Shown here piece after piece: positions 1 to 64,000 of a DNA stretch of 64,000 nucleotides. The translations under genes were made by a program, and so were the position numbers. The notes under the pieces are model-generated. The model searched no databases and was not told the origin of the DNA. It was given only the letters and a program-made list of their open reading frames with translations. The stretch comes from Phaeosaccion multiseriatum (Eukaryota > Protista > Ochrophyta, other classes). Within the stretch, counting starts at the first letter, position 1, and the number at the start of each line of letters is the position of its first letter. Where the stretch lies: the NCBI GenBank assembly GCA_965112735.1, contig OZ218954.1, positions 1,736,001-1,800,000 of the forward strand. The letters run 5' to 3'.

Positions 1-5507
<5,507 letters not shown>

Positions 5508-6112
5508 GCTGACTACTTGGCTTGGCGAGAGGTGGCTGTGGCCTCTTCCCTTGGTTGCCTGCTTGGCCACTCTCTAACACTTTCGCGCCTGAGGCAAGAA
5601 AGATGTGCCGACTCCGGAGTCGCTCTCTATACCCTAGCTCCTCCTTCTAGCGTATGCGGGGGCGGAAGGGAGCAGCATGGCGAGATCATCCCAAAAATGG
5701 AAAGCCCCCCCCCCACACACCAGGAAACCGTAAAAAAATCGGTCTCCTCGACTTTCATTCTTTTTCTCCCCCCCTGCTTTCTTATTGCTTTCTTTCAACA
5801 AACACATAAATGCGCCTCAGGAGTGAGCCGACAGCACGCCCCTTCTATTATTGTGCGTATCTCGCTCTCTCTTCTTCTTTTTCTCTCTCGCGCTATCTCT
5901 CCCTCTATATCGGTGACTTCTTGTGATAAATCTCTCTCGTCTTTCCCCCTTCCCCCCTTTTTTCTTACCTTCACTCGCTTTTCTCCCTCTCTCGCTCTCC
6001 CTCCTCCCTCCCTCCCTTCCTTCCTTCCTTCTTTCCTTCCTCTCTTCTCTGACCATCAAGACTGTCGAGAACACAGGACTTGCGAACGCGGGGCTGTTGA
6101 CCAGCAGCAGCT

Positions 6113-6577
6113 CAAGTGAAGGCGTACTCGTTGCGGCTTCAGCGCCACTGTCCACAGCTTTCGACGTCGTTGCAATGGACGAGACACTCAAGTAGCAGCA
6201 GCAGCCACAGCAGGGGGGGGAGAAAGAGGAGATAGCGGACCCCACAGAGTACCCTGGGCTTGCGGTCGCGGAAGTAGCCTCGTCCGAAGGATTGGCGGCG
6301 ACACCAGAGCTCTGCAATCAGCAGGTGCGAGTCATCGCTATGCGCAGCACAAGTGAAGACGTACGTATTGGAGCTTCAGCGCCTGTATCAACTACTTTCG
6401 ACAACGTTGCCATGGACGAGACACTCGAGCAGCAGCCGCCGCAGCAGGCGGGGGAGAAAGAGGAGGCAGCGAAGTGCGCCTTCGAACCCTCTGGCCCTGC
6501 AGTCGCTGGAGTAGCCTCGTCCGAAGGATTGGCCGCAACGCCACAAGTCTCCAATCAGCAGGTGCGCGTCATCGCCG
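6113..6577 (+). repeat. ~240-bp diverged tandem duplication of the first exon of the downstream gene
   Basis: GCTTCAGCGCC...ATGGACGAGACACTC...GTAGCCTCGTCCGAAGGATTGGC...AATCAGCAGGTGCG occurs twice; copy 1 has an in-frame TAG where copy 2 has CAG. Confidence 0.85.
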
Positions 6578-7261
6578 CGCTTCTGTGTACGACTTGCATT
6601 GAGAGCCCCGCTAAGTTCCTCGCAGCTTATCTTCCCTCTCTCTCTTTCTCTCTCTCCCTCTCTATCTCCCTCTCTCTCTGTCCGCTTGTCATGGCAGCTC
6701 CTAACCTGCCCAACGATGCCCAGTCAGCTCTTCAGAGACGTCGAGGACCAGGATGGTAGTGTGGCACCACAAGGCGATGGTGCGAGCGATGTCTTTCGTG
6801 ATGGGGAGCTGCTACATTCCAGGCTTGGCCAGAAAGAGGTGACCCGCATCAGCAAAGCAATGCAAGATGCGAGCCATAGCAGCTTGGGACGGGGGGGAGA
6901 GGGAGCAGCAGCAGCAGGAGCTGCTGCAGGAGCAGGAGGAGGAGGAGGAGGAGGAGGAGGAGGAGGAGGAGGAGGAGGAGGAGGAGGAGGAGGAGGAAGA
7001 GGAGGCAGCGATCAGCAGCCGCTACATTCTGCGCTTAACCAGGGAGAGGAGAGCCGAGTTGGCAAAGCGATACAAGGAGATGCGAGCCATAGCAGCTCGA
7101 GAGACGGAGGCGGAGGAGGAGCAGATGGAGGAGGAGGAGGAGGAGGAGGAGGAGGAGGAGGAGGAGGAAGGGAAGGAGGAAGCGGAGGAGGAGGGGGAGG
7201 AGGAGGAGGAGAAGGAGGAGAGGAGAGAGGAGGAGGAGGAGAAGGACGAGAGGAGGGAAGA

Positions 7262-7292
<31 letters not shown>

Positions 7293-8131
7293 GAGGAAGA
7301 AGACGATGCGGTGATCAGCAGCTGCTACACTCCGTGCTTGGCCTGGAAAAGGAGGACCGAATTGGCGAAGCGATGCAAGAAGATGCGAACCATAGCAGCT
7401 TGGGAGTGGGGGCAGAAAGAGGAGCAGGAGGAGAAGCAGCAGCAGCAGGAGGAGGAGGAGAGGGAGGAGGAGAAGGAGAAGCAGCAGCAGGAGGAGGAGG
7501 AGGAGGAAGAGGAGGAGGAGCAGCAGGAGGAGAAGGAGGAGGAGGAGGAGGAGGAGGAGGAGGGGGAGGAGGAGGAGGAGGAGGAGGAGGAGGAGGAGCA
7601 GGAGGCAGCCGTAAGAGAGGCCGTGTCGACGAGGGGGACACCGCCGGCAGCAGCGAAGGGCCGCCCTCGGCTCCGAAAGCCCCTCGGGGGCACATGAATC
7701 GAGGCGACGGGGAGGAGGAAGGCAAGGGGATGGACGACGAGAATGAGGAGCAGGAGCAGAGGGGGGAGGCGGCCAGCTCTCTCCCAAGGTGCATGCTACG
7801 GGAGTGCTCGAAGCATGTGAGCTACAAGGACGATGGACTGTGTGCAGAGCACTTCAAGTCCGTTACGGACAAGATTTCTGTCGTGCCCAGACACCCCGTG
7901 ACGGAGGAGCGTCTGAAACAGATTCATGAGGAAGAGCGGGTGAGGAAGGAGAAAGCTCGGGTAGAGCAGGAGGCAATGGAAAAGAGAAAGGAGGAAGAGA
8001 GGAAGGCGCGTCTGGCGGAGGAGGAGGAGTTTGCGCGACGGGAAGCGTTGGAGCGGCAGGAACAGCAGGAGGAAGAGCAGCGGCAGCTCTATTATATAAT
8101 GACTCAAGAGCGGCGGCTGTGGGAGCAACAT

Positions 8132-8162
<31 letters not shown>

Positions 8163-8371
8163 TAGCGCACCATTGGAACGAGGACGGGGAGTACTGGCAG
8201 CCGCAACAGCAGCACCCGGAACAACAGCAGCACCCCGTTGAGCAGACGCATGCAAGTGGCATGCCCTACCAAGGAGAGCACCACCACCACGAGCAGCAGC
8301 ACCAGCACCAGCCGCACCAGCACCAGCACCAGCACCAGCCATACCAGCACCAGCACCAGCACCAGCACCAG

Positions 8372-8406
<35 letters not shown>

Positions 8407-9331
8407 GCAACATCACCATCAGCAGTACGCGCCACACTCTACCACACCTCTTCCGTCCTCCCCGGCCCCCTACCACGGCGGCGCCGCGCCCTCTCTCCCC
8501 TTGTCGCCCTCATGCTTCGACAAGCACCACCGCTTGCCCCTGAGAGGGGCAGCAGTGGCAGTAGCAGCAGTAGGAGACGAAGGAGTGGCGATAGAGGCAG
8601 ATGAAGCTCCGCAGTCTATTCCCCTGCGATCTCTCTCCGCCCTGCTTCCTTCCACCTACTTTCCAGAGATGATTCGAGCGGGGTACGGCGGTACTGGCAG
8701 GCAAGTGGAGTGTTGCACCCCACCCCCTCAAGACGTTGCTGTTGGAAATGATGTTTCCGAAGAGCAGGAGCAGGAGCGCCAGCAGCAGCGTCTACAAGCA
8801 TACGGGCAGCAAACAAGCGGGGTGCTGGGGTCCGAGTGCGACGTGGAACTGATTGCAGCAGCTCCAGGAGTCCAAAGTGTAACCGTCGCTGCCGAAGTGC
8901 GGGAAGAGTTGCCCACTCGTGTGGAGCAGCCGTTGCATCATGGCGACGACACGCTTCCTGTGATGCGGCAAACAACTTTAGCTTCGGATTCATCACTTGA
9001 CCACCACCAACAACAGCATACGGTCAGGGAGAACAGCAAGGACGAGGCGCAGCCGCAGCAGCAGCAGCAGCAGTCAGACGATGTTATGCAGCGTGAGATG
9101 GAACAAGAGGAGCTGCAGCAGCAGCTGGAGATGCGACAAGGGTTCGAGTTGGCAGCAGCTCCAGTTGAGAGAACTGACGAGGAGGAGGAGGAGGAGGAGG
9201 ATGCGTATGGGAACCCTTTGCCGGGCACAGCAGAAAAGGTCCCTCGGCAGGCCCTTCAGACGCTGCTGGACATCAATGGCTCCAGCAAAGTGCAATGCAC
9301 GCCGCGGGGGGGGGGCGACCAAAGCACTTAG
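6412..9331 (+). CDS. Low-complexity (poly-G/Q/H/E) hypothetical protein with one C-x4-C-x10-C-x2-H Zn-finger-like motif and coiled coil
   Basis: Exon 1 MDETLEQQ...NQQ ends at 6561 (CAG|GTGCGC), acceptor tggcag at 6697, phase 0 join to a ~880-codon open frame; motif CMLRECSKHVSYKDDGLCAEH. Start and 3' end uncertain. Confidence 0.65.
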
Positions 9332-9659
9332 CGGGGGAGTGGAGGGAGGGGGGGGGGTGTACATATCTTGGGGACTTGGGTATAGGAGACATGGGAGAGC
9401 GAAGGGAGCGTACCATAGGGGGAAGGGGCGCAGAGATGCCGCCCTTTCTTGGCGCATTTTTGTTTTGGGGCAACAACACAAGAGAGGCAATTATAATTAT
9501 ACTGAATCCCCTCTTGTATTACTACACGGGTTGGATGGATTTTGGAAAGAAGAATAGAAGGGAGGAGTGGCAAAGCCACTGCATTCTGTTTCATTTCAAT
9601 TTTAAAAATAAAATTCATGCGGAAGGAGGTACTACAGCTGAGCACCGCGCATACTCAGG

Positions 9660-9856
9660 TCATATCGCCTCCTCAAGAGCTGCCTTGGCCCGCTTCTCGC
9701 TCCTCTCTCCTCCGTCAACGACAAGCTCGCCGGGCGCCCTCCTCTTGAGGAAAGGAACACCCGTCTCCGTCGATGTTACTTGCGCTGCTGCTTGCGCTAC
9801 TGTGCTTCTGCTGCTGCTGCTGTTGTTGTTGTTGCTGTTGTTGTTGCTGTTGTTGC

Positions 9857-9929
<73 letters not shown>

Positions 9930-10628
9930 GCTGTTGTTGTTGTTATTCCCAACGCTGCTGTCGCTGCTTTGCTTCTTGCTGCGTCTCTCGCCCTTCGACG
10001 TGGTTGGCCCTCGCAGCTGCTGCTGCTGATCTGTGCTGCGGCTAGATTGTCTTGCACTCTTGCCGTGCTTCGTGCACATGCCCGCCAGACCACTCCGAGC
10101 AAACTTTCCGCACCCCTCTACACTACACTTCTTGAGCTGGGCGCCATGGCTCAAGCACAGCCCCGTCCTCACCACCTGCTTCTTGCAGCCCTCCTTCACG
10201 CACGTCTTCACCACGGCTCCATGCCGGATGCACAGCCCGCCCTGCACGATCTGCTTGGCGCAGCCTTCCGTCTTGCATGTCTTGAGTTGGGCGCCGTGGG
10301 TCACGCAGACGCCTCCCCTCTGCGCGTATCTCTCACAGCCCTCCGTGGTACACTTCTTCTTCATCGCCCCATGCGAGACACACACTCCTGCCTGCACCCT
10401 GTGCTTGTCACAGCCCTCTATAGTGCATCGCTTGCGTGCCATCTTTGCCCCATGACTCACGCACCAAGCCCCGTCAAGCTGGGGGCGCTCACATCCTTCT
10501 GCTGAACAAGTCTTCTCCACCTCCTCCTCCTGCCGCGGCTCCTCTGATCGCTGCTGCTGCCCCTCTGGCTGCTGTTCCTGTTGTTGTTGTTGTTGTTGTT
10601 GTGGTTGTGGTTGTGGTTGTGGTTGTGG

Positions 10629-10689
<61 letters not shown>

Positions 10690-10749
10690 GCTTCTTCTTC
10701 TTGTTGTTGTTGTTGTTGTGCTTCTGCTTCTTCTTCTTCTTGTTGTTGT

Positions 10750-10780
<31 letters not shown>

Positions 10781-10832
10781 CCTGCTGCTCCTGCTCCGAG
10801 AGATGGGCAAGCACCTCGTTAGGCCTCGCCAT
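9660..10832 (-). CDS. WRKY19-like tandem zinc-finger protein (6 C-x4-C-x9/11-C-x2-HG repeats) with poly-Q and poly-N tracts
   Basis: Repeats such as CTIEGCDKHRVQAGVCVSHG and CTTEGCERYAQRGGVCVTHG; intronless ORF, first ATG at 10832. Confidence 0.88.
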
Positions 10833-11080
10833 TTCTCCCTCCCCTATATGGTCAACAACTAAAGCAAGCAGCAAGAGCGACCCACTCTTGAAGAGAGAGT
10901 TAGTCGGGAAGGGTATGAATGGATGATGTGGGGATGGGGAGAGATTAGAAGGTGTCCGGGAGGGGAGATTGGGGGGAGAGAGGAGAGAGGAAAGAGAGGG
11001 GGGGGGGGTGGGAGGGGGGAAGGAAGTTTCCGTTTCAGTTCATTGACACGTTCATTTTTCATTTTTCATTTTCCTTCTCA

Positions 11081-11557
11081 TCGCCCCCGTGCACGACTAC
11101 CGGCCTAGGCTCTAGGCCGCTAGGCCGCTCGGCCTTAAGGCCTAGGCCGGCGGCCTCCGGCCGCTCTAGGCCGCTCACTTTTCAGCCCTAGGCGGCCTAT
11201 AGCCCGCCTCTAGGCAGCCTCCCAGTGACCGTGGGCGCGTGCGTGGTGCCGCCCAGCCAGTGGGTAGCAGCACACCTGTAGGCCTGCACTCCTCGTAGGG
11301 CCAGCGAGGCGGAAAGAGACAACACGAACCAAGTCTAGCTACTCCTCACTTATCCCATGCAATACATTTGCTTAAAACTGACGACACTTGGGCGGGTTCC
11401 AGGCCAGCCCAAGGGCATATGAGCATATTCCCGCCCTGGACCTGCGCCTAGTTGGCGTCTGCCCTAGGCCGCGGGCCTCCGGCCTCCGCCTAGGCGGCGG
11501 CCTAGGCGGGGCAATTTTCCAAAATAGGCCCAGGCCGCTAGGCGTGCACGGGGGCGA
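11081..11557. mobile_element. Non-autonomous DNA transposon (MITE), 477 bp, ~30-bp TIRs, 6-bp TSD TTCTCA
   Basis: Left TCGCCCCCGTGCACGACTACCGGCCTAGGC versus reverse complement of the right end TCGCCCCCGTGCACGCCTAGCGGCCTGGGC (3 mismatches); TTCTCA at 11075-11080 and 11558-11563; many subterminal CTAGGC/GCCTAGGC motifs; no transposase. Confidence 0.88.
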
Positions 11558-11560
11558 TTC

Positions 11561-13553
11561 TCAGCCCCTTCCCCAATCATATATTCCCCCCCCTCTTGGT
11601 ACGGGGTACACGTCAAAGCGAAGGGACTTTCCCTTGAGTGAGTGAGACGGAGGGGGGTGTGGCACGATGGGCGGCCCCTTGATGGGGCGCTTCACCACCA
11701 CCTTCACCGTAGCCACCGACATGGCCTTCTCAAACAGGCGGACCTCTTCCTTGGACGAGCCATCAGAAGCGGCGCTGCTGTTCTTGCTCTTGCTCTTCTT
11801 GCGGCGGCGGCTGCTGCTGCTGCTACTGCTGCTGCTACTGCTCTCATCACTACTCTCCATCTCAGCGCCTACCCCGCCAATAGGGCGACTATTCTCTCCG
11901 CGGCCGCTGGTGATGGTGGCTGCGATGCGCTGCAGCAACTGCATATCCTTCTTGACCAACGCAGACGACTTCTTCTTGGTCGCGAACATCGGATCCAGAT
12001 AGGCCACATGGGGCCTCTCCTGCGGGCCAACCACAGCAGCAAAGACATGGCCCCCACCACTACTGGCACTACTACTACTTTTGCTGCTATTGGCACTGCT
12101 ACTACTCCTGCTCCTGCTGCCGCCTTCATCCTCCCCCAGCTCTGCCTCATCACCAGCTTCATCCATCTCCATCGCCCCGTCATAGTCGTATCCTTCCTCA
12201 TGCGGTGCCAAACACGTGGAGTCGCCCAGGCCGACACTCATTCTCCGCGCGGCCTCCTTGGCTCCCACATTGTCTCCCTCTACCGCCCTTCGGAGGGCGT
12301 CACGCACCAACTGCACGACAATGGGAGACCTCTCCGTCATGGCTACTCGGAAACCGGCCGTGGCGAGGACGAAGGCGTCTCTACCGAGGCCTCCGCACAT
12401 GTCCCAAACCAAGCAATCTGTATGTAACGGGGGAGGGGGGGAGGCAGAGACAAGACAGGGTGGGGCTTCCCCTTCAGCTCTAACATCGCTTTCGAGATTG
12501 TGAATACATACTCGCGCCAAGCCGTGTGCCAAACACCAGCAAGCAGCACTAGCACCGCCTGGAACAAGACAAAATATGGTTCTTACGGGCCTGTCCCACC
12601 CATGCGTGCCCCTCTGTTGCCCTTTCGCTCCGCACCTGAGGGTAAGGCGCCTACCGCGGCACTCTTGGAGGGAGTCACGGCTTGCACAATCATTTCCTTT
12701 TGGCGCTGTGCACGGAGTATACCAACACGACAAGGGGGAGAGAGGAAGAGCGAAGGAGGAGGCAGAGCAGAGGGAGGGTTGGACTTCAAGGTACATGCAA
12801 GCACGCACGCATGAGCCCCCGCAGACACATAAGCAGGCTGTGGAGTGATGGTGCAGTAAGCGGGTTTCGGAAGAGGGGGCAGGGGTAGAGGTACGAGGGA
12901 TTGTCACCAAAACGGGTACACACCTGAACTGCCCGGAACGCATGCTTCCCGCCCAGAAAGTCTACCTTCAACGGAGCCAAGGGGGATCCCATACTAGTAC
13001 CGCTCGCGCTTTCTTGTTGCTCCACCACCAGCGCCCCGTCTGCGTCAAAGTACAAGACGAAGTCCAGGTCAAGCGCCGCCGGGCCGGAGGACGCGATGAC
13101 AGCTGAAGACACGCACGGCACCCCCAGAGCACAGGCGAGCGCTGCCTCACTTCCTTCCACTGCTGATCTCCCTTCCCGGCTTCCTTTGCCCTCGTACTGA
13201 GTCTCATCGTACAGTATTGCGACCTTCGCGACTTTTGGGCGCCACACTTGAGGTGATCTACTGCTGCTTTTTCGCTCCTGTGTCTCCGCAGCAGCGTTGT
13301 CTCCAATCTCCTCAGCACTCAGACGAGTTGATGCGGTAGTGCAAGTCGAAAAAGCTCGCCTGTAGTAGGACCGGCCCCATGCCGGGCCCAATGGTGCCCC
13401 TCCTGCTGAAGAGGGCCGTCCTCGCTTTCTGCTGCTGCTCCTGCCATGACTGGCGTTTGCGTATACGCTCGCCCCCTGCTGCCAGGCAACTACCACGGAG
13501 CTTTTCCTACAAATTCGGAGGGTCTGCAGCATTAGCAGCAGCGGCAAACGCAT
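11561..13553 (-). CDS. rsmJ: RsmJ/YhiQ-like SAM-dependent SSU rRNA methyltransferase, probably organelle-targeted, 3 exons
   Basis: VWDMCGGLGRDAFVLA, ERSPIV, YLDPMF...SALVKKDMQ, KVVVKRP, GKSLRFDVY. Exons ~13553-12924, 12705-12636, 12417-11561. The start could be the upstream ATG near 13620. Confidence 0.85.
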
Positions 13554-13862
13554 CCCCTCTGAGGGGGGGAGGATCCATCCCCGAGCAACCGACATTTGTG
13601 AGGCCCAACCACCGTCCATTTTTTCATTTTTCTCACACGCTGCCCGCTTCCCCCCCCAAAGCAATGCTATACACACTGGCAAAGCAACGGAACTCTAAAA
13701 CTATCTAATTATTTAATTTATAAAGTAACAAGCCTGACAAATCTATGGCGACTGTAAGTAGCTGGGGGAGCTCGACACAAGACGACAAGGCAGGCAATGC
13801 TCCCTCTCTCTGCTCCCCCCTCCCTGCCCCACACGTCCGCCGCTACAAACCCTCTTCCCTCT

Positions 13863-13894
<32 letters not shown>

Positions 13895-13955
13895 TGCTCT
13901 CTCTCTTTCCTTCCCTATGCGCCACTGAGAGTCGCGTGAAGAGCGGATAGCGCTT

Positions 13956-16018
13956 TCAACAGAAGGTTTTCGTCGCCAGCGTGGCCATCCTCTCCCGGAA
14001 GGAGCGGCGCTGCTCTCGCAAGTGGGTACGGAAGGCCCCGTCACGGTCGAATACCTGTACGGGAAGGGAAGGGAAGAGCAGCGGGGCAGATGGTTGGTAA
14101 ACGGCAAGGTCGAGGGCGGCAGAACAGAAAAGAGGAGAGAGAGAGAGAGAGAGAGGGAAAGAATGGCGAAGCGCAGTCAGGCGATGCCCGGCCTATCCAT
14201 GTGTCAGGGGATAAAGGGCCGGTGGGCTGCCCCCCCCCCCCCCCCTTCCCCCGCCGGCCACCCCCCGGGCCAACCGTCCCCCCTCCACACGCACACGTAT
14301 GCACACGCACGCACACACACACGCACCTTGATGAAGCCCTGCTGCATCTCAGACAGCTGGTTCTCCTTAAAGAAGTCGATGCCCCTCTCCACTTTGGAGG
14401 TGAGCTTGTCGGTGAGCTTGTCCTTGAGCATGGCCGTGCGGATGCGCCCCTCCGTGACCTTGCTCACGTTGAGCTCCTTGGCGCTGTAGCCTCGTTCCAA
14501 ATTGCGGCGGACGAAGTTGTCGTAGTCTTGGATGATCACTGCACAGCATAGCATCAGTCAGCCAGATATGGCATCAGCCAGTCAGCCAGTCGGCCCATCA
14601 ATCAATTAATCAATGTGTGATGAGCGCAAGGAGGGGGGGAGGGAAAGTGAGCGGGAGAAGTGAGCCGTCCAATATCCATCAATCCACCTTCGCCAGTTTC
14701 CACCTCCTTCTCCTCCTCCTCCTCCTCCTCCTCCTCCTCCTCCTCCTCCTCCTCCTCCTCCTGCTGCTGCTGCTGCTGCTGCTCGTCGTCCCCCACTCAC
14801 TTGCGATAATGTCGCTGGTGGAGATGCCCTCCGTCCTCTCTGTCTCAGCGAAGCGCCCCTTGCGCTTGAGATGCAGATACACGTCCCCATCCTCGGCGTT
14901 TCCACTCGAGTCCCCATAGGGCAGCGCATCGTGACACACAAAGTCAATCTGATGCCGCTCCATAAACTCATCCGTCACCACCCACGGGGCATCTTCCACG
15001 ACAGCGTCCACCCACTTGCAGTGCTTTAGGGACTCGTAGCGCTGGTCCTCACGCATCACCGTCTGGCCCTTGTACCTGCCGGTGTCGTGTGGTACGGTGT
15101 GGTGTGGTGTAGTGTGTGTACGAGAGTGTATATGTAAGGACCAGGGAGCAGGGGCATCGTATGACAGTCATGTACAGTGTTGGACAAAGAATCAGGAGCA
15201 GCAATTGTGAGTAGGTGTGCAAACAATAATTTCAGTCCACGAGAGCAACCACAGCCCCGTCCCACTCGCCCTGCCCCTCTTGCTCATGCTCCTGGTCTGT
15301 GACAAGCCCGTACTGATGACTAAGCGCTTGCTCTCCAGCACCCTCTCTTTCTCCCAAATCACCTGTGCGTCATTTCATCGCTGCAGCAGCCCACGAGCAG
15401 GTAGCTATTTGGAAAGGTCTTCTTGGCCTGCTCTAGCGCCTTGGCGTGCCCGTAGTGGAACAGGTCAAAGATTCCATCTGCATACAGCCGCATTGGTCGG
15501 CCCGTCTTGGTACCGGGGGCGCCTTCCTCCATCCGAGAGATGTCTGGCTTGTAGCTGGAAGGCTGGTACTTGCAGAGCGTCTCTACTCTGTCCGTGCCTT
15601 CTTGGTGCTCCGGCACGTCGAGTACTTCATTGGGCAGGAGCTCCTCGGCCGGGTCAAAGTTATCGCCGCTGCTCCCACTATCACCCACGTCTTCCCCCCT
15701 CCCCTCCCCTGCCTTTGGTGATGCTGCTCCTGCACCCCGACCCTCTCCCTTACCGCCGGACGTGTTGGCCCTTTTTGCCGGAGGGGGGTGGTCTCCATTC
15801 TGCTGCTCCTCTAGCTCCGGCTCTGTCCCTTCCGCTGCTTTCGCTGCGGCCCTAGCCGCTGCCGCTGTCCCATTGGCCTTCGCTCCCCCTACTCTTGACT
15901 CCTGGGGCGATCCTGCTGCTGGTGCCTCTGTTCCTGATGCCCTTCCTCCTCCATTTGCGGTCTCCTTCTTTCCCTGCGGCTCCCTCCCCCGCTTTCCGCT
16001 GCCGCCATTGTTTGGCAT
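13956..16018 (-). CDS. CCT: CTP:phosphocholine cytidylyltransferase, 4 exons
   Basis: [15 protein letters not shown] (HxGH), [45 protein letters not shown]; last exon VFDRDG...KTFC*. Confidence 0.93.
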
Positions 16019-16149
16019 GGCCCTCCTCGGTTGGCACGATGAGCCAAGCCCCCTACAGATTTGGGATCACACGCCCACGAACGCGGACCTTCGGATGGCA
16101 GTCAACGGGACGATGCCTTTATTCTTTATTCAAAGAGGAGAAGACGATA

Positions 16150-17761
16150 ATGTTGCGCCTTCGGCGATGGACTCCGCCTCCTTCCACGCTTGTCTTCCTC
16201 TCTCTCGGTCTTGTCCTCACGCTCTTCTTGGCGCCAGCAGAGGGAGGGTGGTCTTCTTCTCCTGGGCTTCTGGCACGAGGACAATCCTCGGTGGACCGGG
16301 ATGGAGATGGCAGCAGCATCAGCGGTACCGATGCCTGGACTGCTGCTGCTACCTTTCAATCTTCAACGTCCCGTGCGCGGGGTCGAAAGCGGGCCCTGCA
16401 GCTGAGGGGGGGCAGCACGGCGGAGGAGAAGTACTCTTTCAGCTTGACCGCGTTCAGCCCCAAGGGAAGCCTTCCTCAGCTGGAGTATGCTCTCAACGCA
16501 GTGTCGGTGAGTCCAGAACATAGAAAGAGGGAAGAGAGAGGCAGTGAGGGCGGAGATGAAGGGCGTGCATAGCCTCTTAACATCATTCCCATTCTCTCGC
16601 CCCCCCCCTCTTTCCATCCCCCCCCCCCCCCTCCTTAATGCTCTCTACACCAGAGAGGCACTCTGTCTCTGGCTATCAAGTACAAGGGAGGCGTGGTCCT
16701 GGCTTCCCCCAACAGGGCCCACGGCTCGCCCCTGGTGCGGGAGAGTGGCACCAAGAAGATCACGCACATTTCGGAGAGCATCGCGCTCTGTTACGCAGGT
16801 GAGCGAGCCACAGCGAGCGCTTGCGGTGACTAGCCTTGAATACATCAGTGAATGCCGGTACCCCATCCTTCGTGGTGCTGGACTGGATCAAGCGGAAGAA
16901 GCCCCCCCTCAATGGGTGTACACTGATTTGTTTGCTTGCTGTACGCAAAGATGTGTCGCCAATCGCCGCCTTCACCCGACCCTCCCTCTCCCTTCCTAAC
17001 CCCCCCCCCCACCCCCCCAAACTCCCTCAAAAGGTTTGGCCGCGGATTCGAGGGTATTGGCGGCCAATGCACAGAGCTTTTGCTTGGCTCACGAGGAGAA
17101 GTTCGGGAAGGAAGGAGCGTCTCCCTTCCGAGCGCTGACCGAGGAGCTCGCCTCCACGATGCAGCAGCACACACAGATGGGCGGCGTGAGGCCCTTTGGG
17201 GTCAGCCTTCTCGTCGCTGGCGTGGAGGATGATGGTGATGATGATGAGGAGGAGGATGAGGAGGCGGATGAAGAGGAGGAGGAGGAGGAGGAGGAGGAGG
17301 AGGAGGAGGAGGAGGAGGAGGAGGAGGCCGAGGATGGCACGCTACAAGGGCGAAAGGAAGAGGGGGCACCACCACCGAAGGAGGGGATAAATGCAGCCAC
17401 CGCAGTACGAGGGGCAGCGAGCAGGAGGCAAGGCAAGGGCAAGGCAACAGTGTTTCTGGTACAGCCATCCGGCCACGTCTCCCCGTGGAACGCAGTAGCC
17501 ATAGGGCAGCGCAGCGGAGAGGCGGAACGCTTCCTCGAGAGCAAATGGCGCCCCGGCATGGGACGGGACCAGGCCGTGCAGATGGCAATTGACGTGGTGA
17601 TGGACCTCGCCAAGGAGGAGGGGCATGTGAAGAAGGCGGAGCACATCGACGTGGCGTGTGTCGAGCTTGGACGTATCATTAACCAGCCCCACCTCAGTAG
17701 TGGTGGTGGTGGTGGTGGTGGTGTTGGTGGTGGTGGTGCCGAAGGAGGAGAGGGAGAGTGA
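16150..17761 (+). CDS. 20S proteasome alpha-2-like subunit with N-terminal signal peptide and presequence (putative periplastid paralogue), 3 exons
   Basis: YSFSLTAFSPKGSLPQLEYALNAV, GTLSLAIKYKGGVVLA, MQQHTQMGGVRPFGVSLLVAG, VQPSGHVSPWNAVAIG. Exons 16150-16506, 16654-16798, 17034-17761. Hydrophobic leader LVFLSLGLVLTLFLAPAEG; poly-D/E insertion. Confidence 0.88.
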
Positions 17762-18828
17762 TGAGATGATGAAGGGGGCGCTGCGGTGCCTCGATGGAAG
17801 AGGACGAAGACAATCGGCGTCACTAATGAGAGGGGGGAGGCGAGCGGTGCCCCCGCAGCAGCACGCACGAAGGCCTCAGGATTGTCGGTAGCAGCCCCAG
17901 CCGAGCAGTAAGCAAAGCGGAGGAATACCGAGCAAGGAGAAGGAGAAGGCGCAGCAGCAGCAGCAGCAACGAGCCGACCCATACAGTCGAGACCGGCACG
18001 GACCGAAAGAAAGTCCTCCGTCACTGCTTTGTGGGCCTACCGGATGAGTTTGCCGAGGAGAGGCGCTGGTCAGTCTACCTGTGCACGCTTTCTTCGTGTC
18101 GAGGCTTGTCCCTCTGTCCGTTACTATCCCGTGAGCTGTCCTTCCTTGTTGCAGAGGCCGGGCGTGTCGGACTCTCGTTGGGAGTCCGTGAGTGAAAGCG
18201 ACTTGCGATAGTGCTGGGCAAGTGCTGGACAAGTGCTGGGCAAGTGCTGGGCAATCACTCCCTCCCCATGTATCCTGAGTACCACGGCATTGCTGCAGCG
18301 CACGCCCGAGAGGTCAGCTGCTTGCCAAACAGACAACCAGGACACACAGGCAATATATTCTACTCCTTGAAGGGAAGGGAGCGAGTGAGAGAGTGTGTGT
18401 GAGCGAGCAATCGATATCACTCAGCTGGAAGGCTGAGGCTATCGGTTATCTCTTTATTATCGTTTGAGATATGACCCATTGCTTTATATCGTTCTAAAAT
18501 ACACCACCCGTCCACTACCCAATGTACCTTCTTGCACAAGCTACAGCCTTGACTCCCATCGCTGGTCCCTGACTTGTCTTTGAGAGAGTATTCCTGCTAC
18601 CATCCCCACTACAAGGAGCATTCCTGCACCGTAAGAAATGCCGTGAGCTGCGTGCTGCCCCCCCTCGCAGTCGTCACCCGCACGATGGGTGGGACTCGCT
18701 CGCTCCTCGCTCTCTCGAAAAGAGCCAAAGCCATCATCAGCCCAACCCCACCCCACTACCGGATACCCTTCACGACCCCTATTCACACTCCTAACCCCCC
18801 CCCCCCCCCCCCCATTTTTCTACATCCA

Positions 18829-20550
18829 CTACTCTTCCTCCCGCGTCGCCACCCCTTCGCCCTCTTTCCTGCCCTCCTCTGTTCCCGCAGGTGGCCATGT
18901 TCCGATCTGCCGCAGACGCTGCTTGATCGTCTGCGGGCCGAGGAGGGCTCTTCTCATCATCCCCTCATACAGTTCCTCTCTCGTCACTCCATTGCAGCTG
19001 TCGTTCTTGTCGCACTCGTCGAAAATGGCATCCAAAGCGGCTCGAAACTGTGGCTTGAGTGTGAGTCCCAGGCGAAGAGGGTACATCACCTCCACCCCGC
19101 CGGACGACCAGGTGGCGGAGGAGGAGGAGGAGGAGGAGGAGGAGGAGGAGGAGGAGGAGGAGTGTACCCACGAAGACGGAGGCAGGCCTGTCAAGACCGT
19201 GTCCCACTCCAGCAACTTCCTATCCGGGCTGATGAGCAGCCCCGGCACTCCAAGCCTCTGAAGGGTGGTGCCCAGGAAGGCCTGGAGGGTGAAAGTCGAC
19301 TTGGACAGAAAGTCCCCCACATTCCTTTGTAGAAGGTAGTAAGGAAGCAAGAGGTACTTGTCGCCCAGCCACCGTTGCAGCCACTCTGCCAGCTTGTCTC
19401 CCGTGTCTGGACCGGCCCCAGGGTGGTCAAACAGCGCAGCTTCCAGTGTCTTGTCGACAGCGATGAAGTTGTGAAGCATGTGCAGGAGTATGGGCACAGC
19501 AAGTCGCCCCGTGAGGTGGTAGGAAGCGCAGAGCACTGTTGACATGAAGCCGAAACCGACCATCTGCCTGGAATACTGAGCGATTCATGACGAGTGCGGT
19601 GTTGACGACACAAGCGAGGTGGAGGAAGTGGTATGCACTCATGAGATCGAGAGGACTTGAGTAGAGACTGGCTCGAAGAGGCGGGAAGAGAGGCTCTAGT
19701 GCAGGGGCGAAGAGCAAGAACACAACCATACACACAGCCGCCCTTGGGCAAAGATATGCTTGATGAAGCGGCCCCAAGGTGTTCCTTCCCTCCCCCCCTT
19801 CCGAATAGCAGCCAAACTTACCTCTTCAGCATCTTGCAAATACCCAGTCTTCAAATGCTTCATCGTGAATGAAAGAGAGGTCCACACATAGGCCGCCACT
19901 GGGCCCACGAAGCGCAGCAATCGACCGAAGATGAGGCCGCGGAAGACCACTTCTTCAGTGACGGGCATGACCAAGCCCTTCGCCGCGACGAAGGCTGCGA
20001 GTTCAACGTTGCTCACGTCCTCAGCTTCGCCCAACAGCGCACGTAAAGCGTGGAGGCGAAGCCCAGCGACCTCCTTCTTGTCGACGAGGATGCTGACAAG
20101 GAGGAGGTCGCTGAAACTTCCCCCCTTCTGCTGCTGAACATTCGCGTCTCCCGGCTCTGAACATTCCATTCCCGCCTTCTGCTGCTGTTCCTTCTGCTCC
20201 ATACCTTCCCTGTCCTTGCGAAGGGCGAGGGAGCGGGTTGCCGCGCTACAGACGAAGCTGCTACAGAGCAACAGCCCAGCGAGCCCCCCCAGAACTTTTC
20301 CCAAGGGCGCGGGAACACGATTCATCAAGCCCGTGCCTAGTCCCACCGCGCGTAACCTCTCCTCCAGGTGTGCCCGCTGCCCTGGGCGCTTCCTCAGCTC
20401 CTTGAGCGTCGATGAGTCAGACCACTTATAGAACCTATGAAGACAAATGGGCAAAACCATTGTCGTCCACATACAGTCCCATCTTGGGAGCCTGTGGTTC
20501 CTATCCCCGCAGAACGTTTGCAGCAGGATAACGTCCTCCTCTGTCTCCAT
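18829..20550 (-). CDS. CPBP (Abi/Rce1-like, type II CAAX) intramembrane glutamic protease, 2 or more exons
   Basis: Motifs EEVVFRG (EExxxR), FTMKH (FxxxH), HMLHN (HxxxN); donor GTAAGT near 19821 and acceptor ctcag at 19576 join in frame. Ends uncertain. Confidence 0.8.
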
Positions 20551-21141
20551 GTTGTCCCTTCTTTAGGGGCTTTATAATGCTTTACTTTTGCTGGCGCATT
20601 TTTATACCGTCGACCGCCGGCCCGGAAAAGGGAGAAGAAAAAGAAATTTGGAATTTTTTGGCAAAGGCGGGAAGAGCAAAATCGCCGACGAGGCAGGCAA
20701 TCGGAGGGCAGGGGCGGAGGGCAGAGGGGCGGGCGGGGAGAGGGGCAGGTCAGGAAAGAGGAGAAGACAAAGGCATAGATGGCGATGGCGGGAACAAGGA
20801 GGCGAGCAGAGGTTAGGACAGGAAGGCGCGCGAGTGCAAGCAACCGCAACGAAGTTATCTCCGCCCACTCACCTACAACGATTGTTGTACAGTCACAGCC
20901 CGGCAGGGCTGAGCCCGGGAGGGCTGAGCCCTGCAGGGCTGACTGCTTCCCCGGCTTGACGCCCCAGCTGTTGTTGATTCGTTGCCCGCCCGAGCACATG
21001 ATGATGAGTGAGGACAAGTAAGCAAGCCAGGGAAACTCAGGGGCTGTTTCTTGTTCAGGCAGCAAGCAAGCAAGTAGGCAACACCAATGGCTGGACAGGC
21101 AGATGAGCGAGACGCAGGCAGGGGCGCAATCAGCAACTTAC

Positions 21142-21388
21142 TGGGAAGATGTTGTGGGTGGCGTGGCCTTGGAGTTGGCCATGCCTTTGAGAAGTCGTAC
21201 AGCCCGAACAGAGTGATTGTTCGGGCCGCACAAGGGTCGCGCAACAGCGTGGCCTTGCAGGTGGGGCAAGTCCACACCTTCTTGGCCCCCACGCACTCGT
21301 TGAATGCACCACAGGCGGTGCATGTCTTGGTGGTGAAGGCCTCGCTGGGCTCAAGCAGCACTAGTGAGCAGGAGGGAGAGGCGATAAC
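21142..21388 (-). pseudogene. Fanzor/TnpB-family RNA-guided nuclease C-terminal fragment (RuvC-II Glu, Zn ribbon, RuvC-III Asp), exon-like remnant
   Basis: VLLEPSEAFTTKTCTACGAFNECVGAKKVWTCPTCKATLLRDPCAARTI matches the family pattern ExxTSKTCxxCG...CxxC...DRDxNAAxNI; bounded by pyrimidine tract + CAG upstream and GTAAGT downstream; no upstream RuvC-I/WED coding sequence found. Confidence 0.8.
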
Positions 21389-22013
21389 CTGAGCGAGAGG
21401 AGTTCGGGCAGCCAAAGAAGGAAGTCAATGAGAGGAATTGTTAGCTCAGCCACACGAGGGTTGCTGATGGGGACGGAGGTGTCTCAGTCTCAGCGTGGGA
21501 GGATGGACCTGAAATACAAGAAGAGACTCCTAAATAGGAGAGAGGAGGCTTTTGTTGTGAAAGCTGCGCAAGGCCACACTCTCGATTACTTACATAACAC
21601 CATACGTGAGAGGCGCGGATTCCGTCTCTCACCGGTGGGGGGGGGGGGAGGGCAGAGCGACTAATGTGAAAATGAATGCTACAGGCCCTGCCCGGGCCGG
21701 ACATGGACATGCTTACATGTGCATACATAAAAAGCGCCACATAAAAAGCCCCCCCCCCCCCGCCCTTGCCCCTGCCCCCCTGCCTGCCCACTCAGGCCGC
21801 TGATGCCTTACCCCGCTCTTGCTCCACACCCCCCCCCCCCCCCCCCCCCCCCGCTTGCTATACGCTTGCCCTACGCTCCTCCTCCTCTCATCCCCCCTCC
21901 CACCTCTCCTCCACCCCCCCCACCCCCCCCCACACACACAGCCTGCAAATGGACCACCTCGCCTGGACGAGAGCTTCCCGCCCCAACCAATGATAGTCGA
22001 GCTTCCCCTCCCC

Positions 22014-23463
22014 CTATGCGACAGCGTTGTGCAGGCTCTCACAGATGGAGCTGGAGCTACTGTGCTGCATGCTGCTCCCTAACATGCCTGATCCTCCAAA
22101 GCTGCTGAAGGTCCCACTGCCATTGAGACCGCTGCTCTCCCGGGCAAGCTTGGCGTTCTCGCTTCGCATTCCGTAGAGCTTCTCGAGATATTCATCCGTG
22201 ATGTCGCCAGTCACATACCTCCCGCTGGGCGGGCGTCGGAGACGGGTCACACAAAGCCGGAAAAAGGGTGCGAGGCAAACAGGGGGAATCACAGACACAC
22301 ACACACACACGCACGCACATAGAAAGAGGGGGAGGGGGAGGGAGGGAGGGAGAGAGAGAGTAAGCACCTCACCCCATCCCCCGGCGCTGGTCATGGCATC
22401 GTTCGCCCCACTTCCCCGCCCCCCCTCCCAGTCCACCACCCCACGCCGCTACCATCGTTCGCCCCTCCTCCCCTCCCCCCTTCCTGACACCTCGTACCTG
22501 AAGCAAGACGAGTCGAACCTCTGAATGTCGGGGTTGAGACGTGTGATGCAAGCCTCGAGGTCCTCGAGGTCTTGATAGATGACCCAATCCGCACCCATCT
22601 TCTCCGCCACCTGTGAGGTCCGGGCAGGGGCAGAGTGGAGCAAAGGGGGGCAACAGCAAGGCCCCGCAGGCGGGCAAGGGGGCAGTGGCATAAGGAACAA
22701 AACACACGAGCACGAGAAAGAGGAAATAACGAACATCAAAAGGGGTTTGCTGTGTCAGAGAGGAAACACACACAAACGTCGCATCGTGTGTCAGCACCCT
22801 GCAGTGCCCCAAGGCTTCACAGAGGAGGAGGGCTATAAACCTCTGTCACCCCCGTACACACGCGTGATGCGCTAACCTGCTCTTCTGTCCGCTCAAAGGC
22901 GATGAGCTCCTGCCTCGTGGGGATGTCGATGCCGTACACATTGGGATAGCGCACCGGAGGGGCGGCAGACACAAAGTAGACCTACAAATACACCACACAT
23001 AGGAGAAGAAAGGGCAAGAGCAGCACACAAATCAGTTTTGAGAGAAGGAATAAGAGCAGGACAAGTGAGTCAAGTGGTAAGGTAAGTGGGTACAGGACAG
23101 CTCAGCTCGGGGCGGGGAGGCCTTGCCTCCGGCGGCGGCTGCCGACCCAGAGAAGGTTCTCAGGCGCGGTGCGTGGGAGCGTGAGAGGTGCAAACGTCCC
23201 GTGAGGGAGAGCGAAGGAAGGGAGTACACGGGGCGGAAGACACGACCACGCCGCGCGGGGAGGCTTATTGCAGTGGGCGCTTTTGGGATGGAAAAGGAAG
23301 CGAATGGATTGGAAAGTGCTTCGGCGAGCAAGGGAGTACGGGCACGCACGAGGTGCTGACGCACTAACCTTCTTCGCTCCTGCGTCCCTCGCCATTTGCA
23401 CCAGCTCCATGCTCGTCGTGCCACGAACAATAGAGTCGTCGACGAGCAGCACCACCTTGCGGC

Positions 23464-23505
<42 letters not shown>

Positions 23506-24124
23506 GAGAGAGAGAGAGAGAGGGCACAGTCTGCAGTCAAGCGGGAGGCACTGAAAGCGCCCACACAACGACGTGGCAGTGGGGTAGACCCGATCATTCC
23601 GTGGCTCACAGACAATAACATCATTCCGTGGCTCACAGACACAATATGATTCATTCCGTCTGGTGCAGACTTCGAGAAACACAGGTAGCATGACATGTTT
23701 GACCCACAGACAGTGCCGGTCTTTCAACAACCCCCCCCCCCCGTATCCCTTGAATGCCCCGCCGCGCCAACACACCGCACCTTGTCCTTAAATTCGCTTC
23801 GGATGGTGTTGAGCTTCAGCCGTACCGTCTTCTTGCGTGTTTCCTGGCAGAGTCAAGAGAGAAAGGGAGAGGGAGAGGGAGAGAGAGAGAGAGAGGGAGA
23901 GAGAGAGGGAGAGACGGACAGTGAGAGAGAGAGAAAGGGAGAGGGAGAGGGAGAGAGAGAGGGAGAGACGGACAGTGAGAGAGAGAGGGGCAGAGAGAGA
24001 GTGAGAGAGAAACAGGGGGAGAGTGGGTGGGGCGAGGATAGGGAGGGTTTTATAAAGGGGGCAAGCATGACAGCAATACGCACAGGGATGCAGCAACGAG
24101 GGTTGCTGCAGATAGACGGAAGGG

Positions 24125-24176
<52 letters not shown>

Positions 24177-25730
24177 GCCCGGGCATGATGAAGGTCCTGG
24201 CGATGTAGCGATTCTTGATGAACCCTTCCCGGAAGGGCCTATCCAAGGTGTATGCCTGGCATCCCACGCCCACAGTGCGTTTGTGTGAGTGTGAGTGTGA
24301 GTGTGAGTGTGAGTGTGTTGTGATACCATGCCCGCAGTGCGATTGTGTGAGTGTGAGTGTGTTGTGCGTGTGCGTGTGCGTTTGCGGTGTCGGATGTGCA
24401 CCGGGAGGGGAAGCAAAAGCGTGACAAAGCACGTGGGACAGCAGGGGACAGGGGAAAAAAAGAGGCTTGCAGCGCTGCCACAGACGGACGACCAAAAGGA
24501 ATGTCGGAGCGCTCACTGACAGGTAACGAGCGTCGAGCGTGCCTTCTCCATGAGGTATCAGGTATCAGGTATCAGGTATCAGGTATCAGCTTCTCATGGA
24601 CCACCCTCAACACCCCCCACACATCAGCCCCATTCTATACGCCCTCGACCTTCTCCTTGTACCTTACGTACACGCCACGCACGCCCCTCCCAATTGCGAT
24701 GGCACCCAATGGCATCCAACTCACCGTCTGGAGGGCAGCTGTCCGGCTGGTGTCTGGCACCGGGATGACCACATCAATGTCATGGTCAGGCCGTTTCTGG
24801 CACGCAAACAGTGTTATGTGTACGTACAAGAGAGTGAAAAAAGGTGGGAAGCAAAATGAAGGGGGGCGCCTGGTTAGGGAGAGAACACACAAGCACACAC
24901 ATCAACACAGAAGAAACAACAACTAATGACGAAAATAAAGAGGCCGTGCTCCAACCACCACTGCAACCTCGCTTCGGTTTCGATTATCACCACTCGCAAG
25001 AAGACGCCGCTGCTGTAGACAGCGAGGAAGACAGGCTGCGCAGGATGGGGTGACTCGCTGCCTTAACCCTACGCGCTGTCTTCCTTTGAGCCCTCTACTC
25101 CATTCCAACACAACAAAGCTACCCCACACAACCCCATCTCCAAGCCCCAGGGGCCCATCCGTACCTATCGGTCGCTTGCAATCATACATACACACACACA
25201 TATTAGGAGAGCCAAAGGCCCCAAGGATGGGTGGAACATCGCCAGTCATTATCAAAGTCACACACAACCCCCACACAGGCCTTGGGCGGCAGTGGCCTCA
25301 CGTAAGTCTTACGTAAGTCTTACGTACCCTCATGATCTTCTTGGCCAGCGCCTCCCCCATGTTGAGCCTCGACTCGTAGACGACCACCCCGTCCAGCACT
25401 GAGTCGGGCCGTGCGAAGTACACGTACTCGAACAGGCAAGGGGCCAGAGAGGGCTCGCATACCTACAGAGGGTCCGGGGGCAGAAACAGGCTCAGGGTCA
25501 GGGTTAGTCGAGGGGAGAGCAGGGGGACGGAAACACTCAGGTTAGGTTGGTAGGTGCCTTAAGATGCCTTCCCTTCCCACCTGCTCGCTGTAGAAGTTGC
25601 CTGCCACGTCTATGAAAATGGCCTCCCCCGGCCTCAGGTCCCGCTCATGTTGAAAGAGCAGCGTGTCCATCGCTGCACTCTCGCTGGCCACCACCCAGTC
25701 CTTGGCGTCTGAACATTCAATCCGTTCAGA

Positions 25731-25761
<31 letters not shown>

Positions 25762-27576
25762 CAAGTTTGGCGGGGAGAGAAAAGCACGAGACCAAGAGGC
25801 AAGAGACGGGCCAAGGAGTCAGAAGATGGAAGTTGCCGCTTTCTATAACATAACATAACATAACATAACATAACATAACATAACACTGTGGCTCTGTTGC
25901 ATGTGCAAGCCCTGTTGCTTTCTTCATTCGCCTCAATGTCATGGGCGCTTGAGGTGGTGGAAAAGAAGGGCTCTCGTAGGGAGAGCACAGCGGCACCGAC
26001 TATCTGGTCTGGGCCTCGGCGTGTGGAGACTCACCCGTCATGGTCAGACTCTCACGACTGCCGATGCTGAGCGGCCGAATCCCATTCCTATCGCGGAAAG
26101 CGAATACTCCCTGGCATACCAAATCGAGCGAGCGGCAGACAAAAGAGGTACGCGGCTCTGTGGAGTGAGTTTGGATCAGGGACAGAGGATAGATAGACAC
26201 GACAAGGTCCAACACTCTGGCTCGTTCCTATCCCCACGGGAGCAGCGGACCCCGCTGTGGTACCTGCCGCTCTTAACCGACATGAACATAAGACGGCTTT
26301 GGGCATCAACCGAGCCCCACCCAACTTGCAAACATCGCCTCTTTCACCTTGATCTGCACTCCAGCATCACGATGTTCACTTGTGTCCATCTCTTGCCTCA
26401 ATTCCACCTACCTTGCCGTTGATCATGCCCAGCACCGCGAAGCCCCCCGTGCAGCGGGTCATCACTTGGCGCGCTGCGGTAAACACGTGGGAAGGCCTCA
26501 TCTGACTGGTGGGGTGCTGGAAAAAGGTTGTGGGCTCGGAGCCCTAGGTGTATGTATGGAGAAGCAAACAAACAAACAAGGCAAGGCAAGGCAAGGCAAA
26601 GAGAAAACAGACACCAACAGACACCACGGGAAGACGGGAAGGACACAGGGGAGGGAGGGGCGCAGTGGAGGAGGGAATGAGGGCCAAGCGAGAGAGACAC
26701 ACACAGGGCATCTACCGCCGACTCCGACTCACTCGGGGCCTCGGGGGGGAGGGCACCGAGGGCACCGGTGCCAAGACGACCAAGAGGAAGCTGGCTGCAG
26801 TGAGAAGAGAAGGATGATGGACAAGGCGCATCTCCATAAGGGAGGCATTCGCCCTGCGGTTGGCCATGTTCCCTCCCACCGCCCACATGACCCACGTCAC
26901 AGGCACCCTCTCTGACCCTCTCTGTAGACTCACCTTGGGCGACGCCGAGCAGGCCACGTTTAGCTCCTCCGCGAACACATTCAGCATGAGCTCGCTATCG
27001 CTGTCTGTGGGGCGTGAAGGGAAGGGCGAGGGCGGGCAAAGGTAAGGATGGTGAGGAGAGCGACGGTACATGGGGGTGAGACAGGACAAGGCTAGAAGCA
27101 AAGAAGCATGTCTTTTGCTTCTCTTCTCTCAGAAGCAAAGAAGCGTGTCTTTTGCTTCTCTTCTCTCAGAAGCAAAGAAGCATGTCTTTTTCCTTCTCTT
27201 CTCTCAGAAGCAAAGAAGCAGGTATTTTGCTTCTCTTCTCTCAGAAGCAAAGAAGCATGTCGTTTGCTTCTCTTCTCTCAGAAGCAAAGAAGCATGTCTT
27301 TTGCTTCTCTCCTCTCGGTCATTTCCCTTCTCTTCTCTCAGAAGCAAAGAAGCATGTCTTTTTCCTTCTCTTCTCTCAGAAGCAAAGAAGCATGTCTTTT
27401 GCTTCTCTTCTCTCAGAAGCAAAGAAGCATGTCTTTTTGCTTCTCTTCTCTGGCCGCCCCTCCCTCGCTCCCTCGCTCACCGGTGTTGATGTGTCTGCAC
27501 TCGCTGTAGATGGAGTCTCGCAGCTCGTCGGCGTTGGTCAAGTTGCCGTTGTGAGCGATGCACACGCCTGCCACCA

Positions 27577-27609
<33 letters not shown>

Positions 27610-28714
27610 GAGAGAGAGCGAGACGGGGAGAGAAGGGTTCCGCAGGTGAGGCCCTACTCTCTGGCCGAGGTGTGAATTCTCACCCCTCCACGGCCCACGC
27701 CACTTCTCTTTCGTCCCCTTCGCCACGCCTCACCGAAGGGGAAGTTTGTGTACATGGGCTGTGCCTCCGCGGAAGAGGAGGAGCCTGCCGTCGGGTATCT
27801 ACAGTGGGCCACACCCATGGACCCGATGAGGGAGGGCATGTGTTGCTGCTGGAACACGTCCTGTACCAGGGAACAAGGAGGGGGGGGGGACGCAGAGACG
27901 GAGAGGAGGGAAACAGGTCGGGGTCTAGAGCGCCGGGACGGAGGCTGCAGGGTCGTCGAGAGTGAGGAGCTAGCCTTGATGTATGTACAGCCTGGCGGCG
28001 ATCTCTCTTGGCAGGGCTAGGGGAGATGGAACATATACACGCTGCCCCACCCACCTTGACGAGGCCGTTGTCTTTGCGCATGTGCAGACGCCTCCCGTCC
28101 GACGTGATCATCCCCGCGGCATCTGTAGAAGGAAGCAGACGCAACACCAACACCAACGACAACAAGCACCGAATGAAATGGCGGGAAGACCAGAGAAGAG
28201 AGAGAGAGGGAGATCGCAGACACTGTCCTCCTCCCTGGGGGAGGGGGGGAGGGGCTTCTGTGCACTGTGCACATACAAATCGCCCGAGCCTCTTGCTTTC
28301 GCCAACTGAATTTGCGTACCTTGTCCTCTGTGCTGCAGCATGGTTAGCCCTGCATCCCGCCACATTTATCGCGAATGGGATAAAGAAGAGGGGCGGGCAG
28401 GAAAAGAGGAGGCAGGGAAACAAGGGGAACAAACACGTAAATGCGAGAGAGAGCGGACGAGTGGACCAACATCAGACCAAAACGAGTACGTGGGACCCGG
28501 CGCCAATCCATTCTTTCATCGCGGAGGGTGCGAGCGAACGCACAAAGCAAGACGCAACCGCAAAACCCCAGAAGAAAGCAGCACCATGAGGAGTAGCCGC
28601 TTTGGAGTATAGGGGAGGACCAACCGAGGCCAGCCAGCGCAGCTCACCATCGAACAGCATCTGGTTCACGTGGCGTTCCTGGTCCCCGAGCAGGATGGCG
28701 ATGGTGCCGCACAT
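22014..28714 (-). CDS. purF: Amidophosphoribosyltransferase (glutamine PRPP amidotransferase), ~17 exons
   Basis: N-terminal MCG (catalytic Cys), LQHRGQ|[79 protein letters not shown]. Confidence 0.96.
27094..27451. repeat. 37-38-bp tandem minisatellite (9 units) with internal palindrome, in purF intron
   Basis: Unit AGAAGCAAAGAAGCATGTCTTTTGCTTCTCTTCTCTC; AGAAGCAAA pairs with TTTGCTTCT. Confidence 0.95.
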
Positions 28715-29687
28715 GGCTGCCGCTCGGGCCTCAACGTAGAAAAGCTTCTCGGAGCCTCAGCCACTCCTTAGACCTGAGCAGAACTAGGAGGAAGAGGAAG
28801 AGAGGAAGGGGAAGAGAGGGGGAAAATAAATATTCTCCGAGAGTGGGGCCAAGCCTGGCGCTGCTTCCCTACCTTTCTTCGTCTTCTCCTACTCTGTTGG
28901 TCTTCTCAACTCCAGCAGAGTTGCATCAATACCAAAGGAGAGACGACAAGGTGCGGAAATGGCTGCAAAATGGTTTCAATCTAGATATGCGGCGAGAGGC
29001 TTGCCGAAGAGAGGACAGAGCACACTTTAAATTTAATAATTTACAAGCATATGGGCCTGCCCGGGGGGGAAGATAGCCTGTATGTGCAACACCAGAGGCT
29101 CTTTGTGTGTGACTGTAATCAAGACCCTACGCTGACAGGAGTGTTCCTGCTGCTGCCGCTGCGTTAGGTGAGTGCTTTGCACGTGGAGTGTGCGCTGGCT
29201 CCTCGTGGCGGCGGCTCCTAAGCCACGTACGCGTTCTGCGGCTGCGCGCTCATGAGGGCTCCCCCTTTTATCCTGTGTGACTGCTGCCGGCCTCAGTCTG
29301 AACTTGAGGGTGCTGCCGCAGCTTCCCTGGTCCTGCAGTTGTCTGCTGTTGAGGGTGGCACGGATCTTTGAGCAAAAGGCTCTCCCTTGGCCCTTCAAGA
29401 TGAGGGTGTGGCATGGTTCATGTCTCAGCCTGCCTGCCTGCGTGCGTGTTGTTTGTTTGTGCAATTTAGTTCCTCTGGCTGATCGGCTGTCAACTGATGA
29501 TGTCTGCCTTGTGTTGGCGAGTTGCACAATTGGACAAGGAGCAGCAACGCTGAGCTCTCTCCGCCCGCTCTGAACTTCCTTCCTGCTCCCCCTTCGTTTC
29601 CTCGTGGTCCATCGCTTTGCGTGCCTTTGAAGAAGTTGTCGACTTGGCCAACGTGCAGCAGAAAAGAGAGTATCAGGAATAGTAGCC

Positions 29688-33709
<4,022 letters not shown>

Positions 33710-35204
33710 AGCGTCACCTCCGAATGAAACGGCATGAAACGGCTGCGGTGGGCGTGTGTGTGTGTTTTCCTTCCATCTCTCATTTAGAGACACAAGAGAA
33801 GGGAGGAGACGCGGTGGGAGGGGGGGGGGGAAAGGGGAGGCGCGGTGGAGAGAGGAGATTGATGTGAAAGGTGTGCGTCATTGATGGGCCTCCAAGCCCG
33901 ACCTGGCTAGCAGGACGAAAGGTGCCCCAACTATACGGGGCGAAGGGAGGCAACATCAGCAACAAGGAAGGGGTGGCGCGGGAGGAGACAGACAGCTAGC
34001 TGCCTGGGGCGCATCAGAGATTATCATGTTCATACGTTCAGTTTTGACCGGATGGGAAAAGGCTGTAGGAGGGGCGTGTGGTGGTGGTGGTGGGTAGGGG
34101 GGGGGGGCGGCGAGGGGCGAGAGGCGAGGGGAAAGTGGGGGATGGAGGAGTACTACTTAGATCACCGAACGGAGGAATAATTAATGATAAATGTCATATC
34201 AATCTTAAGTCTTTGATGAGATTGGAGCATGTGAAGGTCTTTTTGCTCTGTGAACGAAGCCATGGCTGCAGTTGAGAGGCACCACAGTCCTATAAAGCAG
34301 ATTCGTCTTTCAGCTCAAGAATGAAGAAGCCTTCGAAGGTAAAAATCCCCCGAAGGCTCGCGAATCAATCGTGTATGGGATCGATGCGATTGAGGTCACC
34401 TCAACTCATGTGGAGGAAGCGCCTTCCAGCACAAAGCCTCCGAGCCCCTCCAGGCGGGCGGATGATGAAAGCAACGCTCGAGCTGCTGCAGCCGTTCTAC
34501 CAAGAGAACATGTGACGCCCTTCAAGTGCGGAGTGACCGAGAGGGTGGGTGTTGATGTCAACAGAACACACAGCAGCGCCATCAGAAGACATTGTAGTCG
34601 ATTCCCCCTTGTTTACACACGTAGCACAAGCATTCACAAGGTCTCCTCTCGCTGCCGCGCCTGCTGCTGCTGCTGCTACTGCTGCTGCTGCTGCTGCTGC
34701 TACTCCTATCGGGTCGTGAGATGGGCGCGATCCTGTCCTCTCCCTCTCCCTTCTGGGGGGGGGGTTACGGCACCACTCTTCCCACTCTAGTGATGATGGC
34801 AGTCTACGAGATGCCAGACTCTCGGCAGCGAACCCTACGGTCCGCGAAACATGGTAGCAGGGCCCCTGTTACACCTGCGTGGTCCCCTGCTCGTCCAAGT
34901 AGCAGGATCAGCGGTGCCCTGCCAGGTTGTAAATACCTGGCAGTAGCCAAATCGGGCTCGTGTGGTTGCTTCTCGTCCAAGGCCTCACAGCTCCGCAGGC
35001 TGTGGCCGAACAAGCTGCGTCTCTCGGCGGGTGTAACGCCCGTCTCTGTTTAACCCCCCCCCTCCAAGTGCCGGGGATGCCTCTGTGGATCCAGCAGTCC
35101 TACCGCCCCACAACCCGCGCCTATGCGGCAAGGAGGCGAGGCGAGCCCTTCCCTCTTTGACTGCCGAGCGCGAGGCAGTGTCAGAAAGTGGGCAGGTTGC
35201 GCAC

Positions 35205-36119
35205 CTGCCACTCGTTCTCGCAGTCGTCTGTGATGGGCTGGAAAACCATGATGGTAGCGGGCGACGGCGACTGCCTCTCTCGTTCTCTCTCCTCCAGCAC
35301 GCGGCACATGTCACTAACCTCTTGATCAAGACGGGCCACCTGAGCAGCAATATCTTCGTTGCGACACTTTCCCTCCCCTAAGATGATTCGCAGGTCCTTG
35401 CTTTGCCTGGAGGAGCGGGCACAATGACGGGGTGACGAACATTACCTGATGAGGAAGAGCTTGTGAGGGACATAGACACAGTGAAGACGTTGCGTTCTTC
35501 CCCCTTATTCCTTTCCATGAGCTCTGACTCTGCATTCTGTCTTTCTTCCTCCCACTCCTTCCCTCACCTGTCTAAATCCACTCTTTGGCTAATCGCATCA
35601 TCAATTTCGCTATCCAGCTTTTCCATCTCCTCCGCTGCCCTCTCCTGTCGGTCGTTGAGAGCAGTAATCTCCTTCGCAAGCTTTTGCATCTCCTCCTTTT
35701 CTCCTTCCATCAGTCGAACGACCTTTTTCACCTGAGAGTAGGGCAACAGAGCGAGCAGCAGGATGAGTGTCTCACGACTGTTCGAGTGCAGCGTCAACGT
35801 GCAGTCCCTCAAAGCAACATACCTTGTCCTCCCTCGCCTGGCAGTCTGTATGGACACAGTCCAGGGGCGACACAGACGGCACTTTTTTGCCAGCGACGCC
35901 CTTGTTCTCCACCCTCTCCTGAATCTTGAGCAAGGGCAGCAACTTCTCAAGGGCATCGCTTCCTCCTCTCTGCCCTCGCAACCCAATCGCAAACGAGATG
36001 CTCTCCAAGTCTTGAGAAAGGTGATGCACATTACTGAAGGCATAGCGGGGATTTCCACTCACAAAGGTCTGATGACTTCTTCCACTAAGTCCTCCACCCT
36101 TTCTTCCCTGGGCTCTCAT
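35205..36119 (-). CDS. Hypothetical coiled-coil protein (partial model)
   Basis: Spliced frames ...CQAREDK|VKKVVRLMEGEKEEMQKLAKEITALNDRQE... and RNEDIAAQVARLDQEVSDMCRVLEERE...EWQ|; ends not resolved. Confidence 0.45.
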
Positions 36120-36348
36120 TTATTAGCCTTTTTGGCTTTTTGGTTGCCTGAAACGATCTCCATCAGTTGGTGATACTGCTCACAGTTTTCCCGCCAAATA
36201 ACAAATACTTCGAAGTAATAAATAATGTGTCCAAGGAGTCAGGGATGCTCAAGGTGGCAGTGGTGAAGCTCTAGCAGTCTCCTGCTGCCCATTCCGTCAG
36301 TCAACTCGGAGTCGACATCCTCAGCCTCCCCCCCCCCCCATACAAACA

Positions 36349-39300
36349 TCACACACCCTCCCACACCCAGCGATGTGCATCGGACGAGTCGTGATTCTCG
36401 CCAAGCATCGGCTGCGGCGCTGTTGGTTGATCAGCCTGCAGCTCCGCTTCTGCTTCCCACAGAGCGAGGGTCGCCGCCGGGGGCCAAGGCGAGGCGCCCT
36501 CTGAAGGCCCTGACGGCGGCACCACCAAAGAGATTTTGTGCTCCATTGCGGCGGCAGCTCTGCTCATCGCCGGCGAGCCTAGGCTCGGAGTCATTCCTGG
36601 CTCGGAGGGTACGACGGCCTGGGAAGGGTGCTGGGGCGTAGATGAGTGGCCGCCGATCCCACTGCCCCACCAGGCAGCAGATCTGATATAGCTTGTTGGC
36701 TCGTCGGAGCAAGGAATGGTATGATCCGTTGCTGGCAGCTGAGGCTCCTCATCATGACAGAGCGGGAGCCCGGGCCAGCACCATGTTTGGTGGAGCAGCG
36801 GGGCGGCGTTCGGCGGCTGCTGCTCCTCTGCTTGCACGCCTTCAACTCTTGCTTGTGCTGCTCCTTCTTGGAGGTCCATCACGGCCCTGCCGTTCCCTCT
36901 GGCACACCACCAGCGGTCTTGGTGTGCCCCCCTTTGTCCTTCTCCCTCGGCGGTCGCTCCTGTTTTACTTTGCACGGAGGTTTGCCCACCGGAGTCTCCC
37001 CCTTGAACCTCGTCCCTCCAACGACCGCGATTGGTAGTAGGAGTAGCAAGTGTACCTTTTTCGCGGTCCAAGACAAGGGAAGCAGCTCCTGAGAGTGTCG
37101 CAAGTCCCACTTTGTCTTGCTCCCCCCCCAGCTGGGGCGTGGCCATGCACGACAGGCCGGAAACTTCAGGCAGAGGGGCAAGACTGCAGGTGGCGGCGGC
37201 TGGTACTGCTGTCGCTGCTGGTGTTGATAATGATGATGATGGTGCTGGTGCTGGTGATGATGATGATGATGATGGTGGTGCTGGTGCTGGTGATGATGAT
37301 GATGGTGGTGGTGCTGGTGGTGGTGGTGATGCTGGTGTTGGTGCTAGTGCTGCTTCTACTGGTGCTACTGCTGGTGCTACTGCCAGTGCCGCTGCCGCTG
37401 CCGCTGCCGCTAGTGCCGCTGCTTCCGACGCGGCCGTGGCCTGTGCGGGGGTCGGGTTTCTTCCCCTCGCCGGCTTCCAAATTCGCCCTCGTGCGTTGAC
37501 GAACCAATTGTCAAGCTGAGGAGACAAATGTCATTGGATGGCACGCGTGCGAGAGTGACGAGTCAGGCAGAGCGATGAAGCAAGCAAGGCGAAGGCAAAC
37601 AGGGCGAGAGGCAAACAGGGCGGGGCGTGAGAGGTGTAGAGCCCAGAAGCGAGGGAGTTGGTCACCCCGGTGTTCAGAGTCGCAAAGGTGAGTCGGAGGC
37701 TGCGAAGCTGTGGGACCTCGAAGATGAGAAGTAAGCAAGAAGCAGTCGGGGGGCTCTCCGTGACGCGGAGGCTGAAGGCAAGGGCTATAGGCCGTTCGGA
37801 GACATCGTGGCGCTAGCTGCGCCCCCCCCCCGGCTCCGTCCTATCCAGCCCACCACCGAGCGTGGCCGAGAGACACTTCATTCCCACCTGTTTCCTCGAA
37901 ACACCGCACTCCCGCATGAGCTGCTTCTTCTCCTCCTCGCTGGGCAGGGGGTTGTTCCAGTGCTCCAGCAGCCAGGCTCGCAGACGACGCACGCTCGCGG
38001 TGGGGAGCCGCTTGTAGCATCGTTTTGCCCCCTGTGTCGTCGCCCTTGCCTCCCCTCTCCCAGGCGGGCCTCCTCCTGAGCCTGCTTCTCGGATGCCCTC
38101 CTGCTCTCTCGGCTGGGCCTGGCAGTGATGAGCATTTCGCAGGCCGTGGGGTGGATCGCCCCGACCCCCTCCTCGCTGCGACGGTAGACGGTCTTCTTGC
38201 ACTTGGCTTGCTTTGTCTGTCCCCGTCTCCTCTCTGCCGTCTGCGGCGCCCTTCGAGGCTCGCTGCTCGAGCCCTCCCCTCAGGTGAGAGTGGCAGTCCG
38301 ACTGGCTGTGCTGCCTTGGCTGCGGGCAGCGGAGCTCGGCGGACAACGACGGAGGCAGGGGTGAAATAGAGCCCCCCCCTCCGCTCGCGACGGGCAGGAG
38401 GCGCTGCTTGCCCCCGCTGCCGCTGCTGCTGCCCGCCCCTCTTTTAGTCTCGCTAGGACGCCCATGACTGTCGCTTCCTCCCGTGCGACACTCTTTACCG
38501 TCACAGCCAGCACGATACGGTGCAATGAGATAGCACAGAGGGGTTCCAACGGTGGTAAGTAGGTGTGAGTGCCAAGTCATTGGAGTGAAGACAGTCGACG
38601 ATATAGGGAAGTGGGGAAAGACAATCCCCGGGTAGCTAGGTAGGCTTACCGACGCTTCTGAGGACGAAGGGAGTGGATGGAGGTGCGACGATGCCAGGCG
38701 ACTGCGGACCTTGCTGCTCCCTTCCTGCTTCCACCTCTGTTGGGAGACCTCCTGCTCGGGGTGGGGCTACGAGAACGCGGGGTGCTGGGACTGTGGCACC
38801 GTCTGTCAGTGAGTCAGAATCCAGTGCAGCGGTGCCAGTGGTGCCCTTTGGCCGCAGGAGAGGGTCCGACACTGTAAGTAGCAGCTTTTCACACGCGCAG
38901 ATGGTTCGCTGCAAGACCTGCGGGAGGGATCAGAGTGGCAAGAGCCGCCGTCAGACAGAAGAGACGGCGGACCACGTCAAAGTATATCCCGAAGCTAGTT
39001 GCACTGCAGACATGGCGAGCCAGTGCCACGTCTCTGTGCAGCAGGGCATCTTCGAGCAAGACAAAGGTAAGCACACCGACGCGTTCTACTCTGAGGAGCT
39101 GCTGCATCACCTGCTTGTAGGCCATTGCGACCTTGTATTGAGTCGCTGTGGTGAGGAGCACGTGGTCGCTCGCGTCCGTAGACGACAGACCCATGCATCG
39201 CTGCAAATCAACAAACGCACAGGTTCAGTATTAGCCATCCTTAGAGGACAAGACATGGGGGCTGGCTTGAGGCCCTGATAGACACTGATCACGCAGATAT

Positions 39301-40195
39301 CCTCTAATGATTAGACCAAGAGGGCCTTTGCTTCTCTTCCACGCCCCAGTCACTCTTGTCGATCAGCCGCTGCAACCACAATAGAGGAAGGTCTCTCCTC
39401 TCACCTTGGCAGCGTCCATGGCGCTCAGTCGGGCATAGTGGAAAGAGTAGAGATTATTTGCAAACGCCCTGCAGCAGCCAGGATGGCGCGCAGCGACCAC
39501 GGCACGCACCGCCGCCAGTCACAGAGCAAGAGAGAGATTCGGCATGAGAGGTCCCCTCCAGCCATTGATGGGAGTCTCTTGCCTTCAGCAAGTATCTCTA
39601 CAATACCACCAAAGAGCATACAGTACAAGCAGTCAATACCACGCACACAAAGTACCACCGCTCCCTGCTCTCGCTCGACTCGACTCGTCGAGAAACCGCC
39701 ATCGCTCCGCACGCACCTCATTTGAAGCCTTGCGGTGGCGCACAGGGCGTCCGCCTGCCTCGCGAGCGCGGGCTTTGAAGCGGAGGAGGTGCGCGTGAAG
39801 CACTCCATGACGGACTGCAGCCGCTCGGCCAGCTCCGTGTTCTGTGAGGTCTGGCGGAAGAGCTTGTCTCGCGCGAGATCAATGCGATTCTGAATGACAC
39901 TGACGTCTTCTGTGCAAGGCTCGGCGGAGGGATGAGGTCCTGTCGGAGCTCGGGCCGCTGCTGCAGCGGCTCCTAAGCGAGCGCCGCGGTGTGGCGGGGA
40001 CGCGCTCCTCGACGCGGGAGATGTGTCCGCTGCCGTCTTCTCGGTCCCGACAGTGGGCAACGCTGTCCGAGGTACCGCTTTGGCGAACATTTGCCCACTC
40101 CGAGCCCATTGGTCCCTCTCGTCTCCGGCGCAGAGACGCTCGGCGCCGTCGTCCTCACCCCCCTCCTCATGCGCCTTTCGCTTTCGGTCTCCCAT
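36349..40195 (-). CDS. TALE-class homeodomain transcription factor, ~6 exons
   Basis: KRLPTASVRRLRAWLLEHWNNPLPSEEEKKQLMRECGVSRKQ|LDNWFVNARGRIWKP (three-residue loop extension, WFxN); intron 37887-37516 in helix 3; upstream exons join in frame back to MGDRKRK at 40195. Confidence 0.88.
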
Positions 40196-41068
40196 CTTTT
40201 CCTCACATTCCTCTCCGAGACGCTTCAGGTTACTCCTCGATGGGGAAGATAAGTCCGACTTCTCCTCACCTCTAAGAGTAAGTCTACGCTTCAACCAGCC
40301 CCCCCCAACGCCCCTCGTTATAGGAGTTAGGAGACGGAGAGCGGAGAGTAGACGAGTAGCTCGGATGGAACCCCGTCAAAAAAGGGTGCAGTCTGGTGCA
40401 GTCTCGTGATGCGGAGGCCTCTCGCTAAGAGCAATCACATTGGCTGAAGCGATTCACACACTCTCCTCCCCCAGACTTACTTGTGCAAGAAGAGGCGTGC
40501 TCAAGCACAATTCGACACGGAGAGAGCGTGTCTCTTTTTTGATGGCCCTGTCAACATTCCCCAGGGGTGGACAAGCTGGGTGGTGAGGCAGTCACAAGCA
40601 GCTTCTAATCGCCTTTTCCGCCTCCCCTCCTTCCTCCACGGCTATCATTCACACTCCCGCCACCTTCTGAGACAAGCTATCGCCTTGGCGCCAATCCATG
40701 GAGTCAGCTCAAGTGCTTCATTCTGTTCCGATGTGCAGGGCGTGTGCTCGCAACAAGACATACGAGCATCTGCTCAGCAGCTAACGAGAGCGAACAGGAC
40801 TTTTGTTGGCGGTAGGAACAAATGTATTTCGTGGGCAGTGCGCCTTGTTTCCTCTTTATTCGCCATCTATACCTTCCTACTGCCGCTCACCGCACAGCCC
40901 AGGCACCCTCCCCCCTACTTGTCAGCTCCGGCTTTCCTCGGCCGTGCCATGCTCTTTCCGCAAGAGAGGACAAAGCTCACTACCACTCCTCCAGCCGGGT
41001 CCGTGGGGTCATCCACAAGCCCCCAAGCCTCAGACCTCCCCACGCCCTCCCTGCTCGCGCACCCCCAT

Positions 41069-44000
41069 TCACTCGAGCTGCGGTGTGACCTGGTCCTTGC
41101 TCAGCTCCTCGTTGCCCACCAGCGTCTTGGCCATGTACACGGCCAGCGGCACGGCGATGAGCAACCCCTGGACGCCCACCGCGTGCTCGGCGATGTACAG
41201 CACCAGCAGCACGTAGATGGGGCTCAGCTTGAGCTTGGAGCTGTAGATCTGTGGGTTCAGTAGGTACGCCTCGACCACATGCACGCCCACCACCATTCCA
41301 ATCACTTGCACCACCTTTGACAAAGGGAGGAGATAACATGCGTAAGTCAATCAAGTCTGGGGTAAAAGAGTGGAAGTAACACAATAGGGCGGCTTGTTGG
41401 ATGCTGATACTCGTAACAAAGCGATGCTTGAGTAAGAGATGAGAGATGAGCGCGTATCATGCTCAGGCCACAGGCCCCACCTACCTTGTGCATACATCCC
41501 TCGGACAAGCAGCTGAGCACCATGGGCACTGTCGAGAGGAACACTCCAACAACGGGGATGAAGCTGCACAGGAAGACGAGGAGGCCCATCACGGACACGC
41601 CCTTGACACCGATGGCCAGGAGGCCCAGGATGGTCAGGAGGGTATTGACCATGGCGATGGCGAACTGTACTTCGAAGGACTGGTCAAGACGGTTTCACGG
41701 TTTCACGGTTTCATTTAGGCGGTGTTGGCCGGGTGGAAGAGGGGAGGGGGTAAGAAGGGTGAAGGGTGAGCAAAAGGGGGGCGAGGGACGCACACACACA
41801 CACACACATACACACACAAACCCACAGAGAGAGAGAAAGGCGCGATGTGATGAAACGAGCTATACTTGCGGAAGGGCGGAAGAAGAGGATCGAGTAGAAA
41901 GACGGACATGGGCAGGCATCCGAATGAATCACGGCTTCGACATTCCTGGCTGCGCTGAATCAAACCGAACGAACAGTTGGAAGAGAAGAGAGAGAGAGCG
42001 AGAGAGAGAGAGAGACCCACCTGCCCGAGCAGGATTCCGAACTTCTTAATCTGAGGGGCGAGCACTGCAAAGGGAAAGCTGAGGTTCTTGCTGTAGCGCA
42101 GATGGTTGACTTGCTTGCGCAGGGCCGGCATGTCGAACACAAGCATGGTGCTGAATAGGAGAGACAAGATCGTCTAAAGACGGGGGAAGGGGGGCGAGGA
42201 CACAGGGAAAGAAAGGGCGGGCGCAGAGAGAGGGTCAGGGCATACAGTGCGGTGCCGACACAGACATTGATTTTTGGGCTACGGAAGACATCAGCACTTC
42301 CCTCAAATCCTTTTCACTCAACTCCCAACTCCCCCCTCTTCCCTCTTGCAACCCGCTGCTCCGCCAAAGACGCCTTACCTTGTAGATCAAGCCGGTGAGC
42401 TGCTGCAGTGAGGAGGATATCAGGGCTAACGACTGCTTCACGTATCCGGAGAGAGAGTACTGCAGGAGCTTGGCCAGTTTGAGGTTGCGCTCAGGCGACC
42501 ACGGGGCCGTGGCTGCATTCAACTTCTTCGCTATGAGCTCTCTGCCCGAGGTATGGGAGAGAAGGGGGGCGAACAAGACCAAAAAAAGACAAAAGAAGAG
42601 CAGTGGAAGGACAGGATTGGTGAGAATTTAGAACAGGCTTTGAGCTGTGGATTCGGAGCGGACGTGGCAACACCATTTCAGCCCCCGGCCCGCCTATAAC
42701 GCGTCCACGTCAGTAAACGAGCGGGCACCCTTGAAACATGTACTTACTTGCCCACAAAAAGCCACCCGCCGAGGAAACATCCCCTTCATGCACCTCACTC
42801 ACTCACTCACTCACTCACTCACTCACTCACCCACTCACTCACTCACTCACTGACTCACTCACTCACTCACTCACTCACTCACTCACTCACTCGCTCACTC
42901 ATTCACTCACTCACTCACTCACTCACTCACTCACTCACTCACTCACTCACTCACTCACTCACTCACTCACTGACTCACTGACTCACTGACTCACTGACTC
43001 ACTGACTCACCTGTAGTTGCTCTCATACCCCGCGAAGATGCGGCCCGCCTCCCCGGTGAGGGAGAGGAGGAAGGGTTCAAGCCTATTCAGGAACTCTACT
43101 CCAAAGTTCTCCCCGACCCAGTTGTTGAGCAACATGTAGGGGTTATCGCCCACGCTCATCCCCATCAAGAACTAAAGGGAGCAGGTGACAAGAGCAGCAG
43201 GACACAGCAGTTGGTGACAATGAGCAGCACGAGGAATTTGATACATACCATCCCATCATTCCTCTCTTCTCTCTGACTCGAGGTGGTGTGCGTGTGTGTA
43301 TATGCGTGTGTGTGTGTGTGTGTGCGTGCGGCGGCCCAGCTCCTGTTGCAAGCGCACTCAAAAGATCAATGACCAGCAGCAGGGCACTTGCTCACTCCCT
43401 CACCTCCGTCTCGATGCTGATCCTGGGCACGGCTAGCACAGACGCGAGGAAGATGGACATGAAGAGCATTGTGGTGTACAGAGAGGCGTACACCTTGCGC
43501 GGAAGTCTCCCAAAGGGAATGCCGGGGGAGCTGGTCCAGGAAGGTTCCGCGCGGAGAGGGGAGGAAGAGGGAAGGGGAGAGGGACGGGTGGGGGGGGGAC
43601 GGGTGGGGGGCAGGAGAGGAAGACAAAAGGGAGCGGCAGAGGTAAGACCTTCTACTCAATCTTGTACACACTCTCTCTTCCCTTCACGCCGAACACACGA
43701 GACCCATCTGCCACCCGCAGGCCGGGCAGACGCCAGGCCCCTTCTTTCTTCCCTCGTCATGCCCCCCACCAACCCTGTGCACCACTCACTTTTCCAGGAA
43801 GAAGTTGCACTTCCTCATGAGGAAGCGGACCGACGTGTTTCCCATGTAGGTGAGCACAAAGGTGCCTAGCATCACACCGTAGAAGGGGCGCACCTGGTAC
43901 ATGACGGCGAAGAAGCCTAACCACACGCCCAGCTACAAGGAGGGCAGCACGTATCCAGTACAGGGCCCGTGTTGATTCGGAAGGGGCGCGTGAGTGAACG

Positions 44001-44914
44001 TGTATGGAAAGGGGGGATTACGAACGGAAGTGCAATGAAGCCTGCCCCGTGTCTTCAGTAAGTGAGTCTGAGACGGCTTCGCGTGTTCGGCTTCGTTTCC
44101 ATGAACAGCTTGCTTGGATGCCCCATTTTTCTTTCTGTACCCACACCTCTCGGCTCAACTCACCTTTTTCATCCCATCACTCTTGACGAAGTGTACGGCT
44201 CGATCGATTGGGTCTTTGGAGACCCCTGCGTCGCCGCTGAAGGCACTGAGGGGTGAGGAGATGCATTGAAGGGGAGAGTAGGGCAAAGGTGGAAGGGCGG
44301 ATAAGCAGTAGTAGTAGCAGCAGCAGCAGCAGCAGCAGAACACCTCCAACCTCCTATTCACCACTAGCACCAGCCCTATCCACCCTCGCAAACGCGGCAT
44401 AAAGCAGCTCGTACCCCACACGGAGCGCTGTGCAAGGACACCCTCTTTTCACCTACGCTGTGTAAGGACATCCTCTTTTCACCTACCTACTGGGTAGATC
44501 TGTCCGCCTTCTTCGCAACCCGGCGCCCAGAATCCGCCGGAAGGGCTGCATTCTACTCGCAGCACTATTGCTGCCCTCCTCTCTGAGTCGGCCTACTCCT
44601 GCAAAGAGGCTGCCGTTCCCCTCAGATATTCTTGGCGGGAATGAAGAGGACTGTCTACTGGCATGGTGATGGTGGGGATGGCATGATGCGCACTGCCATC
44701 GCCGCGGGGACGATTGCTCTCGCCTCCCCTGCCTCGCTAATCCCCTCCTGCCACTACTGCTGCGCCCCCTGCTGCTGCTGCTGCTGCTGCCTCCATTCAC
44801 AGCCCCAGCCGCGGGCCGTAAGGGTGCTAAGACATAGGCCAAGCACCCAACCGTGTTTGCGCTGCTGATGCCCACGGCCAGTAGCACTAGCAGGAGAACC
44901 TCACACCCTCGCAT
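41069..44914 (-). CDS. AI-2E (UPF0118/PerM) family membrane transporter with N-terminal signal/transit presequence, multi-exon
   Basis: FEVQFAIAMVNTLLT, LLVFLCSFIPVVGVFLSTVP, HVVEAYLLNPQIYSSKLKLSP...GVQGLLIAVP; leader MRGCEVLLLVLLAVGISSA. Confidence 0.87.
42794..43010. repeat. (ACTC)n array, i.e. (GAGT)n on the gene strand, starting at an intron donor
   Basis: Direct reading; begins cag|GTGAGTCAGTGAGT on the minus strand. Confidence 0.95.
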
Positions 44915-45026
44915 CCTCGCCCTTGAGGTTGGAAGGGCAGGGAGAGAGATGGAATTGAATTCAAAGTATAGTAAGTCAAGGGGGGGGGAAGAAAGAGACG
45001 ATATCAAGAAAGAGAGAGCTATAAAA

Positions 45027-45914
45027 ATGCATCATGTCCGCGTGGTCGCTTCAGCAGCAGCAGTGCTGGCGGCTTCGGCGGTAGTAGGAGTAGGAAAGGG
45101 GAGCTGCCGCGGCGTAGCACTTGCCTTCGCTGCCTTCCCTTCGGTATGCGACCCCAGCAGAAGGCAGTCGGCGGCTGGGGGAGGCAAGAGGACAATGATG
45201 ATGATGGCGGCGCCCAGGAAGAAGTTGCCCGATCGATCTGTGGAGGTGAGGCCCAACTTGTACTATCCTTGCTGCCCAGCGCTGATGCAAATGCTCGGCC
45301 TGTCTCATGCGATTGCTCGGCCTGTCTCATGCGATTGTTGCTCGGTCATGTCCTCTTTGAGAAAGGTGTTCTGCTCCGCCTGTAAGACAAAGCTGTACAA
45401 GTACAAGAAGGGCGGGAAAGGGTCTCTGGTCAAGTGCTACGTCGAGCGCATCGTTGAGGACTACACGGGGGGAAAGCTCACCTGCCCCGGGTAAGGCTGG
45501 CCTCAGAAAGAGCATAAAGACCATGTCAGCACAAACATGGGGGGATGGAGGTATTTTGCCGTCTTTCCTCCTCCTTCTCTTTGTTGTGTTGACTCTCTGT
45601 GCGTGAAATGCCCCCCCCCTCCACCCGTACTCCCCATGCTGGCGTCTTTGCCTTCCCCACCTCCCCCCTCCAAGGTGCCAACAGGAGTTCGCACGGGCAC
45701 AAATGATCCATGGAAGACCCGCGTTCAAAATGGTAGGTGGCCGAATGCGGAGCCGCGAGCCGAGGAGGGGTAGAGATAGAGAGAACAGATGAGACGAACT
45801 TGGTGACAGAGCACTTCCTTGAACGTCTCTCACTCGTGACCATGTCACGATGCCTTCTTTGCACATTTTATCGTCTGTGAACAGATTGGAGGCAAGGTGT
45901 ACCAAAAGAAGTGA
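45027..45914 (+). CDS. Small basic Zn-ribbon protein (two CxxC), probably plastid-targeted, 4 exons, function unknown
   Basis: Spliced: ...ALAF...LPDRSVE|VFCSACKTKLYKYKKGGKGSLVKCYVERIVEDYTGGKLTCPG|CQQEFARAQMIHGRPAFKM|IGGKVYQKK*. Confidence 0.8.
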
Positions 45915-46324
45915 ACGAGAGGCCCTGCTGCCCCCACTCTCCTTGCCCTTCGACCCAACGGCCGATTTCGCCCTCGCCGCTGGCGCCGTTGTCGCACCGT
46001 CATGCCTGTCTCCATGCACCCCGAGCGGCCTGTTGTACGGCTCTTCACCATGTGTGCTGCACCACACATGTGAAGATGTGTGGCCAATGCTGAAGGTAGT
46101 CAGCCGCCCATCCCGAAACACCAACCAAGCGGGACCGCAGTGGTTAGGGCGTCAGCAGCAGCAACAGGCGACGCCCGAATCACCCCACCCGTCGCACGTT
46201 CCTTCCCGACTCTTTCGGAGGGGACGGGGGCTATCTCTACGTGCCATGCAATAAGCATAAGCGCCGCGGCAGAGCCCTAGCGGCGCACCACCCTGCTCTC
46301 GCTCGGCCCTCCTCGGCGCGTCAG

Positions 46325-46958
46325 TCAATCCTCTTCCCCGCCGTGCTGTGCCTCCCTCAAGAGCTGCACCATTCGCCGGGCCGCGCGCTGGACGACAGCC
46401 TCGGTCAGCGGCAACGCAGGGAGGGAGGGGTGCACGCTCAAGCCATCTGTCTCCCCCCCTCCTCGTCCTGCTTGCGCTGTTAGCGCTGTTCTGCTCCGGG
46501 CCTTGGCCTGGAGGAAGGCGGCGCCGTCTTGGAAGCTGCCGAGCACGGTCTGCCAGTCGGCCAGGTCTCTGGAAGGAGGAACGGCATCGGGAAGAGGGAA
46601 GGGAAAGAGAGGGACATGAAGGCATCAGGGCACCAGCACCACAGACCAAGAGGGGTCGCGTCTTGGCGGTCAAATATTCCTCCCTTCCATGCGCCGAAAA
46701 AAGCTCAGGAGCTACTACAGTTAACTTAAGAATGAAATGATGGAGAGTTAATGGAAGACCTCGTTCCCCCGAGGATTCGCCCCCGTCCGGTCCGGACCCA
46801 CCTCTCTGAGGTGAAACAGGCGTTGTCTCCCCCCAGCGCCTCCCTCCACTCGGCCAGGCACTCCAGAGTGAAGTGAAGCTGCGCATCCGCCACCTGCCGG
46901 GGGAGGAGAGAGGCCACAACGAGGACCGCCGAACCGCATTAATGGCATGGACGCACAT

Positions 46959-47001
<43 letters not shown>

Positions 47002-47525
47002 CTTGCCATGAAGTGACGTAAGAGCGCCACTCCATTCTTCCCGGGCACACCACCGCTCGTACACATTCAGGCTTGCTATTGGTCTCGCTTCTCCGAGTGG
47101 CCCAACCACGGCGCTTCACCCCCCTGCCCCGTTCCGACCCTGCCTTCTTCGCGCAAGCTACCCCACCACCCCACCCGTTCAGTTCACTTCACTTCGTGAG
47201 ACCGTACTTATCCAAAAAAACCGAACGCGCGATCAAAAACAAGCCATCTGCATCTTCTCCTCTATTTAATACTACTACAAATAATAATAATAATAAACCC
47301 CACACCTTACCTTTCTCAAGTGTTGCCCGAGCTCCCTCTCCACTTGCGGCGTGGGGGCCATCATCGGCTGTGGTCGGCCCAGGGGAAGCCCTTCCTCCCA
47401 CTGCTCCTCCCGCACCTCCCGAAGCCACACCCTCCGCAGGGCCTGCACCAGGGCCAAGGGAGGCGGGGCTTCTTCTGACGGCCCTTTCTCGCCTGCTGCT
47501 ACTACTGTATCACCAACTGTTGTTG

Positions 47526-47563
<38 letters not shown>

Positions 47564-49540
47564 GCTGCCACTTGTGCCTCTTTAGCTTCTGCCAATCCCA
47601 CCGCGAATTTGAGGCTCCCTGTGGCTGTTGCTGCCTTCTCCATGGGAGCCGACGGCCCTCTTCCTTCTGCGAGCGTCTCTGCCCTTCCCGCCAAGGCTTT
47701 TGCATGCTTGTACGCCACCTCTGCTACCCTGGTGGTCGCTGCCGTCGCGGTGACTACCGCCATTCCTGCCTCGTTCGTCGCCAGCTTGGCTGCAGTCAAC
47801 ACTGCTGCGATCGCCTCTGGCGTTGGGGGAGGCGGCACTCTTGCCCCAGTAGCAGCAGCGAGAGCAGGAGGAGGAGGACGAGTGGGAGGGGAAGGCACGG
47901 CCGATGAGCGACTCGGCGACGACAAGACGGATGAGCCATTGCTAGCACCCGCCGCACCCGCGTCGAGTTCGCCTTCCTTCAGAGGCGCCCGCCCGGCGCT
48001 TCTTCCTCCTCCCCCGCGGCCCGCACTTGGGCTTCCCTCTACAGGCCCGCCAGAGCCGCCGGCGGAACGCTCTGGCCCGTAGAGGACTTGCTGGAAGGTT
48101 GGGGGAGGAGGAGGAGGAGGAGGAGGAGGAGGAGGAGGAGGAGCAGGGAGGGCTCGCGCGCAGGCTTGCCTCGGCGTCTCCCCACATGCCCCTGCGTAGC
48201 AGTCTCTCCTCCATTGGAAGCTCCGCGCCGACCCGTCGCTCTTGCGTGCAATGTTCACTGCGACACTTCTCTCCACGACCGCCCCTGCCGCCGCAGATGG
48301 CAGCGTGGGATTCTTCGTTCCCTCGTGCTCGCTCTGGTCCTCGCCATTCTCCTCCCACGACTCTGCCAGCACCTCGTCAAGCAGCTCTCCTTCGCTGAGC
48401 TCGCCGCTCAAGTCGTGCTCCTCCAGGAGTACACAGGGTGGGGTGTCCACGGCAGGGAGGGGGGCGTCGTGCTGCTGCTCGAGGTCAGGGAGGCAGGCCA
48501 GCGGAACCGGCCACGCACCCCACGGTAGAAGTGCAGGACGGGCCCAGCGCTTGTATGTCGTGAGCAAACGTCGCATCTGTGGAGGGAGGAGGGGGGGGGG
48601 GGTGTGTGATGAGTAGAGGGAAGGGGACAGGGAGAGGGGAGAGGTACGGGTCACTTGAAACACGCATTGGTTGAATAAGGACCCCCAGAGGAGAGGGTCA
48701 GAAGACGTGAGACCGAGTGCACCAGAGGAGGGCACTGGAGGAGGCGCCGGAAGATCAGAAACCTTCGCCCAGAAAGACATCAGGCGCATATATATAACTA
48801 ACCAAATCGCATTTTATGTCCACAGAAATCGAGCTCCCTTCTCTTCTACTCACCTCCCGCATTTCGGCATCCTTCTCTCGCTGCTCAAAGACTTGGCTCC
48901 TCCTCTGCCTCTCCTTGGCCTCTGCCTGGCGGCGATCTGCCTTCGTCGCTCCGGTGGACGCAGACTCGACTCCTCTCTTCGGCTTACCGTATGGCACGCG
49001 TATCAAGGTCGCCATCTGCGAGGACTTGTTCTGTGCATTGGCGGTGCTCTGCTTGTTCGTGGTCCCGGCCCTTTTGCGCGAAGACTTGTGCACCCCCTTC
49101 CTCATTGCAGCAAGGTCCTCCATCACTGTGGCTATATCCTGTCTTCCGTATTTCTTGCTATCGCCGTCTTCCTCCAGAAAAGCTTGCCGCTGTGCGAGAG
49201 CGTAGTCTAGCCCCTTGAGCCGCCGCTTACCGGGTTCCTGCAGTGGCGAGACGAGAGGCCCCTGCTGCTGCTGCAGCGCCAGCGCTCGCCGCCCCTCCTT
49301 GTAGCCAAAGTTGAAGAGCATACGCCCCTCTTCCAGATCTCGTCTCCGCTGCTCCCTATGCGTAAGCTGGAGGGACGGAGAACGTGCCTCGCCCCTGCTG
49401 CCTTCTTCGCCCCCTTCTTGCCCGAGAGGAGCAGCCCAATCGGCGTCGTCCTCGTCGTCGCCATAACGCCTCTGCTCCTCTACTCCACCGATAGGCCTCC
49501 TTCTCTTCCTGCTGCCCGACGCCATACTGGCAACCGGCAT
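46325..49540 (-). CDS. Hypothetical protein (NLS-like RKRRR, coiled coil, Pro/Ala-rich), multi-exon
   Basis: Long protein-like ORFs 48755-49540 and 47275-48789 with GT-AG signals; 3' exons tentative; no family recognised. Confidence 0.55.
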
Positions 49541-49733
49541 GGCGTCTTAACTTCTCCCCCTCCCTTCGCGTATGTAGTCTCGGGTGAGTAGGGGGGGAGG
49601 GGGGGAGAGGGGAGAGGGGAAAGGGGAAAAGCGATATCGAAAAGCGGCAAGATGGCACTAGACGGGCGATTACATCGCTCTCGCAACACATTATTATCAT
49701 CACATGGTGCTTTACGGCTCATGAGCTCATGAG

Positions 49734-50134
49734 ATGCTTTTCAGACTGCAAGCTGTGAGGGCTTGCCTATTGCCCAGGGCAGAGGCAGGAGCAGCAGGGG
49801 CAGTCTATAGTTCGCATAGAAGGAGGAGAGCAGCGGAACGAGGAGAAGGGGAAGGGAGCAGATTGCAGAGACCGCCACAGCCGCTGTCGTTCAGACCGCC
49901 GAAGCCGCTGCCGCAGTTATCTGCTGCTTACAGGAGCCTTTCCTCTTACGCGACAATGGAATCTCTGTCATCATCAGAGGAAGGTGCGAGATCCCGTTCA
50001 CTCCCCCAACCCCCCCCTCTCTTGTTTTACCTCAACTGTGCTTTTTTTCAAAGCCCGTCTCGCAATTCCAACCCGCATTTCCTCCCCTAAGTGCCCCCCT
50101 TATTCTGTCATTGTCTCCCTCTCTCCCTCTCTCT

Positions 50135-50215
<81 letters not shown>

Positions 50216-50219
50216 CCTT

Positions 50220-50251
<32 letters not shown>

Positions 50252-53080
50252 CTCTCTCTCCCTCCCTCTGCCTCACACTCACAAACATCGCGAACTGGGC
50301 TCGCAGAGGCGGTAGCGGCGGCGGAAGAAGCAGACCCTCGCGTGTATAGCAGCGTTTCGGGCTTTCGAGAGGCTAGACGGAAGGCGAAGGTGGCAGCAGG
50401 GGCGGCAGGGCGGCCCGCAACCGTCGGCTTCGTCCCCACAATGGGGGCCTTGCACGATGCACATCTCTGTGAGTGGGGGCGCACGTTGACCCCATCTTGC
50501 GTCGCCTGGCCGCGCCTCACCCCTCTCTCCCCCTCTCACCCCCACTGTACACCTACACTCTCCCTCGATGTGTGTGTGTGTGTGTGTGTGTGCGTGTGTG
50601 TATATGTTTGTGCTGCACGTAGCCCTCTTCCGCCGCGCCCGGGCCGAGTGTGACGTGGTGGTGGCCTCCATCTTCGTCAACCCCACGCAGTTCGGCGAGA
50701 ACGAGGACTTCGACGATTACCCACGCCAGCTGCGGCAGGACGTCGCGGCGCTCGACAAAGAGGGGCTCGTGGACTTGGTCTTCGCCCCGCAGAGAGAGGA
50801 GGTGGGAGAGAGCAAGGGGGGGCGGGGCGCAGTCGCTATTGCGTGTGTTGTGTGTGTGTGTGTGTGTGTGTGCATGCATCCAGCCCCCCTCCTCGATCAC
50901 GGGCAAAGCTTCCTCACCGGAGGCAGGTTGCGCGATTTTTTTTTATACATACACACAGAGAGAGAGAGAGACTTTCGTTGGCTCGACACACACTCTCTCG
51001 CTCCTGTTGCGTCGTGCTTCTCCTCCTTTTTCGTGCGTGGGAACACTACTCCACTGGAAGTCGCAGGCATGCACCCATTAAGCCCATATCCCTTCCCTCT
51101 TCTCGCTCAGATGTACGCTCCCAATCAGCGCATCTCCGTGAATGCTGGAACCTTCGAAGACTTACCCGAGGGGAAGGCCCGGCCCGGACACTTTAGCGGG
51201 GTGGCCACTATAGTGAGTAGTGAGCGGGTGGGTGGGTGGGTGGGTGGGTGGGTGCGCATGACTCTGTGTAGGGGGGGGCGGTGGTGAATGACTGGGTGGT
51301 GACTCGGTGACTTAAGTAAGTGCGTGAGTGCGTGCGTGCGTGCGTGCGTGCGTGCGTGGATGTGTGTACCGGGGGGCAAGCTGCTTGGAAGGAGACCACA
51401 CGCAAAGCGCTGGGCTGAAAAGAGGACGGCGTGTGTTTCAAGCCTCCCAATTGTAAGCAGCTCCTCCTCACCCCCCCCCCCCCGCCCTTCGCTGACATAC
51501 GACTAAGCCACTCTTCCCTCGGTCGTGCTGCTCCTCCTCGGCGTCATCACTGTCTCGTCTCTCCGTCTCTCTCCTGTCTCTTTTGTCTCACGTCTTTCAC
51601 CGCCTCTGATTGGCGGCGGTAGGTAGCCAAGCTGTTGAGCATTGTGCGTGCCGACAAGGCTTACTTTGGGCAGAAGGACGCCGCCCAATGCGTACTCATC
51701 CATAGGCTGGTGGAAGACCTCAACTTGCACACGCAGGTACAGGCGCACGAGAGGAGGGACGGGGTGAGAGGAGAGACTGCTCGGAGCAGCCACCCCTCTA
51801 CTTGTTAGACCGCCGTGGGTGGAGCTCGATACAGACTCTCTGAACGGAACTGCTGGGACTGGGGGGCCGTGGGGCCCAGCACTGCGGAGACCAATGAGGA
51901 GGGAGGGATGTGCCCCCAGTTGCCTAGCAGCTCACTCTCCTTCACAGAGACGACGACCAGTTTTAGTCTCAAGTTAGGCTTAGGCTTCGCTTAGGCACCG
52001 CACAGGGGAGACTGGTTGGACGCCTGGGCCCTGGCTCATGCAGTACAAAGAGTGCTGCAGCAGCTCGCCCTGACGGACGCGAGTGTATTTCTTCCCCACC
52101 CCATGCTCTGCCTCGGCTTTCTCTCTCTGTCTCACTGTCTCACTGTCTCACTGTCACTACCTCTGCGTCGCAGGTTGTGGTGTGTCCCACAGGCAGGGAG
52201 GCAGACGGGCTCGCCATGTCAAGCCGAAACGCGTATCTGTCCGCAGAGGAGCGTCACAGGGCCCCCGTGGTGTACGCCAGCCTGTTGAAGGGGCTGGAGG
52301 CTTTCCAAGGGGCCGTCGGGTCAGGTCAGTCAATCAGTCCGTCAGTCAGTCAGTCAATCTGTCAATCAATCAGTCAATCAATTTACTTACTGACCCGACG
52401 GTCTTGAAGGGGCCGTCAATCTCTCCCGAGGACCTGGCAAGTGAAAGCAAGGGGGTGCTCTTATATTACAGTGTGTGTGTATGTGGACTACTTCCTTCTT
52501 GTTGTTGTTTGGAATCGTGTCTATCGTAGGGGCCACGGGCGTGAGTAGCAGGAGCATCGTCGAGGCCGTGAGGAGACATCTCGACACGGAACCCCTCATC
52601 AAGCGCGTGGAGTACGTATCGGTGGGCAGTCCGGAGGTGAGAGCAGAAGGGCTCTGTCCATCCACTGCCTTCCATGTTACTACTTCCAGGGGTGGCTGTG
52701 ACCAGATCCCCCCCTCCCCTTTCCCCCCTAGCTCAATCCGTACATACTTATGTCTCTCTGTATGTGTGTGCGTGCGTGCGTGCGTGCGTGTGCGTATGTG
52801 TCTGTGTGTGTATGTGTGTGTGTGCGTGTGCGTGTGTGTGTGCGTGCGCGTGTGCGTGCGTGCGTGTGTGTATGTGTCTGTATGTGTATGTGTGTGTGCG
52901 TGTGTGTGTGTGTGCGTGCGTGTGTGTGTGTGTATCCAGACGATGGAGGAGGTGCGTGAGGTACAGCGCGATGCGGAGGCGGTGCTGTCCCTTGCCGTCA
53001 AGCTTGGAGAGGTCCGCCTCATCGACAACATTCGCATCCGCGCCGAGAGCCCAGAGGAGGAGGAGCAGGGGAGGAGATGA
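49734..53080 (+). CDS. panC: Pantoate-beta-alanine ligase (pantothenate synthetase) with N-terminal targeting-like extension, ~8 exons
   Basis: [23 protein letters not shown]...[52 protein letters not shown]. Confidence 0.95.
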
Positions 53081-53973
53081 AGGCTCAAGGCCGCCGATTG
53101 ATTGGTAGGCAGAGAAAGCCTACCTACCCTATGTAGGTCTTGGCTTTCGGCCACGTATGGTGTATCGTACCTGTAGAAGAGGGGAGAGGTGTGACGAAGA
53201 GGCAAAGAGGCAAAGTGAGGAGCCGTCCCTTGCCAAGTGTCAAGTGCCGCATGCGTTGCTTTTTAATTCCTGCTTTTTCTTTAATTTTTTATTAAAATTA
53301 AAATTAAAACAAACACGTATTTTTTTTCCTTCTTTTTTCAGCTTATTACTTCTGTTTTTTCTTTCACTACCTTCACACCGCATCCCCCCCTTGCCACCCC
53401 TAATCTGTATGCGGACGACAGAACCATCCGCCAATTTACACGCCAAACACTGACAGCTATGTTACAGTTACACCAGGCCTGCACACAAGCTGTTCTGTTC
53501 ACCACACGTTGTTCGCGGCGATGTGCCTCGCCGCTCCAAAAAGTTATGTACACCCATTTCGCTGTACTCCATAGGGGACAAAGATGGCGCTTCTCTGCCA
53601 ACCTCTGCCGCCGCCCGCCGTCCCCTCACCCCCTGCCGAAGCTGCAAGTAGGGAGAAGAGTTAGCTTTCTCCACCAGCACTGCTCACCCCTCTGAAAGCG
53701 AGAGGAAAGACTCTCCCCCCCTTTTATAGGGAGGGGGCCTCCCTGGGCCTCCCTCCCCCCCCCCCCCCCCCCACACGCCTGCACCACGTGTACTATTCTT
53801 TCTACAGCCGTTTCTGTGGCTACTGTCGCGTACATGTTTGATGTGATGGCGCGTCTTTACACTACTTGCACCCCCCTATTTCTACCGCGCCCCTTTGCCC
53901 TCCTGCCCGCCGTGTCTTTCTCTCTTTCTCCCGTTTCAGCTCTTACCACCTGCATTTCCTTCCTCTTTTCGTT

Positions 53974-56900
53974 CTATCGCTTCACCATCTTCGCCGCGAA
54001 GGAGGAATTCTGGTGAGCGGCGCCGCCCGACGTCCAGTTGCTACCGCTGCACACCCTGGTCATCTCATCCGACGACGACGAGAATACCTCAATGTACCTC
54101 GGGCCGAGCGTTTCGCGATCCTGTGTGTGCAGACAAGGCGAGGGAAGGGAAGCATCATAGGGAGGGACCCATCACAAAGGGAAAAGAGTGATCATCGAAG
54201 TGCTGGGAGCTGTGGGCACAGAGCAATGGGCAACCAACATACTGGCAGGGGAAAATCAAGAGGAACAGGTACGATATTATAGATCAGTCAGTCAGCCAGC
54301 CAGCCAGGCCGCTAGCCAGCCCAGGCCTCCCCCCCCACCTCCGCTAGCCAGCCACGCTGCTCCTCCAGCTGCACGCCAGCAAAGCGTCCAACCCCTCCCT
54401 CCCAAGCTTGGGTACCCCCCCCTCCCACCCTCCACCTTGGCCTATTTGGCATCCCAGCCGGACCTCCTACCTTCTCCATGGCCTTGATCTGGTCCGTCTT
54501 GCTCCCGAAGCAAACATAGGCCTCGCCCGTGACCCTGCCGTCGGCCCGAGTCACAAAGGCCACCCCTCCCTCCTCCTTGGTGATGGACAAGCCGCCGAAG
54601 AACCTCGACACCTCCTCCCTGCTGGTGCGGTACGGCAAGCCCCTGAGCCGAACTACATGGCCCTTCCCAATGGCCTCCAGTAAGGCCGCACGGCGCTCCC
54701 CTGCCGAGGAACAAGCGGGCCCAGGACAAGATGCCGCTCCAGCCGTAACTGCCGAGCTCCCCGCCCCGCCTGCTGCTGACGCCTTAACTGGCGATGTTGC
54801 TGGCGGTGCTGCTGCCGCCCCAGATGCTGTTGCTGGCCCCCCTCCTCGCTCCTCCGAGGCGCCGACGGACCGAGCTTGGGCCGAGTCCCCTCCGGTTGTT
54901 GCCCCTTCGATGGGGCCCCTTCGTGCACCGGTCACTGCGGGCACAGCGGCATCCTTCTCCCTCTCCCTCTCTACCTCCTGCTGCTGCTGCTCTCCCAGGT
55001 GCGCAGGGCTCGACAAAGACAAAGGGCCTCTCCATCCCGTGAAGGGCCCGGGCAAGGCCATGTGCAGCAGGGGGCTGTCGATGCATGAACTCGGTGATGA
55101 GGGGATGCACGTTGAGGCGGTAGGTGAGATGGGCAGCCCTTGGTGCCCTTGGTGCCCTTGCTGCCCCTGCCCCTGTCCTGCCGCACCGTCCTTGTGCCCC
55201 TTCTGGTGCTTCCCCACCACGCCCCCGCGCATGAAGTGGTCAGTGCTGGCGACGCTGACACTCGATGTGTTGAGCTCCGCCAAGGCGGTCAATAAGGGGG
55301 AGGACTGCGCTCCTCCGTACTCTCCTCTGTCAGCCTGATCCGACATGATATATACATCCTCATCCTTCGAGACTATGGATGCGCGGGCGCGGCCCCTTCC
55401 TGCTCCTCCTCCTCCTCCTTGACCTCCTCCTTGACCTCCTCCTTGACCTCCCTCACCATCTAGGGAGCTCCCCAACCCTACCCCCTGCGAGCCCGCATGC
55501 TGCTGCTGCTCGAGCAGGGCAAAACAAGCCGAGGGATGAGGAAGAGCCGAAGGGCCCTCCATAGACCTCGATTGGGCGTGGGGGTAGAAGGCATCTACCG
55601 GAGCCTCAACTGGAGCCTTCACGGGAGCCCTCCCCTCTTCTTGGGCCAGGAGAGCGGGGTACTCGCTACTGCTGAGCACGGCCCGATAGAACTCTCCCCG
55701 TCCCGCCCAGGCGCATTTGAAGCGCTGCTGCTGCTGCTGCTGCGGCGGCGGCGGCGGGCCAGGAGAGAGGTTGGCATGGCCGGTCCTTCCGCTTCCCTCG
55801 CCGCCCACACGCACGGCTTCCTCGGCATCGCGCTCGCTCCCAAACAGAACATAAGCCTGCGGTATAGCACACGGGGGGAAACAGGAGGGTGCAGGGGGGG
55901 GGGGGGGGGGGGGACAGGAGTCAAGGGTTTGGAGGAGAGCCCCCCCTCCGCCCGGAAATGGTCCTCCTCATCTCCTGCTGTCTGGGCAAATCCACGCCGC
56001 TTTCCTCCCCCCTTGTAACCGTTGAAACTGTTAAACCGAAAAAAAGCCTTTGCCTGTCCTGTACCTGTGGGGGGTGGAGGTCCGTCAGCACCACTTCCAC
56101 GGGCCGACCCACCGGCCCGCAAAGGTCCACCACGTGCTGGACGCTGAGGCCCACACGGCTGTTGTCACCCCGGTTGTTGTCGTCGCTGCTGCTGCTGCTG
56201 GTGGTGGTGGTGGTGGTGCCGTACACAGGCTGCACACGGACACAGGGGAAGCGCCCCAACGCCGCGGCCTTTGCTGCCCGGGCCGCCTCCGCCTCATCCA
56301 CCGCCTCCGCCTCTGCCTGCCCACCGGGGTAGCGCTGAAAGGCTCCGAGAGGTGTCCCGTCGTCCATGCTCCTTGGCGCTCCTTGGAGGGAGGGAGCATT
56401 CGTCGCGCCGCCCACTACACCCCCCTGTGGATGGTGGAGGTGGTGGTGGTGCATGTGCTGCTGCTGGCTGTCGTGGTGGTAGGATGGAGTGTGCTTGTGT
56501 TGGTCGTAGTGGTGGGGGTAGTGCTGTTGTTGTTGTTGTTGTTGCTGCTGCTGCTGCTGCTGCTGTTGCTGTTGTTGGTGCTGCTGCTGCTCCTGCTGCT
56601 GCTGCTGCTGCTGCGGATAATGAAGCTGACCCCTCTCGGAGAACGTTCCGGAGAACGATCCGCCGTGCGACTGACTGCGCTGGCCCATGTAAGGCCTCTG
56701 AGCCTCCGGCGCGCTTCCTGATAGCTGCATCTGATTTGAGCACAGGAAGGAAGCAAGGAAGGAAGGAAGGAAGGAAGGAGGCCAGCAAGGAAGGAAGGAG
56801 GCCAGCAAGGAAGGAAGGACAGAAAGGAATGCGGACAGTAAGCGCATAGAGAGGGCCCGAGCAGCTGACGTCACTACTTTGTACCTGTTGGCGCAAGGGT

Positions 56901-58242
56901 CCCGAAGATGCTCTGAATCTCTGCGCTCCCTCCCCGCCCCGCTCAGCTCCGGAAGGGTCCCACGTCAATGGACCCATGGCATCCAGAGAGCTTGCACCTG
57001 CCATGGAGGGGGATAAGGGAGACTGAAGTGAGGGGGTGGGGGTTCACATTGAGAGAGAGAGGCTAGGAGAGAGGTGCATCTGATGGAATGCATCAGCATC
57101 GTCACTACTCGAGAGAGAGAGGGAGGGAAGGAGAGAGCGACATCACGCCACTGCAACTGCACTTTGCCCCCCCCCCCCCTCCCCTTCGGAAGGATAACCC
57201 AGATGAGTGCGCATGCTATATACCCTGCCTACAGGGGCGTATTTTGCATCTTGCCCCCCACGTCACAGTAGATGGTGCTCATTATCGCAGCGAACCCGAC
57301 CCTGACCCGATCCTGCCCTTGTCTGCCCTCCTCCGCCCCTACCTCTCAGTTTGGTGAAGCTCAATTCAAAATCTCCGCCAAAGAGCCCTTCCCCTTGCTC
57401 CTCGTGTTGCTGCTGCAGCTGCTGGGGGCCTTCAAAGGTGGATCTCCGCTGCGGCCTGCTGGGTTGGCTCTGCTGTTGAAGTTCTTCGCGTCGGCCGTCC
57501 CAGCCAAGTTCGTCAAGCCCATGTCCATGCCCCGGAGCCGGAGGACCCTCCATTCCAAGCCTCGAGTAGTGCTGCTGTTGCGGTGCCTGCAGGCTGGAGG
57601 CAATGCCGTGACTGCCTACCCCTTCATCGTGCAGGCCGAGCGCCCCTGCTGCATCGCGCCCGTCTCGCCCCACCGCACGAGAAGAGCTAAAGCCGGCCTC
57701 GCCCACTAAAGGGCTACTGAACAACCCCTCCTCGCTGCTCCAGCCGCGGGAGTCGTGGAAGCTCGCGTCGCTATTGAAGACACCCTCCTCTCCCTCCCCG
57801 CGCCAGCCGCTGGCGTCGTGGTTCCCATCCGACAAAGTGTCTCTGTGCGGCCCGGGCCCAAAGGCATCGCTTGGGCGTAGATCCCACTGTTGTTGGCGCT
57901 GCTGCAACTGCGGTGGCTTGTGGTGGTGGTGGTGCTGAGGGTGCTCGTGTAGCTGCTGCTGATGCTGGTGAAGAGGCCTCTCGCTCCATTGGGCTGTGTG
58001 GAGAGAGAGGCGAAGGGATGCGGACGAAGGGTAGCTTAGCACATCTCAACACGAACGTTGTGAAAGAGAGGCAAGACTTGGAGAAGGACCATGGAAGGGC
58101 GCATACGAATGACGGAGGCGAGAGAAACATTCCACACACATCAATTTCTGCGCATCTTTCTTTCTTTCGTGGGCAAACTCAATCACTGCACTGCCCCCAA
58201 ACCATCCAGCGCACCATTAGTTACTATGCCCACGTCCGCCAT
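53974..58242 (-). CDS. hnRNP F/H-ESRP-like quasi-RRM RNA-binding protein with long Q/H/G-rich regions
   Basis: VVRLRGLPYRTSREEVSRFF...DGRVTGEAYVCF...AMEK|DRETLGPRYIEVF; a second degenerate RRM (FPCVRVQP...GEFYRAV). 5' exons tentative. Confidence 0.78.
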
Positions 58243-58718
58243 GTCGCTGGAGTGGCTTCTTCTTCTCCTATAAGCGAAGGTCTTGACTGGACAGTTGAAG
58301 AACCAGGGACCCGGGAGAGGAGCGTAAGTAGTGAATTTATGCAAAGGGAAGGAAGGAATCGAACTCCTCCACAACCTTCACAACCTTACCCGCAATATCC
58401 ACACGCTCCTCCTGCTCTCGTCCCTCTCTTCTCCTCTTCCAGAAGGTCAATTGGAAGCTGAAGAGCCAGTTGAGTTAAGTGCGTTGGAGTCGAGCGCGGC
58501 CGAATCCGGTGAACTCACAAATGTCGAGCCCCACTCCGAAATTTGCCCTCACCACTCCCTCCCTGTATCCCTGCTCCCAAGGGAGATAAGACCACAAGCC
58601 CCAGCTGACCCACCATTATCTCCCCCCTCTTCTCCTGTCGATTACCTCTAGCCCCTGTCTGCACCTCGCTCTTGTAGTCTCGAAGCCTCGTGCCTGGTTT
58701 CGAAAGGAGAGGTGTCAA

Positions 58719-61458
58719 ATGCCGTCTGACCAGGCTGACGAGAAGGGGAGCCTCCTTCCCCAATCAAGGATGGCGTCGGGCTATGGGTCGAAGAGTGGGG
58801 GAGGAGGAGGCATGCCAGCGCAGATAGCCATCAACCCCGACCAAAGGGATGAGGAGGAAGAAGGTGGGCCGGACTATGGCGACTACGCCAAGGCGTGTAT
58901 CTTCGGAGCGCTGGACGGAGTGCTGACGAGCTTTGCCATTATAGCGGGGGCCAGTGGGGGGGGGCTAGGCACACCCGTCATTGTAATTGTGGGAGTGAGC
59001 AACATTCTCGCTGATGGCTTGAGCATGGGTGAGTGAAAACGCAGTATTTGAAAACTGCATCACCGTTCCACTCTCGGGTCTTTGCCCGAGAGCCAGCGCC
59101 CAGACTCGATCTCCCTCGCCCTGATTAGCCATGTCTCATGTTGACGGCACCCTACAGGCATTGGAGAGTACTTGTCCAGCAAGGCGCACGACGAGTACGT
59201 TCAGCAGGAGAGAAGACAAGAGGTGGGTGGGGATGAATCGGGCAAGCAACGTGTGTCACGCACCTTGGGTGACGGCAAATTATGTTGGGCCCTCCTTCTC
59301 CTCCACCTCCACCACCTCCTCCTCCTCCTCCTGCTGCTGCTGCTGCTCATTTCTCCCCTGCTTTCCGCGTCTGGCTCGTAACGCGGCAGGAGTGGGTTTT
59401 GTCCAACGAGCGAGACCGAGGCATCAACGACATTGTCAACGCTTACATCAAGAGAGGCATGAGCGAAGAGGACGCTACGGCCATGATTGGTGAGTAGGTG
59501 GGCACGGAAATCGGGGGCGTTGCATCTTGCATAGCAAGCCCGCTCTCCTCTCCACCAACAACTGACGCGCCGAGGCCGCGTCCGCCTCGCCTCCGATTAG
59601 AACTTGATTTCCGTCATTCACCTTCTTTGCTGGTGCTGGTGCTGGTGCTGGTGCTGATGCTGATGCTGGTGTGTGCTGTCCTCCCGTCCCCTCCCCTCCT
59701 CTCCTCTCCCAGGCTGCATGGCCAAGTATGACGATATTTTGGTGGACACAATCGTCACCGAGCAACTTGGTGAGTGAGTAGTGGTGTAGGGGGCTGGGCG
59801 CTGGGATTGGGAAGATATAGAGATAAGATCACCCGGGCGCTGGCGAGGCCTCCCGCTCTACGCCTACGTCTCGTTCAGCTTCTCGACGGAAACTGCCCGG
59901 GCCATTCAGGCGATCCCTCCACACTCGCTTGAAACCCCATCTACATGCAATCCTTTGCGCCCTACTTTCCCGGCATTCTCTGAACATCTCTCCCTTCTGC
60001 CTTACTCCTGGCCGGTTGCCTTCCGCCCTCTACCCCTCCCCCACCTTCTGCTCTTGCTCCTCATGCTCCTGCTCCTCCTCCTCCTCCTCCTCCTCCTCCT
60101 CCTCCTCCTCCTCCTCCTCCTCCTCCTCCTCCTCCTCCTCCTCCTCCTCCTCCTCCTCCTCCTCCTCCTCCTCCTCCTCCTCCTCCTCCTCCTCCTCCTC
60201 CTCCTCCTCCTCCTCCTCCTCCTCCTCCTCCTCCTCCTCCTCCTCCTCCTCCTCCTCCTCCTCCTCCTCCTCCTCCTCCTCCTCCTCCTCCTCCTCCTCC
60301 TCCTCCTCCTCCTCCTCCTCCTCCTCCTCCTCCTCCTCCTCCTCCTCCTCCTCCTCCTCCTCCTCCTCCTCCTCCTCCTCCTCCTCCTCCTCCTCCTCCT
60401 CCTCCTCCTCCTCCTCCTGCTTCTCCCCCTCCTCCTCCTCCCCCTCCTCCTCCTCCTCCTCCTCCTCCTCCTCCTCCTCCTCCTCCTCCTCCTCCTCCTC
60501 CTCCTCCTCCTCCTCCTCCTCCTCCTCCTCCTCCTCCTCCTCCTCCTCCTCCTCCTCCTCCTCCTCCTCCTCCTCCTCTCCTCCTCCTCCTCCTCCTCCT
60601 CCTCCTCCTGCTCCTCCTCCTCCTCCTCCTCCTCCTCCTCCTCCTCCTCCTCCACCACCACCACCACCACCACCACCCACTCTCGGTGCTCTGGACCTAC
60701 TAGGCGTCCCGTCGAGCAAGGGTTCAACGGGAGAGTGCGAGAGTCTTCAAGAGGGCGTCATGATGTTCCTGTCCTTCGCCTTGGCCGGACTCCTTCCTCT
60801 TGTACCCTACTTGCTCTCCCCCTTCACGGCGAACGAGCGGTCGGCCTCTTCGCTGTTCAAGATATCGTGCTGGTGAGTGACTGCGTGGTGGGGTGGGGGG
60901 GGAGGGTCGCCGAGAGCGAGAGCGCGTGTGTGTGGCCGATGAGAGTCGGGTTTGTGTGCATTCTGGCAGCAAAGTGTAGCAGTTTAGAAGTTGCCACCGA
61001 AGGTCCAGTCCATGTATCAGCGATCGATCGATAGAGAGAGAGAGAGTGCGAGAGAGAGACAGAGCTGGTTTTGACTATACCTGAGGCGGCACTTGTGTCG
61101 AGAGAGCTGAAAAAGGACTGGACCTTGGCTGCACTTCGTTCCAGGCTGCACTTCCAAATCTCTGATCATCAAGCCGAGTGTGCCTCCACACCACTCGTGG
61201 TGGGTGCAGGACGACTGAATGCGTTGCTGACTTCTGATTCCTCCGCTGTCGTTGCTCGGTGTCCACAGGATTACTGTGTTTTCTCTCTTTGCCACGGGGG
61301 CGGCCAAGGGCTCGTTCGGCACGCGCAGCTGGCTCATGTGTGGGTTGGAGACTGTGTTGATCGGTGGTGCTTGCGCAGGGCTGGCCCACGAGATTGGCTC
61401 GCTGCTGCAGATGTGGGTGGGGGGCGAGGACGAGGACCAGCAGCAGCAGCAGCAATAG
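58719..61458 (+). CDS. VIT1: VIT1/CCC1 family Fe/Mn transporter, ~6 exons
   Basis: IFGALDGVLTSFAIIAGASG, GVSNILADGLSMG|IGEYLSSKA, FLSFALAGLLPLVPY, LFATGAAK, GLETVLIGG. Confidence 0.92.
60073..60680. repeat. ~600-bp (CCT)n microsatellite ending in (CCA)n, in VIT1 intron
   Basis: Direct reading; acceptor ctactag at ~60702 follows. Confidence 0.95.
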
Positions 61459-61707
61459 CATGAGAGAACACACCTTTACTAAAATACTGGGACAACGATG
61501 CTCTCAAAGTTGGTGTGTGAGTTTAGCCAAGTTTTATTGGCAAGTTTTAATTTTAAAAAGCATAATGTATGGTGAGACTAAACAAACGTCGAGCCGGCGG
61601 ACTCTGTCCCTCTCTGTTCGCTGCGACAAGACATCCCATCCCCCATCCCGTCGTCGAAAGCCGTCCCATTCAAGTTCGCCCCGACAGGACTGTAGAGGTT
61701 GATACGT

Positions 61708-62004
61708 CACAGTGCGGCCACCGGTAGAGCATTCGGCCCGACTTCGGGCTAGCCCGACATCGGGTCCTGTGGGGACCCAATATCGATATCGGGTCCTGTG
61801 GGGACCCAATATGCGGCTCATAGTACCAGACCTCGGTCCGATCTCGGGCTCTCCCAGCCGACCTCGGACCTCGGTGTACGGCCTTGCCGATGTTGGGCTG
61901 AGCTGATGTCGGTATCCCATGCCCCGCCGACATCGGGGTCTGAGAGACCGATGTCGGGTCGAAAGGGACCGATAGCCCGATAGCGGCTCTTTCTGACCGA
62001 TGTG
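61708..62004. mobile_element. Palindrome-rich element with recurring CCGANNTCGG motifs; possible degenerate MITE
   Basis: Multiple CCGACATCGG/CCGATGTCGG/CCGACCTCGG motifs, a 25-bp direct repeat (61759-61783, 61788-61812), loose CACA...TGTG termini; no clear TSD. Confidence 0.5.
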
Positions 62005-62561
62005 TCAGGGGGGGGTGGTGCAAGGGCTAAAGGGAAAGGACGGAGGGAGGCAGCAGCGAGTGGGAGAGACGCAGGGAGTGGGAGAGAGGGAGGGGGGTAG
62101 GGGGGAGGGAGGGAGGGAGGGAGGGAGGGAGGGAGGATTCGAGAGGATGAAGGTCACGCAGGGAGTGGGGGAGGGAGGGAGGGAGGGAGGGGGGGTGGGA
62201 GGAAGAGAGGGAGGGGGGCAGGGAAGGCGGAGCGCCTCTTACGTCATAACGGGCGTGCAAGAGTTGAGTTTTAGTTTGTTTCTCTCTCTCGAAACTGAAA
62301 CTGAACCTGGACGAAACCACCATGAGCGTGAACGACGAGGAGCAAAGAGGTACGGAATCACATCCCAAATGCTTTGAGGTGGGAAGCAATAGACGAGAGG
62401 AGAAAGAGAGAGTAAAGAGAGAGTGTGCGTGTGCGTGTGTGTGTGAGAGAGAGAGAGAGAAAGAGAGCCGAGGGGACGAGAGAAGGGGAGAAGAGGAGAG
62501 AAAGCCTCCATTGGGTTAGGGGGGGCCAGAGCCCTGGTCCCCAGTAAGCACGAGGGCCCTA

Positions 62562-63123
62562 ATGAAGTCCTCCATACGGGAACCACTCCTCCTCCTCCTC
62601 CTCCTCGTCGTCATCGCGGGCAACTTCGCCGTCGTCTGCAGTCAGAGGTCTTCATCCTTCAACACGTACGCAGCATCAGGGGCAGGAGGGGGAGGACTCG
62701 CCATCGCCATTGGCAGCTCGCTTCCACATCCTCTGGATCACGACGAGGCGCGATACAGCAGCAGCAGCAGCAGCAGTAGTAGTAGCGGGAAGGCCTCTGT
62801 GACGCGCCATCCCCTCTTCCTCCTCCGTGGTGGTGGTGGCGGTGACGGCGGAGCACCGAGAAGCGGAGAGGGCCAGTACCTACCGCCTCACAACGACCCT
62901 AGACTCAAGGCCGTGGTCGCTTCTCTCTCCACGGCCAAGGCCAGGCCGGGCACGGAGAGCAAGCCTTGGTGGGAGGAGACGAGGAGGGGTCGCGGGTCCG
63001 GGCCTTCCTTTCCGGTGACACAGTCACCGCAGGCTCAGCCATCGCTGCTAACACAGCCCTCCACAGCTGACGTCGGCGAGCCCTGGTGGGAAGAAGGCGG
63101 CGGGAAGGCAGCAAAAGGGAGAC

Positions 63124-63163
<40 letters not shown>

Positions 63164-64000
63164 GTCTCTCGCTGCTCGGCAGCAAGCTACCGCAAACGCG
63201 TGGTGGTGCGGCGGCGTGAGCAGTCGCGGCAAAGGAGGGGGTGGTGGTTTAAGCTCCCTTGGCAGCACCCCGACTGCGGCACTCCTGTTGGCCCTGGCCG
63301 CCCCTGCTCTGGTCATAGTCCTCTCGAACTCGGACACAGACTTCGCTGCCGCAGGGCAGAGAGAGAAGGAGAAGGAGCGGAAGCAGAAGCAAAAGCAAAA
63401 GCAGAGAGCTGCTGCAGCAGCAGTGGCAGAAAGCCAGTCAGCGGCACTAGAAAAGGCGAAAGCAAAGGCGGCACAGAGCAGGGCGGCCGAAAGCCAGGCA
63501 GCGGCTCAAGCACGGACCAAGGCAAAGGCGACGCAGAGCAAGGCAGTAGCAGTGGCAGCAGTGCAAGCGGAGAAGGTCCGAGCGGCGGCTGCAAAGCAGT
63601 CCAAGGCCCCAAAGGCCAAGAAAGCCCCCCCTGCCCCCAAGAAGCAGCAGCAGACGCAACGCCCCCCCCCTGCCTCGGCCTTCTCCAAGCCTGTGCCGAC
63701 TCCCTCTGCCGTCAAGAAAATGAGTCCGAAAAGCAAGGCTCGACCTCTATCCCCCCAGGGGAAAGCGCTGAAGGTAAGGAAGGGACCGAACTGATACACT
63801 CCCCGTAATATTGTATCAACCCCCCTCTCCCTACATGATTTGGTGTATAGTCGGCACCCTCCCTCTCTGCCCCCCCACCCGTGCATCTGCTTATTGCGTT
63901 GCTCTCTTCGTCCCCTCCCGTACGGTATCTGCTCCCTCCCCCCGCCCCTCTGAGCAGCACCAATCCGACCTGCGCACAGGGGCCACTCTGCTGGCGGCCG
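62562..64000 (+). CDS. Hypothetical membrane protein with signal peptide, LRGG motif, TM helix and Ala/Lys-rich stalk; runs off the window
   Basis: [27 protein letters not shown] leader, LFLLRGG, AALLLALAAPALVIVL; donor AAG|GTAAGG near 63774. Confidence 0.7.

What the first reader, a model, noticed from the sequence alone, without database searches (positions are those of the whole stretch)
16150..16450. Proteasome alpha subunit with a signal peptide and a ubiquitin-like LRGG exactly at the presequence/mature boundary
Seen: hydrophobic signal peptide, ~50-aa S/T/R-rich linker, then LQLRGG (LRGG at 16402-16413) directly followed by STAEEKYSFSLT, which aligns with the natural start of alpha-2 subunits. 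Known: LRGG is the ubiquitin C-terminus cleaved by deubiquitinases, and complex red plastids keep ERAD-derived (SELMA) machinery and some symbiont-type 20S subunits in the periplastid compartment. Inference: a relict symbiont proteasome subunit matured by a DUB-like protease acting as presequence peptidase.
Basis: partly seen in the sequence, partly recalled or inferred. Interest (0 to 1): 0.72.

Follow-up and report, generated by a model that had tools for sequence, protein, structure and literature searches.

The report
Periplastid-type proteasome alpha-2 with LRGG leader end
This gene encodes a second, signal-peptide-bearing copy of proteasome subunit alpha-2 of the kind heterokont algae send to the space around their plastid. 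Its removable leader ends in the last residues of ubiquitin (LRGG), a feature conserved in distant relatives that gives a testable clue to the unknown enzyme that trims such leaders.

Summary
A three-exon gene (16150-17761, +) encodes a 409-aa alpha-2-type 20S subunit. It carries an 88-aa leader: a signal-peptide-like start, a 55-aa Ser/Thr/Arg-rich spacer, then LQLRGG. The alpha-2 N-terminus follows directly.

A signal-peptide-bearing alpha-2 is not new. Moog et al. 2011 predicted periplastid alpha-2 in Phaeodactylum and localised other 20S subunits there.

An exhaustive search found about 30 such proteins. With leaders removed they form one clade (SH-aLRT 98), separate from canonical alpha-2.

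I found the hydrophobic-x-[LI]-R-G-G motif in no paper. It lies 3-7 residues before the core Tyr in at least five divergent lineages, including Tribonema minus (LRLRGG) and MMETSP transcripts. The rest of the leader is not conserved between these lineages.

The motif goes with a spacer. All 10 leaders that have it show 20-64 aa between the hydrophobic region and the core. The 21 without it show 3-20 aa.

My best reading is that the motif is a second processing site that removes the spacer, probably cut by a DUB/ULP-like protease. This is inferred, not shown. There is no ubiquitin fold upstream, no RNA or proteomic data, and red-algal origin is unresolved. Other first-reader notes on this genome report LRGG-ended leaders on two more proteins; I could not check them.

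The parts
16150..16506 (+). Exon 1 (119 codons): the leader (aa 1-88) plus the alpha-2 N-terminal signature (aa 89-119).
   Evidence: Proteasome_A_N at aa 95-117. A GTGAGT donor begins at 16507.
16150..16236 (+). Signal-peptide-like segment (aa 1-29): a basic n-region, a 17-aa uncharged h-region, and an A-P-A c-region followed by Glu, which is not aromatic.
   Evidence: Hydropathy and rule-based reading. No SignalP was available.
16237..16395 (+). Spacer (aa 30-82): rich in S, T, G and R, transit-peptide-like and low in complexity. It is not conserved in relatives.
   Evidence: Pfam finds no domain here.
16396..16413 (+). LQLRGG (aa 83-88). It matches the ubiquitin tail pattern hydrophobic-x-L-R-G-G and is the proposed second processing site (after Gly88).
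   Evidence: for the coordinates. Conservation in orthologues is shown.
16507..16653 (+). Intron 1 (147 nt, GT..AG) with a C-rich tract before the acceptor.
16654..16798 (+). Exon 2, part of the proteasome domain.
   Evidence: PF00227, E 1.9e-08.
16799..17033 (+). Intron 2 (235 nt, GT..AG) with a C-rich tract before the acceptor.
17034..17761 (+). Exon 3: the rest of the proteasome domain, an acidic poly-Glu loop insert (about 17219-17338), a Gly-rich tail and the stop codon.
   Evidence: PF00227, E 1.9e-22. Relatives carry an insert at the same site.
16019..16149 (.). A 131-bp spacer between the divergent start codons of the cytidylyltransferase gene (-) and alpha-2 (+). It is presumably a bidirectional promoter with both 5' UTRs.
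   Evidence: The same gene pair occurs in metagenome contigs L004 and L006.

Best explanation
The gene encodes the periplastid-type (SELMA-era) paralogue of 20S proteasome subunit alpha-2 of a heterokont (ochrophyte) alga.

Proposed route, all inferred: the protein enters the ER through an N-terminal signal peptide, which signal peptidase removes near Ala29. The Ser/Thr/Arg-rich spacer then acts as the transit-peptide-like part that carries it across the periplastid membrane.

The conserved hydrophobic-x-[LI]-R-G-G at the end of the spacer is a second processing site. Cleavage after Gly88 would remove the spacer and leave a six-residue tail before the core Tyr. That is the length an alpha-2 N-terminus needs to sit in the gate of the alpha ring.

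The motif copies the last six residues of ubiquitin, and the periplastid space contains a ubiquitin system with a deubiquitinase. The most likely cutter is therefore a cysteine protease of DUB or ULP type that reads a linear LRGG.

Shown: gene structure, alpha-2 identity, leader architecture, family monophyly, conservation of the motif and its co-occurrence with a spacer. Inferred: location, cleavage and the identity of the protease.
For: 1. Alpha-2 identity. Pfam hits. The best PDB matches are all 'alpha type-2', at 190-207 bits against about 162 for alpha-3. The protein falls inside the alpha-2 clade.

2. A separate paralogue family. All 29 signal-peptide-bearing alpha-2 rows form one clade, SH-aLRT 98, with leaders left out of the alignment. 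Canonical alpha-2, including a diatom's own (P0142, Epithemia), forms another clade, also 98.

3. Literature. [quoted passage not shown] The peptidase that removes the transit-peptide-like (TPL) part of periplastid leaders is postulated but not identified (PMC5756292). ptDUP, with a bipartite leader, is present in stramenopiles.

4. Motif conservation:
- window LQLRGG;
- P0001 and P0003 VQLRGG;
- P0015 AQLRGG;
- P0004 LLRGG;
- Tribonema minus P0132 LRLRGG, identical to the ubiquitin tail (ubiquitin sequence from my knowledge);
- MMETSP transcript P0136 LSIRGG;
- P0215 LKLRGG;
- weaker forms: P0214 PRGG and P0002 LLGG.
The motif is always 3-7 aa before the core Tyr. Spacers differ in length (12-55 aa) and in sequence.

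5. Orthology. The same divergent cytidylyltransferase neighbour occurs in L004 and L006, 82% identical over 77 aa, while alpha-2 itself is only about 47% identical.

6. Spacer and motif go together. The distance from the hydrophobic region to the core is 20-64 aa in the 10 leaders with the motif and 3-20 aa in the 21 without.

7. Chance per leader is 2e-4 to 2e-3.

8. The leader is disordered in the AlphaFold2 model of the Tribonema protein, while the core has pLDDT above 90.

9. P1' residues are S, A, D or E and never Pro.
Against: - There is no ubiquitin or UBL fold before the LRGG. USP-type DUBs such as ptDUP (Ubp15/UBP12-13-like) cut bare LRGG peptides only poorly (my knowledge).
- Two thirds of the family (21 of 31) lack the motif, so it is not essential to the family.
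- On the tree the trait needs at least four changes. The spacer/motif link therefore rests on few independent events.
- P0214 (PRGG) and P0002 (LLGG, inside the signal peptide's c-region) loosen the consensus.
- There is no transcript, N-terminal proteomic or localisation data for this organism. The only public runs are DNA.
- The signal peptide was judged by rules, not by a trained predictor.
- In the P0001 clade one possible signal-peptidase site would leave Phe at +1, which in heterokonts is the stromal signal, not the periplastid one.
Confidence: 0.5

Rival explanations
1. The motif is a processing site, but it is cut by a protease unrelated to deubiquitinases. Candidates are the postulated periplastid peptidase that removes the transit-peptide-like (TPL) part of the leader, or the periplastid proteasome itself: its trypsin-like beta-2 could cut after the Arg once the leader threads into the pore. 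On this reading the likeness to the ubiquitin tail is convergent or coincidental.
For: A TPL peptidase is postulated for all periplastid proteins and is unidentified. Beta-2 is among the periplastid subunits of diatoms. There is no ubiquitin fold for a DUB to grip. Arg is the best conserved non-Gly residue.
Against: Six positions follow the ubiquitin tail pattern, and the Tribonema sequence is identical to it. That is more than a simple basic-residue site needs. No other known presequence peptidase has this consensus (my knowledge).
Confidence: 0.22
2. The motif is not cleaved. It is a conserved recognition element of the leader or of an extended mature N-terminus. For example, it could be bound by SELMA or ubiquitin-handling factors during import, or it could act at the gate of a cap-less 20S particle.
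For: Conservation alone does not show cleavage. The periplastid 20S has no 19S cap, so gating could be unusual. Ubiquitin-binding factors sit at the translocon.
Against: The motif always lies 3-7 aa before the core Tyr, which reproduces the native tail length. Family members without a spacer have their signal-peptide cleavage site at the same distance. That argues for selection on the position of the new N-terminus. A 20-60 aa disordered tail at the pore would be odd for an alpha-ring subunit.
Confidence: 0.15
3. The extension is not translated, or the motif is a chance product of GC-rich, Arg/Gly-rich sequence: a gene-model artefact.
For: LRGG is at chance frequency in the six-frame translation (12 against 10 expected). 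Long open frames are common at 60% GC. There is no RNA evidence.
Against: There is no in-frame ATG between 16150 and the core. Intronless orthologues and MMETSP transcripts carry the same signal peptide, spacer and RGG architecture in one ORF. Chance per leader is at most 2e-3, and the motif occurs in at least five lineages.
Confidence: 0.04

Closest known systems
Periplastid (PPC) 20S proteasome subunits of diatoms, s-alpha2 among them (Moog et al. 2011, PMC3101018)
   Same: A nucleus-encoded extra copy of a 20S core subunit with an N-terminal ER signal peptide. It is found in heterokonts, is a separate paralogue from the host subunit, and has no 19S partners reported.
   Different: Many family members have the signal peptide abutting the mature protein (groups B and C; probably the diatom-like ones, but these rows carry no taxon label). 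Here there is a 55-aa spacer ending in LQLRGG. I found that motif described in no paper. Localisation of this protein is not tested.
Ubiquitin and UBL precursors processed at ...LRGG by DUBs or ULPs (ubiquitin-ribosomal protein fusions, NEDD8, ISG15)
   Same: The residues before the cut are the same (LRLRGG in Tribonema, LQLRGG here), a functional protein follows directly, and P1' is never Pro.
   Different: There is no beta-grasp domain before the tail. What would be discarded is a targeting leader, not a UBL that goes on to be used.
Linear LXGG or (M/I/L)XGG cleavage by papain-like or CE-clan viral proteases (coronavirus PLpro, adenain); my knowledge
   Same: A short linear motif with hydrophobic P4 and Gly-Gly at P2-P1 is enough for cleavage without a ubiquitin body. 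This shows that such a specificity exists.
   Different: Those are viral polyprotein or maturation proteases. No cellular periplastid enzyme of this kind is known.
Propeptides of proteasome beta subunits
   Same: An N-terminal extension of a 20S subunit is removed to give the functional N-terminus, and a Gly lies at P1.
   Different: Beta propeptides are removed autocatalytically at Gly-Thr1 inside the particle. Alpha subunits have no active site and normally no propeptide.

Membership tests
20S proteasome subunit alpha type-2 (PSMA2 / Pre8 / Y7) | Proteasome alpha N-terminal signature followed by the Ntn-hydrolase proteasome domain | tested here: met
   PF10584 matches aa 95-117 (27.4 bits; cut-off 27.7 for exon 1 alone). 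PF00227 matches exons 2 and 3 (E 1.9e-08 and 1.9e-22).
20S proteasome subunit alpha type-2 (PSMA2 / Pre8 / Y7) | Closer to alpha-2 than to the other six alpha types | tested here: met
   The PDB profile search puts alpha type-2 chains on top at 190-207 bits; alpha-3 scores about 162. The protein lies inside the alpha-2 clade, support 100.
Periplastid (symbiont-specific) 20S subunits of heterokonts | N-terminal bipartite leader: ER signal peptide plus a transit-peptide-like stretch, with a non-aromatic residue at +1 | tested here: inconclusive
   The basic n-region, 17-aa h-region, A-P-A then Glu, and a net-positive S/T-rich spacer all fit. This is a rule-based reading only; SignalP, ASAFind and HECTAR were not available.
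Periplastid (symbiont-specific) 20S subunits of heterokonts | A paralogue distinct from the host's cytosolic subunit | tested here: met
   The signal-peptide-bearing alpha-2 clade (98) is separate from the canonical clade (98), which holds a diatom canonical alpha-2. A canonical copy in this very genome could not be looked for.
Periplastid (symbiont-specific) 20S subunits of heterokonts | Localisation in the periplastid compartment | not testable with these tools
   GFP data exist only for other subunits, in Phaeodactylum.
Periplastid (symbiont-specific) 20S subunits of heterokonts | Red-algal (symbiont) ancestry | tested here: inconclusive
   The clade is not nested in red algae in the free tree. 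A constrained clade of signal-peptide-bearing alpha-2 plus red algae is not rejected, and its likelihood was 13.3 log units higher than that of the quick free tree (AU p 0.656).
Ubiquitin / ubiquitin-like precursor | Beta-grasp (ubiquitin) fold ending in the LRGG tail | tested here: not met
   Pfam finds no ubiquitin-family hit in exon 1. The leader is disordered in the AlphaFold2 model of the Tribonema orthologue. Spacers are as short as 12 aa in relatives.
Ubiquitin / ubiquitin-like precursor | Cleavage after Gly-Gly by a DUB or ULP | not testable with these tools
   The motif is present and conserved. No proteomic or biochemical data are available.

The most novel reading that the evidence does not exclude
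In this lineage, and perhaps in many ochrophytes, leaders of periplastid-resident proteins in general end in a ubiquitin-tail mimic (hydrophobic-x-L-R-G-G). On this reading the long-sought peptidase that removes the transit-peptide-like (TPL) part of periplastid leaders is a deubiquitinase-like enzyme. The enzyme class that strips ubiquitin from imported preproteins would then also clip off the ubiquitinated leader in one cut.

Leads, none of them checked here:
- First-reader notes on the same genome report LRGG-ended leaders on a BiP-type Hsp70 (s1-342316) and on a signal-peptide, UBL and transmembrane protein (s1-342281).
- This window holds a second ORF (62562-63794) with a signal peptide, a Ser-rich spacer and LFLLRGG at aa 85-91.
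- A 2007 paper notes LRGGG in the N-terminal region of the Phaeodactylum and Cyanidioschyzon Omp85.

Within this window alone the enrichment is not significant: 2 found against 1.3 expected.
Probability: 0.25. Interest if true: 0.82.

Novelty: new variant of a known kind. Interest (0 to 1): 0.6.

Why it matters
How proteins that stay in the periplastid compartment lose their transit-peptide-like (TPL) leader is an open point in models of SELMA-dependent import. A TPL peptidase is drawn in the schemes, but none has been identified (PMC5756292).

This finding offers a conserved, position-fixed copy of the ubiquitin C-terminus at the leader/mature junction of a periplastid proteasome subunit, and the motif is present only where a spacer has to be removed. 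That gives a concrete cleavage site and a concrete enzyme class to test.

If confirmed, it would tie the ubiquitin machinery of the translocon to presequence removal. It would also give a sequence rule for predicting mature N-termini of periplastid proteins.

If only the family assignment holds, this is one more member of the known heterokont periplastid proteasome.

Tried and rejected
- **RNA evidence.** The four public runs that hold the stretch are DNA: contigs run through both introns at even depth and show no splice joints. The transcript start could not be tested.
- **Word search with exon 3**. It was swamped by the poly-Glu stretch but did give the first orthologues.
- **Word search with P0001**. 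Beyond its own clade it found only canonical alpha-2.
- **ORF 62562-63794.** There is no Pfam hit and no homologue by word search, so its LRGG-ended leader stays an anecdote.
- **ORF 13379-13708 (+).** It has a signal-peptide-like start and PLRGG at about aa 61-65. I rejected it as probably spurious because it lies antisense to the 5' ORF adjoining the SAM-methyltransferase gene.
- **Enrichment within the window.** Among 75 signal-peptide-like M-starts, [LIVMF]RGG was found twice against 1.3 expected, which is not significant.
- **Flanks of orthologous metagenome loci** (L001, L004, L006). No further ORF combines a signal peptide with the motif.
- **Taxon labels.** Most family members have none; only Tribonema, Phaeothamnion and Chrysoparadoxa are named.
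- **A degenerate ubiquitin domain in the spacer.** Rejected.
- **GC3 as a coding test.** Not discriminating in this genome.
- **Global identity of the leaders**. The figures are inflated by gapping and were not used.

Full report
**What is in the sequence**

The frame opening at ATG 16150 (+) reads through a basic start (MLRLRR) and a 17-residue uncharged hydrophobic run that ends in A-P-A. A stretch of about 55 residues rich in Ser, Thr, Gly and Arg follows, and then LQLRGG, with LRGG at 16402-16413. STAEEK-YSFSLT comes next.

With GT..AG introns at 16507-16653 and 16799-17033, the gene gives a 409-aa protein. The exon joins are seamless against intronless orthologues.

Pfam finds the alpha-subunit N-terminal signature at residues 95-117 and the proteasome domain in exons 2 and 3. 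A family profile hits solved 'alpha type-2' chains first, at 190-207 bits, against about 162 for alpha-3. The native Met1 of those chains aligns three profile positions after the GG.

**Is the leader translated?**

- The upstream neighbour is a cytidylyltransferase gene on the minus strand. Its ATG is at 16018, only 131 bp from 16150.
- The only other in-frame ATGs, 15937 and 16039, lie inside or beside that gene. None lies between 16150 and the alpha-2 core.
- No RNA run of this organism is public. The four runs that hold the stretch are DNA.
- Support therefore comes from relatives. Metagenome proteins P0001, P0003, P0004 and P0015 and the Tribonema protein P0132 carry a signal peptide, a spacer and the RGG motif in one ORF; P0001 and P0015 were confirmed as single continuous (intronless) ORFs on their contigs. 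Two MMETSP transcript-derived proteins (P0136 and the P0214 cluster) show the same architecture.

**What family it belongs to**

Moog et al. [quoted passage not shown] No 19S cap was found. [quoted passage not shown] Cavalier-Smith 2017 (PMC5756292) lists periplastid proteasomes for heterokonts and cryptophytes only.

An exhaustive profile search of 1.84 billion representatives returned about 30 alpha-2 proteins with a hydrophobic N-terminal extension. Named members are:

- Tribonema minus (Xanthophyceae);
- Phaeothamnion confervicola;
- Chrysoparadoxa australica.

In a tree built with the leaders removed, all 29 such rows form one clade (SH-aLRT 98). Canonical alpha-2 of animals, fungi, plants, red algae and a diatom (P0142, Epithemia) forms another clade, also 98.

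The window's protein is nearest to the Phaeothamnion, P0015 and P0002 proteins. Orthology with the P0001 and P0015 group is backed by microsynteny: the same divergent cytidylyltransferase gene lies upstream in L004 and L006, 82% identical over 77 aa.

Red-algal origin is not resolved. The clade does not nest in red algae in the free tree. Forcing it together with red algae is not rejected, and that search even found a better likelihood (AU p 0.656).

**The LRGG motif**

Taken alone, LRGG is at chance frequency in this GC-rich window: 12 six-frame hits against 10 expected. What is not chance is its place and its conservation.

| Protein | Residues before the cut |
|---|---|
| window | LQLRGG |
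| P0001, P0003 | VQLRGG |
| P0015 | AQLRGG |
| P0004 | LLRGG |
| Tribonema P0132 | LRLRGG (the exact ubiquitin tail; ubiquitin sequence from my knowledge) |
| P0136 | LSIRGG |
| P0215 | LKLRGG |
| P0214 | PRGG (weaker form) |
| P0002 | LLGG (weaker form) |

The Gly-Gly always lies 3-7 residues before the core Tyr. Canonical alpha-2 has 4-5 residues there.

Spacers range from 12 to 55 aa and share no other conserved element. Shuffling each spacer puts [LI]RGG in that position in 2e-4 to 2e-3 of trials.

The motif occurs on both sides of the deepest split of the signal-peptide-bearing alpha-2 clade and needs at least four changes on the tree.

It goes with a spacer. The 10 leaders that have it show 20-64 aa between the end of the hydrophobic region and the core Tyr. 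The 21 without it show 3-20 aa (Mann-Whitney p 1e-5, not corrected for phylogeny). In those 21, signal peptidase alone would already produce a native-length N-terminus.

**Mechanism**

The simplest reading is that the motif marks a second cut that removes the spacer after import and restores an alpha-2 N-terminus of the right length for the alpha ring.

The periplastid space contains its own ubiquitin, E1, E2 and E3 enzymes, Cdc48, and a deubiquitinase, ptDUP. ptDUP is a Ubp15/UBP12-13-type USP present with a bipartite leader in stramenopiles. The peptidase that removes the transit-peptide-like (TPL) part of periplastid leaders is still only postulated. An LRGG-reading cysteine protease is thus the obvious candidate.

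Against ptDUP itself:

- There is no ubiquitin fold upstream. Pfam finds none.
- The AlphaFold2 model of the Tribonema protein has a confident alpha-subunit core (pLDDT above 90) but a disordered leader that includes RLRGG.
- USP-type enzymes cut bare LRGG peptides only weakly (my knowledge).

Enzymes that read a linear LXGG do exist, such as PLpro and adenain-like CE-clan proteases (my knowledge), so the specificity is feasible.

Alternatives are a different TPL peptidase, trimming by the proteasome's own trypsin-like site after the Arg, or an uncleaved recognition element. The fixed distance to the core Tyr argues for selection on where the new N-terminus lies, and so for cleavage.

**Generality**

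- another alpha and two beta subunits with signal peptides;
- a BiP-type Hsp70 whose bipartite leader ends in LRGG;
- a signal-peptide, RLRGG, UBL and transmembrane protein.

In this window, ORF 62562-63794 has a clear signal peptide, a Ser-rich spacer and LFLLRGG at residues 85-91. It has no Pfam hit and no homologue. The in-window enrichment is not significant. A 2007 paper remarks on LRGGG in the N-terminal region of the Phaeodactylum and Cyanidioschyzon Omp85.

A general rule is therefore a lead, not a result.

**Novelty**

The signal-peptide-bearing alpha-2 is a new member of a known kind. I found the ubiquitin-tail motif at the leader end in no paper:

- 'LRGG' with 'periplastid' returned nothing.
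- A search for SELMA, deubiquitinase, transit peptide and cleavage returned two papers, neither listed for this motif; I read only Cavalier-Smith 2017, which does not mention it.
- 'LRGG' had zero occurrences in the top 15 of 3,148 papers ranked for LRGG and plastid, diatom and related terms.
- 'LRGG' with 'Phaeodactylum' returned only the Omp85 remark.

The library covers open-access papers only. I rate the finding a new variant of a known kind, of moderate to good interest, because it makes the TPL-peptidase question testable.

Noticed in passing
window 62562-63794 (+): A 410-aa ATG ORF with a strong signal peptide (poly-Leu h-region), a Ser/Gly-rich spacer, LFLLRGG at aa 85-91, repeated WWEE-like motifs, one predicted transmembrane segment near aa 245-262 and a Lys/Ala-rich tail. 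Its leader has the same architecture as the alpha-2 leader. It has no Pfam hit and no homologues.
   Followed up: partly
window 14204-16018 (-), with L004:668-1351 and L006:7579-8310: A choline-phosphate-cytidylyltransferase-like gene lies head to head with alpha-2, with 131 bp between the two ATGs. The gene pair is conserved in metagenome contigs of relatives. The cytidylyltransferase is 82% identical there, while alpha-2 is only about 47% identical, so the periplastid-type alpha-2 evolves fast.
   Followed up: partly
P0131, P0133, P0220, P0230, P0273 and others (groups B and C): Two thirds of the signal-peptide-bearing alpha-2 proteins have the signal peptide abutting the mature N-terminus, often before a conserved [DE]-G-R-[YH]-S-F-S-L-T-T-F, with no transit-peptide-like spacer. 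How these would cross the periplastid membrane is unclear.
   Followed up: no
window 16600-16633 and 16999-17020: Long C-rich tracts lie just upstream of both 3' splice sites of the alpha-2 gene. Depth spikes and loose ends in the DNA runs show that such tracts are repeated in the genome.
   Followed up: no
window 17219-17338 and 17687-17751: In-frame (GAG)n and (GGT)n microsatellites encode a poly-Glu loop insert and a poly-Gly tail in alpha-2. Relatives also carry a disordered insert at the same loop: about 80 aa in Tribonema and about 20 aa in the P0001 clade.
   Followed up: partly
window 13379-13708 (+): A 109-aa ORF with a hydrophobic start and PLRGG at about aa 61-65. It lies antisense to ORF 12786-13682, which adjoins the SAM-methyltransferase (PF04445) gene at 11561-12943 (-) and is probably its 5' exon. 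The ORF is probably spurious.
   Followed up: partly
literature, PMC2222254: Wunder et al. 2007 remark that the Omp85 homologues of Phaeodactylum and Cyanidioschyzon carry an LRGGG motif in their N-terminal soluble region. This may be relevant to the idea of LRGG as a leader-end motif.
   Followed up: no

Follow-up and report, generated by a model that had tools for sequence, protein, structure and literature searches.

A 5'-truncated Fanzor-type fragment, most likely a dead relic, in the spacer between the purF and CPBP genes of an algal-type genome

The segment at positions 21388–21142 on the minus strand of the window (the whole 64-kb stretch of DNA that was analysed) raises the question of whether a piece of a Fanzor gene, lying between a purF gene and a CPBP-family gene, is still in use as an exon or is what remains of a gene otherwise lost. 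Fanzors are RNA-guided, DNA-cutting enzymes of the TnpB family, encoded by eukaryotes and by viruses that infect them. The original prediction had described an 82-codon peptide carrying the end of a TnpB/Fanzor protein, taken to be a 5'-truncated copy packaged as a spliceosomal exon or an exon captured into a host transcript. Translation of the window DNA confirms the peptide, VIASPSCSLVLLEPSEAFTTKTCTACGAFNECVGAKKVWTCPTCKATLLRDPCAARTITLFGLYDF... over 82 codons. Our results point to a non-functional, 5'-truncated Fanzor relic that is most likely dead.

The open frame around the fragment, read from stop to stop, extends from about 20873 to 21424 on the minus strand and contains no ATG; the ORF listed within it (180 aa, 21415–20873) starts with TTG, and a stop codon lies 12 codons upstream of the proposed acceptor. 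Recognisable homology is confined to a core of 59 codons (21358–21182) that is free of stops and frameshifts, and the proposed 82-codon extent of the Fanzor/TnpB end is thus upheld for the core but not for the remainder. This is mirrored in codon usage: in-frame GC3 in the core is 0.78 (0.47 and 0.59 out of frame), and host exons show 0.70–0.76. GC3 falls to 0.45–0.6 both before 21394 and after 21184, the latter point being ∼40 nt short of the proposed donor, and neither a homologue nor coding-type GC3 was found in the open frame outside 21358–21182.

The core matches Pfam PF07282, the Cas12f1-like TNB domain (a zinc ribbon, formerly OrfB_Zn_ribbon), over profile positions 23–60 of 60 with 33.7 bits (gathering score 26.3; E 4.2e-8), while the other zinc-ribbon families in Pfam reach E 0.09 or worse, at least six orders of magnitude below PF07282. 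The top NCBIfam model is IS607_TnpB (E 2.6e-6), matched at positions 350–389 of 431, where the end of the protein is expected, followed by the generic guided_TnpB and IS200_TnpB models. Solved structures in the PDB matched by the fragment are UnCas12m4a (1.8e-6), the mimivirus Fanzor2 L79 (4.4e-5) and LaTranC, with ISDra2 TnpB reaching an E of only 0.36; the mimivirus ‘TnpB-like protein L79’ is ApmFanzor2 (PDB 9b0l). A phmmer search of 1.84 billion representatives returned 407 matches at E≤1e-3, the best with 48.7 bits and ∼50% identity and none closer. From 68 full-length matches (350–700 aa) a family profile of 450 positions was derived and run against every stop-to-stop piece of the 64-kb window in six frames; it matches this locus only (E 5.9e-24), with profile positions 383–441 falling on window positions 21358–21182. 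Taken with PF07282 and GC3, this delimits a C-terminal core (21182–21358, minus strand) made up of the strand before the alternative glutamate, the zinc ribbon and the RuvC-III helix, and bears out the assignment to the RuvC-II (alternative Glu)/zinc-ribbon/RuvC-III end of TnpB/Fanzor. An AlphaFold model calculated on alignment A1 (mean pLDDT 79.7; 84–93 in the core) places short strands followed by a helix in the zinc-ribbon region. Foldseek returned nothing at E≤0.001 for this 82-residue model, the domain being too small for significant E-values, and its highest-probability match was ApmFanzor2 (probability 0.94, rmsd 2.3 Å over 46 columns, but E 0.29).

Short zinc ribbons typically give weak cross-matches, and the view that the fragment is an unrelated CxxC...CxxC ribbon or a chance ORF, not derived from TnpB/Fanzor at all, might draw on such matches here (eL43, DnaJ and others at E 0.05–3) and on a scan of bacterial and archaeal genomes in which two of the three loci found are DnaJ zinc fingers. 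However, the PF07282 score, obtained in the very profile search suggested at the outset, exceeds the curated cut-off, and the best matches are not to an unrelated ribbon. Flanks outside the ribbon, E-A-F-T-T-K-T-C and R-D-x-x-A-A-R-x-I, also match and align in register with the RuvC motifs. Together with the wide gap to other ribbon families and the PDB and family-profile matches, this effectively refutes an unrelated origin, which we consider scarcely credible.

Jiang et al. reported that the canonical RuvC-II glutamate is missing from Fanzors and from some TnpBs, which use an alternative one ∼45 residues away (E467 in ApmFNuc), and that the E467A substitution abolishes cleavage (PMC10530073); the alternative position is typical of the Fanzor/pro-Fanzor lineage and not of canonical TnpB1 (PMC10530073). 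In the PDB alignment with chain 9b0l_P, P14-S15-E16 of the fragment pairs with V465-N466-E467 of ApmFanzor2. The GAG codon at 21341–21343 (minus strand) thus encodes, as Glu16, the relocated RuvC-II glutamate that had been predicted just before a TSxxC-type motif (TTKTC here), in a column that is 94% Glu among the 68 relatives. The CxxC...CxxC zinc ribbon (21257–21322, minus strand) is formed by Cys23, Cys26, Cys41 and Cys44, whose columns are invariant in A1 and 97% Cys among the 68 relatives. The RuvC-III aspartate, Asp51 in LLRDPCAARTI, is encoded by the GAC codon at 21236–21238 (minus strand); the R50 and D51 columns are invariant and align with the RD of ADRDENAAKNI in ApmFanzor2. In alignment with relatives the glutamate, four cysteines and aspartate are therefore all intact, as had been claimed, and the columns conserved at 84–97% that the fragment matches are T19, K21, T22, C23, C26, G27, G34, C41, C44, R50, D51, R56 and I58.

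The accompanying claim that other motif residues had been replaced stands only in part. The RuvC-III motif reads LRDPCAARTI here versus DRDxNAARNI, but the first Asp column of DRDxN, Leu here, is variable among relatives, and Cys at the first Asn position, as in LRDPC, also occurs in full-length relatives (P0022, P0034 and P0052) and so lies within family variation. Threonine for the second Asn, in RTI, is unusual (the column is 88% N) and unique among relatives, and phenylalanine for K/R (89%) is a further unusual substitution. Decay read from the DRDxN/NI changes was largely rejected, since the Leu and Cys fall within the variation of intact relatives. A C-terminal sub-profile gives the fragment 75.4 bits, the 17th lowest of 88 scores, the 87 independent matches having a median of 84.5. 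The fragment has diverged without being badly eroded, and its decay is slight.

The third locus of the bacterial and archaeal scan, a true TnpB from Ferrithrix, also carries a Glu before STKTC and, at 47%, is about as similar over the 59 residues, so that similarity over this length cannot separate a Fanzor from a TnpB of the Ealt type. The label ‘Fanzor’ is based on the alternative glutamate and the eukaryotic host, whose flanking purF and CPBP genes are both split by GT–AG introns, and not on a resolved phylogeny.

The 5' truncation that had been proposed is supported within the window. Full-length relatives contain HTH_OrfB_IS605, OrfB_IS605, TNB positions 1–60 and a DPG motif in RuvC-I (found in P0003, P0011, P0015 and the giant-virus locus L005), and the regions corresponding to DPG and to the canonical RuvC-II glutamate are absent from the fragment. 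Of the protein only the last ∼13% remains; the other ∼87%, which includes WED, REC, RuvC-I with the DPG aspartate and the first third of TNB, is gone. Over the 64 kb, no frame yields a match to profile positions 1–382 (E 4.4 for the best piece elsewhere), a tblastn search of the window with 150 relatives found no second site, and reading the three minus-strand frames of 20400–23200, including the interval between the fragment and purF, revealed nothing Fanzor-like. In the other direction, homology past the proposed donor, suggested by long tblastn alignments of two relatives (P0049 and P0062), was rejected, as BLASTP shows similarity in the core only and the tails are low-complexity noise. An exact 32-mer search of metagenome contigs gave no match. 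Because WED, REC and RuvC-I are absent, the published TnpB/Fanzor architecture predicts that the encoded piece can neither bind guide RNA nor cut DNA and, by this analogy, cannot be a nuclease.

The spacer that holds the fragment is ∼1 kb long, and the fragment is oriented like the two genes flanking it, whose identification as purF and CPBP is confirmed by matches to TIGR01134 and PF02517. Upstream on the minus strand, the purF exons match TIGR01134 positions 331–374, 365–397 and 388–428 of 432; the introns are GT–AG with donors GTTAGC and GTACGA, and the stop codon is at 22016–22014. Two TGTAA motifs, the usual poly(A) signal of green algae, follow the purF stop at 21717–21713 and 21594–21590 (minus strand), that is two in 620 nt against 0.25 per kb expected. 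They are likely to be the purF poly(A) signals, and their position upstream of the fragment suggests, on the basis of the green-algal consensus, that the purF mRNA ends before it. The purF 3' region also contains long G-runs and C-runs of up to ∼24 nt (21633–21657 and 21750–21860), which make up many inverted-repeat pairs; the inverted repeats were rejected as transposon ends, being low-complexity sequence. Downstream, the CPBP/Rce1-like protease gene (PF02517, minus strand) has its ATG at 20550–20548 and GT–AG introns, the first being GTAAGT...CAG with its donor at about 19821. A TATA-like box, TATAAAAA, lies 49 nt upstream of the ATG at 20606–20599 (minus strand) and may act as the promoter, so that this box and the start codon (20548–20606, minus strand) likely mark the downstream limit of the spacer. 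The TGTAA pair and the TATAAAAA box may also serve as anchors for annotating purF and CPBP. No repeats of the spacer were found elsewhere in the window, nor any terminal repeats or transposon ends around the fragment.

The borders of the segment bear on whether it is a live spliced exon, part of either a Fanzor-derived gene missing from the annotation or a chimeric transcript of the host, and supplying a zinc-ribbon/RuvC-III module. All of the predicted motifs are present where they had been placed: a putative acceptor (21389–21444, minus strand) consisting of CTAAC at 21444–21440, a 75% pyrimidine tract and CAG at 21391–21389, and a putative donor, GTAAGT, at 21136–21141 (minus strand), 41 nt past the end of homology, the hexamer being the one used as the real donor of intron 1 in the adjacent CPBP gene. 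Frequencies in the window, per kb and strand, are 1.43 for CAG after a tract with 70% or more pyrimidines, 0.19 for GTAAGT and 0.95 for GTRAGT; a pyrimidine tract and CAG with CTAAC occurs only four times on both strands, and the full combination of CTAAC, pyrimidine tract, CAG, an open frame of 100–500 nt and GTRAGT three times on both strands, this locus included. Such borders are jointly uncommon and, with intact key residues and coding-like GC3, would suit an exon. However, the 64 kb contain no detectable partner exon, exons outside the window would require an intron spanning the whole purF gene, which is unlikely, and coding-type GC3 stops ∼40 nt before the donor. Most relatives, moreover, end 5–25 residues past the NIxL(R/K) motif, which leaves no need for another exon. 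Exon packaging is plausible from the acceptor- and donor-like motifs, but no upstream exon was found and coding-type GC3 does not reach the donor. Capture into a host transcript finds no support in these results: the TGTAA signals suggest that purF ends upstream of the segment and the TATA-like box that CPBP starts downstream, the one transcript likely finishing before the segment and the other beginning after it. Queries with the 180-aa ORF and the 82-aa segment also found no near-identical protein of 45–315 aa in protein collections, although these blanks say little, as the genome's own proteins seem to be absent (the CPBP ORF has no match at E≤1e-10 in the same collection). We know of no activity for a RuvC-III/zinc-ribbon piece without RuvC-I. 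On balance we consider a live exon unlikely. Very unlikely is the specific case of an expressed, spliced exon whose Fanzor zinc-ribbon/RuvC-III module is kept by selection, whether it has joined a new transcript of the host or is the last exon still recognisable in a Fanzor so divergent that its upstream exons go undetected. Splicing of the segment into an mRNA would make it a case of Fanzor module exaptation.

The sequence beyond the core invites another reading, in which the relic is larger and comprises the coding tail, the right end of the element and a guide-RNA (omega/fRNA) scaffold at about 21180–20870, the non-coding part perhaps still being expressed or put to a new use, such as in the promoter region of CPBP. 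The guide RNA of TnpB and Fanzor is known to overlap the 3' end of the ORF and to extend to the right end (PMC10711439), and the 331 nt at 21200–20870 (minus strand) fold better than shuffled sequences (z −3.2). However, this fold is driven by three tandem near-palindromic 15-nt units (AGCCCGGCAGGGCTG-like) at 20897–20942, which form a strong hairpin upstream of CPBP, and Rfam searches, conducted locally at relaxed E and over the whole window at the gathering score, gave no meaningful match, nothing lying at or near the gathering score. The window offers no further copy of the spacer by which the ends of an element could be defined, and from a single copy a guide-RNA scaffold cannot be recognised. 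We know of no role for a guide RNA that lacks its nuclease. We therefore regard this extended relic as quite improbable. A sub-threshold Rfam match to mir-6132 (20877–20960, plus strand; 26.9 bits versus a gathering score of 112) overlaps the hairpin units.

A dead, 5'-truncated relic remains our preferred explanation. That the fragment is not a gene is argued by the missing ATG, the upstream stop, the want of a similar predicted protein, the low sub-profile score and the N to T and K/R to F substitutions, and truncated relics of transposon genes are common. Its source would have been a long-resident and probably intron-bearing Fanzor gene of this genome, because the GC3 is host-like and the borders are exon-like; deletion or rearrangement would then have removed most of that gene, leaving what may now be neutral DNA. 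Such an origin is plausible, with splicing putative: the joint rarity of the borders fits derivation from an intron-bearing gene, and intron gain has been reported for long-resident Fanzors (PMC10530073). The fragment alone matters little, as no nuclease action would be possible. Its wider meaning may be that a GC-rich, intron-rich genome of algal type hosted Fanzor genes for long enough to acquire host codon bias and possibly introns, and the fragment is a possible marker with which to date or trace the Fanzors of this genome.

Comparison with known systems places the fragment nearest to Fanzor2 and the IS607-type TnpBs. Yoon et al. concluded that all Fanzors derive from IS607 TnpBs bearing the motifs DPG and Ealt (PMC10711439). 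Among solved structures ApmFanzor2 ranks second by E-value for the fragment, after UnCas12m4a, Glu16 corresponds to E467, the CxxC...CxxC and RD motifs are in register and IS607_TnpB is the best NCBIfam model. Unlike Fanzor2, the fragment comprises only ∼59 of 450–630 residues, without RuvC-I/DPG, WED, REC or a start codon, and has neither a nearby TnpA nor recognisable element ends. It also lies in a nuclear genome and may have intron-like borders; introns are absent from canonical Fanzor2 genes. The algal-type host with GT–AG introns, the host-like codon bias and the exon-like borders are instead reminiscent of green-algal Fanzor1. Intron-containing Fanzor1 genes have been described in green algae, such as Fanzor1c (CrFNuc) of Chlamydomonas reinhardtii, which resides in Helitron2 elements (PMC10530073). 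This likeness is one of host, codon bias and borders; neither a Helitron nor any other transposon feature was found around the fragment, and the solved Fanzor1 structure is not among the PDB matches of the relatives at E≤0.01. Prokaryotic TnpB (IS200/IS605 OrfB, e.g. ISDra2 TnpB) has the TNB zinc ribbon and the RuvC-III motif in common with the fragment, but the match to ISDra2 is much weaker, the fragment's glutamate is at the alternative position and its host locus is eukaryotic.

The closest full-length relatives are uninterrupted ORFs of 475–630 aa, and the top solved match of full-length relatives is ApmFanzor2 (E 1.6e-22 and 1e-18). One of them, P0011, is encoded beside a deoxynucleoside kinase on a dense, intronless, giant-virus-like contig, and three giant-virus loci from IMG/VR match the fragment at 42–46% identity. 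In two of these, from giant-virus MAGs (L004:4257-6156 and L005:4260-6156), a 207-aa ORF precedes a Fanzor2-like TnpB; the ORF in L005 matches PF00239 and is a serine resolvase, and that in L004 is nearly identical. Resolvase and TnpB form the IS607/Fanzor2 arrangement, and giant-virus relatives of the fragment thus adjoin a serine resolvase as in IS607. The long TnpB frame in both MAGs overlaps the entire resolvase ORF, so that the true TnpB start is probably further downstream. A giant-virus-like, intronless contig represented by L001:3240-5123 (Logan SRR12088349) and L002 carries a 525-aa Fanzor-like gene, and 46 nt after it on the same strand is an 86-aa ORF with a weak Pfam match to dCMP/cytidine deaminase.
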